Origin: Candidatus Woesearchaeota archaeon
Lineage (GTDB): Archaea > Nanobdellota > Nanobdellia > Woesearchaeales > SKIA01
Length of the DNA stretch: 64,000 bases
Direction: 5' to 3'
Assembly: GCA_046704725.1 (NCBI GenBank)
Contig: JBJKRI010000006.1
Span: forward strand, 32,001-96,000
The notes below the pieces were generated by a model. That model was given only the letters and a program-made list of their open reading frames with translations, did no database searches and had not been told where the DNA came from. Shown here one piece after another: positions 1-64,000 of this stretch. Every line of letters begins with the position of its first letter. Positions within the stretch are counted from its first letter, which is position 1. The position numbers and the translations under genes are program-made.

Positions 1-138
1 ACGAGGCAATTCCCTCGCAGTCATCTCGCGGCGGCGCGTATCGCCGAACACCTCCCGCAATTGCTGACGGACCTGCGGCTCGAGCTGAGTATAGCCGAGC
101 ATGACGCCCCACGTCCGAGCAGGCCCGTTGCTACGCAT
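1..138 (-). CDS. 5' fragment of a hypothetical protein running off the window start
   Basis: Open frame from ATG at 138 (MRSNGPARTWGVMLGY...) to base 1; weak AT-rich box ~25 nt upstream. Confidence 0.35.
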   Translation of the reverse strand, partial: MRSNGPARTWGVMLGYTQLEPQVRQQLREVFGDTRRREMTARELPR

Positions 139-222
139 AAGGAGCGGTTTGCGACAGCGCTTTTATTGCTTGCGGTAGACGCCGCGCTAAAGCTTTAATA
201 ACGCTCTTGGCTTCAGGAAGAC

Positions 223-564
223 ATGCGATACGCGATGCTCGCGCTCGTCGTGCTCGGCGCGTTGGCCGCCTGCACTGCGCAGACGGTCACGCTCACCTAC
301 CAGCCGAAGCAATGCGACCAGACGCCATGGCAAGCGTGGTACGGCAACGGGAGCATACAGTTCGTGAAGGCGCCGACGGACGCGGAGCTCATCATCGCGT
401 ACTACGGCTCGAAGAACATCACTGTCGACGACGTCAAGCGCGTGGACAGCGGGAAGCTCGCGTGCCAGGCATGCCATGTCTGCGACACGACGTACTCGTT
501 CACGGTGCACGTCTCGCCGACGGACGCCGCGAGGCTCGAAGCGCTCAACTGGACGCGCGGATAG
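223..564 (+). CDS. Secreted/lipoprotein-like hypothetical protein with Cys cluster
   Basis: Signal peptide ending LAAC; QC..PW and CQACHVC motifs; TTTAATAA box ~25 nt upstream. Confidence 0.8.
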   Translation: MRYAMLALVVLGALAACTAQTVTLTYQPKQCDQTPWQAWYGNGSIQFVKAPTDAELIIAYYGSKNITVDDVKRVDSGKLACQACHVCDTTYSFTVHVSPTDAARLEALNWTRG

Positions 565-598
565 GTTTTTAAGGGCCTGACGGGTTTCGGCCTGCAAC

Positions 599-671
599 AG
601 CCCCGTGGTGTAGAGGCCAAGCATCGAAGCCTTTGGAGCTTTGGACCGCGGTTCGAATCCGCGCGGGGCTA
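599..671 (+). tRNA. tRNA-Gln(TTG)
   Basis: Cloverleaf: AGCCCCG/CGGGGCT acceptor stem, anticodon loop CTTTGGA, GGTTCGAATCC T arm, TATA at 566-573; no encoded CCA. Confidence 0.97.
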
Positions 672-780
672 TCGCGAATTTTGCTTGAATGGGCGAGGAA
701 TACGCAGATAAAACGCTAATCGCGCCCCGTTTTCGAGAAGCACCGAAAGTTTTAAGAGAGGACGATGACCACTCCAGACA

Positions 781-1185
781 ATGTATCCGGCGTTGCTCCT
801 GGAGGATCCATTATCGCCAGGGAGGTACGGCTCGCACCGTGTCGAAGAGATTCCTGCAGGAGCCGCTCCCGTACTCGATCCTGATGCTCCTTGCTATGGC
901 GCCTCGGCGTGGAACCACATCGACGATGCCATCCCCCTGTTGGAGCGTAGCGGACCTGCAGCGCTCGCAGAAGCGTATGATATCGCAAGAAAGAGGGGGG
1001 CCGCTTTCTTCAGCACGGCGCGCAACCCAGAGAGCGGGCGCGAAGAGGCCCATCTCCTCGCCTGGAACCAGCACGCGGTCCTAGACGGGATCAGGCGCAC
1101 CATACTTCGCGGCATCGACGGAAACGACGGACCATTTGCGCGCCGATTCGATTACGCCACTGGAAAGCTGGTCTGGGGAAACTAG
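781..1185 (+). CDS. Hypothetical protein
   Basis: 134-aa ORF with TTTTAAG box ~25-30 nt upstream; no recognised motif. Confidence 0.65.
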   Translation: MYPALLLEDPLSPGRYGSHRVEEIPAGAAPVLDPDAPCYGASAWNHIDDAIPLLERSGPAALAEAYDIARKRGAAFFSTARNPESGREEAHLLAWNQHAVLDGIRRTILRGIDGNDGPFARRFDYATGKLVWGN

Positions 1186-1269
1186 AGCACACCACGCGTT
1201 CGCCAAACACCGATTGCCCATAACGCATAAATAGCCCGGAATGCCCGCCCAGGGGATGGAGGGAGGATT

Positions 1270-2469
1270 GTGAACCTGTTCGTCGTCTCGTTCCTCCTAC
1301 TGACGTTCCTGCTCTTGTTCATCCTCGTCTCGTCCTACATCGACTATCGCAGGAAACGCAGACGGACGAAGACGCCCTCCGTCTCTTTCTTCGTGCCCTG
1401 CTACAACGACGGAGACAGCGTCGAGGACGCCATCCACAGCATCTACAAGTCCTACGACAAGAAACATATGGAGGTCATCGTCGTCGACGACAAGAGCACG
1501 GACGACTCGCTCAAGAAGCTCCGCTCGCTCAAGAGACGGCTCGCGTTCCGCCTCATCGAGCAGAAACGCAACACGGGCAAGGCGGCCGCTCTCAACAACG
1601 CGACCAAGCACGCGAGAGGGGAGGTGTTCTTCTTCGTTGACGCTGACGTGCGGCTCAACAAGGCCGCGGTGGACGACATCCTCGCCCGCATGGAGGAGGA
1701 ACGCGTCGTAGCGGCGAGCAGCCCGTACCGTCCCAAGCAGCAGGCGTTCTTGCCGCTCATGCAGGAGATGGAGTACAACTACCTCTCGTTCATGCAAGGC
1801 GCGCACAACATGTTCAGCACGGTGAGCGTGTGGGGCGGTTGTTTTGCCGTCGAGAAAGGACCGTTCAAACGAGTGCACGGCCTCTCCCCCAATGCAATCA
1901 TCGAGGACATGGACCTCGCGCTCAAGCTCAAGGAGGCCGGCTTTCGCGTCGAGCAGAGCTTCAAGCCCATCGACACGGTCGTGCCGGACAAAGTGCCGGT
2001 CTGGTACAAGCAGAAGATCCGCTGGAGCTCGGGGGCGGGGCAGGCGTTCGTCCGCCACCTCAAGACATTCCTGGAGAGCCCGCTCCACATAATCTTATGG
2101 GCATTGTTCTCCGTGCTCAGCCTCATAACCGCGGTGAACCTCATCACGCAAATAGCCTATATCGAGAGCATCTATGACGTGTTCCATCTCGTGCATCTCA
2201 CCACACCGCTCCTGTCGAGCGTGGACGTGGTGGGGCACGCGTACGGGACGCAGATCCTGCTCGACGCGTTGGCGAGCGTCGCCTTCGCCGTCTTCTCCAT
2301 ACCGTTCACCGTCCCGCTCATGGAGGGCTGGAAGGATGTCTACAAGGCGCTCTACGCGATACCCTACGCCCTGCTTTACTTCCCGATATTCACCGTGGTG
2401 TCGACGTACGGTTTCATCATCGGCCTGGCGAAATACAAGCGGCTCGAGAAGGCCAAGCGCGCCTGGTAA
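1270..2469 (+). CDS. Glycosyltransferase family 2, membrane-bound (PgaC/cellulose-synthase-like)
   Basis: VPCYN, DDKSTD, GKAAALN, DAD, EDMDL and QKIRW (QxxRW) motifs; C-terminal TM helices. Confidence 0.93.
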   Translation: MNLFVVSFLLLTFLLLFILVSSYIDYRRKRRRTKTPSVSFFVPCYNDGDSVEDAIHSIYKSYDKKHMEVIVVDDKSTDDSLKKLRSLKRRLAFRLIEQKRNTGKAAALNNATKHARGEVFFFVDADVRLNKAAVDDILARMEEERVVAASSPYRPKQQAFLPLMQEMEYNYLSFMQGAHNMFSTVSVWGGCFAVEKGPFKRVHGLSPNAIIEDMDLALKLKEAGFRVEQSFKPIDTVVPDKVPVWYKQKIRWSSGAGQAFVRHLKTFLESPLHIILWALFSVLSLITAVNLITQIAYIESIYDVFHLVHLTTPLLSSVDVVGHAYGTQILLDALASVAFAVFSIPFTVPLMEGWKDVYKALYAIPYALLYFPIFTVVSTYGFIIGLAKYKRLEKAKRAW

Positions 2470-2500
2470 GCTTAAATAGCACGTTCAGCGGAGAACACTC

Positions 2501-3532
2501 ATGGTCTTCGTGGAAGCGGTGCTGTTCGTCGTGGGGCTCGCACTGCTCTTGCAGGGGAGCGATTTTTTCGTGGAGGCGGCAAGCGACATCGCTACGCGTC
2601 TTGGCGTGTCGGAGTTCTTCATCGGACTGACCGTCGTGGCCATCGGCACGAGCATCCCCGAGCTCGCGGCGAGCATGACCGCGGCGGCGAGCAACGCGAG
2701 CGCATTGGTGGTGGGGAGCATCATCGGCAGCAACATCGCGAACATCGGGCTTGTCGTCGGTATCGGCGCGATCGCGATGGCCATCAAGACCGACCGGCGC
2801 ATGCTCGTGCGCGACGGGGCGATCATGCTGCTCGCGACCGGTCTGTTCTACATCGTCGCTCTCGACACGCGCATCACGCGCATCGAAGCGGGGATACTGC
2901 TATTGGTGTACTTCGCGTACCTCCTATTCTTGCTCAACGAGAACCCCAAGACCGAGGAGCGCGTCTCGCACATCGGATCGTTCGTGCGCTACTTCGTCGA
3001 GCTGCGCTACCTGCGCGACATCCAAGAGCGCGCCGTCCACGCCTTCAACGGCAAGAAGCACATTGACCGGGTCATGCTCCGCGACGGGGCCATCCTGGTC
3101 CTCTCGCTCGCCGCGATCATCTTCGGGGCGCGCGCGATGGTGCGCGAGGCGATCTACTTCGCCACGACGTTCGGCGTCGCGCAACAGCTCATCGGCATCA
3201 CCGTCGTCGCGATCGGCACGAGCGTGCCGGAGCTCGCGGTCACGTTCTCCGCGGCGAGGAAGCATCTCGGCAATATCGCTCTGGGCAACGTGATCGGCAG
3301 CAACATCGCCAACGTCTTGCTCGTCGCGGGAGGAGCCGCGCTCGTGCATCCGCTCGTCGTGTCGACAGCGACGCTCGCATTCAGCATCCCGTTCGCGATA
3401 TTCATCAGCCTCGTGCTCCTCTTGTTCCTGCGCACGAGCTGGAGGGTGCAGCGATCCGAAGGGGTGGCGCTCGTGTTCGTCTACGCGGCGTTCATCGCGC
3501 TGCTCGTCTTCCGGCCGGCGCTCGTCGGCTAG
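2501..3532 (+). CDS. Calcium/sodium antiporter (YrbG/CaCA family)
   Basis: Two alpha repeats GTSIPEL..GSNIANI and GTSVPEL..GSNIANV. Confidence 0.95.
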   Translation: MVFVEAVLFVVGLALLLQGSDFFVEAASDIATRLGVSEFFIGLTVVAIGTSIPELAASMTAAASNASALVVGSIIGSNIANIGLVVGIGAIAMAIKTDRRMLVRDGAIMLLATGLFYIVALDTRITRIEAGILLLVYFAYLLFLLNENPKTEERVSHIGSFVRYFVELRYLRDIQERAVHAFNGKKHIDRVMLRDGAILVLSLAAIIFGARAMVREAIYFATTFGVAQQLIGITVVAIGTSVPELAVTFSAARKHLGNIALGNVIGSNIANVLLVAGGAALVHPLVVSTATLAFSIPFAIFISLVLLLFLRTSWRVQRSEGVALVFVYAAFIALLVFRPALVG

Positions 3533-4092
3533 GTGAAGGCCGCTCCCTGGACTTGCATCCACGCGACGAACAGGAGCCAGCAGGCGAAGAGCAGGACCGC
3601 GAATACCGCGGTGGTGATGGCGACGACCGCGATGGAACGTCCCGTGCTCAGCTTCTCCACCTCCTTGACCGCGAACACGCCCACGACGAGCTGGTACAGG
3701 AGCGGCAGCCAGCCGATGATGGGGATGAAGGAGAGAACGCGCAGAGCGGTCGCGTAGCCGCGGGCGCGGAGCAGGCCGCGCACGCTCCCCCTGCCGCCGA
3801 AGCTGACCGCGAGCAGGTGGTACACGCCGCTCACCGCCCACAAAGAAACGACCGCGCCGATCGAGAACAGCACGCCAAGAATGAAGAGATTATAGAGCAG
3901 CCCGACAGCGGAGATGCCGTACCAGCGCGAAGCGGGGGACAGATCGCCGATGAAGAGGGACAACGCGACGGCCACGAGCATGGAGACGACGGCGATCCAT
4001 GTCGCGATAGTGGTGCTCCGGGGCCGCTTGGACAGACGGCGCATCGTCTTCTTGTCGAGGGCGAGCACGCGGAAGATGTCCTTGAAGAGCAT
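3529..4092 (-). CDS. Yip1-domain membrane protein
   Basis: Five hydrophobic helices; HLLAVSFGGRGS..LLRARGYA and KEVEKLSTGRS patterns. Confidence 0.8.
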   Translation of the reverse strand: MLFKDIFRVLALDKKTMRRLSKRPRSTTIATWIAVVSMLVAVALSLFIGDLSPASRWYGISAVGLLYNLFILGVLFSIGAVVSLWAVSGVYHLLAVSFGGRGSVRGLLRARGYATALRVLSFIPIIGWLPLLYQLVVGVFAVKEVEKLSTGRSIAVVAITTAVFAVLLFACWLLFVAWMQVQGAAFT

Positions 4093-4123
4093 TCGCGTGC
4101 CCCGGAGACCGCAGCATAAAAAG

Positions 4124-4648
4124 CTATTGCTGCGGGACCTCGCAGCGCTCGGACGTCGCGTTCCAATAGAGGGCGAAGAGCAGTATCCCGATGCTCAGGA
4201 TGGACAGCTCGATGCCGCCGAAGGGGAGGAAACCGACCCCTGCGGTGAGGCCGAGCAACGGGAGGATGCCGGTGGCGCACGACGGGCAGCCCGTGAGGGT
4301 GAGCCCCAAGAGGCTGCCCAGGCCGACCGTTCCCGCTCCGCGCACCCGCACGGCGCGCGCGACGATGAGCGCGACGTTGATACCAGTCAATACGCCCACG
4401 ATCGCGACAAAGACGGTCACGTACGAGGCTTGGCCGGTGAAGATGCCCACGATCAATCCACCGAGGACGTGCAGGGCGTATGAAGCGTCGCCGGAGAGCA
4501 TCGCGTTCCAGATGAAGGAGATGTTCGGAGCGAGCCCGACGAGCAGGAAGAAGACGACGGCGATCGCGGCGGCGATGAGCGATTGCCGCCAGCCCAGCTG
4601 CGCGCGCACGAAGCGCACGGTCTCCTTGACGTTCTCCGTGAAGCGCAT
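4124..4648 (-). CDS. Membrane protein with intramembrane CxxC motif
   Basis: Four-five TM segments; GCPSC and LPFGGIE motifs; downstream of DsbA. Confidence 0.8.
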   Translation of the reverse strand: MRFTENVKETVRFVRAQLGWRQSLIAAAIAVVFFLLVGLAPNISFIWNAMLSGDASYALHVLGGLIVGIFTGQASYVTVFVAIVGVLTGINVALIVARAVRVRGAGTVGLGSLLGLTLTGCPSCATGILPLLGLTAGVGFLPFGGIELSILSIGILLFALYWNATSERCEVPQQ

Positions 4649-4715
4649 GGTCCTCTCGTGCGATAAGATGCTTTACATATAGTATGTTAAAGAAGAAAAA
4701 AAGAAAGGTTGGCGC

Positions 4716-5444
4716 TCAGCTGCTGAGCGCCTGGTCGATGGCCGAGGTGAAGACCGAGGTCGGCTGCGCGCCCACGATCTTCTTGCCGTTGACGAAGAAG
4801 GTCGGCGTGCCTTGCACACCGGCCGCCTGTCCTGCGGCCTCGTCCGCCATCACCGTCTTCTTGACCGAACCATTAGTGTCGGCGTAGCACTTGTCGAACG
4901 CCGTGCCGCTCATGCCCGCCTGGATGGCCCAGGTGCGCAGGTTCGCGTCGGTCAGGCTCTGCTGGTTCGCGAAGATCAGGTCGTGCATCTTCCAGAATGC
5001 TGTATTGCCAGCGTTCTCGTAGACGCACTCGGCCGCGATCGCTGCCGGCAAGGCCCGCGGGTGCAGGCTCGTCAGCGGGAAGTCGCGGTACGCGAACAGG
5101 ATCTTGCCCGTGTCGATGTACTTGCTCTTTATCGTCGGGTAGGTGTTCGTCTCCCATTCCCCGCAGAAGGGGCATTGGAAGTCGCTGAACTCGATGACGG
5201 TGACTTTCGCGTTCTTGTTGCCGATGGTTGGATCATTGCCGATCGTCGGCGCCTGCGTCGGAGCTGCCTGTGTAGGCGCGGCTTGCGTCGGCGTCGGAGC
5301 GGCGTTGTTCCCGATCGTCGTCCCCTGACCGCCGGTCCACCACAATGTGGCGAAGACGGCGTTGAGGAGCAACGAGACGAGGAGCAATGCGCCCAGAACG
5401 ATCGTGGCGATCATCCACGGTCTCTCGGCTTTCTTGGTTGCCAT
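4716..5444 (-). CDS. Membrane-anchored DsbA/BdbD-family thiol-disulfide oxidoreductase
   Basis: N-terminal TM, PTQAA linker, EFSDFQCPFC active site, GVQGTPTFFVNG. Confidence 0.95.
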   Translation of the reverse strand: MATKKAERPWMIATIVLGALLLVSLLLNAVFATLWWTGGQGTTIGNNAAPTPTQAAPTQAAPTQAPTIGNDPTIGNKNAKVTVIEFSDFQCPFCGEWETNTYPTIKSKYIDTGKILFAYRDFPLTSLHPRALPAAIAAECVYENAGNTAFWKMHDLIFANQQSLTDANLRTWAIQAGMSGTAFDKCYADTNGSVKKTVMADEAAGQAAGVQGTPTFFVNGKKIVGAQPTSVFTSAIDQALSS

Positions 5445-5508
5445 AGGGTCGCTGAACGGCGGTCCGCTTAAGAACTTTGCGCGATAAATGCGTCATATAT
5501 ACGCGCTT

Positions 5509-5542
5509 TGAAACGCTTAATAAAGTTTATTTAACCGTTTCA
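5509..5542. promoter_or_regulatory. Imperfect inverted repeat, candidate operator upstream of dsbA
   Basis: TGAAACGCTTAATAAA-G-TTTATTTAACCGTTTCA in an AT-rich intergenic gap. Confidence 0.6.
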
Positions 5543-5565
5543 ACGTTTAATGAAGGGTGAATGGG

Positions 5566-6063
5566 TCAGAACGACAGATGGACCCTGAAGGAGCGGCCCT
5601 CGGGGGTGCGACGGACAAGACCCTGCTCCTCGAAGCCAGACAAGACCTGTGAGACGCGGCCCGGGGTGAGGTTGGTGCGATAGGCGAGCGTGGACTGGAG
5701 GATGCCGTCCTCCTTCATGACAGCGGACAGCAATGCGCGCTCCCCGGGGGCCATGACCTTGCCGAGCAGTTCGACCTGCTCCTCACGGCTGCGCTGGCGC
5801 GCGCGCTCTTTCGCGAGTAGCTCCGCGGTGTCGCGGTGGAAGACGAGGAAGTAGACGCCCATGCTGAGCACGGCGGAGACGAAGCCGACAGCGATATTGC
5901 TGTAGGACAAGGACTGGGTCGCTTGCATGCAGCCGGGCGTGTTCGCGACGCAACCCAGCACCTGCGCCTTGTGCGTGAGCGACTCGATCGTCGCGTACAA
6001 GATACCGCCGAAAGCGAGCGAGACACCGACAAGCAAGCCCCCCACAGTCCGTTTGGAAACCAT
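5566..6063 (-). CDS. Membrane-anchored winged-HTH transcription regulator (paralog 1)
   Basis: Two TM helices with a C-x6-C loop; C-terminal GILQSTLAYRTNLTPGRVSQVLSGFEEQGLV. Confidence 0.85.
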   Translation of the reverse strand: MVSKRTVGGLLVGVSLAFGGILYATIESLTHKAQVLGCVANTPGCMQATQSLSYSNIAVGFVSAVLSMGVYFLVFHRDTAELLAKERARQRSREEQVELLGKVMAPGERALLSAVMKEDGILQSTLAYRTNLTPGRVSQVLSGFEEQGLVRRTPEGRSFRVHLSF

Positions 6064-6074
6064 CCAACATCAAG

Positions 6075-6398
6075 ATGCGCGTCGCACTTTATGAGTGTTA
6101 TGGACCAAAGCCTGAAATAGACGTGCGGGACCGGAAACGCATGGCCTGGAACGCGGCGAAATCCCTCATTCTCAACGCCTTTTTTCCGGGAGTTGGAACC
6201 CTGCTCGGCGGACGCACCATAACCGGCTCGTTGCAGGTCCTCGGCCTGGTGATGGGCATCGTCGTCATCCTCGCAGGTCACGCAGCACAGAACGTGCTCA
6301 CAATCGTCTACGGCGTGGCTCTGGTCGTGCTGGTGTGGCTGTGGGCGATCGGGACCGGCGTGCGGATGGTGACAGCTAATGCACGGGCATCGCATTGA
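6075..6398 (+). CDS. Small membrane protein
   Basis: ILNAFFPGVGTL plus two more hydrophobic segments; start could be the ATG at 6141. Confidence 0.7.
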   Translation: MRVALYECYGPKPEIDVRDRKRMAWNAAKSLILNAFFPGVGTLLGGRTITGSLQVLGLVMGIVVILAGHAAQNVLTIVYGVALVVLVWLWAIGTGVRMVTANARASH

Positions 6399-6732
6399 GT
6401 TCCGCAATACAATGATGATGCAGCTTGCGAGGGACTCGCGTGTACCCGGGAGCAACGCTCATTTTACTGCGAGGAGAGTCAATCCTGCAATGACGGCCCA
6501 GATAACCTCCCTCAATCGCCATCACCCGCGCGTGCAACTCTTGCAGAGACGACGAATGAGCGAGCGAAAGCCCACGGAGCGTCGCAACGTATTCCTGCTG
6601 ACCATCCAGTTGCGCGCTCGCTCGGGAGACAACAATCGGCGCCCGCAGTTCATCCTCGGGCTGGAAGCGATAGACTTCTTCCCCAACGACGGCGAAGCCC
6701 TCCCTTGAGACTACAAGGTCTAACCCCCACAT
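6376..6732 (-). CDS. Hypothetical protein
   Basis: ORF filling the gap; TATATA ~25-30 nt upstream of ATG 6732. Confidence 0.5.
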   Translation of the reverse strand: MWGLDLVVSREGFAVVGEEVYRFQPEDELRAPIVVSRASAQLDGQQEYVATLRGLSLAHSSSLQELHARVMAIEGGYLGRHCRIDSPRSKMSVAPGYTRVPRKLHHHCIAELNAMPVH

Positions 6733-6763
6733 GGACGGCAATCAACCACGGTCGCATATATAC

Positions 6764-8992
6764 TTATCGCAAGCGGAGGCTGTTAAGGACAACAGACAGC
6801 GACGAGAAGGCCATCGCCGCCGCGGCGACGCCGGGCGAGAGCAAGAGACCGATCGACGGGTACAGGACTCCCGCGGCGAGCGGGATGGCGATGATATTGT
6901 ATCCGAAGGCCCAGCCGAGGTTCTGCTTGACGATCATCATGGTGCGCCTGGCGTGCGACAATGCTGACGGGACGTCGCGGATGTCGTCGCGCACCAATAC
7001 AACTTCGCCCGCCTCCCGCGCGGCGTCCGTGCCGCCGCCAAGAGCGATGCCGACGTCGGCCTGCGCCAGGGCGGGAGCGTCGTTGACGCCGTCACCCACC
7101 ATGGCGACCGCGCGGCGCTTCTGCAGCTTGCGTAGCTCGTCGAGCTTGTCTTTTGGCGAGAGCTTCGCGCGTACGACCGAGACGCCGAGGGTCTTGGCGA
7201 CCGCGGCGGCGGTCTGCTCGTTGTCGCCCGTGAGCATGACCGTCTGGATGCGTGCGGAAGACAATGCCTTGATGCCATCCTTGGCGGACGGCTTGACGGG
7301 GTCTGCGACGCCGATGAGCGCCGCGAGGCTTCCGTCGACAGCGACGACGACAGGCGTGTATCCCTTGTCAGTGAGCGCGGGGATGCGCTCGCGCAGGTCG
7401 TAGATGCCCACGCCTTCCTCTTTGATGAAGTCGAGCGAGCCCACAAGCACCTTGCGGCCCTGGACCTTGCCACGCACGCCTTTTCCTTCGACGTTCGTGA
7501 AGTCGCGCGGATCGCCATAGCCGATATTCTTAAGCTCGGCGTACTGCACGATGGCCTGTGCGAGCGGATGCTCCGAACCGCTCTCCAGGGACGCGGCGTA
7601 GCGGAAGACCGCGGCCTCGCCGAGCTGGTGATACGTGCGGACAAAGACCACTGACGGCTCTCCCTTGGTGAGGGTGCCAGTCTTGTCGAAGGCGACCATG
7701 CGCACGTCCGCCGCCTTCTGGATGGCGACGGCGTTGCGGAAGAGGACGCCCTTCTTCGCGGCGGAACCGGTGGAGACCATGATGGCGACGGGCGTCGCCA
7801 GGCCGAGGGCGCACGGACAGCTGATGACCAGTACGCTCACACCAAGCATGACGGCAAAAGAGAGCGGGACGTTGAAGGCCAGCAGCCAGAGCAGGAAGGT
7901 GAGGACCGCAAGACCGATCACGGCGGGAACAAATACCGCCGCGACCCGGTCGGCGAGCCGCTGGACGGGCGCCTTGCTGCGCTGCGCCTCCTCGACGAGC
8001 CGCACGATGCGGGACGCCGCGGTGTCAGAGCCGACGTTCGTGGCCCGCATCAAGAACATGCCAGTCTTGTTGAGCGTTCCCGCGAAGACCTCCTCATGGA
8101 TGGTGCGCTTGACCGGAACGGACTCGCCGGTGAGCATGCTCTCGTTGATACGCGTTGAGCCGACGGTGATGATGCCGTCGACGGGAATCCGGTCGCCCGG
8201 CTTGACCTTGAGGATGTCTCCCTCCTTGATGTCGCTGACGAGCACCTCGGTCTCCTTCTTACCGTCCATGCGGCGGGCTTTTTCCGGAGCGAGATGCAAG
8301 AGCGCGTCGAGCTGTCCCTTGGTCGTGCCGCGCGCCTTGGCCTCAAGATACCGTCCGACGAGGATGAAGGCGATGATGAGCGCCGTGCTGTCGAAATACC
8401 ACGCGCCGCCGGTCAAAAGACCATAGACGCTGTACAGGAAGCTGACCGCGGATCCCAAGGCGATGAGCGTGTCCATGTTCGCGCTCTTCATGCGCAGCGC
8501 ACCAAGGACTCCCTGACGGTAGATGTCGCGCCCCGCCCAGATCGCCGTGGCGGCGAGCACGAGCTCGACGATACCAATAGCGAGGACGTGCGGAACGGGA
8601 ACACCGAACAATGGCAGCAACGAGAGGATAAGGAGCGGCAGGGCAGCGCCGGCGGCGAGCCACATGGCACTCTCGGCTCCGGCATGCTCGTGCATGTGGT
8701 CGTGCCCTTGCATCTTGCCAGGATCGTGATGCTTCATATCCGCATGGTCAACATGATCGTGCGCCCCTTTGGGCTTCGTCGGATCGTGGATGCTCGCGGA
8801 GTAGCCGGTCTTGGCGACCAGGGCGACAAGGTCTTCCTCGGACACTCGCGGGGTGTGCGAGACCTCCGCTGTGGCGCTCGCGTAATGGACGGTCGCGGAA
8901 TGGATGCCGGCTTGTTTTTCCAAGAAGCCCTGCACGGTGTTCGCGCACGAGGCGCAGTGCATCCCATGGATGTCGAGGAGCGTCTTAGGCAT
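6764..8992 (-). CDS. copA: Copper-translocating P1B-type ATPase
   Basis: GMHCASC HMA domain, His/Met-rich linker, TGES, CPC, DKTGT, SEHPL, GDGVND, YN and MAFSS motifs. Confidence 0.97.
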   Translation of the reverse strand: MPKTLLDIHGMHCASCANTVQGFLEKQAGIHSATVHYASATAEVSHTPRVSEEDLVALVAKTGYSASIHDPTKPKGAHDHVDHADMKHHDPGKMQGHDHMHEHAGAESAMWLAAGAALPLLILSLLPLFGVPVPHVLAIGIVELVLAATAIWAGRDIYRQGVLGALRMKSANMDTLIALGSAVSFLYSVYGLLTGGAWYFDSTALIIAFILVGRYLEAKARGTTKGQLDALLHLAPEKARRMDGKKETEVLVSDIKEGDILKVKPGDRIPVDGIITVGSTRINESMLTGESVPVKRTIHEEVFAGTLNKTGMFLMRATNVGSDTAASRIVRLVEEAQRSKAPVQRLADRVAAVFVPAVIGLAVLTFLLWLLAFNVPLSFAVMLGVSVLVISCPCALGLATPVAIMVSTGSAAKKGVLFRNAVAIQKAADVRMVAFDKTGTLTKGEPSVVFVRTYHQLGEAAVFRYAASLESGSEHPLAQAIVQYAELKNIGYGDPRDFTNVEGKGVRGKVQGRKVLVGSLDFIKEEGVGIYDLRERIPALTDKGYTPVVVAVDGSLAALIGVADPVKPSAKDGIKALSSARIQTVMLTGDNEQTAAAVAKTLGVSVVRAKLSPKDKLDELRKLQKRRAVAMVGDGVNDAPALAQADVGIALGGGTDAAREAGEVVLVRDDIRDVPSALSHARRTMMIVKQNLGWAFGYNIIAIPLAAGVLYPSIGLLLSPGVAAAAMAFSSLSVVLNSLRLR

Positions 8993-9293
8993 TGGCGGCC
9001 TCCAGGTCGAGGATGCTCCACAACGGCTCGACCCGCGCCTCATCGAGAGCGTAGATGCGGTACTGCCCGTCCTTATGGGACCGGACGATGCCGTGGCTCT
9101 CGAGCTGCTTGAGCGCGTGGCTGAGCGCGGACTGCTCGATACCGATCTCCTCTGCGAGCGCGGTCACGTTCTTGGGCCCGCGGCGCAGCGCCAGGACCAC
9201 GGACAAACGATTGGTGTTCCCGAGCGCGCTGAAAAAACCCGCGTGACGCTCACACGCGCAGTGCTCGCACGTGCATCCATCATGATGAGACAT
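8985..9293 (-). CDS. ArsR/SmtB metalloregulator
   Basis: FSALGNTNRL...EQSALSHALKQL wHTH; N-terminal HHDGCTCEHCAC; overlaps the copA start. Confidence 0.93.
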   Translation of the reverse strand: MSHHDGCTCEHCACERHAGFFSALGNTNRLSVVLALRRGPKNVTALAEEIGIEQSALSHALKQLESHGIVRSHKDGQYRIYALDEARVEPLWSILDLEAANA

Positions 9294-9311
9294 ATGAAAA
9301 AAAATTCATAT
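9292..9311. promoter_or_regulatory. ArsR/SmtB-type operator overlapping the arsR start
   Basis: Perfect arms ATATGAA-N6-TTCATAT between the TATA box (~9315-9322) and the ATG. Confidence 0.8.
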
Positions 9312-9337
9312 ACAGTTTATATTGTTTACTGTCCCCA

Positions 9338-9709
9338 TCAAGACACATCCTTCACCGCGAGATACGCGTTGCTGCCTCCCGACAGCGTGTAGACCTGTGT
9401 GTATCCATCGAGCAGCAGGCGCTGCGCAGCATCCTCGCTCATCGCGCCGCCCTTACAGTACAAGACGACGGGCGCGTCCTTGTCGGGGGCCGCTGCCTCG
9501 ATGGCGGCGATATCCGTGAACGCGATGTCATCGTCCGTGCCCGGAAGATCCTGCATGCGCGGGACGTGCACGTTGATGACCGTCGCGTCAGGCTGCGCGG
9601 CGAGCGCGTCGAACCGGTCGGGCCCGATGCGCGTCGCCTGCGAGGAAGCCACCGCGCTGCAGCCAGCCATCACGACGAGGAGCGCGAGCGCGAACCGGAC
9701 GCTCAGCAA
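9338..9709 (-). CDS. Exported rhodanese-domain protein
   Basis: Signal ending MAGC; VVLYCKGGAMS active-site loop; LSGG; TTG start behind an SD-like sequence. Confidence 0.85.
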   Translation of the reverse strand: MLSVRFALALLVVMAGCSAVASSQATRIGPDRFDALAAQPDATVINVHVPRMQDLPGTDDDIAFTDIAAIEAAAPDKDAPVVLYCKGGAMSEDAAQRLLLDGYTQVYTLSGGSNAYLAVKDVS

Positions 9710-9912
9710 CTCCCCACCTGCTGGGGCAGTGCAGCGAGCGGTGTTGCGCCCGACTGGATGCCGCCCGGAGCCGCTTGCGGTGCGTCCGGCGATGCGGACG
9801 TCGTGTGCACGTTGAAGCTTGTCGTCGCGAGCTCGTATGCCTGCACGCCGCTGAAGACGATCAGCACCGCCAGCACGCCGAGCACGATGTATTCGATATG
9901 TTTGCGTTTCAT
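9703..9912 (-). CDS. Small single-TM protein ending LPQQVGSC
   Basis: N-terminal TM, low-complexity linker, C-terminal Cys; start overlaps the upstream stop (TGATG). Confidence 0.8.
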   Translation of the reverse strand: MKRKHIEYIVLGVLAVLIVFSGVQAYELATTSFNVHTTSASPDAPQAAPGGIQSGATPLAALPQQVGSC

Positions 9913-10610
9913 CAGCAATCACCCACCTGTTGCGGAAGCGCCGTCGCAGCGCCGTCGCCGCCCGCGATTTGAGTGCCGAGCGAAATCATCTCCTGCGGGA
10001 AGAACAACGTCTTCCAGCGATAGACCTCTTGGAGCACCTGGGCGTCGGAGTAGTTCGTGTTGTGTATCAGCCACAGAGCGACGGACTGGAGCGCGGGCGC
10101 GTGCTGGCAGCCGCACATGTCCTGCCCTGTCGGCGTGATCTCGTAGGCGCCGATCCCGCAGCAGAACTCGCAGCTGATGCCCTTGGGCTGCGACGCGAGC
10201 CGCAGCCAACGGGCGTATCCTTGCGGGTCCTCCGTCTTGACCTCTTCTTTGAGCGCGGGATACGCGTTCGCGAGCTTGACCAAAGAGCCCTCGGGATCGT
10301 CGAAGGAGACGCCCATCGCCGCGGCGTAGTCGGGCGTGCCATGGGGCAGCATCGCCTGTTGCACCTCGGCGGGCGTCTTCCCTTGGAGAGCGAAGACCGC
10401 GTCTATGCCTTGCGCGGTGCTCTGGATGGAAGCGACGTCGACGCCGGCGAGAACGCTGGCGCCCGATGTCGGGTGGAGCCCCGGCAAGCCGATGCCCCGT
10501 TCGCTGAGCAGTACCTGGTTGAACACGAGGAACACCGCGAGGACCGCGGCGGCCCCGATGATCCATGGGACGAGCCAGGGCCCGTCCGTTTCTTTGTGAG
10601 CCATGCCCAT
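9912..10610 (-). CDS. Membrane-anchored Cys-rich protein ending LPQQVGDC
   Basis: N-terminal TM; ISCEFCCG, CGCQH and WKTLFFP motifs. Confidence 0.85.
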   Translation of the reverse strand: MGMAHKETDGPWLVPWIIGAAAVLAVFLVFNQVLLSERGIGLPGLHPTSGASVLAGVDVASIQSTAQGIDAVFALQGKTPAEVQQAMLPHGTPDYAAAMGVSFDDPEGSLVKLANAYPALKEEVKTEDPQGYARWLRLASQPKGISCEFCCGIGAYEITPTGQDMCGCQHAPALQSVALWLIHNTNYSDAQVLQEVYRWKTLFFPQEMISLGTQIAGGDGAATALPQQVGDC

Positions 10611-10737
10611 GGTTTCGTCGGGCCGGACGTTAGTTGTTGGGGCCGAAACAGCAATCCAAAGGGAGCGATAAAAGGTCTATTCCGACTAAAAATAGTTTAT
10701 TACCGTTCAGAATGAGGATATAATCATGTATAGAAAC

Positions 10738-11247
10738 TCACTTCTCGGGCGATTCTTTCGGCGCGCGCACGAAGACCTTCTTGGTGCTTCCCTTCGTCTC
10801 GCGGCTGATGAGCTCGCGCCGCTCGAGCTCGGACAATACCTGGGAGAGCTTGCTCTTGGAGAGGTCGGCACGGTACTTGAGCGTGGCCTGCGTGATGCCC
10901 TCCTCGTCGCGCACGATGCGCATGACCTTCGCCTCGTCAGCGTCGAGGGAACGCAGCATGACTGCGAACGCGTCGTCGCCGCGGAGCTTGTCGCCGTAGG
11001 TGGATACCTGGAGGAAGAACATCGTGTATATCCCCGTGGCGAGCACGAGCACCGACGGGATGAGCAACGCGATGAGCCAGTCGGTCGCGTCCTGATGGAT
11101 GCAACCCTCCGAAGTGATGCACTTGCCGCCGAGCGCGACGATCTGGTCGGCGAGGCTCGTGGAATACAGATACGAGAAATACGAGATGAGGCCGAGCGCG
11201 AGAGCGAGCACGACCAGCGCTCCACCCACCATCCGTTCGCGACGCAT
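10738..11247 (-). CDS. Membrane-anchored winged-HTH regulator (paralog 2)
   Basis: Two TM with a C-x5-C-x-H loop; GITQATLKYRADLSKSKLSQVLSELERRELI. Confidence 0.88.
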   Translation of the reverse strand: MRRERMVGGALVVLALALGLISYFSYLYSTSLADQIVALGGKCITSEGCIHQDATDWLIALLIPSVLVLATGIYTMFFLQVSTYGDKLRGDDAFAVMLRSLDADEAKVMRIVRDEEGITQATLKYRADLSKSKLSQVLSELERRELISRETKGSTKKVFVRAPKESPEK

Positions 11248-11283
11248 GGACGGGGCGACACGTTCAACGATATAAAGGATTCG

Positions 11284-12273
11284 TCAGACGGGGTTGCACG
11301 TGTTGCCCGCCGAGAAGCCCTGCACGTTCTCGATGGTCGTGTCGAGGATGCGCTGCAACGCCTCCTTGCTGTTGAAGGCGTTGTGGGGAGTGACGATAAC
11401 GTTGGGGAGATGTATGAGGATGTGTTCGGTGAGCATGCGGTGCAGGTCCACCTCGTTGCGGAACTCGGGAGAGAGAATCTGGCGCTCCTCCTTGATGTGC
11501 GACTCCTCCTCGAGCACGTCGAGGCCAGCGGCGAAGATGCGCCCGTCGGTCAATGCGGCGAACAGGGCGTCGCTGTCGACGAGTTTCCCGCGAGCGGTGT
11601 TGAGGAGGATGGCTCCATGCTTGATGCGCGAGAGATTGTCCGCGTTGAGCAAGTGGTGGGTGTGCTCGTTGTACGGGCAGTGCAAGGTGATGATATCGCT
11701 GTTCCCCAGCAAGTCGTCCAGACCGGTGTAGGTGAAGCCGAGCCTGTCTGAAAGACCGTCCTTGGGGAACGGGTCGTAGGCGAGAACAGGCATCTCGAAG
11801 CCGCGCGCGATGCGGATGACGTGCTGGCCGATGTGCCCGGTGCCGATGACGCCGAGCGTGCGTCCTTTCAGGTCGAAGCCCTGCAAGCCCTCACCGTCGA
11901 AGCTGCCCGCGCGCACGCGTGCGACAGAGGGAAAGACGCGGCGGCTGATGGTGAGCAGGAGCGCGAAAGTGTGCTCGGCCACAGTGTTCTCGCCATACGT
12001 CGGGACGTTGCACACCGTGATGTTCCGCTCCTTGCACGCGTCCAGATCGATGTGGTCGACGCCCGTGCTGCGCGTGCCGACGTAGCGCAGCTTGGGCATC
12101 TTGTCGAGGACCGCGCGCGAGACGGACGAGTAGATGAAGACGAGGATGCCCTCGGCGTCGGCCGGAGCGTTCTCCTCATCGAGGGGGCCGTCGATGAAGA
12201 CGAGGTCCTCCTGCAGGCGCTCGCGCAGATAGTCCTTCTCCCACTCCTCGCACTCGAAGACCACGATACGCAT
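11284..12273 (-). CDS. D-2-hydroxyacid dehydrogenase (D-lactate dehydrogenase-like)
   Basis: RSTGVDHID, GTGHIG, NTARG, LDVLE and TPHNA motifs. Confidence 0.95.
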   Translation of the reverse strand: MRIVVFECEEWEKDYLRERLQEDLVFIDGPLDEENAPADAEGILVFIYSSVSRAVLDKMPKLRYVGTRSTGVDHIDLDACKERNITVCNVPTYGENTVAEHTFALLLTISRRVFPSVARVRAGSFDGEGLQGFDLKGRTLGVIGTGHIGQHVIRIARGFEMPVLAYDPFPKDGLSDRLGFTYTGLDDLLGNSDIITLHCPYNEHTHHLLNADNLSRIKHGAILLNTARGKLVDSDALFAALTDGRIFAAGLDVLEEESHIKEERQILSPEFRNEVDLHRMLTEHILIHLPNVIVTPHNAFNSKEALQRILDTTIENVQGFSAGNTCNPV

Positions 12274-12380
12274 ACGCTAATCCGCGGCGTGCGCATTCTT
12301 ATACGTTTCCTCTATGGACTGTATCGCTTCTAGGCAATGGTGAACGATAGGCTTATGAACGGTCCGCGATTGCCCCGCGC

Positions 12381-12824
12381 ATGCGAAATACGCTCATCCT
12401 TATCGCCGCGCTGCTCGTGCTCGCGGCGTGCACCGCGCAAGCGCCAACGCAGCAGACGGGAATCAAGCCGGGAGCGCAGCAGCTGCCTGGGGCGGCACCG
12501 GCGACCACTGACGCGTCGAGCGCATCAGGCACGCCGTACCCGAATGGGACGGTCATCAACATCACCGCCTTCCGCTACAGCTACGACCCGGACACGATCA
12601 CGCTCAAGGGCGGGGATACCTACACGTTCCGCATGACCAGCAAGGACACGCACCACGGCCTGGCCGTGCCGCAGCTCGGCATACAGGTCTCTCCCATCGA
12701 GCCGGGACAGTGGATCACCAAGACCTTCACGATACCGAACAATCCAGGGACCTATACGGGCTTCTGCGACGTGTTCTGCGGGCCAGGACACCGCAGCATG
12801 AAGATGACGGTCGTCGTGGCGTGA
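12381..12824 (+). CDS. Cupredoxin lipoprotein with a CuA-type site (COX2-like soluble domain)
   Basis: LAAC lipobox; HG...CDVFCGPGHRSM matches H..CxxxCxxxHxxM. Confidence 0.9.
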   Translation: MRNTLILIAALLVLAACTAQAPTQQTGIKPGAQQLPGAAPATTDASSASGTPYPNGTVINITAFRYSYDPDTITLKGGDTYTFRMTSKDTHHGLAVPQLGIQVSPIEPGQWITKTFTIPNNPGTYTGFCDVFCGPGHRSMKMTVVVA

Positions 12825-12929
12825 GCTATTCTGCGAGAGCGAAATCGTTAAATACACCACGCCGGAGAGCGACCACTATGCAGTGGGAGGGGGCTCAAAG
12901 AGTCTCGCAGAAACACGGATTCTGTACTG

Positions 12930-14309
12930 ATGCTGCTGGAGTGGACGGGGTTGGTGGAAAAGACAGAGAAGCTAGTACGCATCATTGAGCACAACGGTAT
13001 CGACGAAGAGTTCCAGCCACGAGCGGAACTGAGCATGCAGCGGCTCGTGACCAGGAAGAGACTGGACTATCCCGACGCGAAGCTCACGAAACGGATATTC
13101 ATGCAATCAGTGCAGGGCCATGCGCAAGCAGGCCACAGCGGATTCTTCAGCAAGCTCCCCGACGAAGACGTGCCCATCAACGAGCACCACGTGTACCCGG
13201 ACGCGACGATGTGGGACGTCGTCGAGGCGCTCGGCGACACTGCAGAGACGCTCGCATTCACGGACGATGTCATCAGCGGATGGCAAGACTATTTCCTCGA
13301 ACTCGTGGACGTCCTGCACGCGCACAGGGACATCCTCAGAGACCATAGGCGCAACGGACGGCTCATCGCGCCGGCGCACCCATTACAAGCGAAGTACTTC
13401 GGCGCCAAGCCAGGGGACATGGTACTGACCGCGGCGCAGGTGCAAGAATACCTCGGTGGCGTGTATCTGGGAAGCGTCATGGACAGCCACGAATGGCGGC
13501 AACGAGCTGAGGAACGCTATGACTCCCTGGAGAGAATGCACAAGGGAGCAACGCTCGCGATCGACACCAAGAAGCTGCAAGCAAAAGGGATCACTATACA
13601 GGATCTGAGCCGAGGCGCGTACCGAAAGCCGCTCGGACTCGCAGAAGACGCTTCCGCAGAACAAATCCTCTCTCGGCTCTTCCGCCTCGGGATCGCGAAG
13701 AAAGGCGACCGGCACAAGACGACGTCCACGGTGCAGAACCTGTACGTCGAATTGAGCCGGGGATGCGGGACGAGCGATGACACATCGATCATCACCAGCG
13801 GGCTGATGCTGACCATGCCCGCCTCTCTCGGAGTCGAGGCTTCCGACCAGATCGACACCCTCGACAAGTTCAGCCTCTACATCGTCAACGGAGGAACGGA
13901 CGAGGATATCGGCTCGCAAGTACGGCACTTCTATGAGTACCGCATGCAACAGCCGTTCCCCCTGGAGGATGAAGCAGCGCTCGCCCTCATCCGTATCGCG
14001 GCGAAGGAATCCGACTACGCATTCAAGGTCTCGAGCTCCCAGCGATACCTGCACGCGATCGACGGGGACGGGAAGAGCGCGTTGTCGCGCCACTTGAGCT
14101 TCGTGCGGACCCTGCGAGAGTGCAAGCCCCACGACCTGGGTGGACGAATCGGGTTCTTCCGCGTGGACGGAGAGGACTTCTACGATGACGTGCGACACTC
14201 GCTGGAGGTCGCGCTCCAAGAGCGCGTGCTCCAGGACCCGAACGGCATCCTCAACGGGAAGCGCCAGCCGGTCGGCCAGTACGAGCCCGCGCTGCGTCTC
14301 GTGAGCTAA
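12930..14309 (+). CDS. Hypothetical soluble protein, 459 aa
   Basis: Long ORF with normal composition; no recognised family; true start uncertain. Confidence 0.8.
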   Translation: MLLEWTGLVEKTEKLVRIIEHNGIDEEFQPRAELSMQRLVTRKRLDYPDAKLTKRIFMQSVQGHAQAGHSGFFSKLPDEDVPINEHHVYPDATMWDVVEALGDTAETLAFTDDVISGWQDYFLELVDVLHAHRDILRDHRRNGRLIAPAHPLQAKYFGAKPGDMVLTAAQVQEYLGGVYLGSVMDSHEWRQRAEERYDSLERMHKGATLAIDTKKLQAKGITIQDLSRGAYRKPLGLAEDASAEQILSRLFRLGIAKKGDRHKTTSTVQNLYVELSRGCGTSDDTSIITSGLMLTMPASLGVEASDQIDTLDKFSLYIVNGGTDEDIGSQVRHFYEYRMQQPFPLEDEAALALIRIAAKESDYAFKVSSSQRYLHAIDGDGKSALSRHLSFVRTLRECKPHDLGGRIGFFRVDGEDFYDDVRHSLEVALQERVLQDPNGILNGKRQPVGQYEPALRLVS

Positions 14310-14345
14310 AGCTTTTTAAAGCGAATAGGGTTCACACGACCTCTT

Positions 14346-14419
14346 GGGCTCATAACTCAGCCTGGTAGAGTGACCGGCTCTTAACCGGTATGTCGGGGGT
14401 TCGAATCCCTCTGGGCCCA
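14346..14419 (+). tRNA. tRNA-Lys(CTT)
   Basis: GGGCTCA/TGGGCCC acceptor, ACCGG-CTCTTAA-CCGGT anticodon arm, GGTTCGAATCC; TATA at 14313-14320. Confidence 0.97.
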
Positions 14420-14523
14420 TTCTCTCTCACAATTTCAATGGCCTGAAGCTTGCTGGCATGATGTAGCGTTCACTGGACATTCGCGGCAGTCACCATTATA
14501 AGCCAGAATAGCTAGCCAAAGCC

Positions 14524-14652
14524 ATGGCTAATTTCCTGGCCCGTAAGAAGAAGACGAAGACAAAGCGTCCTGTGTCATTCAAGACAAAGAAAGGCACCGT
14601 CAGCTTCAGGGCACGAAGAAAACCCAAGCGACGCGTCAGGGTGAAGTTCTAG
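14524..14652 (+). CDS. 42-aa highly basic protein (not in the ORF track)
   Basis: MANFLARKKKTKTKRPVSFKTKKGTVSFRARRKPKRRVRVKF; TTATAAG box ~25 nt upstream. Confidence 0.7.
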   Translation: MANFLARKKKTKTKRPVSFKTKKGTVSFRARRKPKRRVRVKF

Positions 14653-14693
14653 GAGAATCTACCTCCTGGTGCTTGTCCTCCTTAGACTGCTTG

Positions 14694-15176
14694 CTACAAC
14701 TGCCAGAGGCTCCTCTCTGATTCTACCGGCTCTTCTTCAGTCGCAGTGATCTCAATGACGTCTACTCGCGGGCCTTGGCCTCCGATTGGACTGCCTGCAT
14801 AATTGATATCTTGAATTGCCTCCTCAAGATCCTCTCGTGCATCGGAGTTAGTATTCCCAACAAGAACCACCAGTATGACATCATAGTCCTTCATGTATCG
14901 ACGAATCTGACCTGTGAGGCGGTCAATTTGTGCTTTGGACTTGAGATCCTTCTTGAGCTCAATCCCAACGACCCTGTTTACAGCAATATCGCACAACCCC
15001 CTCCCAGATTCCTTTTTCACGACAATCTTATCTTGTGGGCCAAACATCGATTGTTGATTAAGCGCTTTACGAAGAAAATCCGTAAGGGAATCACGATATT
15101 GCAGCTCTTTACTTAGCTCGCCTGGATTCCACTGCCTTACAGCCTGCAATACATCGTCAATGATTGATCCAAACAC
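14694..15176 (-). CDS. PD-(D/E)XK nuclease-fold protein, low GC
   Basis: E...CDIAV..IELKK catalytic-like signature and RLTGQI..Y helix; AT-rich codons. Confidence 0.7.
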   Translation of the reverse strand: MFGSIIDDVLQAVRQWNPGELSKELQYRDSLTDFLRKALNQQSMFGPQDKIVVKKESGRGLCDIAVNRVVGIELKKDLKSKAQIDRLTGQIRRYMKDYDVILVVLVGNTNSDAREDLEEAIQDINYAGSPIGGQGPRVDVIEITATEEEPVESERSLWQL

Positions 15177-15292
15177 CGTACGTTGTCAGAAGAGCAGCTT
15201 TAATTCTTTTGCGATTGAACGCCAAGCCGCAAAATTAGCTCTGTCCACGGGCGAATCGTAGCGCTTATAAGGCAGGGCTCGGTGGCCCCGAT

Positions 15293-16375
15293 ATGGCAGA
15301 ACCGGTGAGCGCCCAGGCAGTCATGCAGATCGCGCACTGGCTGCCTTGGGTCTTGTCGCTCAATCCCTGGTTGTTCTTCGCGCTCATGCTCGTCGCGGCC
15401 GCCGTCGCGGCGCAAGCAGTCGTCCTGCTGCTGCGGCTTCTGACGAAACTGGTGACCGCGCGCACGAAGACCAACATCGACGACATCATCATCCGCAACG
15501 TGCACCAGCCCGTCGCGTGGGTCATCTTCAGCGCATTGCTGTACGTGGCCGTCGCGCCGTTGCCGTTGGCGAACGGCCTTGCCGTGTTCGTGAACGAAGT
15601 ACTGCTCACGGCAAACATCCTTGCGCTCGGCTTTCTCGCGCACCGCGTGGTGCGCGCCGTCTTCACCATCTGGCGACAGGAGTTCGCCACACGCACAGAG
15701 ACGACGCTCGACGACACCATGCTACCCATATTGAGCAAGTTCAGCATCGTGACGGTCTGGGCCGTAGCGGCGATCATCGCCCTAGGAGCGTGGGGCGTGC
15801 AGATAGGACCGTTCCTCGCGGGCCTGGGCATCGCGGGACTCGCCGTGGGACTGGCGTTGCAAGGGACGCTGTCCAACATCTTCGGCGGGGTGTCATTGGC
15901 GTTCGACCACGCCTACAAGGTGGGCGACAAGGTCAAGCTCGCCGACGGGACGGTCGGCGTGGTGCACGATATCTCGCTTCGCAGCACGCAGGTGCGCACG
16001 TACGACGGCGACCTGGTCATGGTGCCGAACGGCAAGATCGCAGCCGACAACATCTACACCTACGCGCAGCCCGCAAAGCAGAGCCGCGGTTCTGTGGAGT
16101 TCGGCGTGGTGTACGGCGCGGACGTGGAGAAGGTCAAGAAGCTGGTCCTGAAGACGCTCAAGGGGATCGAGAAGGTCTTGGACGATCCCGAGCCGGCCGT
16201 GTGGTTCATCGACATGGGCGCGTACGCATTGAACATGCGCGCGTACTTCTGGCTCGCCGACTACAACGACGTGTGGGTGACCGAGCGCGAAGCGACCGGA
16301 CGCATCTACGAAGCGCTCAACAAGGCGGGCATCGGCATCCCGTTCCCGACCCAGACCGTGCACGTCAAGAAATGA
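15293..16375 (+). CDS. mscS: Small-conductance mechanosensitive channel
   Basis: [41 protein letters not shown]. Confidence 0.95.
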
Positions 16376-16397
16376 ACGAGAGTTCGGAGGAGAGAAA

Positions 16398-16799
16398 ATG
16401 AAGATCACACGAAACGATACGATACAAGAGAACGACGGACCCAGCGATTGGTTCACCGGAGAAGTCAAGGTCAAGATGCTGTTCGCCGCAGAGGACCCCG
16501 CAAGAGGCGCGGGAGCGAGCGTGGCATTCTCGCCGAAAGCACGGACAGCATGGCACACCCACCCCCTCGGACAGACCCTCATCATCACAGAAGGGCACGG
16601 TCTTGTGCAGCGCTGGGGAGGACCGATCGAGAGGATCGAACCCGGGGACGTGGTCTGGTTCCCGCCCGGAGAGAAGCACTGGCACGGAGCGGCGTCGGAC
16701 AGCGCGATGACGCACATCGCGATCCAGGAACGGCTCGACGGCAAGTCGGTCGACTGGCTCGAGCACGTGACCGACGAGCAATACGGCGCGAAAGAGTGA
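16398..16799 (+). CDS. Cupin-domain protein
   Basis: [14 protein letters not shown] and PGEKHWHGA motifs. Confidence 0.93.
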
Positions 16800-16863
16800 A
16801 GCGCCGACAACAGCTGTTCAGCGACCGTACAGGCAGAACCCAGCAAGGGACAACGAAGCGGGT

Positions 16864-17391
16864 TCAGCCATGCGTGAAGGGGACCGGTCCGCTCCAGCGA
16901 CCGTCCTCTTTCTCACGAAGATAGATAGTGTCGATGGGGAACTCCGTTCCAACAAGCCCGCCGAGGCGTTCCATCCGATCATCCACCGGGCCCGCGACGA
17001 TGTGCGGACGGTACCTGTCAAAGAAGACGATGTTCGAGAAGCTCCCTGCGATGAGCAGGTGAAGCGCCAGCCGCTGCCGCCAGGCATGCAGGTCCTCACC
17101 TTCAAGCGTGAGCGCCGCCAAGTCCTCGCGCGGTCCGAAACGCTCGACGCCAGTTATGCGCGCGCGTACGGGAAGCTCTTGCACATGCTCCCCTAGGATA
17201 GAACGCACTTCGTGAGGGGTTGAGACGAGATACGGTTGGCGCAGGAGCGTGATATGAAAACCGATGCCATCCGGCGTATAGCCGAGCGCGCCCAACTGGC
17301 CCCCCAACGGAGGTGCCGTGTATACCAGGAAATCCGCCTCCTCGTCCAGGACGCTCCGTGCCAAGGGACCGCTGCATGGATTGATGCGCAT
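16864..17391 (-). CDS. 2H phosphoesterase (2'-5' RNA ligase-like) family protein
   Basis: FHITL and YRPHIV paired His motifs (second degenerate). Confidence 0.7.
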   Translation of the reverse strand: MRINPCSGPLARSVLDEEADFLVYTAPPLGGQLGALGYTPDGIGFHITLLRQPYLVSTPHEVRSILGEHVQELPVRARITGVERFGPREDLAALTLEGEDLHAWRQRLALHLLIAGSFSNIVFFDRYRPHIVAGPVDDRMERLGGLVGTEFPIDTIYLREKEDGRWSGPVPFTHG

Positions 17392-17422
17392 ATGGATGGA
17401 GAACGACGCGTCCTATATGAAA

Positions 17423-18031
17423 CTACACTCCGACGCCGATGCTCGCCAAATAGCCCGTGACGCCGTTGAAGATGAACTGCGCCGCGATGACGAGCACGAT
17501 GAGGCCGAGGATGCGCTCTGCGATGTTCGCGCCGTTCTCGCCGAGCACGTTGCTCAGAACGCTCGAGAAGCGCAGGAACAGCCAGCTCACGATGGCGACG
17601 AGCACGATGGCGACACCGATGAAGACGTACGACGAGAGGGACGCCGATTGGGCGAGGACGAGCGTGGCGGCCATGGAGCCGGGGCCCGCCAATAGCGGGA
17701 TGGCCACAGGGATGATGGCCACGTCATTCGAGGGTTTTTCCATGCCCTTGTAGAAGTCCTTGGAGAGCATGGAAAAGGCGATCTTGCCGAGGTACAGTCC
17801 GCCGGCAACGCGGAAGGCGTAGATGGTCACGCTGAAGAAATGCATGAGGGCCTGGCCGAGGACCAAGAAGATGAGGAGCGTGACCGCGAACGCTATTGCC
17901 GCGGTGTAGGCGAGGCGGTACTTGCGCTTTTTCGCCTCGTGCGCGGTGAGCCCGTCGAAGACGAAGGCAGCGCTGATCGGATTGACGATGGGAAACAGCG
18001 TTCCGAAGGCGACGAGGATCTCGGCGATCAT
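17423..18031 (-). CDS. MarC family membrane protein
   Basis: LFPIVNP, AFRVAGG, PVAIPLLAGPG, ERILGL. Confidence 0.95.
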   Translation of the reverse strand: MIAEILVAFGTLFPIVNPISAAFVFDGLTAHEAKKRKYRLAYTAAIAFAVTLLIFLVLGQALMHFFSVTIYAFRVAGGLYLGKIAFSMLSKDFYKGMEKPSNDVAIIPVAIPLLAGPGSMAATLVLAQSASLSSYVFIGVAIVLVAIVSWLFLRFSSVLSNVLGENGANIAERILGLIVLVIAAQFIFNGVTGYLASIGVGV

Positions 18032-18156
18032 GCCTCGTTCCCGGAGAGGTTGTTTTTAAGGGTTGGGGAGCTGAAAAATTTCTCACGCGGTCGCAAAATA
18101 TTCGACCGGACAGACACGGGCGCAAGGGTTAGAAGCGAGTGCAGCATCGACCCTTT

Positions 18157-19041
18157 ATGAGCTTTCGCTTGCGGTTCGAACCTGGCGTCCAGCGAGCGTT
18201 CCTCATGGAGGCACGAGAAAGGCTCGAAGGGAGCTGGAAGGACCTGGCGGAATCCATCGGCGTGGACGCCGGGTCTATGCAGGAGTGGAAAGAGGAGCGG
18301 CAGCCCTTGCCGGAGATTGCGTACCAGCGGCTCAAATGGGACCGCAGCTATGATGCGTATATCCAGGAGGTGCTACGAGCGGCAGGCACGCAACGGCACC
18401 TGCGGATGCCGGAGAAGTCCGCGGAGCTCGCGGAGTTCATGGGAGCGATCATGGGGGACGGGAACATCAGCCGCATCCGTGGCAAACCGAAGGTCGTCTG
18501 CTACGAGGTCAGAATCGCGGGGCACGGCGAGCTCGATTACGACTATCTCAAACGCCATCTCGGAGGTATTGCGTCACGGCTGTTCGGTCTTGCAGGCAAG
18601 ATGCGGTTCCACCACAGCAAGGATCACAACTGCGTATACCTGACTTTCTCGAGCAAGGATCTCGTGGAATTCCTCGAGCAGATGGGCGCGCCCGTCGGCA
18701 ACAAGATGGAACAATTTCTCGAGATACCTGACTGGGTGATCGCGGAGGATGCATTCCTCCGCGCGTACATCCGCGGCCTCTTCGACACGGACGGGAGCGT
18801 CTTCCGCATGTCCAACAAAGACCCACAACTATTGCGGATTGGCTTAACATCGTACAACCACAGCCTGATATACGATGTTCGGGCAGCGCTGCGCAATCTC
18901 GGATTCCACCCGTCAAAACCGACGAATCATGAGCGCAGGATCTATCTCTCGCGGAAAGCGGACGTACGAAAGTATTTAAAAGAAATCGGGTTCGCCAATG
19001 ACAAGCACAAGCGAAGGCTTGCGCAGTTCACAGCCCCGTAG
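18157..19041 (+). CDS. Free-standing two-motif LAGLIDADG protein with N-terminal HTH
   Basis: LAEFMGAIMGDGNI and YIRGLFDTDGSV motifs; SWKDLAESIGV..SMQEW HTH; stop TAG lies inside the tRNA. Confidence 0.9.
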   Translation: MSFRLRFEPGVQRAFLMEARERLEGSWKDLAESIGVDAGSMQEWKEERQPLPEIAYQRLKWDRSYDAYIQEVLRAAGTQRHLRMPEKSAELAEFMGAIMGDGNISRIRGKPKVVCYEVRIAGHGELDYDYLKRHLGGIASRLFGLAGKMRFHHSKDHNCVYLTFSSKDLVEFLEQMGAPVGNKMEQFLEIPDWVIAEDAFLRAYIRGLFDTDGSVFRMSNKDPQLLRIGLTSYNHSLIYDVRAALRNLGFHPSKPTNHERRIYLSRKADVRKYLKEIGFANDKHKRRLAQFTAP

Positions 19042-19135
19042 TGTAGAGGCCAAATAGTCGTGCCTTCAATGGACACTAGGTAAATCATCTTCGGCCCTGG
19101 ACCGAAGGACCGCGGTTCGAATCCGCGCGGGGCTA
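19032..19135 (+). tRNA. tRNA-Gln(CTG) with a 31-nt D-loop intron (~19054-19084)
   Basis: Aligns to tRNA-Gln(TTG) at 599 once 31 nt are removed; arm TTCGG-CCCTGGA-CCGAA; intron forms a hairpin with a relaxed bulge-helix-bulge; T-run follows. Confidence 0.9.
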
Positions 19136-19178
19136 TTTTTCGAAAGCCATTTCAATAGACTATGCGGACAGAAAGCCC

Positions 19179-19760
19179 GTGATAACGATCGGCGGCTCGT
19201 TGACCGTCGTGCTCGCGTGCTGGATCGTCATGGGACTCTACTGGGCGGTATCGGCGATCTTCGCCAAGAAGGCCGTCACCAAGCGGGACTGGCGGATCGC
19301 CATCCTCTGGCGGGTCGTGCTCATCGCGGCTGTCATCGTCTTCGTCGCTTCGGACAAGTCCGGCGCGATCGCGTTTTTCGACGCGGTCCTGAGCAGCGCA
19401 TACGCATCGCCCATCGTCGGCTCCATACTCACCGTGATCGGTGTTATCGGGGCGTTGTGGTCGCGCACCGTGCTCGGAAGGAACTGGAGCGGCTATGCGA
19501 CCTACAAGGAAGGGCACGAACTGGTGACGAGCGGTCCGTACCGCATCGTGCGCCACCCGATGTACCTGAGCATCATCCTGATGCTCATCGGCACCATCGT
19601 GTACTACGGCTCGCTTCTCATCCTCGTGGCGCTCGTCGGTTTCACCATCATGTTCGTGCGGCGCATCCACAAGGAGGACGCGTACATGCAGCAGCTCTTC
19701 GGCAAGCGTTTCGAGAGGTACGCGCAAAGCACTCGCGCATTGATCCCGTGGGTGTGGTGA
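19179..19760 (+). CDS. Isoprenylcysteine carboxyl methyltransferase (ICMT/Ste14) family protein
   Basis: LGRNWS, HELVTSGPYRIVRHPMY, RIHKED..F..Y..LIP. Confidence 0.92.
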   Translation: MITIGGSLTVVLACWIVMGLYWAVSAIFAKKAVTKRDWRIAILWRVVLIAAVIVFVASDKSGAIAFFDAVLSSAYASPIVGSILTVIGVIGALWSRTVLGRNWSGYATYKEGHELVTSGPYRIVRHPMYLSIILMLIGTIVYYGSLLILVALVGFTIMFVRRIHKEDAYMQQLFGKRFERYAQSTRALIPWVW

Positions 19761-19765
19761 GGCGC

Positions 19766-20137
19766 TCAGCGACCATCGACAGGAAGTCGTTTCTCCCGGT
19801 TCCAATACCAGTCGGCATAGAACAGCCCCGAGACGAGGAACGCGGGCCCCGCTATCAGGAACATCCAGCCGAACATGTACGGCTCGAAGCTGCCGGCGAG
19901 AAAGACGATGTACGAGAAGCCGGCGATGAGGAATCCGAAGGCACCGATCACGGGTCGCTTCCAGGCGAGCACGACCACCGCGAGCAATACTAGGTCGGGG
20001 ATGTTGTGGATGAGGAGGGCGAGCACCGCTTCCCAACCAGTGGCGGTCGAGAAGACGTCGAAGGAGAACAAGGCGAGAAAGCCCACGAAGAGCAGCGCGA
20101 GGATGCGCGGCGTCCAGAACAGCCAGGGCTTTTCCAT
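19766..20137 (-). CDS. Small four-TM hypothetical protein
   Basis: WTPRIL..FSFDVF..HNIP..AWK; ATG at 20137. Confidence 0.8.
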   Translation of the reverse strand: MEKPWLFWTPRILALLFVGFLALFSFDVFSTATGWEAVLALLIHNIPDLVLLAVVVLAWKRPVIGAFGFLIAGFSYIVFLAGSFEPYMFGWMFLIAGPAFLVSGLFYADWYWNREKRLPVDGR

Positions 20138-20229
20138 GCGGGATACATGTATCCGCTCCAAATAAGCCTGTCGCCTCGCCCGTATGTGCAACACAAGCAC
20201 CTATATAGTCGCTGCAGGGAGAAAAACCG

Positions 20230-21531
20230 ATGGGTGAGAAGATCGGATTCTGGTCCGCCACCGCCATCGGCATCGGCGGCATGGTCGGCGGAGGCATCTT
20301 CGCAGTATTGGGCCTCGCAGCAGGACTCGGCCACGGCGGGACGCCCGTCGCGTTCCTGGTCGCAGGGCTTGTCGCTCTCATCACCTCGTACTCGTACGCG
20401 CATCTTTCCGTGAAATACCCGTCAGAGGGCGGGACGGTCGCGTTCCTCAACCGCGCCTTCGGCAAAGGACCACTCACGGGCGGGCTCAACGTATTGCTCT
20501 TCTTGAGCTATGTCGTCATGCTCTCGCTCTACGCCTACGCGCTGGGAAGCTACGGGAGCGCATTCCTCCCGGAAGCGTACCGGGCGTTCGGAAAGCACCT
20601 CATCATCACGGGGAGCGTGCTCGCGCTCATGCTCGTGAACGTCCTGCAGGCCAACGTCGTCGGACACGTGGAGAAGATCATCGTGGGATTCAAGCTCACC
20701 ATACTCTCCTTGTTCATCGTCGTGGGCATCTGGGGGGTGCACACGGCCAAGCTCGCCGTCTCGAACTGGCCGTCGACGACGATGCTCCTCGCCGGGGGCA
20801 TGATCATCTTCTTGGCGTACGAGGGATTCGAGCTCATCGCGAACACCGCCAAAGACATCAAGGACCCGTCGAAGACGCTCCCACGCGCATACTACGCGTC
20901 GGTCATCAGCGTCATCGTCTTGTACGTGCTCATCGCGGCCATCACTGTCGGCACGCTCAGCCCATCAGCGATCGCCGCGGCGAAAGACTACGCGCTCGCG
21001 GCGGTCGCGCAGGGATTCCTCGGACAGACCGGCTTCATCCTCATCGGCATCGCCGCCATCCTCTCCACGGCGTCCGCGATCAACGCGACATTGTACGGGG
21101 CGTGCCGGATCAGCTACACCATCGCGAAGGACGGCCAGCTCCCACACGACCTGCAACGCAAGGTCTGGAAGCGACCCATCGAGGGATTGTTCATCTCGAC
21201 TGCCGTGACGATCATCGTCGCGAACTTCTTCAACCTCTCGCGCATCTCCTTGATGGGAAGCGCGGGCTTTCTCATCGTTTTCGCCGCGGTGAACTGGGCG
21301 AACGCGCGGCTCGCGCACGAGACTGGCAGCCGCCGGTGGGTCGCGATCACCGGGGCGCTGCTGTGCCTTGCCGCCTTCGGCTCGCTCACGTGGTATGTCG
21401 TGAACAACAGCCCTGGCGAACTGTGGTTCCTCGGAGGATTGGTGGCGGTATCGTTCCTCATCGAGCTCACCTACCGCTCCTTCGGACGCGGCCTTGTGTC
21501 GAGCAAGCCGGGCGCGCTGCAGCGCGAATGA
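20230..21531 (+). CDS. APC family amino acid permease
   Basis: GIGGMVGGGIF, PSEGG, FLAYEGFE; ~12 TM. Confidence 0.95.
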   Translation: MGEKIGFWSATAIGIGGMVGGGIFAVLGLAAGLGHGGTPVAFLVAGLVALITSYSYAHLSVKYPSEGGTVAFLNRAFGKGPLTGGLNVLLFLSYVVMLSLYAYALGSYGSAFLPEAYRAFGKHLIITGSVLALMLVNVLQANVVGHVEKIIVGFKLTILSLFIVVGIWGVHTAKLAVSNWPSTTMLLAGGMIIFLAYEGFELIANTAKDIKDPSKTLPRAYYASVISVIVLYVLIAAITVGTLSPSAIAAAKDYALAAVAQGFLGQTGFILIGIAAILSTASAINATLYGACRISYTIAKDGQLPHDLQRKVWKRPIEGLFISTAVTIIVANFFNLSRISLMGSAGFLIVFAAVNWANARLAHETGSRRWVAITGALLCLAAFGSLTWYVVNNSPGELWFLGGLVAVSFLIELTYRSFGRGLVSSKPGALQRE

Positions 21532-21566
21532 AAGCGTAGTACGTACTGCGACAGATATTCCGCAAG

Positions 21567-22421
21567 ATGGGCGAAAAGCAGATGAAGCGGAACGAACTCC
21601 ACCACGGTATGGGGGACGACCCAGAAAAGCTAGCTGCCACCTTGCTGGACACGCCATTCGAACGGCTGGCCGGAGGCCGTAGCCGCTGGACGTATGCGGA
21701 TACTGATCGCGTCGCGACCATCGGACACGAGGACTTCTGTGTGCGGGCCGCAGTAGCGAGCATTCTGAGCGCGAACGGAATCCCGACGCCCAAGGTAGTC
21801 GCATACGGAGAACGTGACGGTCTCGGATTCCTCGTCACGACGAGAGTGGATGGCGCATTGATCCCCGAAGGAACGTCGCCGACCAGAAACGAGCAATACG
21901 CGGCAGGAGAACTCCTTCGACGCATCCATGGGGTTGCTGTGCAGGGGTATGGACCATTGAACGCGCGTCTTATCGGCCGGCAGCGCACATGGGAAGAAGC
22001 GTTCCAAGCGTATCGCACGGACTCGATCGAAACAGTACGGCAATCGGGGCATGACGAGATCGCCGACGAGCTCGGAGTTGCCACGGAACGCCCCGTCCAG
22101 CCCTGGACGAGTACGTTGCTTCACGGGGACTATCACATCCGTAATATCCTGTTCAACCACGAAAATCCAGCGATCATCGATCTTGAGCGCGTCATGGCAG
22201 GGCACCCGGCATGGGACGTGGCGTACTATCAACACACCTCCGGCGGCACGGACAAATATTTTTCCCTCGGCTATGGAACGATGCCCGCAGAAGAACAGGT
22301 GCTCATGTGCGCTGCGGTCCTCTGGGGAAAGAAGCTCGGCGTGCAGACACGCACACGTCCTGAGCTAGCTCGCCGGACAAGAAGCGTTCTCCTGGGGATA
22401 CTTGAGCGGCTCAGGACGTAG
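21567..22421 (+). CDS. Aminoglycoside phosphotransferase-like kinase
   Basis: IPTPKV, LLHGDYHIRNIL, IIDLE, GHPAWD. Confidence 0.85.
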   Translation: MGEKQMKRNELHHGMGDDPEKLAATLLDTPFERLAGGRSRWTYADTDRVATIGHEDFCVRAAVASILSANGIPTPKVVAYGERDGLGFLVTTRVDGALIPEGTSPTRNEQYAAGELLRRIHGVAVQGYGPLNARLIGRQRTWEEAFQAYRTDSIETVRQSGHDEIADELGVATERPVQPWTSTLLHGDYHIRNILFNHENPAIIDLERVMAGHPAWDVAYYQHTSGGTDKYFSLGYGTMPAEEQVLMCAAVLWGKKLGVQTRTRPELARRTRSVLLGILERLRT

Positions 22422-22995
22422 GCACATTAAGGGAAACGCATACGACACCCTCCCGACCATCGTCGAGAAGGAAGTGCGAAATCGCGCCGTGATCCACGCG
22501 CAGCCTAAATATCGCGCGCTCGATGGATAGATCGAGGAGCACGGAGAACAGGACCTTGAGGAACGCTCCATGGGAGACCACGACTACATCCCCATCAGTC
22601 GCTCGAAGCGCATCCAGGAAAGCGCGGGCACGACGCTCGACATCGAGGAGGCTCTCCCCGCCGGGCGGTCGTCGGGAGAGCACGTCCGACCCCAGCGATT
22701 CCCATTCCGCATCCGTCACGTGACGGCCTTCCCACTCCCCGCCTTCCTTTTCGCGCGCGAGAGCGGAATCGACGAGCGGGATCCCTAATGAATCGCTGAT
22801 TGCACGCGCCGCGTTACGACAGCGCGGAAGAGGACTTGTGAAAACGCGGTCGATTTTTCGGCCGGAGCACCAATCAACGAGCGCCACGGATTGCTCGCGG
22901 CCACTAGGAGAAAGATGCTCCTGATGAGAACGCTGGAGCACACGTTTCTTGTTGTCGACCGTTTCCGGATGCCTGACGAAATAGACGTGGCGCAT
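22411..22995 (-). CDS. Histidine phosphatase (PGM family)
   Basis: RHPET (RHG variant), SPLPRC, GEWEG, PGGES, VSHG. Confidence 0.9.
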   Translation of the reverse strand: MRHVYFVRHPETVDNKKRVLQRSHQEHLSPSGREQSVALVDWCSGRKIDRVFTSPLPRCRNAARAISDSLGIPLVDSALAREKEGGEWEGRHVTDAEWESLGSDVLSRRPPGGESLLDVERRARAFLDALRATDGDVVVVSHGAFLKVLFSVLLDLSIERAIFRLRVDHGAISHFLLDDGREGVVCVSLNVPTS

Positions 22996-23022
22996 CGATG
23001 ATTAGGGGGTCCTTGCTGGACC

Positions 23023-23355
23023 TTAAATCTGTCTGTTTGCTGCCTTAGCACCACCCGACAGGGCGGCACGCGCCACCTTGGTGTACCGGCTTTCAAGTGC
23101 CGGATTGTTCGCGATGTAGCGTAGCGTGGAGGGACTGACGCGCGCATGACGCCCGATGACCCGGAGGAGGTACCTATTCGCCGGCGCGGACGCGACTCGC
23201 GCGAGGCGGTCAAGAATACCGGAACTGCACAGAGGACTCGCGAGGATAGACCCGATGACCGCCCACTCGGAGCTTTGACAGAGCTGTTCCGCTAGGCGCT
23301 CGAATCCTTCCGCGTCGCCCGCTCGACTGCAACCCCACAGTGCCGCGATCTGCAC
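23023..23355 (-). CDS. Helical hypothetical protein, possibly 5'-truncated
   Basis: Frame stays open well upstream of the only start codon, into the previous gene. Confidence 0.45.
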   Translation of the reverse strand: MQIAALWGCSRAGDAEGFERLAEQLCQSSEWAVIGSILASPLCSSGILDRLARVASAPANRYLLRVIGRHARVSPSTLRYIANNPALESRYTKVARAALSGGAKAANRQI

Positions 23356-23450
23356 CAGTCGGTCGTCGGTGAGGTCTACATCGGCATATGAGCCATCAAG
23401 CGCTGCGCGAATCCTCGGAATCGGGGCTCCCGCCCGCCTCAGAGAAGCGG

Positions 23451-23852
23451 TCAGCGCAACATCAGCAGCACGCCGGAATACGTCGCCTCCACCTCGTTCT
23501 TCATGTTCGAGCCTTTGCGGAATTCGCCCTCGTACGCCTGCATCTGGCCGCCGAGAGTGGTCAATACCCCGCCCGAGACGCGGTAGACGACCTTGTACTG
23601 GACAGGAGCCGCCTGCGACGACGGCGTAGGCTGCGTGACGGTCTTGGGCGTGGAGGCTGGAGCGAAAAGACCGTTATCCACATGGAATACCGCGACGGCC
23701 ACGAAGGCGACGACGAGCAAGGCGACTACGATGAAGACGATGAGTCCGAGATGGCCCTTGCGCTTCTCGGGGGGAGCCGTTTCTGGAACCGGTGCGGCTT
23801 CCGTTGCTGCCTGTTCCTGCGCGACGGGCTGCGCATCCGTCGATACGTCCAT
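23451..23852 (-). CDS. Single-TM hypothetical protein, possibly 3'-truncated
   Basis: TATA upstream, acidic N-terminus, TM, P/T linker, then a short beta-rich segment that ends abruptly. Confidence 0.7.
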   Translation of the reverse strand: MDVSTDAQPVAQEQAATEAAPVPETAPPEKRKGHLGLIVFIVVALLVVAFVAVAVFHVDNGLFAPASTPKTVTQPTPSSQAAPVQYKVVYRVSGGVLTTLGGQMQAYEGEFRKGSNMKNEVEATYSGVLLMLR

Positions 23853-23918
23853 AATAGGACCTTTCCCGGATGGGGGAGTTATAAATGTTCGTCTTTACGT
23901 CGAAAGCGCGACAAGAGC

Positions 23919-24470
23919 CTATCCTCCGCGAAAACCCGTCGCTACCACGTACATCTCCTTGCTCGAGCTGCGCGAAGTCGGCGGCTTGGTCGTCTTCACG
24001 AAGGAGAAGTGCGGCCTGACGTGCGATAAGAACTCCTCGAAGTCCGGCCCCTGGAAGATCTTGCACACGAAGTTGCCGCCCGGGCGCAGACGCTGTTTCG
24101 CGATCTCCAAGACGCGCTCGGAGAGCAGGTAGGACAGGTACTGGTCGCGGGCGTTGCCAGCCGTGTTCACCATAGCGTCGGACAAGACGACGTCCGCAGC
24201 GGGCAGCCGCTCGAGGACGCTGTCGTCGAACAAATCGCCCTGGATGAAGGTGACGTTATCGACAGGAAGTTGCGGCTTGAGGTCCACGGCGGTCACCGGA
24301 GCGTATCGCGCGGCGACAAGGCTCCAACCCCCAGGCCAGCTGCCGAGATCAAGGATGCCCCTCGCCTTGGAGAGCAGGCTGTACTTCTTGTCGAGCTCCT
24401 TGAGCTTGTAGGCGCTGCGCGCGCGGAGTCCCTCACGCTTGGCCCGGTCGGTCGCTTTGCGGCTGCGCAT
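23919..24470 (-). CDS. rlmE: 23S rRNA 2'-O-methyltransferase RlmE/FtsJ
   Basis: RARSAYKL, LDLGSWPGGW, VLSD, KIFQG, SRSSSKEMY (K-D-K-E tetrad). Confidence 0.95.
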   Translation of the reverse strand: MRSRKATDRAKREGLRARSAYKLKELDKKYSLLSKARGILDLGSWPGGWSLVAARYAPVTAVDLKPQLPVDNVTFIQGDLFDDSVLERLPAADVVLSDAMVNTAGNARDQYLSYLLSERVLEIAKQRLRPGGNFVCKIFQGPDFEEFLSHVRPHFSFVKTTKPPTSRSSSKEMYVVATGFRGG

Positions 24471-24545
24471 ACGCCAGAGAATCCTGCACGCTTCTTGAAA
24501 CTACCGCGCGATACAGTTAAATCGACCGGTAACATCCCCTCCAAA

Positions 24546-25091
24546 GTGGTACTCAATCCCGGACTGCGCTCCAAAAAGGCGCACGAGCTGCTCTATTGCC
24601 TCGAACCCCTGCTCTCGCAGCAGCCATACACAGGCAGGAGGATCATGTGGAACGTTATCCACCGGACATCGACGGATTTCGACCTCATCCTGCAAGAGCG
24701 GTTCAGGAACACCACCTATCAGGCTCTGTGGCAGTACCGGTTCGATCTGGACCTCACCGAAGAAACCGATCTCTGGGACGCGCTCACGATCACCGTGCAC
24801 ACGGGACGCGAGGCGATCTTCGCCCAGTACACCCACCTGGACAGCGACCAGCATTATGAGAAGCTCGAAGCGCGCGTCGGGACGAGCCGCCTGCGCCCGA
24901 TCAGCCACGCGCAAGACCTGACGCCCGCCAGCGTGCGCAATTCCGTGCGCATCCCGTCGATCCGCCATGCATTCGACCATTGGATGTCGGATGACGCGGT
25001 CGACGAGCGTATCAATGGCTGGGTGTCGCATCTGAGCGCATACGCCAGACGAGGACAGACGGCGTACTTACTTGCGCTCGAACGACGGTAA
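24546..25091 (+). CDS. Hypothetical protein
   Basis: Open frame; GTG 24546 follows a TATA box, alternative ATG 24645 has SD AGGAGG. Confidence 0.6.
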   Translation: MVLNPGLRSKKAHELLYCLEPLLSQQPYTGRRIMWNVIHRTSTDFDLILQERFRNTTYQALWQYRFDLDLTEETDLWDALTITVHTGREAIFAQYTHLDSDQHYEKLEARVGTSRLRPISHAQDLTPASVRNSVRIPSIRHAFDHWMSDDAVDERINGWVSHLSAYARRGQTAYLLALERR

Positions 25092-25161
25092 AGAAACCAA
25101 CGCTTAAATACCGACCTTCGCTCCGAAATACGGTACGTCTTCTCCAGGACTTCCGCAGACA

Positions 25162-26382
<1,221 letters not shown>

Positions 26383-26521
26383 ATAAAGCGATTACGGCCA
26401 GACGAGCGCCGCGACACGCAGCTTTATATACCCAAGGGTCCTCCCCGGCATACCATCAACGTACCGTAACCGTTCACGATTCTTCGTACCAGTTACCGAG
26501 TACCGTTCGAGGAGGAACAAC

Positions 26522-26728
26522 ATGAAAACCGGAACAGTGAAATTCTTCTACAGCACGAAGAACTTCGGATTCGTCAAGGAAGACGACAATGAAGGAGTCG
26601 AGTACTTCTTCCACGGCAGCACCGTCCAAGGACCCGCCGTCAGCGACGGCGACAAGGTCTCGTTCGAGACCGAGCAGTCCGACCGCGGTCCACGCGCGGT
26701 GAACGTCAAGAAGGCGGACGCCGAGTAA
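26522..26728 (+). CDS. csp: Cold-shock protein
   Basis: GTVKFF..KNFGFV, YFFH, GPRAVNV; SD GGAGG. Confidence 0.95.
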   Translation: MKTGTVKFFYSTKNFGFVKEDDNEGVEYFFHGSTVQGPAVSDGDKVSFETEQSDRGPRAVNVKKADAE

Positions 26729-26730
26729 GA

Positions 26731-26766
26731 GCGGCGCAAGCCGCCCATTTTCTTTTTCATTTCTTT
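26731..26766 (+). terminator. Hairpin plus T-rich terminator after csp
   Basis: GCGGC-GCAA-GCCGC followed by TTTTCTTTTT. Confidence 0.7.
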
Positions 26767-26785
26767 CCACAACACCTAAATTCTG

Positions 26786-27289
26786 ATGCCGTCTCGCGCT
26801 GGTATGCGATCCGCCAGGCCATGCAGATGGCGTTTGTACTCTACCGTATTCGCGGCAGGAGTCGCGCTCGGAGCCATCGGAACAACGCTCGTCCGACCGC
26901 GCGTGGAAGGGCGTATCGTGGCGCGTATCCCCTTCGAGAACTACACCATCACATTGACGCAACAGGCGTTCGACCCGCACAGCATCCAGGACACCGCTGG
27001 AAAGCACCTGCGGATGCGTTCGAACGAGGTGGACGTCGCGTTCCGCGACGGACGCGACATCCGTTGCTATCGGAGCGCTGCATTCCCGTTCTTCTCCGAC
27101 TCGATCCCCGAGGATTATGACCGGGTGGACTTCAGTTATACGAGCAGCGCCCACGGCAAGCAGACCATCGAAGTCACGCCCGATATCGCGCTGAGAGAAA
27201 TGGTCGAGCAGCCGTATCTGCGATGGGAAAGCATGTGCGAAGAAGGGGTCAATCTCCTGGGCAAGATCAGCAAGGAGCTTCTAAAATAG
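26786..27289 (+). CDS. Single-TM hypothetical protein
   Basis: Hydrophobic N-terminal segment; start uncertain. Confidence 0.6.
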   Translation: MPSRAGMRSARPCRWRLYSTVFAAGVALGAIGTTLVRPRVEGRIVARIPFENYTITLTQQAFDPHSIQDTAGKHLRMRSNEVDVAFRDGRDIRCYRSAAFPFFSDSIPEDYDRVDFSYTSSAHGKQTIEVTPDIALREMVEQPYLRWESMCEEGVNLLGKISKELLK

Positions 27290-27310
27290 AAAAAAAAAGA
27301 AAATGCGGTC

Positions 27311-27976
27311 TTAATGCTTACCAGTGCCGGAAGCGAAGTGCGCGTTCGGCGGCGTCTTCAGCAATCCCGTCGCATTCCCGATGCCCTTACCGGGGACGCT
27401 GTTGTTGAGCAGGATCGCAGCGCGCGTCGTGCTGTTCGTCTCATTTTCTCCCGTCTGATTGCCAGTGGTGTTTCCACCGGTCGAATTCTCGACCATGCCG
27501 GTCTCCGGGATGCCCGTCGTGTTCATCGTCGAACCGTTGATGTTGAAGCGGGTCCAGTTGAAAGCGTAGGGATACGTGCCGTTCTGAAGCGTGCCGAACA
27601 CTGAGCGCACCTCCACATACTGATATGCGTTTATCGTGTACGCTTCCGACGCGTTGGTGAGGCACAGATACGGGTAGAGATCCTGGAATGACGGATTGAA
27701 ATTGTAGATGCTGCTAGATTGGCTTGTGTCTCCGTCGGAGCGGATCTCGTAGCATTCCTGGATATGCATAGGATTGACGAACTTCAACGTGAGCCAGTTC
27801 GATGCGGAGCCCACGGTGAGCGTGATAGGGTTGTCCGTCCCCAATGGTATCTGATAGACGTATTGATGGCCCTGTTGCATGTTCAGCTGGTTCGTGCTCG
27901 GAAAGATGTACGCGCCCGCGGCGGCAGCCATGCCGAGCAGGAGAGCGACACCGATGAGACCTTTCATGAATCGCAT
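27311..27976 (-). CDS. Secreted hypothetical glycoprotein
   Basis: Signal peptide MRFMKGL..., NxT-rich linker, C-terminal NNSVPGKGI..ATGL tail. Confidence 0.8.
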   Translation of the reverse strand: MRFMKGLIGVALLLGMAAAAGAYIFPSTNQLNMQQGHQYVYQIPLGTDNPITLTVGSASNWLTLKFVNPMHIQECYEIRSDGDTSQSSSIYNFNPSFQDLYPYLCLTNASEAYTINAYQYVEVRSVFGTLQNGTYPYAFNWTRFNINGSTMNTTGIPETGMVENSTGGNTTGNQTGENETNSTTRAAILLNNSVPGKGIGNATGLLKTPPNAHFASGTGKH

Positions 27977-28102
27977 ATTGTATTCCCCCAAGGCGCGGCC
28001 TGCGGCCACGCCAGAGAAGGGCATTCCGGAATGCTATAAATATCCTGCGTCGGCAACCAGAGGTTCAGAGAAACTATAAAGCGGAGCGAGCCCCGAGCAG
28101 GC

Positions 28103-30418
28103 ATGGCCACTGTCCTGCGACGGCTCCGTGATTGGTTCTTGCACGCGAACACGCTCCAGAAGGCGTTCTTCATCCTCGCGACCGCGGCGGTGCTCATCGT
28201 CATCGCCGAGACGGTCTTCTTCCTCGTGATCGGCTACCAGAGCCTGCAGACCGGGCTGACGATATACCTCTCTCCGGACGCGCAGACGTTGAGCGTCGCG
28301 CACGGGCAGAACACGACGCTCTCGTTCAGCCTCGGAGCGCGCGACGCGCCCTTGTGCGTGGCGACCTGCGACTGGCGCGTGACGGACCTGACGACACGAA
28401 CGACAGTCAGGCACGGGACGCTCACGCCAAGAAGCAACCCGCAGACCCTCGGCACGACGATCGGGGCGCGCGGTAACAGCACCGGGACCGACGCGTACCA
28501 GATCGTCGTGGAGTGCCGCAACACGCAGGCGCTGCGCTGCCAACGCAAGAACGAGACGCAGGACGCGTCCGCGACGGTGCTCGTCACCACCACCTACAGC
28601 CCAGCGGAGAGAGCGGCCGCGGACGCCTACGCAATGAAAGCTCCCGGAGCGTTCGCGAACATGGCGAAGGACGCCGGAGCCTTGCTGCCCGTCACACACG
28701 TGAACGACCCGCGGGCGGCCACGGTCCGCGCCGACGCGGAGCGCCAGGCAGCCATGATCAGCGCATTGGCGGAGAACATCACCGCCGCCGTGCGCGCAGA
28801 CGATCCCGTCACCGCAGAACGGCTCCTCACGGAAGGGACTTCCGTGGACGCGGCGAGCGCGTACGAAAGACTGGTGGTCGAGGAGCGCAACGCGACAAGG
28901 CCCTATGACGAACTGCTCGCCCGCAACGACACCATCGCCGGACTGCTCGCGGCGGGCGACGCACCGACAGGGGCGCTCGCAACGGCACGCACGGCCTGGG
29001 GAGACTTCCCCGACGCGTCGCCCGCGAGCTCGGCGGAAGCGTTCTCCGGAGCGCTGCGCGCCGTCGACGCCGCGAACCAGACACCGAGCATCCTGCTCGC
29101 CGACCAGGGGAGCGCGCTCCTGCGCGGGGATCTCCTCGCGGCGTGCACGCTCAAGAGCACGACGTGTCCCGCTTCGATGCAGAACGTCACCGACGCGGCC
29201 CAGGCCGCGCAGAGGCTGCGCAGCGTCTGCGACGCCCTCTCATCGCTCGGCGCCACGTACTCCGCAGCTCAAGCGGCTTTCGCCCGACAGCTCGTCCCCA
29301 ACGCCACGCTCCAAGAAGCGCTCAACGCGACGGGCGCGCAAGCCCTTCGGCAATCGGCGGGATGGAACGCGACGCAAGCGGCGATCATACGGCAAGCGAG
29401 GAGAGGCGTTCTCTCCACGACGAACGACACCGTCCGTCTCGCCGTGGAGCTCGCTCCCAGCGACAACGCCACGGCGTTCCTCGCCGACTCGTGCCCCGTA
29501 CCGGACACGCACCTCCCGCCGCCGCTCACGCCGACGCTGCAGCCCGCCACGCCGATCCCTGTGTCGTTCACCGCACCAACGCTTCCTAGCGCACAATGCT
29601 GCGGCGTCGACGCGTGCGGGATATGCGCCGCATCAACGACGTACCCCGTCCTGCTCGTGCACGGGCACGCGTTCAGCGAGGACGCCGCCCCGGAGTACAG
29701 CATGGAGGCGTTCACGCCCTTCGCGCTGGCCATGCAGGGGACCGGACGTTTGTACGTGGGCAACGTGTTCCCCAGCGACACGCCCACCAGCGGACCGTAC
29801 AGCACCATCCCGGGCGGCGTGTCCGCCACGACGACCTACTACTACGACAGCTACGCCGAACAGGGCAAGACCGTGCTCGTCGCGCAGAAGACCGAGAACA
29901 TCGAGACGTACGCAATCCGGCTCAAGCAAGCCATCGACAACCTCAAGGCGGAGACGGGACAACCGAAGGTCGTGCTCGTCGCGCACAGCATGGGCGGATT
30001 GGTGGCGCGCAGCTACCTCGACATCTTCGGCTCGGATAGCGTCGCGGGACTCGTCATGATCGGGACGCCGAACCACGGCATCAACGGGACGGCGGCGCAG
30101 GTCTGTCCGATCGTCGGTGGGCAGGCGGAGTGCAGCGAGATGCTGCAGGGCAGCCTGTTCCTGCGCAAGCTCAACAGCGACCCGCAGCCCCACATACCGA
30201 TGCTCACCGTCACCGGCACGGGCTGCGACGGCAGGGCGTACGACGGGGTGGTCGAGGCGTCGAGCGTCTCCCTGCCCGGCGTCCCCGATAGCGTCGTGCA
30301 CGGCGCGTGCCACGGCACGCACCTCCTGCACACCGCGCTCATCGACCCGTCGCAGCATCCAGAGGTGCTGCATGTAGTGGAATCCTTCGTGGAGAACGTA
30401 TCGCATGCGCAGCGCTGA
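28103..30418 (+). CDS. Membrane-anchored protein with C-terminal alpha/beta hydrolase (lipase-like)
   Basis: N-terminal TM; LLVHGH, AHSMGG nucleophile elbow, GTPNHG, DGVV, LLH. Confidence 0.9.
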   Translation: MATVLRRLRDWFLHANTLQKAFFILATAAVLIVIAETVFFLVIGYQSLQTGLTIYLSPDAQTLSVAHGQNTTLSFSLGARDAPLCVATCDWRVTDLTTRTTVRHGTLTPRSNPQTLGTTIGARGNSTGTDAYQIVVECRNTQALRCQRKNETQDASATVLVTTTYSPAERAAADAYAMKAPGAFANMAKDAGALLPVTHVNDPRAATVRADAERQAAMISALAENITAAVRADDPVTAERLLTEGTSVDAASAYERLVVEERNATRPYDELLARNDTIAGLLAAGDAPTGALATARTAWGDFPDASPASSAEAFSGALRAVDAANQTPSILLADQGSALLRGDLLAACTLKSTTCPASMQNVTDAAQAAQRLRSVCDALSSLGATYSAAQAAFARQLVPNATLQEALNATGAQALRQSAGWNATQAAIIRQARRGVLSTTNDTVRLAVELAPSDNATAFLADSCPVPDTHLPPPLTPTLQPATPIPVSFTAPTLPSAQCCGVDACGICAASTTYPVLLVHGHAFSEDAAPEYSMEAFTPFALAMQGTGRLYVGNVFPSDTPTSGPYSTIPGGVSATTTYYYDSYAEQGKTVLVAQKTENIETYAIRLKQAIDNLKAETGQPKVVLVAHSMGGLVARSYLDIFGSDSVAGLVMIGTPNHGINGTAAQVCPIVGGQAECSEMLQGSLFLRKLNSDPQPHIPMLTVTGTGCDGRAYDGVVEASSVSLPGVPDSVVHGACHGTHLLHTALIDPSQHPEVLHVVESFVENVSHAQR

Positions 30419-30434
30419 AACGGGTGCCGACGGC

Positions 30435-31163
30435 ATGCGTATCGACTACTGCGAGGAGTACCCCACGAGCGAGAACCTCTCGAGAGCCGCGGGACTGCCC
30501 CAAGGGACTGTCGTGTTCCTCGCCGCGCAGACGGAGCGGGAGTTCCGGTCCGCGGCGGAGGTATTGCGCAACCACGCGCCGGGCGCGGTGGCGGGCTGGT
30601 GGCCGATCCTGCCCGAGAGCTACTGGGTCTCTTCTTGGAGCGGACCAGAAGAACTGGAAGCGCTCGCGCGGGCGCTCGATTGGATGCCGCGCACGCACAT
30701 CCTCATCGACGCGGAACTGCCCTTCGTGCGTCCGAGACGGTTCATCATCGGATTGCCGCAGCAGCGTCGCGCGCGAAAGGCATTGCGAAAGCTCCACGAC
30801 GCGTCCAATCGGCACGACACCGTCTTCGCGACCTACCCGGTCATGCCGGGCTGGGCCAAGCGTCTGTTCGGCGTGCCGACTCCAGGGACCCCGTTGTTCA
30901 TGCACTACACGAGCATGATGCCCGCGTGGTTGGCACGAGTCTCCGAGCGTTCATTGCGTCGCAGGAAGAGGAAGGATGCCATCGTCATCGGGCTTGGCAC
31001 ACTCTCTCCGGGCGTGTTCGGCAAAGAACCGACGCTCCCGCCGGAGCGATTGTCACACGACCTCGATTTCTGCCGGGGGATCGGCTGTCGCCGCGTCGTG
31101 CTCTACCGGCTCGGCGGGCTCACGAGCGCGCACCGCGCGGTCCTCCGAACGAAAACCACTTAA
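30435..31163 (+). CDS. Hypothetical protein (possible TIM-barrel)
   Basis: YWVS, LIDAE, IGLGT, LYRLGGL beta/alpha alternation; follows the hydrolase. Confidence 0.7.
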   Translation: MRIDYCEEYPTSENLSRAAGLPQGTVVFLAAQTEREFRSAAEVLRNHAPGAVAGWWPILPESYWVSSWSGPEELEALARALDWMPRTHILIDAELPFVRPRRFIIGLPQQRRARKALRKLHDASNRHDTVFATYPVMPGWAKRLFGVPTPGTPLFMHYTSMMPAWLARVSERSLRRRKRKDAIVIGLGTLSPGVFGKEPTLPPERLSHDLDFCRGIGCRRVVLYRLGGLTSAHRAVLRTKTT

Positions 31164-31185
31164 CCGACCGGTGTTGTGGAAGCGC

Positions 31186-31401
31186 ATGCAGGGGTTGATT
31201 GAGGAGCTGGACCGGCTGCCCAAGGCGACGCAGGACCACATCCTCTTGTGGCTGTCGGCAGAACCCCTCACGGATCCGGAGTACAAGGAATTCAAGAAGA
31301 TGAGACGGGCGATGACCCCCGCGCTCTACCGCAAGCTCGACAGCGTGCTCAGCGCCCGGCTCGTAAGGGCACGAAGCGGAAGCCGGAATGCTTCTCGATG
31401 A
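31186..31401 (+). CDS. Small hypothetical protein
   Basis: Helical, protein-like 71 aa; TTAA box upstream; overlaps the pcm 3' end. Confidence 0.5.
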   Translation: MQGLIEELDRLPKATQDHILLWLSAEPLTDPEYKEFKKMRRAMTPALYRKLDSVLSARLVRARSGSRNASR

Positions 31402-31969
31402 GGATATCGTCTTCCGATCGTTTCTCGACACGCCAGACCGCGTCCTGTACGGGTATGACCATGACCCCGCCCGTGCGGAGCTGCCCGACGAGTTCCTGGG
31501 GAAGCTCGTTCGCAGCGGCGCTCACGAGGATACGATGGTAGGGCGCTCCCGCCGGATAGCCCAGCACGCCGTCGGCGGGGATGATGCGCGCATCACCCTC
31601 ATCATAGGTCTCGAGGTTCGCGCGCCCGAACTCGACGAGAGAGGGTTCGCGCTCCACGCCGACCACGCCTCCCTCCGGACCGACGATGTCGCTGAGCAGC
31701 GCCGTCGTCCATCCGCTCCCGCTACCCACGTCGAGCACGTGCTCTCCGGGCAACGGCGCGAGGAGTTCGAGCATGATCGCGACGGTGTGCGGCTGGCTGA
31801 TGGTCTGTCCGGCGCCGATGGGAAGCGGCTGGTCGAGATACGCGAAGCGCTTGTCCTCTGGCCGCACGAAGCCCGCGCGGTCGACCCTCCGGAACGCGTT
31901 GACGATGCGTTCGGTCCGGAGCGATCCTTCCGCGACGAGTCCTTGCACGAGCGTCTCGTTCGTCTCCAT
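31349..31969 (-). CDS. pcm: Protein-L-isoaspartate O-methyltransferase
   Basis: AYLDQPLPIG..QTISQPH, LDVGSGSGW, APYHRILVSAA, FRFVPL. Confidence 0.95.
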   Translation of the reverse strand: METNETLVQGLVAEGSLRTERIVNAFRRVDRAGFVRPEDKRFAYLDQPLPIGAGQTISQPHTVAIMLELLAPLPGEHVLDVGSGSGWTTALLSDIVGPEGGVVGVEREPSLVEFGRANLETYDEGDARIIPADGVLGYPAGAPYHRILVSAAANELPQELVGQLRTGGVMVIPVQDAVWRVEKRSEDDILIEKHSGFRFVPLRAGR

Positions 31970-32048
31970 GCTCCGGGACATGTCTTCGTGGCATAAAAAT
32001 GGACGGGGAAATGCAAAATGCCTTAAACCAGGGGCTCGGCGGGATTGT

Positions 32049-32669
32049 ATGGAACTCGCTGACTGGCTGTCGCCGACCGTGCTCGAAGCCGATTTTCTCG
32101 AGCGCGAGCGGGAGCGATATGCTGCGGCTGAGCCGTTCCCCCACGCGAACATCCAACAAGTCCTGCGCGACGATCGACTGCATGAGCTCGAGGACGCCCT
32201 CGCGACACAGGAGTTCGTCCACAAGGAGTCCGACCTGTTCAGCTTCGCGCAGACCGACGACCTGGGAGGGATGGAGCAGCCGGTGCTCAAGGAGTTCGTA
32301 TCCTTCCTCAACAGCGAGGAGTTCCGCTACTGGATTGCGCAGCTCACAGGCGTGTCCACGACGCCGGGGAGGCTCGATTGCTTCGGGGCGATCTACCAGG
32401 ACACGGACTACCTATTGTGCCACGACGACCGACTCGCCGACAGGAAGGTCGCGTTCATCATCTATCTCACGACGCTCGAGGACGAGGAAGGCGGGGCGCT
32501 CGCATTGTTCACCGACAACGACGGTCATCCGGGCACGCGCGTGACGGCGTACCCGCCCGTGCGCAACAGCATGTCATTGTTCACGGTGTCGGACAAGAGC
32601 TGGCACGAGGTCGAGGAGGTCACAGAAGAGACCTATCGCGTGACCGTCGGGGGGTGGCTTTGTGGATAG
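32049..32669 (+). CDS. 2OG-Fe(II) oxygenase resembling the OGFOD1/Tpa1 catalytic N-terminal domain
   Basis: PFPH, SDLFSFAQTDDL, LLCHDD..RKVAFIIYL, GGALAL, SWHEVEEV, RVTVGGW (HxD..H..R intact). Confidence 0.9.
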   Translation: MELADWLSPTVLEADFLERERERYAAAEPFPHANIQQVLRDDRLHELEDALATQEFVHKESDLFSFAQTDDLGGMEQPVLKEFVSFLNSEEFRYWIAQLTGVSTTPGRLDCFGAIYQDTDYLLCHDDRLADRKVAFIIYLTTLEDEEGGALALFTDNDGHPGTRVTAYPPVRNSMSLFTVSDKSWHEVEEVTEETYRVTVGGWLCG

Positions 32670-33210
32670 CATCAACCCTGCGTATCGCGGACAAGAAAAA
32701 GCCGTGGGGGAGCAGCTCTCGCAGGGCTACGTGCTCTTGGACGATGCGCTCTTGCGGGAAGCGCGGGACTCTCTGAATGAAGCGCTCGAGGATGCGCAGT
32801 GGACTGCGCAGTACTCGCCCGACCTGCATCGCTACGAGGAGACGGACCCATCTGTCGCCAATGACATCGTCGAGCAATTGCTCGCGTACTTCTCGCGGGC
32901 GATCGGCGAGAAAAACGTGCTCGACGTCAAGGTACGCCGATATTCTGTGGGCAGCTACACCTTGCAGCACGACGAGCAAAAACCGGCGGGCCTCCACGTG
33001 ACGCTGTTCTTGTGCGACGGCTGGGAAGCGGGGTATCGCGGGGAGCACACCTTCGTGCCTGAGAAGGGCGATCCCTTGTTGGTGCTGCCCAAGGACGGCT
33101 CTGTGATCGCGGTGAGTGTGCCCGAGGGCACGCGCCGCTTCGTCAAGCGCGTCACGCACCTCGCAGGGGAGGATGAATACGTCTCCGTCGAGTTCGTGTT
33201 GACGGACTGA
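32662..33210 (+). CDS. Inactive oxygenase-fold protein resembling the OGFOD1/Ofd1 C-terminal domain
   Basis: RRYSVGSYTLQHD, WEAGYRG, RRFVKRVTHLA; distal His absent; GTG overlaps the upstream stop. Confidence 0.8.
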   Translation: MDSINPAYRGQEKAVGEQLSQGYVLLDDALLREARDSLNEALEDAQWTAQYSPDLHRYEETDPSVANDIVEQLLAYFSRAIGEKNVLDVKVRRYSVGSYTLQHDEQKPAGLHVTLFLCDGWEAGYRGEHTFVPEKGDPLLVLPKDGSVIAVSVPEGTRRFVKRVTHLAGEDEYVSVEFVLTD

Positions 33211-33248
33211 CCGCTGCGTTTATAAACAGGATATTTTCCCCAACAGGC

Positions 33249-33665
33249 ATGGATGCACTGCGCGCTGCTAAATCACCCATCGCGGGGACCGGCTGCTTCG
33301 CTAACAAGTCCTTCAAGAAAGGACAGGTCGTTGGGGAGTACACCGGAGAGATCATCGACGACGACGAGGCCGACAGCCGCTACGGCGACGAGGAGATGAC
33401 CTACCTATTCGACATCGGTCGCGGACGCTACATCGACGGGGACACGGACGACAATCCCGTCAAGTACATCAACCACTCGTGCGACCCGAACTGCGAGTCG
33501 GAGCAGGACGGCAAGCGCATCTTCATCGTCGCGCTGCGCGATATCAAGAAGGGAGAGGAGCTCACCTACGACTACCACCTCCAGGTCGAGGAGGACGACG
33601 AGGACCCCTACACCTGCCGCTGCGGCGCCAGGGAGTGCCGGGGCACGATGCGCGCGGCGAGCTAG
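33249..33665 (+). CDS. SET-domain protein-lysine methyltransferase with post-SET
   Basis: SPIAGTGCFA, EYTGE, KYINHSCDPN, EELTYDY, CRCGARECRG. Confidence 0.95.
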   Translation: MDALRAAKSPIAGTGCFANKSFKKGQVVGEYTGEIIDDDEADSRYGDEEMTYLFDIGRGRYIDGDTDDNPVKYINHSCDPNCESEQDGKRIFIVALRDIKKGEELTYDYHLQVEEDDEDPYTCRCGARECRGTMRAAS

Positions 33666-33755
33666 CCGTACACGCAGACAGCCACGCGAACAGTTACCTC
33701 TCTACAGTGGGTATTAATGCAATAGTATTTAAGTCAGAACCGTTTCGCGGGCACC

Positions 33756-34532
33756 ATGCGCTGGACGGATGAGTACCTCAGAGAGCTTGTCAAGCGAAAG
33801 GAAGAGAACGAGAACGCGAGCGACATCGCGCGTGCGCTCCAGAAGATATCCGGTGAGCATTGCAGCGTGTCCTCGGTGAACTCCCGTTATTCTGTGCTTC
33901 GTCACAAGGAACACGAGCTGTACCAGAAGCTGCTCAGCACGGTCCAGGAGTCGCAATACCAGGATCCGCTCGCGCAGCGGCTCGCGCAATTCGAACGTCA
34001 ACAACTGCTGCCGTTCCTAGAGGAGCGCAACCAGATCATCAAAGGAGAGCTCAGGCGTCAGGCAGAAGCGCTACGCAACATCGACACGTACGAGCGTTTC
34101 CGAGGCATGAGCTTCGAGGATCTCCAAAAGCTCGAAGACAACGTCCGCCAAGAGGCGATCACGCTCCTGAGCAACGGAAAGAGCGTACAGGACGTCCAGC
34201 ATCTGGACCTCATCCTCACGACCGAGGACGAAGGGAGAATGGATGATATCGCCGTCACGCTCCCATTGTTCGTCCTCGACGGCAGGGTGGTGGAGCGCGG
34301 AGTACGCTTCGCGCTCAACGCGAGCGTGGTGCATGCTGTCCGGAAAGCAGGGTATGGCGGCCAAGCCACTCGAGAAGGGGAGCTCACGAAATACAGGTTC
34401 ACCGGAGGCTCGTTGGATCCCGGCGATTTCGCCACGCAGGTCACGTCCGCGCTGCACCGCGTGTACAAGCCGATGCAAGGAGTCCACGTACACATCGAAT
34501 CACCGAACGTCATCCGCCTGCACGGAAAATGA
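33756..34532 (+). CDS. Hypothetical protein with N-terminal GcrA/Myb-like HTH
   Basis: MRWTDE..L....NASDIARAL....SVSSVNSRY. Confidence 0.7.
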   Translation: MRWTDEYLRELVKRKEENENASDIARALQKISGEHCSVSSVNSRYSVLRHKEHELYQKLLSTVQESQYQDPLAQRLAQFERQQLLPFLEERNQIIKGELRRQAEALRNIDTYERFRGMSFEDLQKLEDNVRQEAITLLSNGKSVQDVQHLDLILTTEDEGRMDDIAVTLPLFVLDGRVVERGVRFALNASVVHAVRKAGYGGQATREGELTKYRFTGGSLDPGDFATQVTSALHRVYKPMQGVHVHIESPNVIRLHGK

Positions 34533-36277
34533 GACCCGAAGAGCTGAGCGTCACGGAATTCATGGAATATTGCCTCCGAGAGGGCATTCCTCCCATAGAG
34601 ACGCTCTCGAGGGATACCCTCAGTTCGAAAACGACGCCCTCGACCGAGACGGCTGAGGACGCACCCACGATCAAAGAACTTGTCGTACGCACGCTCGACG
34701 AGGTACGTACGTCAGGGAAATCAATCACGCTGGACACGCTGTGCGACCTCATCGCGGTCGATATGCAGAAAGCCCCTGCCCCGGACAGCAACACACCCCT
34801 CAAGGGACTGGTGGCAGACGCGCTCTACGAATACGCGAGCGAAGCGAAGACTGCAGGCCTTCACGAACGGACGGCGAAGAGGAACCAATTGCAGAACCCG
34901 GTGGCCGCCGAGGAGCTGGAGGGACTACTCCACGTGCGTATCGACGACCTGGGAGCGCGTCGTATCGTCGGTGAGCTTTCTGCACAAGTCATCCAGGAGG
35001 CATACCCCATCCATGACGGGAAGTTCCAGGACGAGGACGGGAACAGCTACAACATCGAAGGAGCCATCAATTGGGACCGCGCAGGCAAGCGCACGGCGCG
35101 CGAGCGGTTGGTCGCCTATGCGGAACAAGACGTGCTCGCGCCTCTGCAGGAGGAACACGCCCAGAGGATCGCTGAACTCGAGAAGCAGCGAGAGAAGCTC
35201 AAGGAACGAGCGTCGATCCCCCGGAAGAACAATCATACGATAATCTTGAGCGGCGAGCGGGGACCGCTGATGACCCTCGACCATCGATTCGTGAAAGGCT
35301 TCTTGTACGAGCAGAACACCGAGGGCATAACCATCGACCCGTCCATCAACGAGCGACGAATCGAGGTGGAATGCGAGACCGAAACGGATCGCCAGAGGTT
35401 CCTCGCTATGTGGGAGGAGTTCTCGGGCAGGAACAATTTCTGCCAGGCGATCTCTATGTCCTCACGTACCGAAGGGCATGGGAATCGACGCAAACGCCTG
35501 CTGAACAATGTACAGCTGATCGAGGAACAGCTCAAGATATTCCGTACCGAGACGATCGACATCGAATATTGCGGGCTCGAAGGACCCCACTTCGCGAGCT
35601 ATCTCTCGTTGCGTGATGCCGCGGCAAGACGGGGGATCGGCATCCACACAACGGCCGTGGAGTATGATCGTCGACTCGCGAACATCATGGAGAGCATCGT
35701 CGAGACGAATCCGGATGGACTTTTCAGCGACGTCGACGTGCTCTGGGGGAACATAGACAAATACCTGCTCGCCGACCGTCTCTTGCCAGAATCGCTCCAT
35801 CTCTCGGGGCGGGCAGGCGACTACACCGTCATGAGCGGGAACGACAGCATCCGGCTACAGAGGCTCTATGACCTGGCGGACGGCGAGAGCCTCAGCACAC
35901 AGCACGCGAGCGCGAGCTTCGGCGTCTCGCCGGCGTTCGTGGAGATGGTGCGTGAACGGTCGACCAGACCGTTCGACATTCTCTTCCTCGATTACATCGG
36001 GCCGTTCTCGAGGAAACGCCTGCAAACGCTGGAGACCGTGATGCAACGTCACGTCAACGACAGGGCTGTTATCGGCGCGACCTACAATGCCGCGAAAGCG
36101 AAGAACCCGCTCCAGATCGACGAGTGGTCCGCCCGCATGCTCGAGCACGTCTGGCAACTGGCGGAGAAGAACGAACTCGAGATACAGAATATCGACTCCC
36201 ACGAATATCAGGACGGATGGGCTCCGATGTTCTTCCTCGTCTATTCCCTCCGCAGGAAGAAGGGCGATCAGTCCTGA
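34529..36277 (+). CDS. Multidomain protein with C-terminal class I SAM-methyltransferase-like fold
   Basis: YCGLEG, AVEYD, LWGNID, FDILFLDYIGP; ATGA overlap with the upstream gene. Confidence 0.7.
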   Translation: MRPEELSVTEFMEYCLREGIPPIETLSRDTLSSKTTPSTETAEDAPTIKELVVRTLDEVRTSGKSITLDTLCDLIAVDMQKAPAPDSNTPLKGLVADALYEYASEAKTAGLHERTAKRNQLQNPVAAEELEGLLHVRIDDLGARRIVGELSAQVIQEAYPIHDGKFQDEDGNSYNIEGAINWDRAGKRTARERLVAYAEQDVLAPLQEEHAQRIAELEKQREKLKERASIPRKNNHTIILSGERGPLMTLDHRFVKGFLYEQNTEGITIDPSINERRIEVECETETDRQRFLAMWEEFSGRNNFCQAISMSSRTEGHGNRRKRLLNNVQLIEEQLKIFRTETIDIEYCGLEGPHFASYLSLRDAAARRGIGIHTTAVEYDRRLANIMESIVETNPDGLFSDVDVLWGNIDKYLLADRLLPESLHLSGRAGDYTVMSGNDSIRLQRLYDLADGESLSTQHASASFGVSPAFVEMVRERSTRPFDILFLDYIGPFSRKRLQTLETVMQRHVNDRAVIGATYNAAKAKNPLQIDEWSARMLEHVWQLAEKNELEIQNIDSHEYQDGWAPMFFLVYSLRRKKGDQS

Positions 36278-36744
36278 TCGTACGTGCCGCGGGTCACGTT
36301 CGCGATGAACGCTGCCACAGAACGCTTCGGGATGCCTCGCAGCTCCCGGTCGGAATAGATGTGCGAGTAATCGGGTTTGCTCGCATCGTAGGGGGTTCCC
36401 TGTTCATAGAGCTCGATAATCCGCTCACGCACCCAATCAGGATGGTCGCGGGCCGGATGGTTGCCGCTACGCGGTCGATGGTTCTTGTGCACTCCCGCAT
36501 CGGCGAGGCCTTCCTCCTCCAGGAGATACGCAAGACGCTTCCGACCTTCCGGCGAAAGCCGTTCGGGAAGCACGCTCACCACGCCTGAGCTCCCGCCGTA
36601 CGCTGCGAGGGCCTGATCCGTTTTGCGGGTGCCCACCGCTCGCTCGCCACGGAGCTGGGCCTTCGTGATCCCGAGCGACGAGGTGATCGCGCTGTCGCTG
36701 CGTCCTTCAAGGTCCATCCGCATGACGTCTTGCCACCGTGCCAT
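36268..36744 (-). CDS. Protein with two HTH-like segments
   Basis: EGRSDSAITSSLGITKAQL and RIIELYEQG..KRSVAAFIANVTRGTY; TATA ~25 nt upstream of ATG 36744. Confidence 0.7.
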   Translation of the reverse strand: MARWQDVMRMDLEGRSDSAITSSLGITKAQLRGERAVGTRKTDQALAAYGGSSGVVSVLPERLSPEGRKRLAYLLEEEGLADAGVHKNHRPRSGNHPARDHPDWVRERIIELYEQGTPYDASKPDYSHIYSDRELRGIPKRSVAAFIANVTRGTYDQD

Positions 36745-36794
36745 CCAATAGGTGAGGAGATATCCATATATAAGTACTACTGTCAAATAGGTAC

Positions 36795-37442
36795 TTATTT
36801 GCGCTTCCTTGTGGCCGCAGGCAACCACGCCCGGCACAAGCGCAGCAATTCATCCGTGTCCGAGGCGATCATGGACGGACGCGCTTCCAAGAGCAGTTCG
36901 GCGTCCTGCATCCCCCAGGTGACCGCGCAGCTCGCGATATGGGCGCGGCGCGCGGCATGGATGTCACGCGTCTCATCGCAGACATAGAGCATCCGGTCGG
37001 GACGCAGCTTCCTGTCCCTGAGAAGGCGCTTGAACGTGCGGTTCTTGGTGAAGAAGCCCCCGTGCAGGACCTCGACGAAGAGCGAGCGCAAGCGTGCCTT
37101 CTTGAGGACGCGTTCGATGAGCTCGACGTGGTTGCTGCTCACGACCGCGAGGTCAGCGCGCTTTTCAAGGCGACGCAGCGCCGCTGGAATGCCTTTGTGG
37201 AATGCGACATGCGACTCGTTATCGCCGAAAGCAGCACGCCATTCACTCAGCAGGCCGGGCGCGCGCCAGAACGGGACGCCCAGCTCCTTGAGGAGCTTTC
37301 GCGTGGAGAGCGTGCGGACAGCCTTGGCCTCGGCCATGCCGCGATAGCCGTGGCGCTTGGCCACGTCGTTGAGCGCGTCGATGAGGGCGTCGACGCTGTC
37401 GGCGAGGGTGCCGTCGAAGTCGAAGACGATCAATGGACGCAT
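36795..37442 (-). CDS. HAD-family hydrolase (phosphoglycolate phosphatase-like)
   Basis: VFDFDGTLADS, SSN, K, DETRD, VTWG. Confidence 0.93.
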   Translation of the reverse strand: MRPLIVFDFDGTLADSVDALIDALNDVAKRHGYRGMAEAKAVRTLSTRKLLKELGVPFWRAPGLLSEWRAAFGDNESHVAFHKGIPAALRRLEKRADLAVVSSNHVELIERVLKKARLRSLFVEVLHGGFFTKNRTFKRLLRDRKLRPDRMLYVCDETRDIHAARRAHIASCAVTWGMQDAELLLEARPSMIASDTDELLRLCRAWLPAATRKRK

Positions 37443-37493
37443 GGCTTGTCCTGAAAGAATGGTTTTATAAACGCGCGTGTTCGGCGAGAAAGG

Positions 37494-38282
37494 ATGGCGG
37501 TCTGGCTGTGGACGATGGGAGCGGTGGTCTTCGTGAGCCTGCTCAGCCTGCTCGGCATCATCACGCTCACGCTGCGGCAGGACCTGCTCCAGCAGGCACT
37601 GCTCGTGCTCGTCGCCTTGTCCGCAGGGGCATTGTTCGGCGACGCCTTCTTGCACCTGCTCCCGGAGCAGGCGAAGAGCCTGGGCTTCACCGTCGAGAGC
37701 GGCTTTCTCGTATTGCTGGGCGTGGTCGTTTTCTTCGCGATCGAGCGCTACATGCACTGGCACCACTGCCACAGCTCGCTGCACCTGTGCGACGACCCCC
37801 ACGACAAGGCCAAAGAGCACGCGGACCACATCACAGTCAAGCCACTGGGCTGGACAGTGCTGGCAGGGGACAGCCTGCACAACTTCGTGGACGGAGCGGT
37901 CATCGCAGCGAGCTTTCTCGTGTCGAACTTCCTCGGGCTGACGACGACGCTCGCCGTCGTCTTCCACGAGATTCCCCAGGAGATCGCGCACTTCGGCGTG
38001 CTCCTGCACAGCGGCTTCACCGCCAGGCAAGGATTGTTCTTCAACTTCCTGTCGGCATTGACGGCGGTGCTTGGCGGGGTCATCACACTTGTCGTCGGAG
38101 GTGCCTTGACATCATTGACAGCGGGCATGATCCCTTTCACGATAGGCGGTTTCGTCTACGTCGCGGCGGCCGACCTGATACCCGAGCTCAAGCACGAGGA
38201 CAATACGGGCCGCTCGCTCCTCCATTTCGGGGCGTTCCTCGGCGGCATCGGCATCATGGCCGCATTGCTGCTGGTGGCCTAG
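37494..38282 (+). CDS. ZIP-family metal transporter
   Basis: HLLPE, His-rich loop, HNFVDG, HEIPQE. Confidence 0.95.
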   Translation: MAVWLWTMGAVVFVSLLSLLGIITLTLRQDLLQQALLVLVALSAGALFGDAFLHLLPEQAKSLGFTVESGFLVLLGVVVFFAIERYMHWHHCHSSLHLCDDPHDKAKEHADHITVKPLGWTVLAGDSLHNFVDGAVIAASFLVSNFLGLTTTLAVVFHEIPQEIAHFGVLLHSGFTARQGLFFNFLSALTAVLGGVITLVVGGALTSLTAGMIPFTIGGFVYVAAADLIPELKHEDNTGRSLLHFGAFLGGIGIMAALLLVA

Positions 38283-39151
38283 GGTTTTATCGCGACGACC
38301 TTGTCATACGCGAGCGGTCCGGAGAACGCTTCCGCCATCAGATACCCTGAGATGCCCGTTCTGATGGTCTCCTCTGAGAGCAGCACACGCACGAGGCGGA
38401 CCAGGAACGGATACCTGAACCCCAGCGCGGCCAATCTCCGCCAGCGGAGCGCCTCGGGCATGATTGCATCGGTCAAATCAGTGCGCTGCACGGAAAAGCC
38501 CTCCGCACGCAACAGAGCATCAGTCCGCACGCGCGGCTTGAACTGGACGACAGCCATCCCGTGCTCTGTGAGCCCAAGAACAGAGACCTCCTTCCGATTG
38601 CGCGGCTCTCGTCTCCGGAAACCATCGAACATGACGAAACGACCGCCAGGGTGCAACGCCGAGAACACGAGTTCGTACACGTGCTCCGGTCTTTCGGAAT
38701 AGTCCAGTGTCTCCACCGCGAAGACGATGTCGCAACGCGGAAGCGTCTTCAGACGATCATAGTTCGCTTTCCTGAGCCGTACGTTAGCGAACCGTCGCAA
38801 GCGCTTGGACGCGACACGGAGATTCTTCGCCGAGAGGTCGATGCCGATGAAACGGACGCGCGGGAATCGCTGCGCGAGATACGCGAGGTTGTACCCGTTC
38901 CCGCAGCCGAGCTCAACGACGACACGGTCCGATGGACGGATAAGGTCGGCGACCGTCCGCGGTTGCATCGTGAAATCACGCATGCCACCCTCTCGAGTGG
39001 CAAGATGTATCGCTGTCCGGTCGTTGAACAACCGCCAGGCCTGACTCGTGCGCTGATAGTACGAATCTACGTCCGATGAGGTCAGGCGTTCCGTCTCGAT
39101 GGCAGAGAGGTCGAAATATCGTTCGAGAAGCGCTAATGAGGGTCCTGCCAC
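38279..39151 (-). CDS. Class I SAM-dependent methyltransferase
   Basis: VELGCGNG, GIDLS, FAVETL, LHPGGRF. Confidence 0.9.
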   Translation of the reverse strand: MAGPSLALLERYFDLSAIETERLTSSDVDSYYQRTSQAWRLFNDRTAIHLATREGGMRDFTMQPRTVADLIRPSDRVVVELGCGNGYNLAYLAQRFPRVRFIGIDLSAKNLRVASKRLRRFANVRLRKANYDRLKTLPRCDIVFAVETLDYSERPEHVYELVFSALHPGGRFVMFDGFRRREPRNRKEVSVLGLTEHGMAVVQFKPRVRTDALLRAEGFSVQRTDLTDAIMPEALRWRRLAALGFRYPFLVRLVRVLLSEETIRTGISGYLMAEAFSGPLAYDKVVAIKP

Positions 39152-39248
39152 CCTGCTTTCGGCATTCCGCCCGCTTAAAAACATTCTTCCACGGCCCTAC
39201 CGTGAAGGCAGCATAATCCTTATAAAACACATCCCTTGCCTCGACACG

Positions 39249-39716
39249 ATGGACGTCATCTCTCACGGACTGTGGAGCTACCTCATCTGGCGCGCGGCCC
39301 CGCTCACCGGACTGGCCGTCGCGCTGGGCATGATGCCTGACGTGGTGGCGCACGCCCCGCGCACCGTCAGCAACGTTGTCAGCGGGCGCAAGGGATACTC
39401 CGGGCTCACGACGCACAAGGACCTGCCCAAGACCATACAGGCCTACGAGAAATACGCTTTCCCTGCGATGCACAGCCTCATCCTGAGCAGCCTGTTCGCG
39501 GGACTCATGTTCATCGTCTTCAAGACGCCGTGGTGGGCCTTGGCGTGGCCCGTGCACGTGCTCATCGACATCCCGACGCATCCAAAGCGATTCGCCACGC
39601 CCTTCCTGTGGCCCGTCTCCGACTTCAAGGTGAGCAGCTTCTACTGGGAGTCAAAGCCATTCATGGCCGTGAACATCCTCGCGCTCATCATCGCCTACGT
39701 GCACTGGGTGTTCTAG
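39249..39716 (+). CDS. Membrane metal-dependent hydrolase (YdjM-like), copy 1
   Basis: SH, PD, HS, HVLIDIPTH, LWP. Confidence 0.85.
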   Translation: MDVISHGLWSYLIWRAAPLTGLAVALGMMPDVVAHAPRTVSNVVSGRKGYSGLTTHKDLPKTIQAYEKYAFPAMHSLILSSLFAGLMFIVFKTPWWALAWPVHVLIDIPTHPKRFATPFLWPVSDFKVSSFYWESKPFMAVNILALIIAYVHWVF

Positions 39717-40190
39717 ATGGACGATTTCTCCCACCTCGCATGGTCGTTCCTCGTCTTCCACTGGACCGGACAAGTACTGCTCGCCATGCTGTTCGGCGTA
39801 TTGCCCGACCTCATCGCTTTCGTGCCCATGTTCTTCTACCAGATCGGGCATCCGCGCAAGGAGAAGGACTTCCTGAAGGCGTACAAGACGATACCCAAGG
39901 GATTGCGGGACTACGCGGAAGGGGCGTACAAGGTCACGCACAACATCTTCGCGTTGCTGGCGATGGTCTTGCTCGGCATCCTCCTCGGCTGGTGGTGGGC
40001 ATTGGCGTGGATCCTGCACGTGCTCATGGACATCCCCACACACAGCAAGGAATTCTACCCGACGCCGATATTCTGGCCGCTCTCCGACTGGTCCATCGAC
40101 GGCATCCCCTGGAGCGACAAGCGCGTCATGATACCCAACGTCATCTTGCTTCTCGCGGGCTTCGCGCTGTACTTCGCGCACGTGCTGTGA
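39717..40190 (+). CDS. Membrane metal-dependent hydrolase (YdjM-like), copy 2
   Basis: SH, LPD, THN, HVLMDIPTH, FWPLS. Confidence 0.85.
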   Translation: MDDFSHLAWSFLVFHWTGQVLLAMLFGVLPDLIAFVPMFFYQIGHPRKEKDFLKAYKTIPKGLRDYAEGAYKVTHNIFALLAMVLLGILLGWWWALAWILHVLMDIPTHSKEFYPTPIFWPLSDWSIDGIPWSDKRVMIPNVILLLAGFALYFAHVL

Positions 40191-40229
40191 GGCCAGTAAC
40201 TACATAAAGCGGGTCGCGTACCCAAGCGA

Positions 40230-40568
40230 ATGGGCCATCGTTTCTCGCACAGACCGCGGAAAAGCATCGACTTCACCGTCGAGCTCGATGCATCGCCACC
40301 GCGGCTATCCAGAGAGCAACAAGAGGATCTGCTGAAAACATTCCCCGAAGGATTCCACCAGTGGAGCCTGAACGGGATACTGCAAGGAATCGTGTATCAG
40401 CACAATCGTCTCGAGCAGGGGAGCGTCACTCTGGGCATGAACCAAGGCACATATTGCTATGTCGGGACGGGAATGAATGCGCGCGAGCAGAAGCGCTTCC
40501 GCGAATTGCTCGAGGCGTACCTCGCGCTTCCGAGCGAGTATGCCGCGCCAGTCGAGAAGGCTTCCTAG
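40230..40568 (+). CDS. Hypothetical protein
   Basis: 112-aa ORF with CATAAA box ~25 nt upstream. Confidence 0.6.
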   Translation: MGHRFSHRPRKSIDFTVELDASPPRLSREQQEDLLKTFPEGFHQWSLNGILQGIVYQHNRLEQGSVTLGMNQGTYCYVGTGMNAREQKRFRELLEAYLALPSEYAAPVEKAS

Positions 40569-41746
40569 CAGCCGCCGTCGACTTCCTCTTTGGCCGAGAG
40601 ATTGTCCTGGCCGGGGACCACATCCTGGCGCTGGTAATCCCATCGGGTGAAGGGCTTTTTCGTGGAGGCGAGTTTGGCGAACCGGGGGAAGTCGATCCAC
40701 GTATGTTTTTTCCAGTCCTTGCGGGAGAGGCAGACGACACGGCTCGCCTCGTGCTCGGCCAATAACTCGTATTCGGGCAGGTGCTCGAGCACCTGCTTGG
40801 CGAAGGCGACGACCTCCTCGTGGAGCGGCATGTTCTCCAATGAGAGGCGCTGACGGCTCTCGCCCACGAACATGTACGCCTTGACCTCGATGAAATCGGG
40901 GTTGCCACGCGCGATCAGCCGCGCGTAGCCGGCGGGGTCGTGCATGTTGAGCCCCTTGATGGCGGTGAGGCGGATGCAGGTGCGAAAGTCCTTCTTCGAG
41001 AGCGCGTCCAAGGAAGCGAGCATGCGCTCCCAATAATCACTGAATAGCGGCCTGTCCACGAGCTTGAGGGTCTCTTTGTCGGGAGCGTCGATGGAGAGAT
41101 AGAGCTGCGTGACCAGGTCGAGCTTCCCGATCGCCTCCGGGTATTGCGCGTTCGTGACGAGGAACGTGCTGATGCCGCGTGAATGGAAATCGTCGCAGAT
41201 CTCGTTGATGCGCGGATAGGTGATGGGCTCCCCGGTGAGCGACAGTGCGACGTGCTTGACCTGGCGCGAAGCGCTGTACAAGAAACGGTTCGCCGTCTGC
41301 GAACCCTTGAAGCCGATGAGGAACTGGTGATGCGCCTCCAAGGCGGAGTCGATGATGAACGACGGGTCGTCCACGCCCCACTTCCAGTCCTTGCTGACGG
41401 GCGCCTTGTAGCCGCGCCAGCAGAAGGTGCACCGGTTCGCGCAACTGATGGAGGTCGTCATCTGCATGCACTGGTTGCTCATGATGCCGTAGAAGGTGAG
41501 CTTGTAACAGCCGCCCTTGCCGCGGATCATATTCTTGGTCCAGCCGCAGACCTTGACCGCGGAGTGCCTGCCCACTAATCCATAGCCCTGGTGCGTGAGC
41601 TTGGCAGCGTCAGGCGCGCGCAATTGCGCGGAGCCCTCGGAACCCGTGAACTCGGTGTCGAAATCCGTGACGCCGGCCGCGCAGCTCGAATCCACGCGCA
41701 ATCCCGCGTCCTGGGGACGCAACTCCTTGACGACGGGAAGGGACAT
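40565..41746 (-). CDS. taw1: 4-demethylwyosine synthase (radical SAM)
   Basis: HSAVKVCGWT, CYK..FYGI, CANRCTFCWR, SLTGEP, EVKAYMFVGESR. Confidence 0.96.
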   Translation of the reverse strand: MSLPVVKELRPQDAGLRVDSSCAAGVTDFDTEFTGSEGSAQLRAPDAAKLTHQGYGLVGRHSAVKVCGWTKNMIRGKGGCYKLTFYGIMSNQCMQMTTSISCANRCTFCWRGYKAPVSKDWKWGVDDPSFIIDSALEAHHQFLIGFKGSQTANRFLYSASRQVKHVALSLTGEPITYPRINEICDDFHSRGISTFLVTNAQYPEAIGKLDLVTQLYLSIDAPDKETLKLVDRPLFSDYWERMLASLDALSKKDFRTCIRLTAIKGLNMHDPAGYARLIARGNPDFIEVKAYMFVGESRQRLSLENMPLHEEVVAFAKQVLEHLPEYELLAEHEASRVVCLSRKDWKKHTWIDFPRFAKLASTKKPFTRWDYQRQDVVPGQDNLSAKEEVDGGC

Positions 41747-41769
41747 GGTGACCGTGAATGGGCGTCCGG

Positions 41770-42462
41770 TTAAAAGGGTGTTGGAGAGGAGTCGTCGAGT
41801 GTCTTGGGACGTTCCTTGCGTTCATCGCGCAGCAGGTAGCCCTTGCTCTGGTTGCGCAGCGACGCGATGCTCCCGAAAGTGCGCCTGTCACCTTTGACCG
41901 ATTCCAGCGTACCGTACATCACATCGGTCGAATCAAGTGAATCTTCCAGACCGAGCAGATGTCCGACCTCGTGCACTGTGGTACTCAGGTACTCCTTCGG
42001 ACCATTGCTGGGAAAGGAGCCGAGAATGACTGCGTATCCGTACTGGAATCGCGCGAAACCCGAAAGGAAAGGTCCTTTGTTGCTTCCCTCTGGCACGCTG
42101 ATGACATTGTTCGCTCTGGTGAAGAGCAGGACGATGTCGTGGGGGCTCGGGCAGTCGTCGTGCGGGTTCTTGTACGGGCCTGTGGAGAACAGCAGGGTGT
42201 TCAGGTCGCCGTCGTAGACCCCTTCATCGGTTATCCGCACGTCGATATTGGCGTAGGCGCGCAGCGTCTTAGTGAGATACTCCTCTGCGTTGCTGATGCG
42301 TTTCTTGCTCACAGGGAGCTTTTTCGTGTTGAGCACGCAGACATCGAGCGTGGCGGTCTGCGCATCGCTCCTGTAGGAAGGCGATAGAGACTTCCCGAAT
42401 GCCATCACCGCAGCCAGAGCGGCCACGAGCGAAGCGCCAGCCACAACCGAACGACCATTCAT
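41770..42462 (-). CDS. Exported zinc metallopeptidase (metzincin/matrixin-like)
   Basis: Signal/TM; HEVGHLLGLED and Met-turn DVMYG. Confidence 0.85.
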   Translation of the reverse strand: MNGRSVVAGASLVAALAAVMAFGKSLSPSYRSDAQTATLDVCVLNTKKLPVSKKRISNAEEYLTKTLRAYANIDVRITDEGVYDGDLNTLLFSTGPYKNPHDDCPSPHDIVLLFTRANNVISVPEGSNKGPFLSGFARFQYGYAVILGSFPSNGPKEYLSTTVHEVGHLLGLEDSLDSTDVMYGTLESVKGDRRTFGSIASLRNQSKGYLLRDERKERPKTLDDSSPTPF

Positions 42463-42533
42463 AGTCACTTGTTAGTGGTTAATTTATAAGAAATCTTATG
42501 GAAAATAAAGCCTTCAAACCATCCGCACAGGCC

Positions 42534-43022
42534 TCAGGCGCGGATGTTGACGGGGACGTGCTCGCGGAGCAGGTCGGCCACGCTCTCGTGGTCGCGCACG
42601 TGAAGCAGGCGCCAATGCCCGGGACCGCGCGAAAGCATGTTCTTTTCGCGGGTGGCGAACGGGATGTCGAGCCAGAAGGTGCGGGTCTTACGCACCCGGT
42701 CAGCGAGCTTGCAGTAGACGACGACACGCTTGATGTCCTGATAGGGGATCAATACGTTCGCGCCGCGCGCAGAGACGAAACGCACTCCAGAACCGGTCAG
42801 TTGGTAGCTGCGCACGGCCGCGCGGCTCTTCTCGAGGATGACGAGGAAGCACAGGATGAAAAAGCCCGTCTCGAGGATGGCGAACAACGGAGGCAGTTTG
42901 GGCAGGATGACGAGGAACGTGATGGCGAGCAGCAACAGCAGTCCCCACCAGGCGTAATAGAAGATGTTCACGCCGGAATCGGGATATCCTTCCCAAAAGA
43001 TCTCGTGGGTCTTGCTTGCCAT
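42534..43022 (-). CDS. Two-TM protein with probable bacterial PH-like domain
   Basis: IFWEGYP, two TM, YQLT..GV, IPYQDIKRV. Confidence 0.7.
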   Translation of the reverse strand: MASKTHEIFWEGYPDSGVNIFYYAWWGLLLLLAITFLVILPKLPPLFAILETGFFILCFLVILEKSRAAVRSYQLTGSGVRFVSARGANVLIPYQDIKRVVVYCKLADRVRKTRTFWLDIPFATREKNMLSRGPGHWRLLHVRDHESVADLLREHVPVNIRA

Positions 43023-43061
43023 GCGTGTTCTCGTGCCGCCCTCCTCAAATACCTTTCGGGC

Positions 43062-43400
43062 CTAGAAGACCATGCCGAAGATTTGGAGGAGCATGCCCAG
43101 GACGAGCAGGAACAGGCCCACCATGACCATGAAGCGCTCTGTCACCAAGCGCACCAGGACCTCCTGGTGGTTCTTGTGCTTGGGGTGCTCGGCGATGAAC
43201 AAGGCATCATCGTTGGTGCGCACAAGGCCCAAGGAGAGCAGCAATACGCCGCTGATCTCGATGAACAGGCCCAGAACGCCGATATGCAATACCGACGAGA
43301 TATCCACCATGATCGCGATGACGATGACCACGACCAGGACGAGCGCGATGAGAAACTTCTGCCAGTTGGGAATCCTCACCCGAAATTCCATGTCTGCCAC
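43062..43400 (-). CDS. Small three-TM hypothetical protein
   Basis: Hydrophobic helices; TTAAATA box upstream. Confidence 0.75.
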   Translation of the reverse strand: MADMEFRVRIPNWQKFLIALVLVVVIVIAIMVDISSVLHIGVLGLFIEISGVLLLSLGLVRTNDDALFIAEHPKHKNHQEVLVRLVTERFMVMVGLFLLVLGMLLQIFGMVF

Positions 43401-43432
43401 CCCTGAATCCCGTGGACCGGCCTATTTAAGGC

Positions 43433-44044
43433 TTACGCCCTGGGCTGCGGGACGTGCGCAGAGGGAAGGACACGCGGCATCGACCGCGCGGGGACGACCG
43501 TCCTCAGACGGAGCTCCACAAGACCGAGGACTTGGTCGAGCGCTTGGCGCTTTCGTCTCGGAAGGGTTTGGAGGAAATCCCTCCTACCATACCATCGTGC
43601 GAACGGAGGCTGCGTCTCTGCTTGGAATTCGACCGCGAGCTCGGGATGGAGCTCTTCCCAAGGGCGAACGGGGATCCCATAGATGTGGATGCACTTGTCC
43701 GGATGGCCCTCCTTGGGTCGTCCGCCGATGATGAAGAAATTGCCGATGGGGAACGCATCATATGTCATGATATCCGCTTCCTGCTTGGCCTCCCTGATGA
43801 CCGCCGCCAGGGGCCGGTCCGACGTGAGGCGTGCTCGACCGAAGGTGTTCTGTTCGTCAACGCCGCCCGTGAACAGACCAGGCACATAGCCACCAACATC
43901 ATTCCGCCATCGATGGAGCAAGGCGTACTCCCCCTGTGACGCACCGTTCCCATCCACGCGCACGAAGATGTTCGCGATCTCGCTGCGGTGTGGAAAACAC
44001 GTGTGTTCCGGACCAGCAGGTTGCAGGCGATAGTTTAGCGTCAT
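43433..44044 (-). CDS. Divergent Nudix-like hydrolase
   Basis: YALLHR, GGVDE...PLAAVIREAKQEADI (Nudix box with insertion). Confidence 0.6.
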   Translation of the reverse strand: MTLNYRLQPAGPEHTCFPHRSEIANIFVRVDGNGASQGEYALLHRWRNDVGGYVPGLFTGGVDEQNTFGRARLTSDRPLAAVIREAKQEADIMTYDAFPIGNFFIIGGRPKEGHPDKCIHIYGIPVRPWEELHPELAVEFQAETQPPFARWYGRRDFLQTLPRRKRQALDQVLGLVELRLRTVVPARSMPRVLPSAHVPQPRA

Positions 44045-44167
44045 AGGAAGCGTATTGTGCTGCAATACACCATTTTTAAATAATGAGTACTACTATATAA
44101 TAGTTACTTCTTGGAACGAGATTGAAAGGCTTATAAACGGACGGGCGTTCCGCACGACCACCGAGAG

Positions 44168-44222
44168 GCGGACCGGTCCGTGAGGGCTTGTCCGCGCTGG
44201 AGGGACACCAGATTCTTCCAGC
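44168..44222 (+). ncRNA. Candidate structured 5' leader of rps15
   Basis: Two abutting hairpins between the TATA (44131) and ATG (44237); the first has a GTGA GNRA loop. Confidence 0.55.
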
Positions 44223-44236
44223 CATAGGAAACACAC

Positions 44237-44692
44237 ATGGCACGAATGCACAGCAGGAAGCGCGGCAAGGCGGCGAGCAGCAAGCCGATCGGCCGGCCAG
44301 CGCCCAAAGGACTCAAGCTCACCGCGAAGCAGATCGAGGAACTCGTCCTCAAGCTCGGGAAAGAAGGCATGCCCGCGTCACGCATCGGACTTGCGCTGCG
44401 AGACGAGCACGGCGTTCCCGACGTCAAAGCGGTGACGGGAAAGCGCATCGCGCGCATCCTCGCCGACAACAAAGCGCAGCCCGAGCTGCCGGAAGACCTC
44501 GTCGCACTCATCAGGAAAGCAGTCCTGTTGAGGAAGCACCTCGAGAGCAACGCGCACGACGAGCCGGCGAAACGCGGGCTCACGCTCACCGAGAGCAAGG
44601 TCCTGCGCCTCACGCGCCACTACAAGAAGACCGGCCGCGTAAAGGCGAGCTGGAACTACAACCCCAAGGAAGCGAGCTACCTCGCCGAATAA
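44237..44692 (+). CDS. rps15p: 30S ribosomal protein uS15 (S15P/S13e)
   Basis: MARMHSRKRGK, IGLALRDEHGVP, LPEDL, KRGL.LTESK..RL..HYK. Confidence 0.98.
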   Translation: MARMHSRKRGKAASSKPIGRPAPKGLKLTAKQIEELVLKLGKEGMPASRIGLALRDEHGVPDVKAVTGKRIARILADNKAQPELPEDLVALIRKAVLLRKHLESNAHDEPAKRGLTLTESKVLRLTRHYKKTGRVKASWNYNPKEASYLAE

Positions 44693-44731
44693 GGGATTTC
44701 TTTCCCCTCTCTTTTGTCCATCCACTTGCTC

Positions 44732-47700
44732 CTATCCATACACGACCGTGCTATACGTCGGGCTCGACACGCCGAGCAGCGCGTCAGGATACCAATCGCC
44801 CGAGCCGGTCACATTCATGGCGACCTGCGCGGTCTGGCCCGCCGTGAGGTTATCGAAGTGCCAGCGCACCGCAAGACCGGGGTCCGCCCCGGTCACCGTC
44901 GATGATGAGACGGGTGTGAGGTTGTACGATCCCGTAAGGCCGTCATGCACGAGCGAGTACAAGGACACGTTCTGCTGGGTGTAGTTCTGCAGGTTGGTCA
45001 CGTTCAAGAGGACCTGCCACTCGTCCGCTGAGAGGTTGCGCAACTCGTATGACGTCGAGAGGTTGACGAGCGACTGGATCGTGATATTGTTCTGCGCGGT
45101 CATATTCCAGAAGTAGAGCTTGCCGCACGTGATGTTATAGCGGGCGATGCCCTCGATATAGTACGGGCTGTTCGCGCTCCAGAGCTTGAGCGAAGAGTCG
45201 TACGTCATCGAGACGTTCGAGCCGTCATACCGGGTGAGGGTACAGGTCCCGGTGGTGATGGGCGCTCCGGACGGCGCGGTCCAGTTCGCGAAGTGGAAGG
45301 CGTCCTGTCCGACGTAGGTCAGGTAGCCGTAGAGGTCCTGCTCGTCGAAGGCCGACAGGTTGCTGATGCCCCACAAAGCGAACGAGCGCAGCGGCACCGT
45401 CGTGTTGAAGAAGTACGCCGCAGAGACGTTCACCGACGTGTTCCAGATGCCCGGGTCGACGGTCGAGGGAAACACGTACGAGCCGTTCCACATCGTCCCG
45501 GTCAAGGCGAGCGGCACGCTGATATTGCCCGTGTACGGCTCGATGAGGACGTCATCCGCCGAGAGGTTGTACGAAGAGTCGAGCGCGCCCGCGCTCTCCG
45601 GACCGGGCGTGGTGATGTTGACGAGGAACGTCGCGTTGTTCGTCTGGTTGTACTGGGCGTTGGGGTCTGAGGAGTTGAAGTACGTGACATTGAGCGAGCC
45701 ATAGACCGCTATCGTTCTCGTCCTGTTCGGCGCGGCCTTGTCCGCGTAGGCACCCCACTCATAGAGCCCGGCCGCCACCGTGCTGTTAGGGTTCCAATAG
45801 AGTGTGGTGTTTCCGCCCGCGATGGTCGTGTTCTGCCCGATGAGGATTCCCGCAGAACCGGACGGGTCCAGACGGTTCATGAGCGTGAAGTTCACGAGCA
45901 CGCCAGCCACAGCGTGATCCATGTTCACGACGAGCTTGACCGTGTCGTTCATGGTGGCTGACGCGTTGTCACGGTCGACCGCGGTGTCGTTCGCCGGCGA
46001 GAGGTCGTTGATGGCGGTCTTGTTCACAATGAACGTGTCGGACACGTTCTGCGGCACGTAGTACTTGTCGCTGCAGTACACGTTGTCCGTGAAGTTCCCG
46101 TCGTTGGAGAAGTTCGTCCAGTAGACGTACAACCCGGTCCCGGCGTCATAGGTCATGTTCGCGTACGCCCCGAACGAACCCGTGTCGTTGAAGCGGATCT
46201 CACAGGTCGTGTTCGACGTGTTGATGGGAGTGTTGGCGCTGTCCGAGTAGTTCGCGTAGAACGTGAAGTTCTGATAGACGCGCTTGATACCGAAGTCGCT
46301 CTGGTCGCTGAGCGTGAGATTGGACAATCCGATGAGCACGAACGACCGGTTCGTCGTGTCGACGTAGAAGTGATTCGCCGACACGTTTACCAGCGCGACC
46401 CAATCGCCCACTTCCGCCGTCAGGGAGAAGGTGTGCGAACCGTTCCAGATGGTCCCGCCATACAGCATCTGGGCGATGCTCGATGCGGTCGTCGGGGGCA
46501 TGAGCGTCGTGTTCATGGACGCCAGGTACGAAGCGTTGATCTCCGCACCGGTCTCCGGGCCGAGGCTCGCGAGGGTCGCGTTGATATCTGCGGTCTGCGT
46601 CTGGTTGTACTCGGCGTTCGGGTCGAGCGTCGCGCTCTGGAACGAGACGTTCAGGCCGCCCTTCACGTCCACCGTCCGGGTATTGTTCGCGAGGCCCGCT
46701 CCCGAATCGTTCGCCCACCAGGAGTGCGTTCCCGCATAGACCGTGCCGTTCGGGTTCCAATAGAGGACTGCAGCTCCGGAGCTGTTGGTCTGGTTCTTCC
46801 CGATCTCGATGACGCCCACGCCCAATGACGGGCTCGTCAGGTTGGCGTAGAACGTGAAATTCCTTGCAGGGATGCTCGATGATGCCTGTGCGACGAGACG
46901 CACGACATCAGGGTCGGACGAGACGCTATCACGGTCCACGACCGTGCCGTTCGTTGGGCTCGCGGAGTCGATGTAGTACGGGGTGACCGTTACCTGTGTG
47001 GTCGCGTTGGGCGCGTCGCCCGCCTTGTAGTAGATGGCAGGCTGGGATACGAACACGCACGTGACGTTGAAGGTGCCTTGGGTGTTGATCGCGAAACTCC
47101 TCTGCGCCCAGCCCGTGGCGTTGGTCGTGGCATTGCCCTGCAGCGTGCCGTTCCAGTAGAACGCGACCTGCGCTCCTGGCACGGAAGCGTTCGTATGCTC
47201 GTCCTGCAAGCGGCACTGGAGCGTGGCGTTGCTGAAGACCGGTATGGAGCTCGAGACGAGGGTCGCGTTCGTGATGTTCGCGTAGCCGTAGACGGTGAAG
47301 TTCTTGTTCGCGACACCTGTGGCGATCATGTAGTCCGCCGTCGCGTTGGCGGAGACGTTCCAGACCCCTACGCCCGACAGGTCGAGGAGGTTGAAGGTGT
47401 CAAGCCAGTACGGACTGGTGTACGACGCGTTGCTGACGGACTGTCCGTTCACCGACACGTACGTCACGTTCACGCTCCCGAGGTACGAGCCGTTCAGCTG
47501 GTCGCGCGTCTCCGGACCGACCGTCGTGAGGTTCAACGCAGCGGTCGCGGTGCCGTTCTGGTCGTAGGTGGACGCTGGATCCTGCGCGCTGCTGTTGAAG
47601 ACGAGGTGGAGCGCTCCGTAGACGTCGTACGTGCGGGAGCCGTTCGATGATCCCTGGGCGCTCGTGGCGTCCCAGACCCAGTGGCCCGCACGGACCGTGC

Positions 47701-50700
47701 TGCTCGGGTCATAGGTCAGGACGGCATAGCCGCCGCTCGTGGTGTTCGAGCCGAGCGTGAGCGGCCCCTGCGACACTGGTGTCGACGTGTTCGCGCCGAA
47801 TGTCACGGTGACGCCGTCAGGCACCCAGGACGGGACGGAGACATTGAGCAGGATGCTGTCCGGCATGGAGGCCGACGCGGAGTCGCGGTCCACCTGCGTG
47901 CTGTTCGACGGCGAGACCGGTGTGATGGGGAACGGCAGGACCGTCAGGCTCGCGTTCTGGCCAGGAGCGTTGCCCGCGTAGTAGTAGATGCCGAGCTGAT
48001 CGGAGACGTTGCAAGACACGCTGTAGGATCCTGTGGTGTTCGTCTGGAAGCTATACGTCACGCCACCGGAACTGTTCGTCGTGTTCGTGCCGAGCAACGT
48101 GCTGTTCCTGTAGAACAAGACCGTCGCACCAGCGACGGAGACGTTCGTGTCCTGGTCACGCACCTCGCACGATTGGGCGGTCGATTGGAAGGCATAGATC
48201 GTGGAGGAGGCGAGCGACGCGGATGTCACGTTCATATAGCCGTAGATCGTCGTGTTCCGCTGGGACGCGGAGACGTTCAGGAAGTACGACGCCGAAGCAT
48301 TGCCGGAGACGGTCCAATTCCCGACGCCTGCCAAGGCGAGCAGGCTGTAGGATCCCTGCCAGTAGGGGTCCAGGAACGTCGTCGTGTTCGTGTCATTGCC
48401 GTTCACGCTCGAGACATTCATCTGGACGACGCCAGAGTACGACGCGTTGAGCTGCGAACGCGTCTCCGGACCAGGGCTCGTGTAGTTGAAGCGTACGCGC
48501 ATCGTCTGGTTCTGCGTGTAGTTCTTGTTCGGGTCAGCGGTCGCGTTCCAGAAGACGAGCGACGGCGTGCCATAGCTGGTGTAGGTGCGCGTGCCGTTGA
48601 TCCCACCATCGGCACCAGAACCCCACCAGGAATGCACGCCGGCATACGTCGTGGAGTTCGGGTTGTAATAGAGCACCGCGTGGCCTCCGACGGTCGTGTT
48701 CGTACCGATCGTCGTCGGACCGACGGCGAACGGAGACGTCAGGTTCTGGGAGAACGTGATATTCACGCCGTCCGGCACGTAGGACGGCACGGAGATGTTG
48801 AGCAGGATGACGTCGGGGATGCTCGCGCTGCCGGAATCACGGTCCACAGCCGTGGCGTTCGACGGCGAGACCGGCGTGACGGGGAAGGGATACACCGTGA
48901 TGAACGCGCTCTGGCCCGGCGTGTTTCCGGCGAGGTAATAGATGCTCGGTTGATCGGAGACATTGCAGGTCACTTTGTACGTGCCGGAGGAGTTCGTCTG
49001 GAAGGAGAAGGAGGCGGATCCCATGCTGTTCGTCGTGTTCGTGCCGAGCAATGTGGAGTTCCGATAGAACGACACTATCGCTCCCTGGACCGCTGCATTC
49101 GTGTGTTGGTCGTTCACCAGGCAGGTCTGCGTGACGTATTGGTAATCGAACGACGAGAGGGGAGTGGTCGACGAGGCGACCACGTCCATGTAGCCGTAGA
49201 CCGTCGTGTTCCGGCCAGCCATCGAAGCGGGGAAGAAGTACGACGCCGAAGCATTGCCGGAGACCGTCCAATTCCCGACGCCGGCCAAGGTGAGCAGGCC
49301 GTACGAACCAGTCCAATACGGACTGAAGAACGTCGTCGTGTTCGTGTCATTGCCGTTCACGCTCGAGACATTGACCTGCACGGCGCCACCATAGGATGCA
49401 TTGAGTTCGCTCCTGGTCTCGGGACCGAGACTCGTGAGGTTGTACCTCGCGACGAGAGTGCCGTTCTCCGTATAGTTCGCGTTCGGATACGTGGAAGAGT
49501 TCCAGAACGTCAGATTGAGAGCGCCCCACTCATCATACGTCCGCGTGCCGTTCTCCCCGCCGTCAGGACCGGCAGCCCACCACGCGTGGACACCCGAATA
49601 CGTGGTAGCGTTCGGGTTATAATACAGGACGGCGTGACCGCCGATCGTCGTGTTCGAACCGATCGTCGTGGGACCGACAGCGAACGGAGACGTCAGGTTC
49701 TGCGAGAACGTGATAGCGACGCCATTCGGGACGTACGACGGCACAGAGACATTCAGCAAGACGACATCGGGCATGGTCGCGTTCACGCTGTCACGATCGA
49801 CCGCGGTGGCGTTCGCTGGACTGATTGGCGTGACCGGGAAGGGCAGGACGGTCAGGGACGCGCTCTGGCCGGGGGCGTCGCCAGCGTAATAGTAGATGCC
49901 GAGTTGGTCGGAGACGTTGCAGCTCACAGCGTACGTTCCGGAGACGTTCGTCTGGAAGCTATACGTCACGCCGCCAGAGCTGTTCGTCGTGTTCGTGCCC
50001 AGGAGCGTCGAATTGCGGTAGAACGACACTGTGGCTCCCTGGATCGCGACGCCGGTGTGCTCGTCACGCACCGCGCACGCCTGGAACGTGGACTGGTATG
50101 AGTAGATCGTCGACGGGGATAGCGAGGCGGAGGTCACGTTCATGTAGCCGTACACCGTCGTGTTCCGATTGGCGATGGATGCGGGGAAGAAGTACGATGC
50201 CGAAGCATTGCCGGAAACGTTCCACTTACCCACACCCTTCAAGGCGAGCAGGCCGTACGAACCAGTCCAATACGGACTGAAGAACGTCGTCGTGTTCGTA
50301 TCATTGCCGTTCACGCTCGAGACATTGAGCTGCACGGCACCGGAATAGGTCGCATTGAGCTGGGAGCGCGACTCGGGACCGAGGCTCGTCAGGTTAAAGC
50401 GAGCGACGAGCGTGCCGTTCTGCGTGTAGTTCGCGGCCGGATAGAACGAGGCATTCCAGAAAGTCAGATTCAGCCCGCCGTACTCGTCATACGTCCTTGT
50501 GCCGTTCGGGTCCCCGGCTGTCCCGGAATCACCGTACCAGCGATAGGCGCCAGCATAGCTGCTGCTGTTCGGGTTATAGTAAAGCACAGCGTGGCCTCCG
50601 AGCGTGATGTTCGAGCCGAGAGTGTATGGACCTCCGGTGAACGGAGCGGTCCTGTTCGCGTAGAACGTGATCGTCACGCCGTCGCTCACCTGCGAGGGCA

Positions 50701-53700
50701 CAGAAACATTGAGGAGGATGACGTCCGTCATGGTCGCGTTCACGCCGTCGCGGTCGACACCCGTAGCGTTGTTCGGGGCGACGGGGGTGATCGGGAAGGG
50801 GATGATGCTAAGGGTGTCGTTCCCGGATGGCTGGCCGCCCGCGAGGTAATAGATGCTGTACTGGTCGGAGACGTTGCAGCTCACAGCATAGGTGCCAGTG
50901 GTCGATGTCGTGAAACTCGTCGTCGCGTAGCCCGTGCTGTTGGTGAGGTTCGTCGCGAGGAGCGTCCCGTTCCGGTAGAAAGAGACGTTCGCTGCAGCGA
51001 CCGCGACGCCCGTGTGCTCGTCCTGCACCCGGCACGTTTGGGTCACGATCTGCCACGCGTATGCGCTCGACGCGCTCAGCGATGCGGAAGTCACGTTCAT
51101 GTAGCCATACACCGTCGTGTTCCGCTGAGACGCGGAGACATTGAAGAAATACGACGCCGATGCATTGCCGGTAACAGTCCAGTTGCCCACACCAGCCAAG
51201 GCGAGCAGGCTGTACGAACCATTCCAATACGGACCGACAAAGATCGTCGTGTTCGTGTCATTACCGTTCACGCTCGAGACATTCAACTGGACAGCTCCAG
51301 AGTACGTCGCATTCAACTGGGAACGCGTCTCGGGGCCGGGACTCGTGAGATTGAAGAGCACGTAGAGCGTATCGTTCTGCGTGTAGTTCGCATTCGGGTC
51401 AACCGTCACATTCCAGAATTTCAGGGACGGCGTTCCGTAGCTGATGTAGGTTCGCGTGCCGTTCGTGGAAGCCTGCGTAGAGCCACCCCACCACTCGTGG
51501 ACGCCAGCATATGTCGATGAGTTCGGGTTATAATACAGGACGGCGTGCCCGCCGCTCGTCGTGTTCGAACCGATCGTCGTGGGACCGACAGCGAACGGAG
51601 ACGTCAGGTTCTGCGAGAACGTGATAGCGACGCCATTCGGGACGTAGGACGGCACAGAGACATTCAGCAAGACGACATCGGGCATGGTGGCGCTGCCGGA
51701 ATCACGGTCCACTGTCGTCGTGTTCGACGGAGAGACCGGCGTGACCGGGAACGGCAATACTGTGAGCGTCGCGTTCTTCCCGGGAGCGTTTCCCGCATAG
51801 TAATAGATGCCGAATTGGTCTGAGACGTTGCACGACACGCTGTACGTTCCCGAGACGTTCGTCTGGAAGCTATACGTGACCCCACCGGAGCTGTTCGTCG
51901 TGTTCGTGCCGAGCAACGTAGAGTTGCGGTAGAACGAGACCGTCGCGCCAGAAACAGCGACATTCGTGTCCTGATCGCGGACCTCACAGGTCTGGGCGGT
52001 GGGCTGGTACGCATAGATCGTCGACGGAGAGAGAGACGCGGAGGTCACGTTCATATAGCCGTAGATCGTCGTGTTCCGCTGGGACGCGGAGACGTTCAGG
52101 AAGTACGACGCCGAAGCATTGCCGGAGACGGTCCAATTGCCGACGCCCGCGAGGGCGAGCAAGCGATACGAACCATCCCAATACGGGTTCACGAACGACG
52201 TGACGTTCGTGTCCTGACCATTCACGCTAGAGACATTCAACTGCACAACACCACCATACGTCGAATTAAGCTGGGAACGCGACTCCGGACCAGGACTCGT
52301 GAGATTGAAACGCGCATGAAGCGTATCGTTCTGCGTGTAATTCGCATTCGGGTCAACCGTCACATTCCAGAACGTCAAGGACGGCGTACCATAGCTCAGG
52401 TAGGTGCGCGTACCGTTATGGATTCCGGCGCTGGAGTCCGCGTACCAGAGGTACGCTCCAGCATAGCTCGAACTGTTCGGGTTATAGTACAAGAGCGCGT
52501 TGCCGCCGCTCGTCGTATTCGAGCCGAGTGTGTAAGGACCTCCGGTGAAGGGAGTGGTCCGGTTCGCGAGGAACGAGATGGACACGCCATTCGGCACCCA
52601 GGAAGGCACGGACACGTTCAGAAGGATGACATCTGGAATCGACGCGCTTCCGGAGTCACGGTCGACTGCGGTTCCGTTCACGGGGGAGACGATCGTGATC
52701 GGGAAGGGAGTGACGGTCAAGGACGAACTCTGCGCAGGAACGTTTCCAGCATAGTAATAGATTGACGGCTGGTCAGAGACATTGCAGCTCACGGAATACG
52801 TCCCTGTGGTGTTCGTCTGGAAGCTAAACGTGACGCCACCAGAACTGTTCGTCGTATTCGTGCCAAGGAGCGTACCATTCCGATAGAACGAGACCGAGGC
52901 GCCCTGCACCGCAACACCTGTGTGCTCATCGTGCACCGCGCACGACTGGGCGGTGGACTGGTACGAGTATATCGTCGAGGAGGCGAGCGAAGCGGAGGTC
53001 ACGTTCATGTAGCCGTATACTGTTGTGTTGCGGATCGAAGCAGAGACATTCAGGAAGTACGACGCCGAAGCGTTACCGGTGATGTTCCAGTTGCCGACGC
53101 CAGCCAAGGCGAGCAAGCCGTAAGAGCCCTGCCAAATCGGATTGACGAAGCTCGTGGTGTTCGTGTCCTTACCATTCACGCTCGAGACATTCAACTGGAC
53201 AGCGCCAGAGTACGAGGAATTGAGCTGGGAACGCGACTCCGGACCGGGACTCGTGTAGTTGAAGCGAACGAGCATCGTCTGGTTCTGCGTGTAGTTCGCG
53301 TCCGGATCGACAGTCGCATTCCAGAACACAAGAGACGGCGTACCATAACTCACATACGTACGCGTACCATTCGTCGAAGCCTGCGTAGAACCACCCCACC
53401 AAGAGTGGATACCAGCATACGTCGAGCTATTCGGGTTATAATACAAGACAGCAAACCCACCACTCGTCGTGTTCGAACCAATAACCGTCGGACCGACAGC
53501 AAAAGGAGACGTCAAGTTCTGCGTGAACGTGATGGCCACACCATTCGGAACATACGACGGAACAGAGACATTCAACAAGATGACATCAGGGATGCTCGCG
53601 CTGCCGGAATCTCGGTCCACAGCGGTCGCGTTCGACGGGCCCACAGGAGTCACGGGGAACGGCAAGACCGTCAAGGACGTGCTCCGACCAGGAACGTTTC

Positions 53701-56700
53701 CCGCATAGTAATAGATGGACAACTGGTCTGAGACGTTGCACGACACGCTGTACGTCCCGGAGACATTCGTCTGGAAGGAATACGTGACACCACCAGAACT
53801 GTTCGTCGTATTCGTGCCAAGGAGCGTACCATTCCTATAGAACGAGACCGTCGCACCAACCGCAGAGACATTCGTGTCCTGATCACGGACCTCACACGAC
53901 TGCACAGTGGATTGGTACGCATAGATCGTCGACCGAGACAAAGACGCAGAAGTCACGTTCATATAACCATACACCGTCGTGTTCCGACCACTCACCGAAA
54001 CAGGGAAGAAATACGACGCCGAAGCATTACCAGAAACATTCCAGTTGCCGACACCAGCCAAAACGAGCAAGCCATACGAGCCCTGCCAATACGGATTGAC
54101 GAAGCTCGTGGTGTTCGTGTCCTGACCATTCACGCTAGAGACATTCAACTGCACAACACCACCATACGTCGAATTAAGCTGGGAACGCGACTCTGGACCA
54201 AGACTCGTGAGATTGAAACGCGCATGAAGCGTTTCATTCTGGGTGTAATTCGCATTCGGATACGAAGACACATTCCAGAACGAGAGATTGAACGCACCCC
54301 ACTCAGCATACGTGCGGCTACCGTTCGGACCTCCGGCCGTTCCGGAATTACCGTACCAGCGATAAGCGCCAGCGTAGCTGCTGCTGTTCGGATTGTAATA
54401 GAGGACAGCGTTGCCGCCGCTCGTCGTATTCGAGCCGAGCGTATACGGACCACCGGTGAAGGGAGCGGTGCGGTTCGCGAGGAACGAGATGGACACGCCA
54501 TTCGGCACCCAAGACGGTACGGACACGTTCAAGAGGATGACATCGGGCATGGTCGCGTTCACGCCGTCACGATCCACAGAGGTGCCGTTCACAGGGGAGA
54601 CGGGCTGTATGGCGAACGGGTCGACGGTAAGCGTCGCGTTGCGCTGCGGAGCGTTCCCGGCGTACAGCAAGGAAGAAGGCTGGTCGGAGACGTTGCACGT
54701 GATCAGCCAGCTCCCGGTCGCATTCACGTTGAAGGACAATGTCAAGACTCCCGAAGAGTTCGTCGTATTGGTCCCGAGGGAAGTGCCGTTGCGGTAGAAG
54801 CCGACCGTCGCTCCCGAGACAGCAGAGCCTGTCCGCTGGTCACTCACCGTGCACGACGCGGTCGTGGACTGATACGCGTAGATGGTGGATGGAGCCAGGC
54901 TCATCGTGGTCACGTTCATGTAGTCGCCGAGAGTGATGGAGATATCCTGGTTCTGCGTCATGTTCACGCTCCTGGACTCGTCGTGGTACCCGGTCTTGCC
55001 CGCAGAGACCGTGTGGTTGGTGAGAGTCGTGACCGTGCCGTTCTCGTCGGTCGCGTAGGTCACGTTCTGGCGGGTGATGCTGCCGTTCGCGGCGGTCGTG
55101 ACGCTGAAGACCTGGGACGCGAGCGCGTCGGTCGCGTTGACCGTCGCGCCGCTCACCGCGCTCCCCAGCGTGTTGTTCACGTACACGTCCAGGTAGTGCT
55201 GGTAATAGACGATTGCCGTCTCTCCGGTGTTCACTCCGGTGAAGACCGTCGTCGCGGGCGTGATGCTGCTGTTGCGCACAGTGATGTTCTGCACGCTCGT
55301 CCCGGTCCCGCCGGCGTTCACGAACAGCACGTTCCCGCCAGCGGAAACAATGCTGTCGATGATGAAGAGCTGGTCGGCGGTGTTGTAGGTGTTCACGCCG
55401 TAATTGCCGCCGTAGATCGTGCTGTTCTTGATCGTGACGTTGCCGTTCGCCCCTACACCGGTGTTCGACACGTTGATCGTGCTGTCCGTGAGGTTCGCGT
55501 CGCTGCCCAAGAGCACGCCATTGTTTCCGTACACGGTGATGTTGTGCAGGTCCTTGCTCCCTCCCGGCATATTGATGGCCGTCTTTGTCGTGTTGATGTA
55601 CAATCCGTGGGCGGAGAGGACGCCGTTGGACAGTTCGATGCCGCCGCTCGCGACCGTCCCGAGGACGCGCGTATCATTGAGGGTGACCGTGGATGAGTAG
55701 CCGCCGATGAGGCTCGTTGCGTTGATGCCTGTGAGATTGACCGACCGCAACGTGACATGGCCCGTTCCGCTGGCGTAGACTCCCGAAGAGCCCGATCCAG
55801 TCACGTTCGTCCAGACCACACTGTCAGTGAGGTTCAGGTTCGCCGCCTTTATCCCGTACTGGTTGGCCGCCGTGCCCTGGATGCTGATGTTGAGGCGCGC
55901 GAGGCGCAACGGCTGGTTCGTGGTGATGGCGCTCGTGTCGTTGCCGAGGATCGTCGGCAATCCTGTGCCGTTGCTCGTGATCGTGATATCCTTGTTGACC
56001 GTCACGTTCTCCACATAGGTGCGGTTGTCGATGATGACGACGTGCTGTCCCGCGCTGGCAGCGTCCACGGCGGTCTGGACGTTCTTGTAGCACACGCCCG
56101 TCTCGTTGATGCAGACGGTGAGTGGATAGACGATGTAGCTACGGCTGATGTTGGTCGGTGGGTAGAAGTACGTCGCGCCGCTCGCCACGGTCGTGTTCCA
56201 CGTCGTGATAGAGATGGTCCCGATGGGTATCTGGTAGGTGTCGTTGCGCCAGAAGGTGCCGTTATAGACGAGTCCGACCGTCCCGCTGTTGGAGGGCCCC
56301 TTGTGGGTCGCGTTGCTCGAGGCGCTGTAGCTCGCGTTGAGCTGCGACGCTGTCTCAGGGCCGGGGCTCGTGAGGTTTACATCGGCGGCGATGACGTCTT
56401 GCTGGTAGTAGCTCGCGTTCGGATCCACGCTCGCATACGAGAACGCCTGCTGCAGACCGCCATAGACGAGGGCGTCGCTCGTCGTGGACGGGTCGGCGTA
56501 CGTGCTGTTCGCGAAGACCGTGACGTTGCCCGCGTAGACCGTCGCGTTCGGGTTCCAGACGTAGACGGCATTCCCGTTCGCGTCCGTCGTGTTCGAGCCC
56601 AAGAGCAGGTCCGTCTGCCCCAACGCCGGGTCGGTGAGGTTGAGGTAGAAGTCAATCGTCACTCCGGCAGGCGCTGAGGGGATGGAAGCGTTCAACAGGA

Positions 56701-59700
56701 GCGTGTCGGGATCCGCGCTCACGCTGTCTCGGTCCACGCGCGTGCCGTTGGCGGTGTTCATCGCCGCCGTCGTGCGGCTGATGGTATAGGTGCTCGTCTT
56801 GTTCTGCGAAGCATACAACGGGTCGTCGCAGTAGACGTCGAACGCCGCTCCCGCGTAGGTCCTGTTGAAGCTCCTGTTGAACCAATAGAGCTTTCTGGCG
56901 GCGTCGTAGGTCATGTTCTTATAGACGGTCCAGCCGCCGCTGACGTTGAAACGGGCCTCGCAGTAGCTGCTCGCCGTGTGGATGGGCTGCATGCTCGTGT
57001 CGCTATAGTTCGCCGTGAAGTTATCGAGCGTGTAGACCGGCACGATGGTCGAAGCGCTGGTGTCCGAGAGGGTGAGGTTGGACAGACCGTGCACGACAAA
57101 GGTGGTGCTCGACGTGCCGAGGTAGGTGTAGGGTCCGGTCATGTTCGCCAACAGGTTCCACGTCCCGACCGGCGCGGTGTAGCCGATCGTTCCTGTGCCC
57201 GACCAGTTCACGCCGTTGTACAACAGCGTGATGTTGCTCATGGGCGAGGCGGCGCTCTGCGGAGAGTAGTTCGCCTCGACGGTCAATGAATAGTTGTTCC
57301 CGAGCTGCGCCTGCGTCTCCTTGTTTATCTGCGAGGAGGCGTTGTACTGCAAGGTGACGGTGTCCGTCTGGTTGTAGACCGCGTTCGGGTCCGCCACGGC
57401 GCTCGACGGCGCGAGGGCGGGGGCTCCCTTGATGATGAAGGTGTGCGTGCTGTTGAAGAACGATATCACGCTCTCGCCCCACCAAGTATAGTTCCCCGCA
57501 TAGTACGAGCTGTTCGGATTGAACCAGAGCGTGGCGTATCCCGTGGCGTTCGTCGTGTTCGAGCCGAGGAGCAGGCCGTTCTGGCCGGCGAAGGCAGGGT
57601 CGGTGAGGTTCGCCGTGAAGTTCACCGTGTAGCCCGCGCCGGCGCCCGGTATGCGCATGACGAGCGGTATCACGTCAGGGTCGCTCGCGCTGTAGCCGTC
57701 GCGATCGACGACGGTGCCGTCGGCGGGGTTCATCGAGTCGGACGCCCCTTTCACGGTGAAGTTCCGTGTGATGAGGAGAGTATTGGCTGCGCCGGTATAA
57801 TCGGTAAAGCCTGAATTGACGTGCGTCCACGCAGTCACATTCCACACGCCCACAGGTGCATCGCTCGGGAGCACATACGTCCCACTGAAGTTCCCCGAGC
57901 CGTTCATGTCGACGAAGTAACTTGAGGTATTCGGTGCGTGGAGGTCGGCCTCCACGAACACGCCGTAGCTAGAGTTCAGCTGCGACGCGGTCTCGCCGAG
58001 GCTGGAGACAGTGAAGTTCAGGCCGACGGTCTGTGTCGCGTTATAGTCCGGGCCCGGATCGAGCGTCGCGTTCTGATACGCGAGCGTGAGATTGAACAGG
58101 ACATCCAGCGTACGGCTCCCCAGGCTGTCGCTGCCCGCGCTCTGTGGCCACCAGGACCAGTTTCCTCCATGGATGGACGTGCTGGGATTCCACCAGAATG
58201 TCGCCGTGCCGCTCGCGTTCGTCGTGTTCTGTCCCAGGTAGACATCCGTCTGGCCGAGCAACGGGTCGGTCAGGTTCGCCGTGAAATTCACCAGGACGCC
58301 CGGAGCGCCATCGGTCAGGTTCGCCTGCAGTGCGATGAATGCGGGCCAACCCCCCGCCCCCGGCCCATCACGGCTCACGTATGAACCCCCCGAGATTGGA
58401 AGCGGGATGACGCGCACGTCCTCTTTCACGTTTCGCTGCGTGCTGTTGGCGGCGTTGCCGACCAGGTCCTGGCACTCCACGTTCCAGCTGTAGTTGCCGT
58501 TTTGCACGCTCGTGAGCCAGAAGCTCTGTGTCGTGCCTTGGGTGATGCTCGTGTTCGTCTGGTTGAGGGTGTCGTTGATGTAGAGCGAGCACTGCGGCAC
58601 GGGGAGCAGGTTGTCCGAGACGTTATAATCGAGCTGGATGGTCCGTGTCGTGGTCACGACGGTGTTGTTCGCCGGGTTCTCCAAGAGGACGGTCGGCGCC
58701 TGCGTGTCCACGGTGAAGTTCCTGGTGACGGTCGATGCGGCGTTGCCGGCCTTGTCCGTGCACGAGACGCTCCAGTTGTGCTGTCCCTGCGTGAATCCTG
58801 TCACGGTCGTCGCGTTGGTCTGGCCGTTCACGACGCTCGCGCTCGTGTTGAGCGCGCCGTCCACGTAGACGTCGCAGCCGATGTACGGGTCGAGGTTGTC
58901 GCTCGCGGTCCAGTTGAAGGTCACGCTCGTCGACGAGGTGTTGTAGCCCTCGACGGGGGTGTTGGGCGTGACTGTCGGGGCGGTCGTGTCGACATAGAGG
59001 AGCACGGTCTTGTTCGTCGCGTAGTTGTAGGCCTGGTCCCATACTTCGAGCGTGATATTGCGCAGTCCCTGGGGCTGCGCGGCGAGGGTCTGCTGGTGCG
59101 TCGTGGCGTTCGCCATCGTGCCGTTCGAGTCCTGCGTGCCGTTCACGTACAAGGTCCAGTTCAACGTAGAGGCCATGTTGTCCTGGGCGGTGAAGTTGAC
59201 CGACGGGGTCGTCGTGTTATACCAGGTGTAGTTGGTCGCCGGAACGGTGATACTGCTGTTCGGCGCGGTCAGGTCGATGAGGACGTTGCGCGTCGCGCTG
59301 GTTCCCGTGAGGTAGCGCGCCGAGTCGTCGTCGCACGCCGCGTACCAAGTGTCATTGCCCTGTGTGAAGGTGTGCGTATAGGTGTCCGACGTGTTGACGG
59401 TGAAGCTGCTGTTCGTGTCGACGAGCGCCCCGTTCACGTAGACGCGGCACTGGCTGATGTTGAAGAAACCGTCCGTCGCGTTGTAGGTAAGGGCGTGGGA
59501 CGCGGTGTTGTACCAGGTATTGTTGGGTGGCGAGACGAGGCTCACGTTCGGGGCTGGATAGGTGAAGTTCACGCTCAAGAAAGCGATGTCGTAGTCGTAC
59601 GTCGGGCTCTGAGGGTTCTTCCAGAGGTTGCCGTCCGTCAGGCGGAGCCAAACCCGGTTCATGTAGTTGGAGGTGTTGACGGCCTGGGTGATATCACAAG

Positions 59701-62700
59701 AGTCGAGCCCGAGCCCCGCGCGGTAGGGGATGATGCAGAGCGTGACCCACGTCGCGCTCGAGATGTTGTACCAATCGACGTAGACGTTATTCGTGGACGA
59801 CTCCTTGTGGTAGATGTTGAGCGAGAGATTGGAGAGCGCCATGCCGGCGTACATCGTGGACGGAAAGGTCATATTCATCATGTCGAGCCCTGCGGTGCTC
59901 GCGACGATCTGCGCGTAAACGCCGTCCTTCTTCGTGACGTTCCCCAATTCGCTCTGGACGAACGTACCGCCTTGCCAGTACTCCGCCGTGGACGGGAGGA
60001 TGACCACGTGGATGATCTTCGTCGCGGAGTAACTGTTATTCGCGTACTCAGTGAAATTGAAGGTGTACGGCCCGGTGAGGGTATCGAGGCCGCTGGGGAC
60101 GGTCCAGTTGAAATTGAGGTCCCCGCTGCTGTTCGTCGTCGTGTTCGTCGGATAGCCGTTCTGCAGCTCCCCTTCCGGATTGGTCGCGTTGACTGTAACC
60201 GTAGCTCCCTTCGCCCAATGGCTCCCCGTGAACTCGACGAGCTGCGAGCGGTTGAAGTAATCGCCTACGATCTGTGTCTGCACGGTGGGAGAGCGCTTGG
60301 TCACTGTATAGTTGTTCGTTGCGTTGATAGCGGTATTGTTCCGCTGCCAGGCATACAGCGAATACAGCCCCAGCGGCGCGTAGTCGGCGATCGTGTAGTT
60401 CGTCTTGAATCCGCCCGTGCTGTTGGTCGTGACGTTGACCTGTGCGACGAACGACCCGCCCTTTGTGATGTTGATGCTGACGAGGGCGGAAGGATCATAG
60501 ATGTCCGTCCCGGATATCTGGACCGTCTCCCCCTGGACGTACGTGGTCTTGTCGAGCTCCAAAGAATACTTCGTGAAATTGTACGCGATACGATAGACGA
60601 GGTAGTCGGCGTCGGAGACGTGCTGCGTGTTCGGGTTGCCGCCGTTGCTGAAATCGATGCGGATGCGCGCGGTCGGGTTGGGACCGAAGAACTGCGAGCA
60701 GTTCCAGGACTCCGCGCCTGGGAGGACGGCGGTCGCGTTCTGCGAGCCCACCGACGTCGGCTCAGTCGTGCTATTGACGTTCACCCCGCTGACGATCGGG
60801 GTCCACACACCGTATCCAGGATCCACATAGATGCTGTAGCTGTTCCCTGTATTGTCGCCCCAGACCTGGTAGTCCACGGACACGCTGTGGATGACGTCGC
60901 ACTTGCGCAGCGGCATGCTCTCGTTGCCGTAGGTCGCGTTCATGCTGCCGTTGTAGTTCGTCTTGTGGTTGAAGGTCTCCTTGTTCGGGCTCGGCGGCGC
61001 CTCGTTGCAATAGGTCAGCTCCTTGTTGCACGCGGGAGTGCCGTTGTCATAGGTGCCGCTGCACGTCGACGTGCTGTAGTTGCCGCCGTTGGACTGGCAG
61101 TCCGCGTAGAACGGCGGGAGCACGAGGTCGCTGACCTCGACGAGCAACGGGTCGCCCGGCGTGAGCGTCACGCTGTACGGCTCGCCGGGAGTGAGCGCCA
61201 TGACCTCGACGAAGCCGCCGTTGCAGGTCTGCGTGCTGAAGTTATAGTCGGCGCACTTGAGCAATTCACTGCCCTTCGCGATCCTCGTGACGGTGTACGA
61301 CGTGTTGAACGACGGGTCGATCGCGTAGGCGTCGACCACCGCGCGGTCGGTGAATCGCTTCGCGCGGGAGGCCGGCACGGATTCGATCCCGAGCCCCATG
61401 GTCGCGGGGGACGCGCCGTGCACAGTGAGGTTCGATACCGGACCGTTCGGGAAGCTGAACTCGACATCATAAGTCCCGTTGTTCGCGCGCGCCTGAGACG
61501 GGAGCAGGCCGCTCTTGCGCAGATGGCCGTGCTGGCTCAAGGAGACGGTCGCGCGGACCTCCTGGCCGTGGCTGTCATACACGAGCAGTCCCTGCGGAGC
61601 GTGGGGCTGCACCGAGGGAGCGCCGAAGGGATTCGCGTACTCGTCCACGCGCAGGACGCGGAACGCATCAGCGACGACCACGCCGTCCGCCGCCGCGTCC
61701 GTGACCGTGACGGGGATAGAGGCGTTCATCCAGTAGCGCCCGAGATAGTCCCACTGCGCGGGCTGGCGCTGGTCATCGAGCACGGTGTCGTTGCCGATAC
61801 GGATGCGGGCGTTGCTCGCGAACGACGGGTCGCCGGGGTGCCAGACCTCGAGCTCGTAATACGCCGGCGCGGTGGCGAGGAAGAAGCGCATCTGGGACTG
61901 TCCGCGCCCCTGACCGAGGTCGGTGTGGTAGCCCGCGCCGTGGTAGCCGGGGACCTGCGTCCCAGCGTACCACGTCCCGATGGACTGCACGCCGGGATCG
62001 CCGTCGTCCACGACCCTGTACGGGTCGAACGTGGGTCCCGCTCCGGGAGAGAGGCCGGCGAGCAGGTCTGTGTTCGCCGGCAACGGCAGGGAGAACACGA
62101 TTTTCTCGGAACCGTTGGCGAGCGTGCCGACGACCGTTGAGGGTGCGACCTGGGTGTTGCCGGAAGCGTCCGGATACGTGATGCGCCACTCACCCTTGGG
62201 CACGATGGCCTTCACCGTGAAGCTCGCGTGGTCGATGTGCGCTTGCTCGCTCACGTGGATGGCCGCCCCCGGAGGCTGCCAGATGCGGAGGGTGCGCGCG
62301 TTGTCCTGCGGCAAGGAATCGTTGGCCTGAATGGCCACGCGCACCGACTGCGTGGCCGATGGGATGGTGATCGTCGCGTTCGACGCTCCGGGCGGCAAGG
62401 TCTGGCTCTGGCGCGACGTGTCATTGCCGGCCGCGGTCTGGTACGTCACGTCGAGCGCGACCTGGTGCGTGCGCACGTCATGGTTGAAGAAGGAGACGGT
62501 CACCGTCCGGCCGTCCGAGCGCATGGACGACACCTCAAGGTCGTCGGAGACGAACGACTGCTCGGGAGCGCCGACGATCAATGAGTCGTTGATGCGCAGC
62601 GTGGCGCCGCCTTGGGTGAGCACCCACGGGATCGCTGTGCTCTTCGCTCCGGGCGGCAGGAGGATGCGGGCCACGATCGTCACGCTCTTGCCCGGCGCGA

Positions 62701-64000
62701 TGACGCCGGTGTCCGGTATGCCGTCCAGATTCGTGTCCGTGAGGCGGTTGCCATTGCTGTCCTCGAGGAGCGCCGCGTACGGCCCGCCGATCGCGATGTC
62801 GATCGCGTGCGCGTGCTTCCAATCGACGTTGGTGATCGTGCGCGTGATGACGAGCTGGGTGTTGGGCAGTCCAGTGAGGTTCTGCGCCGGCGTGGCCTGT
62901 ATCGTGCTGTTGGGCGCGACGACCTCGATGGGAGTGACCGTGCCGAGCGCTTGCGCGAGGAGGAAATAGCGTCCCGGCGGAAGCAGAGGGGTCCAGGTCA
63001 TGTTCACGGCCGCCGGACGGCGCGCGACGACGGACAGATTCTCATCGAGCACGAGCAGCGCGCTCGTGTTGTCGAGCGAGATGGACAAGGGTTGTCCCTG
63101 CAGGACGGGTGTGAAGCGGTCGGGTGTGGCATTGGGGATCAGGCTTGCGGGGACGGCGGAGAGCACATCGTGGTCCTTGCTCGCGTAGTATATCTCTTGT
63201 CCAGACAATCGGAAGGTATCGATGCTCGCCCTCCGGTCGAAGCCGCCGCGCAATGCGTAGACCGTCCCGTTGTCGGTCGCCAGGCGGAAGGTCGCTTGCC
63301 AGTCGCCGCGCAGGAGCGCTCCATAGGGCGTGCGGTTGATGGTCGGCAGCGAGGGTGCGGGCATGCTGCTCTGGAGGACCGCCTCGAACGGTCCGGTGGA
63401 TTGCACGCTCGTGGGAGTGTTCGGCAGCGGCCTGCCGTCGAGCGTCGTGGCCGATTCGATCGTCGCGTTGCCGATCCGCGGCGCGACGAGGCCCGTGACA
63501 TTGCTGGTGACGAGCGCGTACCAACGCCCGGTCGCCACGTCGTAGCCGATGGTGGCCGGCACGGGCTGCGCTCCCTGGTCGAGGACGGTGACGTCCTGCG
63601 TGCGGGCCGGCGGTCCGGGCCACACGAGGGTCTGGTTCTGCGTGAAGGTCGTGGCTGAGCCGAGCGCGACGAGGCTCGTCCCTTTGACGAGGAGCGCTCC
63701 GCTCGTGTTCACTGGCGTGCCGCGAGAGACGTACACTGGCGGCAGGTGCTGCGCGGTGCGCACGAAGTCGTAGGAGAACGCGCTGGGCACGTGGATGAGC
63801 GCGACCTGGTCGCCCACGCCGCAGGCGAGCGCGCACGACGCGCACGTCACGGTGCAGACCGCTGTGGCGTTGCCGTCGGTGAGGGCTCCGGGGACGGGCG
63901 GCATGACGCGGACGTCGTAGGTGTGGTTGGTCGTGGCGTTGACGATGACGTGCGTCGCGTTCACCGTGACGGTGCCGTCGAAGCCGGGCTTTGCGACGAT
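44732..64000 (-). CDS. Giant (>6400 aa) surface/adhesin-like glycoprotein; 5' end lies beyond the window
   Basis: Frame open to base 64000; golvesin/Xly-type module (~61640-62020), Ig-like DxxAP domains, pectate-lyase-like beta-helix (~55150-56120), very dense NxS/T. Confidence 0.93.
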   Translation of the reverse strand: MVAKPGFDGTVTVNATHVIVNATTNHTYDVRVMPPVPGALTDGNATAVCTVTCASCALACGVGDQVALIHVPSAFSYDFVRTAQHLPPVYVSRGTPVNTSGALLVKGTSLVALGSATTFTQNQTLVWPGPPARTQDVTVLDQGAQPVPATIGYDVATGRWYALVTSNVTGLVAPRIGNATIESATTLDGRPLPNTPTSVQSTGPFEAVLQSSMPAPSLPTINRTPYGALLRGDWQATFRLATDNGTVYALRGGFDRRASIDTFRLSGQEIYYASKDHDVLSAVPASLIPNATPDRFTPVLQGQPLSISLDNTSALLVLDENLSVVARRPAAVNMTWTPLLPPGRYFLLAQALGTVTPIEVVAPNSTIQATPAQNLTGLPNTQLVITRTITNVDWKHAHAIDIAIGGPYAALLEDSNGNRLTDTNLDGIPDTGVIAPGKSVTIVARILLPPGAKSTAIPWVLTQGGATLRINDSLIVGAPEQSFVSDDLEVSSMRSDGRTVTVSFFNHDVRTHQVALDVTYQTAAGNDTSRQSQTLPPGASNATITIPSATQSVRVAIQANDSLPQDNARTLRIWQPPGAAIHVSEQAHIDHASFTVKAIVPKGEWRITYPDASGNTQVAPSTVVGTLANGSEKIVFSLPLPANTDLLAGLSPGAGPTFDPYRVVDDGDPGVQSIGTWYAGTQVPGYHGAGYHTDLGQGRGQSQMRFFLATAPAYYELEVWHPGDPSFASNARIRIGNDTVLDDQRQPAQWDYLGRYWMNASIPVTVTDAAADGVVVADAFRVLRVDEYANPFGAPSVQPHAPQGLLVYDSHGQEVRATVSLSQHGHLRKSGLLPSQARANNGTYDVEFSFPNGPVSNLTVHGASPATMGLGIESVPASRAKRFTDRAVVDAYAIDPSFNTSYTVTRIAKGSELLKCADYNFSTQTCNGGFVEVMALTPGEPYSVTLTPGDPLLVEVSDLVLPPFYADCQSNGGNYSTSTCSGTYDNGTPACNKELTYCNEAPPSPNKETFNHKTNYNGSMNATYGNESMPLRKCDVIHSVSVDYQVWGDNTGNSYSIYVDPGYGVWTPIVSGVNVNSTTEPTSVGSQNATAVLPGAESWNCSQFFGPNPTARIRIDFSNGGNPNTQHVSDADYLVYRIAYNFTKYSLELDKTTYVQGETVQISGTDIYDPSALVSINITKGGSFVAQVNVTTNSTGGFKTNYTIADYAPLGLYSLYAWQRNNTAINATNNYTVTKRSPTVQTQIVGDYFNRSQLVEFTGSHWAKGATVTVNATNPEGELQNGYPTNTTTNSSGDLNFNWTVPSGLDTLTGPYTFNFTEYANNSYSATKIIHVVILPSTAEYWQGGTFVQSELGNVTKKDGVYAQIVASTAGLDMMNMTFPSTMYAGMALSNLSLNIYHKESSTNNVYVDWYNISSATWVTLCIIPYRAGLGLDSCDITQAVNTSNYMNRVWLRLTDGNLWKNPQSPTYDYDIAFLSVNFTYPAPNVSLVSPPNNTWYNTASHALTYNATDGFFNISQCRVYVNGALVDTNSSFTVNTSDTYTHTFTQGNDTWYAACDDDSARYLTGTSATRNVLIDLTAPNSSITVPATNYTWYNTTTPSVNFTAQDNMASTLNWTLYVNGTQDSNGTMANATTHQQTLAAQPQGLRNITLEVWDQAYNYATNKTVLLYVDTTAPTVTPNTPVEGYNTSSTSVTFNWTASDNLDPYIGCDVYVDGALNTSASVVNGQTNATTVTGFTQGQHNWSVSCTDKAGNAASTVTRNFTVDTQAPTVLLENPANNTVVTTTRTIQLDYNVSDNLLPVPQCSLYINDTLNQTNTSITQGTTQSFWLTSVQNGNYSWNVECQDLVGNAANSTQRNVKEDVRVIPLPISGGSYVSRDGPGAGGWPAFIALQANLTDGAPGVLVNFTANLTDPLLGQTDVYLGQNTTNASGTATFWWNPSTSIHGGNWSWWPQSAGSDSLGSRTLDVLFNLTLAYQNATLDPGPDYNATQTVGLNFTVSSLGETASQLNSSYGVFVEADLHAPNTSSYFVDMNGSGNFSGTYVLPSDAPVGVWNVTAWTHVNSGFTDYTGAANTLLITRNFTVKGASDSMNPADGTVVDRDGYSASDPDVIPLVMRIPGAGAGYTVNFTANLTDPAFAGQNGLLLGSNTTNATGYATLWFNPNSSYYAGNYTWWGESVISFFNSTHTFIIKGAPALAPSSAVADPNAVYNQTDTVTLQYNASSQINKETQAQLGNNYSLTVEANYSPQSAASPMSNITLLYNGVNWSGTGTIGYTAPVGTWNLLANMTGPYTYLGTSSTTFVVHGLSNLTLSDTSASTIVPVYTLDNFTANYSDTSMQPIHTASSYCEARFNVSGGWTVYKNMTYDAARKLYWFNRSFNRTYAGAAFDVYCDDPLYASQNKTSTYTISRTTAAMNTANGTRVDRDSVSADPDTLLLNASIPSAPAGVTIDFYLNLTDPALGQTDLLLGSNTTDANGNAVYVWNPNATVYAGNVTVFANSTYADPSTTSDALVYGGLQQAFSYASVDPNASYYQQDVIAADVNLTSPGPETASQLNASYSASSNATHKGPSNSGTVGLVYNGTFWRNDTYQIPIGTISITTWNTTVASGATYFYPPTNISRSYIVYPLTVCINETGVCYKNVQTAVDAASAGQHVVIIDNRTYVENVTVNKDITITSNGTGLPTILGNDTSAITTNQPLRLARLNISIQGTAANQYGIKAANLNLTDSVVWTNVTGSGSSGVYASGTGHVTLRSVNLTGINATSLIGGYSSTVTLNDTRVLGTVASGGIELSNGVLSAHGLYINTTKTAINMPGGSKDLHNITVYGNNGVLLGSDANLTDSTINVSNTGVGANGNVTIKNSTIYGGNYGVNTYNTADQLFIIDSIVSAGGNVLFVNAGGTGTSVQNITVRNSSITPATTVFTGVNTGETAIVYYQHYLDVYVNNTLGSAVSGATVNATDALASQVFSVTTAANGSITRQNVTYATDENGTVTTLTNHTVSAGKTGYHDESRSVNMTQNQDISITLGDYMNVTTMSLAPSTIYAYQSTTASCTVSDQRTGSAVSGATVGFYRNGTSLGTNTTNSSGVLTLSFNVNATGSWLITCNVSDQPSSLLYAGNAPQRNATLTVDPFAIQPVSPVNGTSVDRDGVNATMPDVILLNVSVPSWVPNGVSISFLANRTAPFTGGPYTLGSNTTSGGNAVLYYNPNSSSYAGAYRWYGNSGTAGGPNGSRTYAEWGAFNLSFWNVSSYPNANYTQNETLHARFNLTSLGPESRSQLNSTYGGVVQLNVSSVNGQDTNTTSFVNPYWQGSYGLLVLAGVGNWNVSGNASASYFFPVSVSGRNTTVYGYMNVTSASLSRSTIYAYQSTVQSCEVRDQDTNVSAVGATVSFYRNGTLLGTNTTNSSGGVTYSFQTNVSGTYSVSCNVSDQLSIYYYAGNVPGRSTSLTVLPFPVTPVGPSNATAVDRDSGSASIPDVILLNVSVPSYVPNGVAITFTQNLTSPFAVGPTVIGSNTTSGGFAVLYYNPNSSTYAGIHSWWGGSTQASTNGTRTYVSYGTPSLVFWNATVDPDANYTQNQTMLVRFNYTSPGPESRSQLNSSYSGAVQLNVSSVNGKDTNTTSFVNPIWQGSYGLLALAGVGNWNITGNASASYFLNVSASIRNTTVYGYMNVTSASLASSTIYSYQSTAQSCAVHDEHTGVAVQGASVSFYRNGTLLGTNTTNSSGGVTFSFQTNTTGTYSVSCNVSDQPSIYYYAGNVPAQSSSLTVTPFPITIVSPVNGTAVDRDSGSASIPDVILLNVSVPSWVPNGVSISFLANRTTPFTGGPYTLGSNTTSGGNALLYYNPNSSSYAGAYLWYADSSAGIHNGTRTYLSYGTPSLTFWNVTVDPNANYTQNDTLHARFNLTSPGPESRSQLNSTYGGVVQLNVSSVNGQDTNVTSFVNPYWDGSYRLLALAGVGNWTVSGNASASYFLNVSASQRNTTIYGYMNVTSASLSPSTIYAYQPTAQTCEVRDQDTNVAVSGATVSFYRNSTLLGTNTTNSSGGVTYSFQTNVSGTYSVSCNVSDQFGIYYYAGNAPGKNATLTVLPFPVTPVSPSNTTTVDRDSGSATMPDVVLLNVSVPSYVPNGVAITFSQNLTSPFAVGPTTIGSNTTSGGHAVLYYNPNSSTYAGVHEWWGGSTQASTNGTRTYISYGTPSLKFWNVTVDPNANYTQNDTLYVLFNLTSPGPETRSQLNATYSGAVQLNVSSVNGNDTNTTIFVGPYWNGSYSLLALAGVGNWTVTGNASASYFFNVSASQRNTTVYGYMNVTSASLSASSAYAWQIVTQTCRVQDEHTGVAVAAANVSFYRNGTLLATNLTNSTGYATTSFTTSTTGTYAVSCNVSDQYSIYYLAGGQPSGNDTLSIIPFPITPVAPNNATGVDRDGVNATMTDVILLNVSVPSQVSDGVTITFYANRTAPFTGGPYTLGSNITLGGHAVLYYNPNSSSYAGAYRWYGDSGTAGDPNGTRTYDEYGGLNLTFWNASFYPAANYTQNGTLVARFNLTSLGPESRSQLNATYSGAVQLNVSSVNGNDTNTTTFFSPYWTGSYGLLALKGVGKWNVSGNASASYFFPASIANRNTTVYGYMNVTSASLSPSTIYSYQSTFQACAVRDEHTGVAIQGATVSFYRNSTLLGTNTTNSSGGVTYSFQTNVSGTYAVSCNVSDQLGIYYYAGDAPGQSASLTVLPFPVTPISPANATAVDRDSVNATMPDVVLLNVSVPSYVPNGVAITFSQNLTSPFAVGPTTIGSNTTIGGHAVLYYNPNATTYSGVHAWWAAGPDGGENGTRTYDEWGALNLTFWNSSTYPNANYTENGTLVARYNLTSLGPETRSELNASYGGAVQVNVSSVNGNDTNTTTFFSPYWTGSYGLLTLAGVGNWTVSGNASASYFFPASMAGRNTTVYGYMDVVASSTTPLSSFDYQYVTQTCLVNDQHTNAAVQGAIVSFYRNSTLLGTNTTNSMGSASFSFQTNSSGTYKVTCNVSDQPSIYYLAGNTPGQSAFITVYPFPVTPVSPSNATAVDRDSGSASIPDVILLNISVPSYVPDGVNITFSQNLTSPFAVGPTTIGTNTTVGGHAVLYYNPNSTTYAGVHSWWGSGADGGINGTRTYTSYGTPSLVFWNATADPNKNYTQNQTMRVRFNYTSPGPETRSQLNASYSGVVQMNVSSVNGNDTNTTTFLDPYWQGSYSLLALAGVGNWTVSGNASASYFLNVSASQRNTTIYGYMNVTSASLASSTIYAFQSTAQSCEVRDQDTNVSVAGATVLFYRNSTLLGTNTTNSSGGVTYSFQTNTTGSYSVSCNVSDQLGIYYYAGNAPGQNASLTVLPFPITPVSPSNSTQVDRDSASASMPDSILLNVSVPSWVPDGVTVTFGANTSTPVSQGPLTLGSNTTSGGYAVLTYDPSSTVRAGHWVWDATSAQGSSNGSRTYDVYGALHLVFNSSAQDPASTYDQNGTATAALNLTTVGPETRDQLNGSYLGSVNVTYVSVNGQSVSNASYTSPYWLDTFNLLDLSGVGVWNVSANATADYMIATGVANKNFTVYGYANITNATLVSSSIPVFSNATLQCRLQDEHTNASVPGAQVAFYWNGTLQGNATTNATGWAQRSFAINTQGTFNVTCVFVSQPAIYYKAGDAPNATTQVTVTPYYIDSASPTNGTVVDRDSVSSDPDVVRLVAQASSSIPARNFTFYANLTSPSLGVGVIEIGKNQTNSSGAAVLYWNPNGTVYAGTHSWWANDSGAGLANNTRTVDVKGGLNVSFQSATLDPNAEYNQTQTADINATLASLGPETGAEINASYLASMNTTLMPPTTASSIAQMLYGGTIWNGSHTFSLTAEVGDWVALVNVSANHFYVDTTNRSFVLIGLSNLTLSDQSDFGIKRVYQNFTFYANYSDSANTPINTSNTTCEIRFNDTGSFGAYANMTYDAGTGLYVYWTNFSNDGNFTDNVYCSDKYYVPQNVSDTFIVNKTAINDLSPANDTAVDRDNASATMNDTVKLVVNMDHAVAGVLVNFTLMNRLDPSGSAGILIGQNTTIAGGNTTLYWNPNSTVAAGLYEWGAYADKAAPNRTRTIAVYGSLNVTYFNSSDPNAQYNQTNNATFLVNITTPGPESAGALDSSYNLSADDVLIEPYTGNISVPLALTGTMWNGSYVFPSTVDPGIWNTSVNVSAAYFFNTTVPLRSFALWGISNLSAFDEQDLYGYLTYVGQDAFHFANWTAPSGAPITTGTCTLTRYDGSNVSMTYDSSLKLWSANSPYYIEGIARYNITCGKLYFWNMTAQNNITIQSLVNLSTSYELRNLSADEWQVLLNVTNLQNYTQQNVSLYSLVHDGLTGSYNLTPVSSSTVTGADPGLAVRWHFDNLTAGQTAQVAMNVTGSGDWYPDALLGVSSPTYSTVVYG
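45050..58400 (-). repeat. Intragenic tandem repeats, ~955 bp (~318 aa), 13 VDRD-type units
   Basis: VDRD/VSRD motif near 58372, 57700, 56730, 54570, 53612, 52658, 51703, 50750, 49793, 48838, 47884, 46930 and 45970. Confidence 0.9.

Follow-up and report, generated by a model that had tools for sequence, protein, structure and literature searches.

A free-standing LAGLIDADG endonuclease gene that ends inside an intron-containing archaeal tRNA-Gln gene, a probable homing cassette

Introduction

The closest described systems are cases of collaborative homing in phages, in which a free-standing endonuclease gene stands beside an intron, as for F-CphI next to the psbA intron of cyanophage S-PM2 and for T4 mobE with the I-TevIII intron (PMC6083498, PMC2790892). 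We describe a locus of comparable layout in a 64,000-nt stretch of DNA from a Candidatus Woesearchaeota archaeon (assembly GCA_046704725.1, contig JBJKRI010000006.1, positions 32,001-96,000 of the forward strand), hereafter the window. As in the phage systems, to the extent that these two sources describe them, a free-standing endonuclease gene adjoins a gene that has an ORF-less intron at the presumed site of cutting, and joint movement of intron and endonuclease gene, with protection of the carrier, is expected. Compared with the same accounts, however, the host is a cellular archaeon, the intron is of the protein-spliced bulge-helix-bulge tRNA type and not a self-splicing group I intron, the enzyme belongs to the LAGLIDADG type, the gene appears to form a cassette within the target gene together with a replacement 5' part, and the cut site is a predicted one.

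Among archaeal enzymes, I-DmoI and I-Tsp061I are likewise two-motif single chains tied to bulge-helix-bulge introns, and they are the best compact matches to the window protein in sequence and structure. Their ORFs lie inside an rRNA-gene intron, whereas the window ORF lies outside the mini-intron, upstream of the tRNA gene and overlapping it, and its product has an extra N-terminal helix-turn-helix (HTH). Endonucleases of the Seg/Mob kind, such as T4 SegB, are encoded by free-standing genes between or beside tRNA genes in phage tRNA clusters and spread by co-conversion, but they belong to other enzyme families (GIY-YIG/HNH) and are not known to have an ORF/tRNA overlap, a gene-rebuilding repeat or an intron partner. 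Integrase-mediated elements insert in a tRNA gene, have a direct repeat of a tRNA segment at their flanks and restore an intact tRNA gene, three features that recur in some members of the family described here. In our case, by contrast, there is no integrase, the repeat corresponds to the tRNA 5' part, the endonuclease gene is the sole cargo, and spread presumably proceeds via double-strand-break repair.

LAGLIDADG genes have also been described in rRNA insertion sequences of CPR bacteria (PMC11270868), and according to that source they share with the present family the LAGLIDADG_3 domain, a variable N-terminal extension and an occurrence in CPR bacteria and archaea; the source covers rRNA insertions only, and its main text never uses the word tRNA. 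The group I introns reported in archaea, 39 by the account of PMC6125680, all sit in rRNA genes, so that they do not correspond to the window element. Literature searches found no description of the present family, which is apparently undescribed. How archaeal tRNA genes gain non-canonical introns, and whether these introns protect against mobile DNA, are standing questions on which such a family may bear.

Results

The ORF list of the window gives the gene as 18139..19041 on the plus strand, with a GTG start and 300 aa, but the ATG at 18157 yields a protein of 294 aa that matches the N-termini of homologs in the alignment and was adopted here (Table 1). A Pfam scan of the ORF matched LAGLIDADG_3 (E 2.2e-14, residues 200-278); nothing else exceeded its curated cutoff, and no flanking extein was found. 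An Rfam scan of the window returned no group I or group II (catalytic) intron family at gathering score. With a start of its own behind AT-rich boxes and a stop of its own, the gene is free-standing and borne neither by an intron nor by an intein, in agreement with the original prediction, which had seen no intein or intron borders and had also described both LAGLIDADG motifs as keeping their acidic residues. The latter are D101 in the first motif, written LAEFMGAIMGDG, and D212 in the second. In 28 of 28 aligned family members, residues E93, G96, G100, D101 and G102 of motif 1 and R206, G207, L208, D210, T211, D212 and G213 of motif 2 are invariant, and the window protein has an unbroken frame with all 13 family-invariant residues of this alignment.

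A profile of the family matched I-Tsp061I, I-DmoI and intein endonucleases, and its positions 12-89 matched the MBF1-like HTH 2mez (E 7.2e-6); one homolog (P0011) has Pfam HTH_3. The AF2 model of the protein (pLDDT 90.4) shows HTH helices at residues 11-23, 27-33, 38-45, 53-59 and 64-75, followed by two alpha-beta-beta-alpha-beta-beta-alpha units (residues 89-175 and 198-276) that form a pseudo-dimer. In a Foldseek search with this model, I-DmoI (TM 0.75) and I-Tsp061I (0.72, both target-normalised) were the best compact structural matches, and WhiA and two LAGLIDADG maturases (I-AniI and bI3) were among the others. On the basis of sequence and model, the ORF product is of the single-chain two-motif LAGLIDADG homing endonuclease type, with predicted nuclease activity.

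Table 1. Features of the locus and of the sister tRNA gene (positions within the window)
Feature	Position	Strand	Remarks
Sister tRNA-Gln(UUG), 73 nt	599..671	+	Without intron and without endonuclease gene; within-genome control
TATA-like element TTTTTAAGGG upstream of endonuclease gene	18053..18062	+	Putative promoter
Free-standing HTH and two-motif LAGLIDADG homing endonuclease gene, 294 aa	18157..19041	+	Stop included; Pfam, alignment, AF2, Foldseek
N-terminal HTH domain, about residues 1-75	18157..18381	+	Profile match, AF2 model
LAGLIDADG motif 1, AEFMGAIMGDG	18430..18462	+	D101 at 18457-18459
LAGLIDADG motif 2, IRGLFDTDG	18769..18795	+	D212 at 18790-18792
TATTTAAAA in codons of conserved KYLKEIGF motif	18973..18981	+	51-59 nt before tRNA nt 1; candidate internal promoter
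tRNA-Gln(CUG) exon 1, nt 1-21	19032..19053	+	nt 1-10 are also the last ORF codons and stop
D-loop mini-intron, 31 nt, position 21/22	19054..19084	+	Relaxed bulge-helix-bulge fold
tRNA-Gln(CUG) exon 2, nt 22-73	19085..19135	+	Anticodon CUG at 19097-19099; T run after it

The end of the ORF, ACA GCC CCG TAG, is at the same time nt 1-10 of a tRNA-Gln(CUG) gene, with the stop codon (19039-19041) supplying U8-A9-G10. The layout of collaborative homing is present, in that the endonuclease gene adjoins a gene with an ORF-less 31-nt intron whose first base is the 13th after the ORF stop. This overlap, the spacing of the intron and the intron-free state of the sister tRNA-Gln(UUG) had all been claimed from the letters of the window and were confirmed. 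The covariance model of Rfam RF00005 scored 40.8 bits (gathering 29) on 19032-19135 with a 35-nt D-loop insertion, the anticodon loop CCCUGGA reads CUG for Gln, and the 3' 29 nt common to the two tRNA-Gln genes are identical. Neither a whole-window Rfam scan at gathering filters nor default ARAGORN found the tRNA-Gln(CUG). With the -i option, ARAGORN called Arg(cct) with a poor cloverleaf and an intron of 21 nt; we regard this as a miscall, given that both the Rfam alignment and the sister tRNA agree with Gln. Chance does not account for the overlap, as two paralogs in the genome and 67 of 80 distant relatives share this junction.

Bulge-helix-bulge introns are cut by the splicing endonuclease EndA, and the genome encodes one EndA homolog, single and short, a type that is strict. 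A strict bulge-helix-bulge search of the pre-tRNA gave no solution that yields the correct tRNA. The relaxed fold has a central helix (GCC 19049-51/GGU 19079-81) of 3 bp and one mismatch, bulges AAA (19052-54) and AAU (19083-85), a 4-bp inner helix (UAGU 19055-58/ACUA 19075-78) and a weak 2-bp outer helix. In silico removal of the mini-intron leaves a 73-nt tRNA colinear with the sister tRNA-Gln(UUG). Relatives with an intron at the same site (e.g. L059) show a 4-bp GGUC/GACU helix when their sequences are read by eye. The bulge-helix-bulge of the window mini-intron is accordingly described here as relaxed, with splicing predicted.

Candidate promoter elements were found upstream of the ORF and within its last codons. 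The upstream 10-mer TTTTTAAGGG also occurs about 27-33 nt upstream of the sister tRNA-Gln(UUG) and has only 7 copies in the genome, both strands counted. Near the ORF end, TATTTAAAA is the only AT run of at least 7 within the last 110 nt, and TATTTAAAAG has a single occurrence in the whole genome. A paralog that precedes tRNA-Ala(CGC) has TTTTTAAA at -32..-25, and the internal TATA-like box of the window lies at -59..-51, off the usual -33..-26. The AT-rich box in the last ORF codons is probably the promoter of the tRNA.

The genome contains seven free-standing copies or fragments of the endonuclease family. In three, the stop codon falls on nt 8-10 of a same-strand tRNA; another continues through a tRNA, another overlaps convergently with a tRNA 3' end, and one is a fragment that follows a tRNA. 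In this genome alone, introns are present in 5/6 endonuclease-adjacent tRNAs versus 8/40 others (Fisher p 0.005, from hand-curated counts and small n); the motif-based tRNA finder made five false calls in coding DNA of the genome and misses tRNAs with T-loop introns. No integrase or transposase was found near the window gene. A larger integrative element was considered and rejected because the neighbors are MarC, PEMT/ICMT, DUF7670 and a permease.

The distribution of the family is patchy, with a match in 20 of 41 related genomes and none in the other 21, which include a 97%-complete genus mate. ARAGORN placed a tRNA at the ORF end in 18/32 pieces from the 41 related genomes. Among the best 80 of 474 relatives from public genomes, a same-strand tRNA starts between -60 and +40 nt from the stop in 67, at -12 in 31 of these and at -7 in 9. 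In the endonuclease tree, from a quick IQ-TREE run, clades follow tRNA identity (Gln, Glu, Gly and Asp, with class II tRNAs in the CPR clade). Sequence comparison shows that this is a large DPANN/CPR family living at tRNA genes.

Direct repeats place the gene inside the tRNA gene in a subset of relatives. In seven of them (L043, L051, L060, L062, L070, L076 and L112), tRNA nt 1-25 are present a second time, 900-1046 nt upstream and behind a normal tRNA TATA box. A bacterial record (L116) has a whole second tRNA copy upstream, and a convergent case (L034) has a repeat of the tRNA 3' part. Of the 80 loci, 67 could be examined, and among these the cassette repeats were seen in the seven archaeal loci and L116 only. 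Where the endonuclease gene is flanked by a second copy of nt 1-25, it constitutes a cassette that sits inside a tRNA gene and rebuilds it. In the five intron-type cassettes, the repeats match without a difference as far as nt 22, and their identity ends at the intron site. Upstream of the window gene, the search for an old tRNA fragment gave a weak resemblance at 18126-18156 that was equalled by 38/500 shuffles and is not significant, and no such fragment was found upstream of the genome's other paralogs.

Discussion

We interpret the locus as a selfish homing cassette aimed at the D-arm of tRNA genes, whose mini-intron is linked to it in cis and probably shields the target. We assign this reading, which draws on sequence comparison, a probability of about 0.6. 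Several observations weigh against it: the fold of the mini-intron is relaxed and the only EndA is of a strict type, the internal TATA-like box lies off the usual distance, the window has no recognizable old tRNA fragment upstream, and flanking repeats were seen in few loci. In the relatives, the cassette is ordered as old tRNA nt 1-25, promoter, endonuclease ORF, fresh copy of tRNA nt 1-21, in many cases a mini-intron, and finally the remaining tRNA. Since it carries a fresh copy of the tRNA 5' part, a complete tRNA gene is restored where the ORF ends, and the reading frame continues into it as far as its first in-frame stop (U8-A9-G10 in the window). The enzyme would most likely cut uninterrupted tRNA-Gln genes around nt 21-26, and repair from the carrier allele would copy the cassette. 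The intron at 21/22 would split the target in the rebuilt gene, travel with the cassette, shield the carrier allele and remain after loss of the endonuclease gene. Host splicing endonuclease would excise the intron and RNase P would clear everything 5' of the tRNA, so that the insertion may cost the host little. That the gene belongs to a tRNA-targeting selfish element had been one branch of the original prediction, and comparison supports it well through tRNA adjacency, patchiness (20/41), degenerate copies, tRNA-specific clades and seven intra-tRNA insertions. The tRNA-Gln alleles of the genus, two with the endonuclease gene and four without, show the presence/absence polymorphism of a homing element.

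The role of the intron is where the strongest alternative applies. According to this alternative, which we consider unlikely, the enzyme is a selfish tRNA-flanking endonuclease whose target is the 5' border or flank of the tRNA; insertion alone would suffice to disrupt that site, and the D-loop intron would be a feature of DPANN tRNA-Gln genes that is unrelated or merely hitch-hikes. It fits with the fact that 13/30 endonuclease-linked tRNA-Gln alleles lack any intron and that the whole CPR (bacterial) clade abuts intron-free tRNAs; because of these two observations, the intron is not required in general. An intron at this site is found in the absence of the endonuclease gene as well, in G003, L180, L206, L223 and L297 (the states of L206 and L223, as well as that of L300, were assigned by eye and not by the automatic classifier). 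Introns of some kind are present in 17/32 unlinked tRNA-Gln alleles of the order, and a link between the endonuclease and plain intron presence or absence at tRNA-Gln was rejected on that count.

The expected correlation thus failed for introns in general and held for the specific site, which lies after GGYCAA in 13 relatives; the protective role that the original prediction gave to the mini-intron is supported in this narrower form only. The same-site D-loop intron is present in 13/30 linked tRNA-Gln alleles versus 1/30 unlinked alleles of the same order (Fisher p 4e-4) and 3/64 metagenomic unlinked alleles (Fisher p 1e-6), p-values that overstate the association because the comparison sets differ in sampling frame, the search pattern fixed nt 10-15 and the relatives are non-independent. 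Unlinked Gln paralogs in 10 carrier genomes have it in 0/8 cases, which indicates linkage in cis. The endonuclease tree requires at least 10 changes of intron state, so that a single inherited event does not account for it. Within the genus, both endonuclease-linked tRNA-Gln genes (G000 and G004) have an intron at the window site, a third allele (G003) has a homologous intron without the endonuclease gene, and a fourth (G002) has neither. The site-specific excess, the intron-free paralogs of the same genomes, the repeated changes of state and the divergence of the cassette repeats exactly at the intron site all argue against an irrelevant intron and for the shielded cassette. Mutation of the target was also considered as a second immunity route, as the D-stems of the intron-free carriers L051 and L060 differ from the flanking fragment, but this stays speculation because D-stems vary between isoacceptors in these lineages anyway.

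Less probable again is that the locus is an inactive or decaying relic, in which gene and intron stay together only because a single old insertion has been inherited vertically, with no mobility at present. Compatible with a relic are the loss of the upstream repeat in the window, the relaxed bulge-helix-bulge fold and the long branch (1.14) of the window protein on the endonuclease tree. No near-identical pair of occupied and empty alleles of the window locus was found among the genomes examined; the neighboring MarC protein of genus mates is only 51-63% identical, and in four genus mates other genes follow MarC, so that synteny provides no comparable empty locus. The Rfam tRNA lists of genus mates, with only 26-37 tRNAs per genome and odd introns under-detected, were excluded from the statistics. 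Against a relic, the 294-aa frame is intact with every family-invariant residue in place, the GC3 of the ORF (0.74) is well under that of its neighbors (0.88-0.89), presence is patchy within the genus, and the family shows many independent tRNA and intron states.

The other branch of the original prediction, a domesticated protein that acts as a WhiA-like DNA-binding regulator of the downstream tRNA or as a maturase for the intron-containing pre-tRNA, is very improbable: the N-terminal HTH, the constant position beside tRNA genes, the TATA-like box within the ORF end and the structural matches to WhiA, I-AniI and bI3 would suit it, but WhiA is described as lacking the catalytic acidic residues and as universally kept in its lineage, whereas here both catalytic Asp residues are invariant, 21/41 related genomes have no match, copies with internal stops or truncations exist, and the known LAGLIDADG maturases serve group I introns, of which the window has none at Rfam gathering score.

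It is possible, although we put this forward only tentatively, that the cassettes represent a new kind of mobile element that invades a tRNA gene, rebuilds it with its own 5' part and an internal promoter, and blocks further cutting with a mini-intron, and that they are an engine creating and spreading non-canonical archaeal tRNA introns. If so, the intron would be transferred as part of the cassette, or by itself where repair begins at the inner repeat, and would outlive decay of the endonuclease gene. The acquisition of tRNA introns at odd positions, long unexplained, would then have a concrete mechanism. Such cassettes would also give homing endonuclease genes a third means, beyond introns and inteins, of occupying an essential gene without killing it, namely by rebuilding it and leaving RNase P and the tRNA splicing enzyme to clean the transcript. 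The locus and its relatives offer a testable system, as a nuclease gene is tied to one intron site allele by allele, the cassette structure points to the cut site, and natural alleles exist that carry both gene and intron, the intron alone, or neither of them.

On the practical side, tRNA finders miss or miscall genes of this kind, as ARAGORN did here with Arg, and gene callers can be expected to report odd C-termini for the endonucleases because tRNA bases encode them.

Identity of the endonuclease gene and the adjoining tRNA

Profile, model, and structure-match methods agree in identifying the open reading frame as a LAGLIDADG enzyme. Pfam LAGLIDADG_3 matched residues 200-278 (E 2.2e-14), and the family profile matched the archaeal intron endonuclease I-Tsp061I (E 3e-11), I-DmoI, and intein endonuclease domains, with an MBF1-like helix-turn-helix matched by its N-terminal 80 positions (E 7e-6). 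The AlphaFold model (pLDDT 90.4, 28 input sequences) returned Foldseek top matches including I-DmoI (TM 0.75) and I-Tsp061I (TM 0.72), the nearest enzymes to the window endonuclease. The ATG start aligned with the N-termini of homologs in the family alignment, and the motif aspartates D101 and D212 were invariant in 28/28 family sequences.

The Rfam tRNA model scored 40.8 bits on the adjoining tRNA with a 35-nt D-loop insertion, and the anticodon loop CCCUGGA identifies it as tRNA-Gln(CUG). This gene was called neither by default ARAGORN nor by a whole-window Rfam scan, and the Arg identity given by ARAGORN with introns was rejected as a miscall, as both the Rfam alignment and the sister tRNA fit Gln. 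Without the intron, the tRNA measures 73 nt and is colinear with its sister in the same window, tRNA-Gln(UUG); the fold at the splice sites is a weak, relaxed bulge-helix-bulge only. Together, the ORF, Pfam, tRNA, stop codon, and intron data therefore confirm every observation of the original prediction, namely a LAGLIDADG gene with both acidic motif residues, last codons and stop overlapping the tRNA start, an intron in that tRNA, and a sister tRNA-Gln without it. Position 33 of the tRNA is C, where U is near-universal; the CCCUGGA loop is also found in tRNA-Gln(CUG) genes of three comparison loci (L305, L306, and L188).

Coordinates of features in the window and on contigs C5-C8 of the same genome. 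AT box positions are upstream of the named tRNA.
Feature	Location	Strand	Description
Endonuclease ORF	window 18157-19041	+	ATG at 18157 gives 294 aa; long ORF ending at 19041
Endonuclease stop codon	window 19039-19041	+	tRNA nt 8-10
tRNA-Gln(CUG)	window 19032-19135	+	adjoining tRNA
D-loop intron	window 19054-19084	+	
tRNA position 33	window 19096		
Sister tRNA-Gln(UUG)	window 599-671		
175-aa ORF	window 16864-17391	-	two genes upstream
Paralog at tRNA-Thr(GGU)	C7:64588-63551		stop 6 nt beyond tRNA
Paralog at putative tRNA-Arg(CCU)	C8:57471-56536		stop at tRNA nt 8-10
Putative tRNA-Arg(CCU)	C8:56442-56545		29-nt intron at 30/31, anticodon stem
1116-aa open frame	C5:72546-75896		two LAGLIDADG_3 matches
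tRNA-Lys(UUU)	C6:17116-17210		20-nt D-loop intron; ARAGORN borders (17116-17189) wrong
ARAGORN -i calls, rejected	C5:743-1166, C6:199826-200309, C6:211764-212287		327-427-nt "introns"; handled as false calls
AT box before tRNA-Ala	-32..-25		TTTTTAAA
AT box before tRNA-Gln	-59..-51		TATTTAAAA
AT box before tRNA-Arg	-68..-62		TTTTTAA

A family of tRNA-adjoining genes

The genome holding the window (G000, 1.18 Mb) has LAGLIDADG_3 matches at eight loci, seven of them free-standing genes or fragments and one within the 1116-aa open frame, where the matches lie inside an apparent ATPase and probably mark an intein with its own endonuclease. The stop of three free-standing copies falls on nt 8-10 of a tRNA on the same strand, namely Gln(CUG), Ala(CGC), and a putative Arg(CCU) interrupted by an intron at 30/31. 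One copy reads in frame through tRNA-Thr(GGU), one lies on the strand opposite tRNA-Tyr and overlaps its 3' end, one fragment lies downstream of tRNA-Thr(CGU), and no tRNA was seen near the remaining free-standing copy. The frame of the tRNA-Thr(GGU) paralog is open across the entire intron-free tRNA. ARAGORN reported the putative tRNA-Arg(CCU) as "Ala(ggc)", and the intron-bearing tRNA-Lys(UUU) has no endonuclease gene close by. The tRNA list of this genome is incomplete for initiator Met, elongator Met, and Ile(CAU).

Endonuclease matches occurred in 20/41 genomes of the same order, where 18/32 endonuclease pieces have an ARAGORN tRNA call at their end; several further pieces overlap tRNAs on either strand by eye. 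When each species was represented by a single genome, 474 relatives were confirmed, spread over DPANN archaea and CPR bacteria. Among the best 80 of these, our own tRNA finder placed a same-strand tRNA start within -60 to +40 nt of the stop in 67, most often at offset -12 (31 relatives; stop at nt 13-15), followed by -7 (9; stop at nt 8-10) and -21 or -22 (6). As the reading frame of ORF relative to tRNA varies among close relatives, the "fusion" appears incidental, with the ORF extending into the tRNA up to the first stop met. In a quick maximum-likelihood tree, archaeal clades sort by tRNA identity (Gln, Glu, Gly, and Asp) and a CPR clade adjoins class II tRNAs without introns. In this CPR clade (L083-L122, bacterial records among them) the tRNAs measure 82-90 nt and the stop is often at tRNA nt 22-24; L116 has a full second tRNA copy upstream of the endonuclease gene.

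The patchy distribution, internal stops in some family copies, low GC3 (0.74 for the endonuclease ORF against 0.88-0.89 for its neighbors), and lack of an integrase among the neighboring ORFs examined are signs of a selfish element and not of a gene serving the host. For the 175-aa ORF, similarity to the 2'-5' RNA ligase superfamily was weak (E 1e-4, under the Pfam cutoff).

Cassette structure

Seven archaeal loci (L043, L051, L060, L062, L070, L076, and L112) contain a second copy of tRNA nt 1-25 at 900-1046 nt upstream, directly before the endonuclease ORF and after a normally placed tRNA TATA box, and the element therefore lies inside a tRNA gene. The order is old nt 1-25, endonuclease promoter and ORF, new nt 1-21, a mini-intron (5/7), and nt 22-73. 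In the five intron cassettes, both copies are identical through nt 22 and diverge precisely at the site of the intron, beyond which the upstream copy has a further 3-5 bases from exon 2. The intron (21/22) and the point where the old fragment stops (nt 25) are two independent marks at most 5 bases apart, as would be expected for an enzyme target centered there; in a carrier, one target copy would be cut short and the other split by the intron. The intron-free cassettes L051 and L060 have a functional D-stem that departs from the fragment at 4/20 bases, a hint of possible escape by mutation that controls did not single out. In a convergent relative (L034), the repeated segment is the 3' part of the tRNA, the mirror image of the arrangement in the seven loci. 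Cassette repeats were found in a minority of loci, and no upstream tRNA fragment was recognizable in the window upstream of the ORF.

The tRNA-Gln 5' 15-mer also occurs twice on one strand, 60-150 nt apart, in L188, L190, and several genomes (e.g. G048:C19, G104:C46, G122:C41). Such pairs may be either tRNAs in tandem or remnants of cassettes since lost. The upstream copy in L188 and L190 amounts to a fragment, after which comes a hairpin; neither locus has an endonuclease gene.

Linkage of the intron to the gene

Introns of any kind were present in 17/32 tRNA-Gln alleles without an adjoining endonuclease gene from 30 same-order genomes, mostly in the anticodon loop. Intron presence as such is unlinked to the gene. 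The interpretation in the original prediction is partly supported: its tRNA-tied selfish element (patchy, tRNA-adjoining, with degenerate copies) is supported, as is a link to one intron site. This site, in the D-loop after GGYCAA at position 21/22, holds an intron in 13/30 endonuclease-linked tRNA-Gln alleles (29 resolved by the finder and L064 by inspection; the unresolved L046, L079, and L090 are not counted), 1/30 unlinked same-order alleles (L297; L282 and L299 excluded for short upstream DNA), and 3/64 unlinked metagenomic alleles (after exclusion of 8 pattern hits that are not tRNAs and 7 tRNA alleles whose upstream DNA is short). The Fisher p values of 4e-4 (same-order) and 1e-6 (metagenomic) are overstated by non-independent relatives, mixed set origins, and a pattern fixing nt 10-15. 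Most of these problems are escaped by a paired design, in which the D-loop intron was present in 0/8 unlinked tRNA-Gln paralogs from 10 genomes whose linked allele bears it; the sister tRNA of the window agrees. On the endonuclease tree, intron state requires at least 10 changes over well-supported branches and clusters no more than shuffles, so the link cannot be put down to a single inherited event. By these comparisons of sequences, the 21/22 intron is shown to be tied to the endonuclease gene allele by allele. Counting against a role of the intron, 13/30 linked carriers have no intron at all and the bacterial clade is entirely intron-free.

Within the genus, gene and intron occur together at the same site in Gln(CUG) of G000 and Gln(UUG) of the relative G004. 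In G003 a homologous intron is present in the absence of the gene, G001 has an intron at a different D-arm site, and G002 and the sister tRNA of G000 have neither gene nor intron. T-loop insertions were observed in tRNA-Gln of L281, L287, L187, L212, and L319 and in tRNA-Pro of L012; T-loop introns are apparently widespread in these lineages, and tRNA finders that rely on motifs fail on them.

Proposed mechanism and related systems

We propose a tRNA-rebuilding homing cassette with a linked intron, and give this full mechanism a probability of roughly 0.6. The enzyme would cut uninterrupted tRNA-Gln genes in the D-arm, and repair from a carrier would copy the cassette via its two tRNA-derived flanks. 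The rebuilt gene would be shielded by the intron, and RNase P and the single EndA of the genome would remove the intron and all sequence upstream of the tRNA. Alleles with the intron alone, such as that of G003, would arise when the endonuclease gene is lost. Besides the intron-free carriers, the weak fold at the splice sites, the small share of loci with repeats, and the lack of a recognizable upstream fragment in the window count against this mechanism.

Integrase elements in tRNA genes carry a gene-rebuilding repeat resembling that of the cassette. Nearest in way of working is the collaborative homing of phages, in which F-CphI is paired with the psbA intron and mobE with I-TevIII (PMC6083498 and PMC2790892). 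PMC6125680 places all 39 of its archaeal group I introns in rRNA genes, and PMC11270868, on CPR rRNA insertions, does not use the word "tRNA" in its main text. No description of LAGLIDADG genes adjoining tRNA genes was found in the open literature searched.

Finally, the three tRNA-overlapping copies of this GC-rich genome each contain one strong AT box in the last 110 nt of the ORF. The box before tRNA-Ala is likely a tRNA promoter embedded in the ORF, that before tRNA-Gln is less surely so, and that before tRNA-Arg is read as a putative one. A comparable box lies at about -35 to -25 in most ordinary tRNA genes of the genome.

What the first reader, a model, noticed from the sequence alone, without database searches (positions are those of the whole stretch)
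32049..33210. Split archaeal homolog of the eukaryotic ribosomal prolyl hydroxylase OGFOD1/Tpa1
Seen: gene 1 has LLCHDD-x4-RKVAFIIYL, SWHEVEEV and RVTVGGW; coupled gene 2 has GSYTLQHD, WEAGYRG and RRFVK without the full Fe triad. Established (from recalled sequences): OGFOD1/Tpa1/Ofd1 has this order, a catalytic domain (LLCHDD..RRIAFILYL, SFHQV.EV, RLSISGW) then an inactive domain (GHYTLIHD, WEPEYGG, LKFVK), and hydroxylates the conserved Pro of uS12 using O2. Inference: an O2-dependent ribosome-modifying or O2-sensing heterodimer in a DPANN archaeon, bearing on the origin of the eukaryotic two-domain enzyme.
Basis: partly seen in the sequence, partly recalled or inferred. Interest (0 to 1): 0.86.

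Follow-up and report, generated by a model that had tools for sequence, protein, structure and literature searches.

The report
Two-gene archaeal OGFOD1-type prolyl hydroxylase
A tiny symbiotic-type archaeon encodes, as two overlapping genes, both halves of the oxygen-dependent enzyme that in eukaryotes hydroxylates a proline of ribosomal protein uS12, an enzyme family that the literature describes as found only in eukaryotes.

Summary
Gene 1 (32049-32669) is an intact Fe(II)/2-oxoglutarate oxygenase whose best solved relative is human OGFOD1 (E 9e-26). Gene 2 (32662-33210, 8-nt overlap) matches only the non-catalytic C-terminal domain of OGFOD1 (E 2.7e-9; fold TM 0.84-0.86) and lacks the distal iron-binding His.

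The split is real. Of 71 related loci, 67 carry both genes as separate ORFs and none is fused; two more genomes keep the genes on different contigs. The pair occurs in 75 of 401 sampled genomes of the window's phylum (Woesearchaeota/Pacearchaeota-type DPANN) and in 5 of 301 Asgard genomes.

A complex prediction supports a heterodimer (0.85 against 0.08 for the best control). Nine of ten residues of the proposed OGFOD1 uS12-binding groove are identical. The genome's own uS12 carries the QPNSA loop. Pair-bearing genomes nearly always have superoxide dismutase (72 of 75, against 158 of 326 without the pair).

uS12 hydroxylation is inferred from homology, not shown. In the tree the eukaryotic fused enzymes separate from all archaeal pairs (99/93). 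The root, and so whether fusion or fission came first, is unresolved.

Verdict: a new split archaeal variant of a known enzyme, contradicting "only in eukaryotes".

The parts
32049..32669 (+). Gene 1: catalytic Fe(II)/2-oxoglutarate oxygenase subunit (206 aa), homologous to the N-terminal domain of OGFOD1/Tpa1
   Evidence: Pfam 2OG-FeII_Oxy_4 E 3.4e-23, 82 bits against a cut-off of 27. Best PDB match is human OGFOD1 4nhx, chain positions 79-259, E 9e-26; Tpa1 gives 1.5e-11.
32421..32429 (+). Codons for His125-Asp126-Asp127 (the HxD part of the iron triad)
   Evidence: Read from the sequence. They align with OGFOD1 His155/Asp157. H125 and D127 are present in 64 of 64 family members.
32604..32606 (+). 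Codon for His186, the distal iron ligand
   Evidence: His in 63 of 64 rows; the other row has an X.
32637..32639 (+). Codon for Arg197, the 2-oxoglutarate-binding Arg of the RxxxxGW motif
   Evidence: Arg in 63 of 64 rows; the other row has a gap.
32649..32657 (+). G-rich stretch GGGGGGTGG, 5-13 nt upstream of the gene 2 start; a possible Shine-Dalgarno-like site inside the end of gene 1
   Evidence: Seen in the sequence only. Its role is inference.
32662..32669 (+). 8-nt overlap GTGGATAG: gene 2 start codon GTG and gene 1 stop codon TAG
   Evidence: In 49 of 67 related loci the nearest possible gene 2 start also overlaps the end of gene 1, commonly by 1, 4, 8 or 11 nt.
32662..33210 (+). Gene 2: non-catalytic double-stranded beta-helix subunit (182 aa), homologous to the C-terminal domain (Ofd1_CTDD) of OGFOD1/Tpa1/Ofd1
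   Evidence: Its only PDB sequence hit is OGFOD1, chain positions 288-368 and 458-542, E 2.7e-9. AF2 model pLDDT 96.2. The top nine Foldseek hits are OGFOD1 (TMq 0.80-0.86), Tpa1 (0.77-0.78) and the Ofd1 C-terminal domain 6e0t (0.75). The column of the distal His holds no His in 41 archaeal and 9 eukaryotic rows.

Best explanation
The two translationally coupled genes encode the two subunits of a heterodimeric OGFOD1/Tpa1-type Fe(II)/2-oxoglutarate-dependent prolyl hydroxylase.

Gene 1 supplies the active site: His125, Asp127 and His186 for iron, and Arg197 for 2-oxoglutarate. Gene 2 is a catalytically dead paralogous beta-helix. It packs against gene 1 through the same hairpin and minor-sheet elements that join the N- and C-terminal domains in the single-chain eukaryotic enzyme. 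It probably helps to bind or position the substrate.

The most likely substrate is the proline of the QPNSA loop of the organism's own ribosomal protein uS12. That proline would be hydroxylated with O2 and so would tune decoding and termination.

Shown here: homology of both halves, intact catalytic residues, the conserved split, and its distribution. Predicted only: the heterodimer. Inferred from homology: the substrate and the physiological role.
For: Homology of both halves:
- Gene 1 matches OGFOD1 at E 9e-26 and gene 2 matches only the OGFOD1 C-terminal domain at E 2.7e-9.
- A profile of five gene 2 proteins found 941 representatives at E<=1e-3. Of the best 150, 146 are stand-alone proteins of 106-205 aa. 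The other 4 are long fused proteins, of which 2 carry eukaryote names (a fish, a fungus), one is annotated by IMG as Tpa1-like and one is unnamed, at E 1e-23 to 2.5e-31.
- The archaeal gene 1 and gene 2 profiles align end to end with the N- and C-terminal halves of three of the nine fused proteins tested (P0149, P0117, P0135). In the other six the C-terminal match is broken into pieces.
- The gene 2 fold matches OGFOD1, Tpa1 and the Ofd1 C-terminal domain best.

Catalytic and substrate-groove residues:
- Of the 64 family rows, all keep H125 and D127 and 63 keep H186 and R197.
- All ten residues that Horita et al. 2015 (PMC4396695, section 12 read) list as lining the OGFOD1 substrate groove can be mapped through the alignment. 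Nine are identical in gene 1 and one is Tyr to Phe.
- These include the four whose mutation lowered uS12 hydroxylation: L95, Y96, L152 and R162 correspond to L63, F64, L122 and R132, conserved in 64, 62, 64 and 64 of 64 rows.

Heterodimer:
- ipSAE 0.85 (three runs 0.85-0.87) against 0.08 for the best of three controls. This mark was reached by 58 of 80 solved complexes and 2 of 110 mismatched pairs. The runs agree in 100% of contacts and the partner's pLDDT is at least 90.
- The interface residues of gene 1 (60-65, 119-126, 185-192) correspond to the beta4-beta5 hairpin and minor-sheet strands that the paper describes at the OGFOD1 domain interface.

Split and distribution:
- Of 71 loci, 67 have both genes as separate ORFs and 63 of those lie within -47 to +43 nt of each other. 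Gene 2 is in the +1 frame in 38 loci, the +2 frame in 26 and the same frame in 3. None is fused.
- Two further genomes keep the genes on different contigs.

Substrate and oxygen:
- The genome's own uS12 has the ...VEAKQPNSAMRK... loop.
- The genome has Fe/Mn superoxide dismutase. Among 401 phylum genomes, 72 of 75 with the pair have SOD, against 158 of 326 without it.
Against: - No experiment or expression data exists. No sequencing run could be listed.
- The substrate is inferred only from homology.
- No ribosomal or translation gene recurs next to the pair. The recurrent neighbours are RadA, nucleoside diphosphate kinase and an RPA-like protein, probably plain synteny.
- The window's gene 2 is below Pfam's own cut-off.
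- The complex prediction may pass by likeness to the solved single-chain structures, and my own alignments were used, so the calibration holds only roughly.
- The genome has no haem-copper oxidase, cytochrome bd or rubrerythrin match. O2 exposure is therefore implied only by SOD.
- The SOD association is inflated by relatedness. Within the two largest families it is only a trend: 12 of 13 against 10 of 16, p 0.09, and 17 of 17 against 19 of 25, p 0.07.
- Tpa1 and Ofd1 have had other roles proposed (DNA repair, Sre1 regulation), so family membership does not fix one substrate.
Confidence: 0.6

Rival explanations
1. The pair is the same heterodimeric oxygenase but acts on a different substrate. 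Candidates are another translation protein (bacterial PPHD hydroxylates EF-Tu), another basic protein, or a nucleic acid or small molecule.
For: No genomic link to uS12 or any ribosomal gene was found in 71 loci. Related prolyl hydroxylases use varied substrates: the PDB hits include PPHD with EF-Tu and PolD. Tpa1 was once proposed as a DNA demethylase, which was later disputed (PMC6746446, abstract seen in the listing).
Against: Nine of ten proposed OGFOD1 groove residues are identical and strongly conserved. [quoted passage not shown] The target loop of uS12 is present unchanged. Gene 1 gave no PHD2 or PPHD hit at E<=1.
Confidence: 0.25
2. The pair is mainly an oxygen sensor or regulator, with hydroxylation secondary. 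As proposed for fission yeast Ofd1, the oxygenase subunit would control what the non-catalytic subunit binds, depending on O2.
For: The two halves are separate polypeptides, so they could associate or dissociate. Ofd1 is described as an oxygen sensor in the abstract of PMC2847220 (listing). The organism does not seem to respire O2 yet carries SOD.
Against: No partner or target gene recurs beside the pair. The reviews read say the ribosomal oxygenases keep working in severe hypoxia (PMC4682802, passage). The predicted interface is tight and confident. Nothing here tests regulation.
Confidence: 0.1
3. It is really one gene: a fused OGFOD1-like protein broken by a sequencing error or recent frameshift at the T/G runs near 32649-32661, or read through by programmed frameshifting.
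For: The junction lies beside a run of six G and a run of three T. Removing one T would join the frames.
Against: The split is found in 67 of 71 related loci, with many different spacings and all three relative frames. No open frame at or near fused length (about 390 aa or more) turned up in 401 + 301 genomes. The longest frames at any match were 353 aa (the window's own gene 1 frame, which runs on upstream) and 303 aa (a 42-position partial match), and the gene 2 frames are about 170-300 aa. Two genomes have the genes on different contigs. The conserved Trp of GGW requires the gene 1 frame up to 32657.
Confidence: 0.02

Closest known systems
Human OGFOD1 (uS12/RPS23 Pro62 trans-3-hydroxylase; PDB 4nhx, 4nhy)
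   Same: It is the best solved relative of both genes (E 9e-26 and 2.7e-9). It has the same order: catalytic beta-helix, then inactive beta-helix. It shares the iron triad and the 2-oxoglutarate Arg. Nine of ten proposed substrate-groove residues are identical. The predicted inter-subunit contacts use the same hairpin and minor-sheet elements.
   Different: OGFOD1 is one chain of 542 residues with a 31-residue proline-rich linker and a disordered acidic insert in the C-terminal domain (PMC4396695, passages). Here there are two proteins of 206 and 182 residues, with no linker and no acidic insert. Activity has not been tested.
S. cerevisiae Tpa1 and S. pombe Ofd1 (uS12 prolyl 3,4-dihydroxylases; PDB 3kt1, 3mgu, 4nhk, 6e0t)
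   Same: They belong to the same subfamily. Gene 1 matches Tpa1 at E 1.5e-11. The gene 2 model matches Tpa1 at TMq 0.77-0.78 and the isolated Ofd1 C-terminal domain at 0.75.
   Different: The yeast proteins are single chains with long linkers and dimerisation inserts, and they have the partners Ett1 and Nro1. None of these was looked for or seen here.
Bacterial and animal single-domain prolyl 4-hydroxylases (P. putida PPHD acting on EF-Tu; PHD2/EGLN1)
   Same: Same superfamily and fold, and the same HxD...H chemistry. They appear among the lower fold hits of the gene 2 model.
   Different: They have no second beta-helix partner and use a long flexible beta2-beta3 finger loop (PMC4396695, section 12). 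Gene 1 gave no sequence hit to them at E<=1.
YcfD/RoxA, MINA53 and NO66 (JmjC-type ribosomal oxygenases)
   Same: They are O2-dependent hydroxylases of ribosomal proteins and are known in prokaryotes (passages of PMC4682802 and PMC4396695).
   Different: They are a different subfamily (JmjC), modify different residues (Arg, His) and act on large-subunit proteins. No homology signal to them was seen here.

Membership tests
OGFOD1/Tpa1/Ofd1 subfamily (uS12 prolyl hydroxylases) | Catalytic double-stranded beta-helix domain with an HxD...H iron triad and a 2-oxoglutarate-binding Arg, closest to OGFOD1 rather than to other prolyl hydroxylases | tested here: met
   Pfam 2OG-FeII_Oxy_4 at 82 bits. 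OGFOD1 E 9e-26 and Tpa1 1.5e-11; the next family (PolD) is at 6.8e-7, and no PHD2 or PPHD hit appears at E<=1. H125, D127, H186 and R197 are present in 64, 64, 63 and 63 of 64 rows.
OGFOD1/Tpa1/Ofd1 subfamily (uS12 prolyl hydroxylases) | A second, non-catalytic beta-helix of the Ofd1_CTDD type (Pfam PF10637) lacking the full iron triad | tested here: met
   The window copy alone is below the Pfam cut-off (20.8 against 27 bits). However, 59 of 64 family members match at E<=1e-3, best 3.5e-18. The only PDB hit is the OGFOD1 C-terminal domain. The family profile retrieves the C-terminal domains of long fused proteins, two of them named as eukaryotic, at E down to 2.5e-31. The fold is closest to OGFOD1, Tpa1 and the Ofd1 C-terminal domain. 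No distal His in 41 + 9 rows.
OGFOD1/Tpa1/Ofd1 subfamily (uS12 prolyl hydroxylases) | Both domains on one polypeptide, joined by a linker | tested here: not met
   There are two ORFs with an 8-nt overlap in different frames. The split holds in 67 of 71 loci, with 0 fused. No open frame at or near fused length (about 390 aa or more) in 401 + 301 genomes; the longest at any match was 353 aa, the window's own gene 1 frame running on upstream.
OGFOD1/Tpa1/Ofd1 subfamily (uS12 prolyl hydroxylases) | Tight packing of the two beta-helices through the beta4-beta5 hairpin and the minor sheets | tested here: inconclusive
   Prediction only: ipSAE 0.85 against 0.08 for the best control. The mark was reached by 58 of 80 solved and 2 of 110 mismatched pairs. 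The runs agree 100% and the partner's pLDDT is at least 90. The contact residues map to the elements named in PMC4396695. The pass may reflect likeness to the solved single-chain structures.
OGFOD1/Tpa1/Ofd1 subfamily (uS12 prolyl hydroxylases) | Residues of the proposed uS12-binding groove (OGFOD1 K91, L95, Y96, Q100, D140, L152, D156, L159, R162, W236) | tested here: met
   Mapped through the alignment; chain index = residue number + 20, and all ten letters agree. They correspond to K59, L63, F64, Q68, D110, L122, D126, L129, R132 and W203. Nine are identical and one is Tyr to Phe. Conservation is 57, 64, 62, 64 (of which Q 62), 60, 64, 64, 47, 64 and 63 of 64 rows for the window's residue (Q68 is Q in 62 rows).
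OGFOD1/Tpa1/Ofd1 subfamily (uS12 prolyl hydroxylases) | The substrate uS12 with the target proline loop is present in the same organism | tested here: met
   There is one uS12 gene in the genome (PF00164, E 2e-39). Its translation contains ...VEAKQPNSAMRK.... That the hydroxylated Pro62 of human uS12 lies in this motif is recalled; it comes from no call.
OGFOD1/Tpa1/Ofd1 subfamily (uS12 prolyl hydroxylases) | Catalyses 3- or 3,4-hydroxylation of the uS12 proline | not testable with these tools
   This needs enzyme assays or mass spectrometry.
Single-domain prokaryotic prolyl 4-hydroxylases (PPHD/PHD type) | Stand-alone catalytic domain without a paralogous partner, with closest similarity to PHD2 or PPHD | tested here: not met
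   A conserved partner gene is present. Gene 1 gave no PHD2 or PPHD sequence hit at E<=1.
NCBIfam NF041706 YhhC (cyclophane peptide 2OG oxygenase) | Score above the curated cut-off of 150 bits | tested here: not met
   31.7 bits.

The most novel reading that the evidence does not exclude
The archaeal two-gene form is the ancestral state, after duplication but before fusion, of the eukaryotic ribosomal prolyl hydroxylase. On this reading, hydroxylation of the decoding-centre proline of uS12 arose in O2-exposed archaea. Eukaryotes took over the pair, by descent or by early transfer from a DPANN-like or Asgard archaeon, and fused it into OGFOD1. In today's non-respiring DPANN cells the pair would couple translation fidelity to ambient oxygen.
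Probability: 0.25. Interest if true: 0.85.

Novelty: new variant of a known kind. Interest (0 to 1): 0.64.

Why it matters
The structural paper on OGFOD1 states that the OGFOD1 subfamily is "found only in eukaryotes" and that prokaryotic prolyl hydroxylases are single-domain (PMC4396695, Discussion passage). A 2015 review says protein hydroxylation by these oxygenases is common in eukaryotes and many prokaryotes "but not archaea" (PMC4543633, passage).

Here both halves of the enzyme are found as a conserved gene pair in about a fifth of sampled genomes of a DPANN phylum and in a few Asgard genomes. This has four consequences:

- It gives a natural split version for testing what the inactive domain does.
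- It makes the origin of ribosome hydroxylation testable, in particular whether fusion or fission came first.
- It predicts a hydroxyproline in the decoding centre of some archaeal ribosomes.
- It marks these tiny, non-respiring archaea as organisms that meet and use O2.

Some caution is needed. Automatic pipelines already label some gene 1 homologues "prolyl 3-hydroxylase / Tpa1-like". An earlier report of this scan found the same family in another genome.

Tried and rejected
- **Frameshift or assembly error:** rejected by the conserved split.
- **Word-indexed search with gene 2 alone:** it found only the protein itself. The full HMMER profile search was needed.
- **Single-protein genome search:** it undercounted the family, finding 5 of 41 relatives. 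The profile search gave 75 of 401.
- **Functional hint from neighbours:** none. The recurrent neighbours are RadA (19 loci), NDK (16), an RPA-like protein (12), a membrane hydrolase (11), uracil-DNA glycosylase (9), a TrmB-like protein (7) and PCNA (6). These names come from my reading of the example sequences and were not tested. The window's own neighbours, PCMT and SET, do not recur.
- **Bacterial members:** the two loci with bacterial labels are probably mislabelled DPANN genomes. L037/G416 gives the same hit as G244, which is in the window's order. L052 is nearly identical to a Nanoarchaeota row.
- **Rooting by the paralogous domain:** the N-terminal half was unresolved. In the C-terminal half the fused rows were a basal grade. 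No direction can be read.
- **Asgard as sister of eukaryotes:** not seen in the tree, but not rejected (p-AU 0.091). The group was named after the tree had been seen.
- **Expression:** no run was listed, neither RNA nor DNA holder.
- **Literature:** OGFOD1+archaea gave 12 papers, none on archaeal homologues by title or abstract. Tpa1+Asgard gave 1, irrelevant, where TPA1 is a transporter code. Ofd1_CTDD gave 2. OGFOD1+prokaryotes+homologue gave 16. DPANN+prolyl hydroxylase gave 0. uS12+hydroxylation+archaeal gave 7, none relevant in what I read. Asgard+2-oxoglutarate+prolyl+hydroxylase gave 2, irrelevant. PMC3964080 (Loenarz 2014) is not held. Supplements were not seen.
Full report
**What is there.** Gene 1 is 32049-32669 (ATG, 206 aa) and gene 2 is 32662-33210 (GTG, 182 aa). 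They overlap by 8 nt (GTGGATAG), and gene 2 is in the +1 frame. A G-rich stretch lies 5-13 nt before the GTG. All quoted motifs are present. Upstream, on the other strand, is a protein-isoaspartate methyltransferase gene. Downstream is a SET-domain gene preceded by its own TTTATAAA box, so the pair looks like a two-gene unit.

**Identity of the two products.** Gene 1 matches Pfam 2OG-FeII_Oxy_4 (E 3.4e-23). Among all PDB chains it is closest to human OGFOD1 (E 9e-26, chain positions 79-259) and then to yeast Tpa1 (1.5e-11). The next family is at 6.8e-7, and no PHD2 or PPHD chain appears at E<=1.

Gene 2 has a single PDB hit, the C-terminal half of OGFOD1 (E 2.7e-9). Its own Pfam match to Ofd1_CTDD is sub-threshold (20.8 against 27 bits), but 59 of 64 family members match at E<=1e-3. 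A profile of five gene 2 proteins, scored against 1.84 billion representatives, found 941 at E<=1e-3 (603 at 1e-10). Of the best 150, 146 are stand-alone proteins of 106-205 aa. The other four are long proteins: a fish OGFOD1 (mis-assembled), a fungal protein, an IMG "Tpa1-like" protein and one unnamed.

The archaeal profiles align end to end with the two halves of three of the nine fused proteins tested; in the other six the C-terminal match is broken into pieces. An AlphaFold model of gene 2 (pLDDT 96.2) is closest to OGFOD1 (TMq 0.80-0.86), Tpa1 (0.77-0.78) and the isolated Ofd1 C-terminal domain (0.75).

Gene 1 keeps the iron triad and the 2-oxoglutarate Arg in 63-64 of 64 rows. In gene 2 the distal His column holds no His in 41 archaeal and 9 fused rows.

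**The split is real and old.**
- Four relatives found by genome search all have the same two overlapping ORFs.
- A scan of one genome per prokaryote species gave 71 loci. Four of them are the same DNA as those four relatives.
- Of the 71, 67 have gene 2 downstream on the same strand in a separate ORF. Two end at a contig edge. For the other two, the genomes carry gene 2 on another contig.
- Of the 67, 63 are within -47 to +43 nt. In 49 the nearest start overlaps gene 1. The relative frame is +1 in 38, +2 in 26 and 0 in 3. None is fused.
- One locus (L054) has a broken gene 2.

**Who has it.** G001, of the same genus, is a record titled Candidatus Woesearchaeota. The genome is 1.18 Mb and 99.7% complete.

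With the 64-row gene 2 profile, 75 of 401 genomes of the phylum (58 of 281 genera) have the pair. No match lies in an open frame at or near fused length: the longest was 353 aa, the window's own gene 1 frame running on upstream. In the phylum of the Heimdallarchaeota loci, 5 of 301 genomes have it. The 401 include three unpublished genomes (G261, G373, G407), all without the pair.

The two "bacterial" labels are probably wrong. Several "Methanosarcinales" labels probably are too. For example, L048 is the 0.77-Mb genome G031, which belongs to the window's order.

**How it probably works.** The complex prediction gave ipSAE 0.85 against 0.08 for the best control. The mark was reached by 58 of 80 solved and 2 of 110 mismatched pairs. 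The runs agree 100% and the partner's pLDDT is at least 90. The contacts on gene 1 (60-65, 119-126, 185-192) correspond to the beta4-beta5 hairpin and minor-sheet strands that Horita et al. describe at the OGFOD1 domain interface. On gene 2 the contacts are its conserved YTL and FVKxVxH motifs. The pass may owe something to the solved single-chain structures.

The ten residues proposed to line the OGFOD1 substrate groove map to K59, L63, F64, Q68, D110, L122, D126, L129, R132 and W203. Nine are identical and most are nearly invariant. The genome's own uS12 has the QPNSA loop. I therefore take uS12 prolyl hydroxylation as the most likely activity. It is inferred, not shown.

**Oxygen.** The genome has Fe/Mn SOD but no match to COX1, cytochrome bd or rubrerythrin. 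Across the same 401 genomes, 72 of 75 with the pair have SOD, against 158 of 326 without it (155 of 323 without the unpublished three). Fisher's p of 2e-16 is overstated by relatedness. Within the two largest families the trend is the same but weak.

**Origin.** I built a careful ML tree of concatenated halves: 64 archaeal pairs plus 9 fused proteins. Left out were L046, L054, L056 and L069 (cut or broken), P0011 (mis-assembled) and P0153-P0155 (cluster mates of P0117). The tree separates fused from archaeal rows (99/93). It places two Nanoarchaeales rows next to that branch. The four Asgard-type rows form one clade (99/97), nested with DPANN rows.

Forcing Asgard together with the fused rows costs 25.3 log-likelihood units (p-AU 0.091), so that grouping is not rejected. 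Rooting with the paralogous domain (41 of the 64 pairs plus 9 fused) did not place the root. Fusion or fission as the first event remains open.

**Known or new.** Passages read say the subfamily is "found only in eukaryotes" (PMC4396695) and that such protein hydroxylation is not found in archaea (PMC4543633). My searches found no paper on archaeal homologues; supplements were closed. Pipelines already name some gene 1 homologues "prolyl 3-hydroxylase" or "Tpa1-like". An earlier report of this scan (e1-2792776) describes the same family in another genome.

**Verdict.** This is a new, split archaeal variant of a known enzyme family. Its identity is solid and its function is inferred.

Noticed in passing
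window 33249-33665 (+), with TTTATAAA at 33219-33226: A 138-aa SET-domain protein (Pfam SET, E 2e-27) lies directly downstream of the pair, with its own TATA-like box about 22 nt before the ATG. It is a eukaryote-type protein lysine methyltransferase in a 1.18-Mb archaeon. Together with the PCMT gene upstream, three protein-modifying enzymes sit side by side here. This neighbourhood does not recur in the related loci.
   Followed up: partly
window 33756-34532 and 34529-36277 (+): Two overlapping ORFs of 258 and 582 aa have no Pfam match at E<=1e-3.
   Followed up: no
window 28103-30418 (+): A 771-aa protein has an N-terminal hydrophobic segment, a long Ala/Thr-rich region and a C-terminal alpha/beta-hydrolase (lipase/PGAP1-like) domain. 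It is possibly a surface or secreted hydrolase.
   Followed up: no
window 32662-32703: The public gene call for gene 2 (168 aa) starts at the GTG at 32704. It therefore omits 14 residues that hold the family-conserved N-terminal INPxY-type motif.
   Followed up: partly
L037 (record titled Acidobacteriota), L052 (titled bacterium), L048 and about a dozen loci titled uncultured Methanosarcinales: The record titles disagree with placement. L037's genome gives the same hit as G244, which lies in the window's order. L048 is the 0.77-Mb single-contig genome G031 of the same order. L052 is nearly identical to a Nanoarchaeota row. These labels look wrong.
   Followed up: partly
L072:3612-4205 and L074:3612-4208: In two Nanoarchaeales-type genomes, gene 2 is unusually close to gene 1 (gene 1 profile E 1.5e-12 and 4.5e-11). 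In the paralogue tree it sits on the branch between the two domain families. It may be a less diverged copy of the dead domain.
   Followed up: no
L017 and L024 (genomes G716, G717): Gene 1 and gene 2 lie on different contigs in these two genomes, so the pair is not always linked.
   Followed up: partly
window 28000-37000: G+C is 59-68% in this stretch of a 1.18-Mb DPANN-type genome.
   Followed up: no
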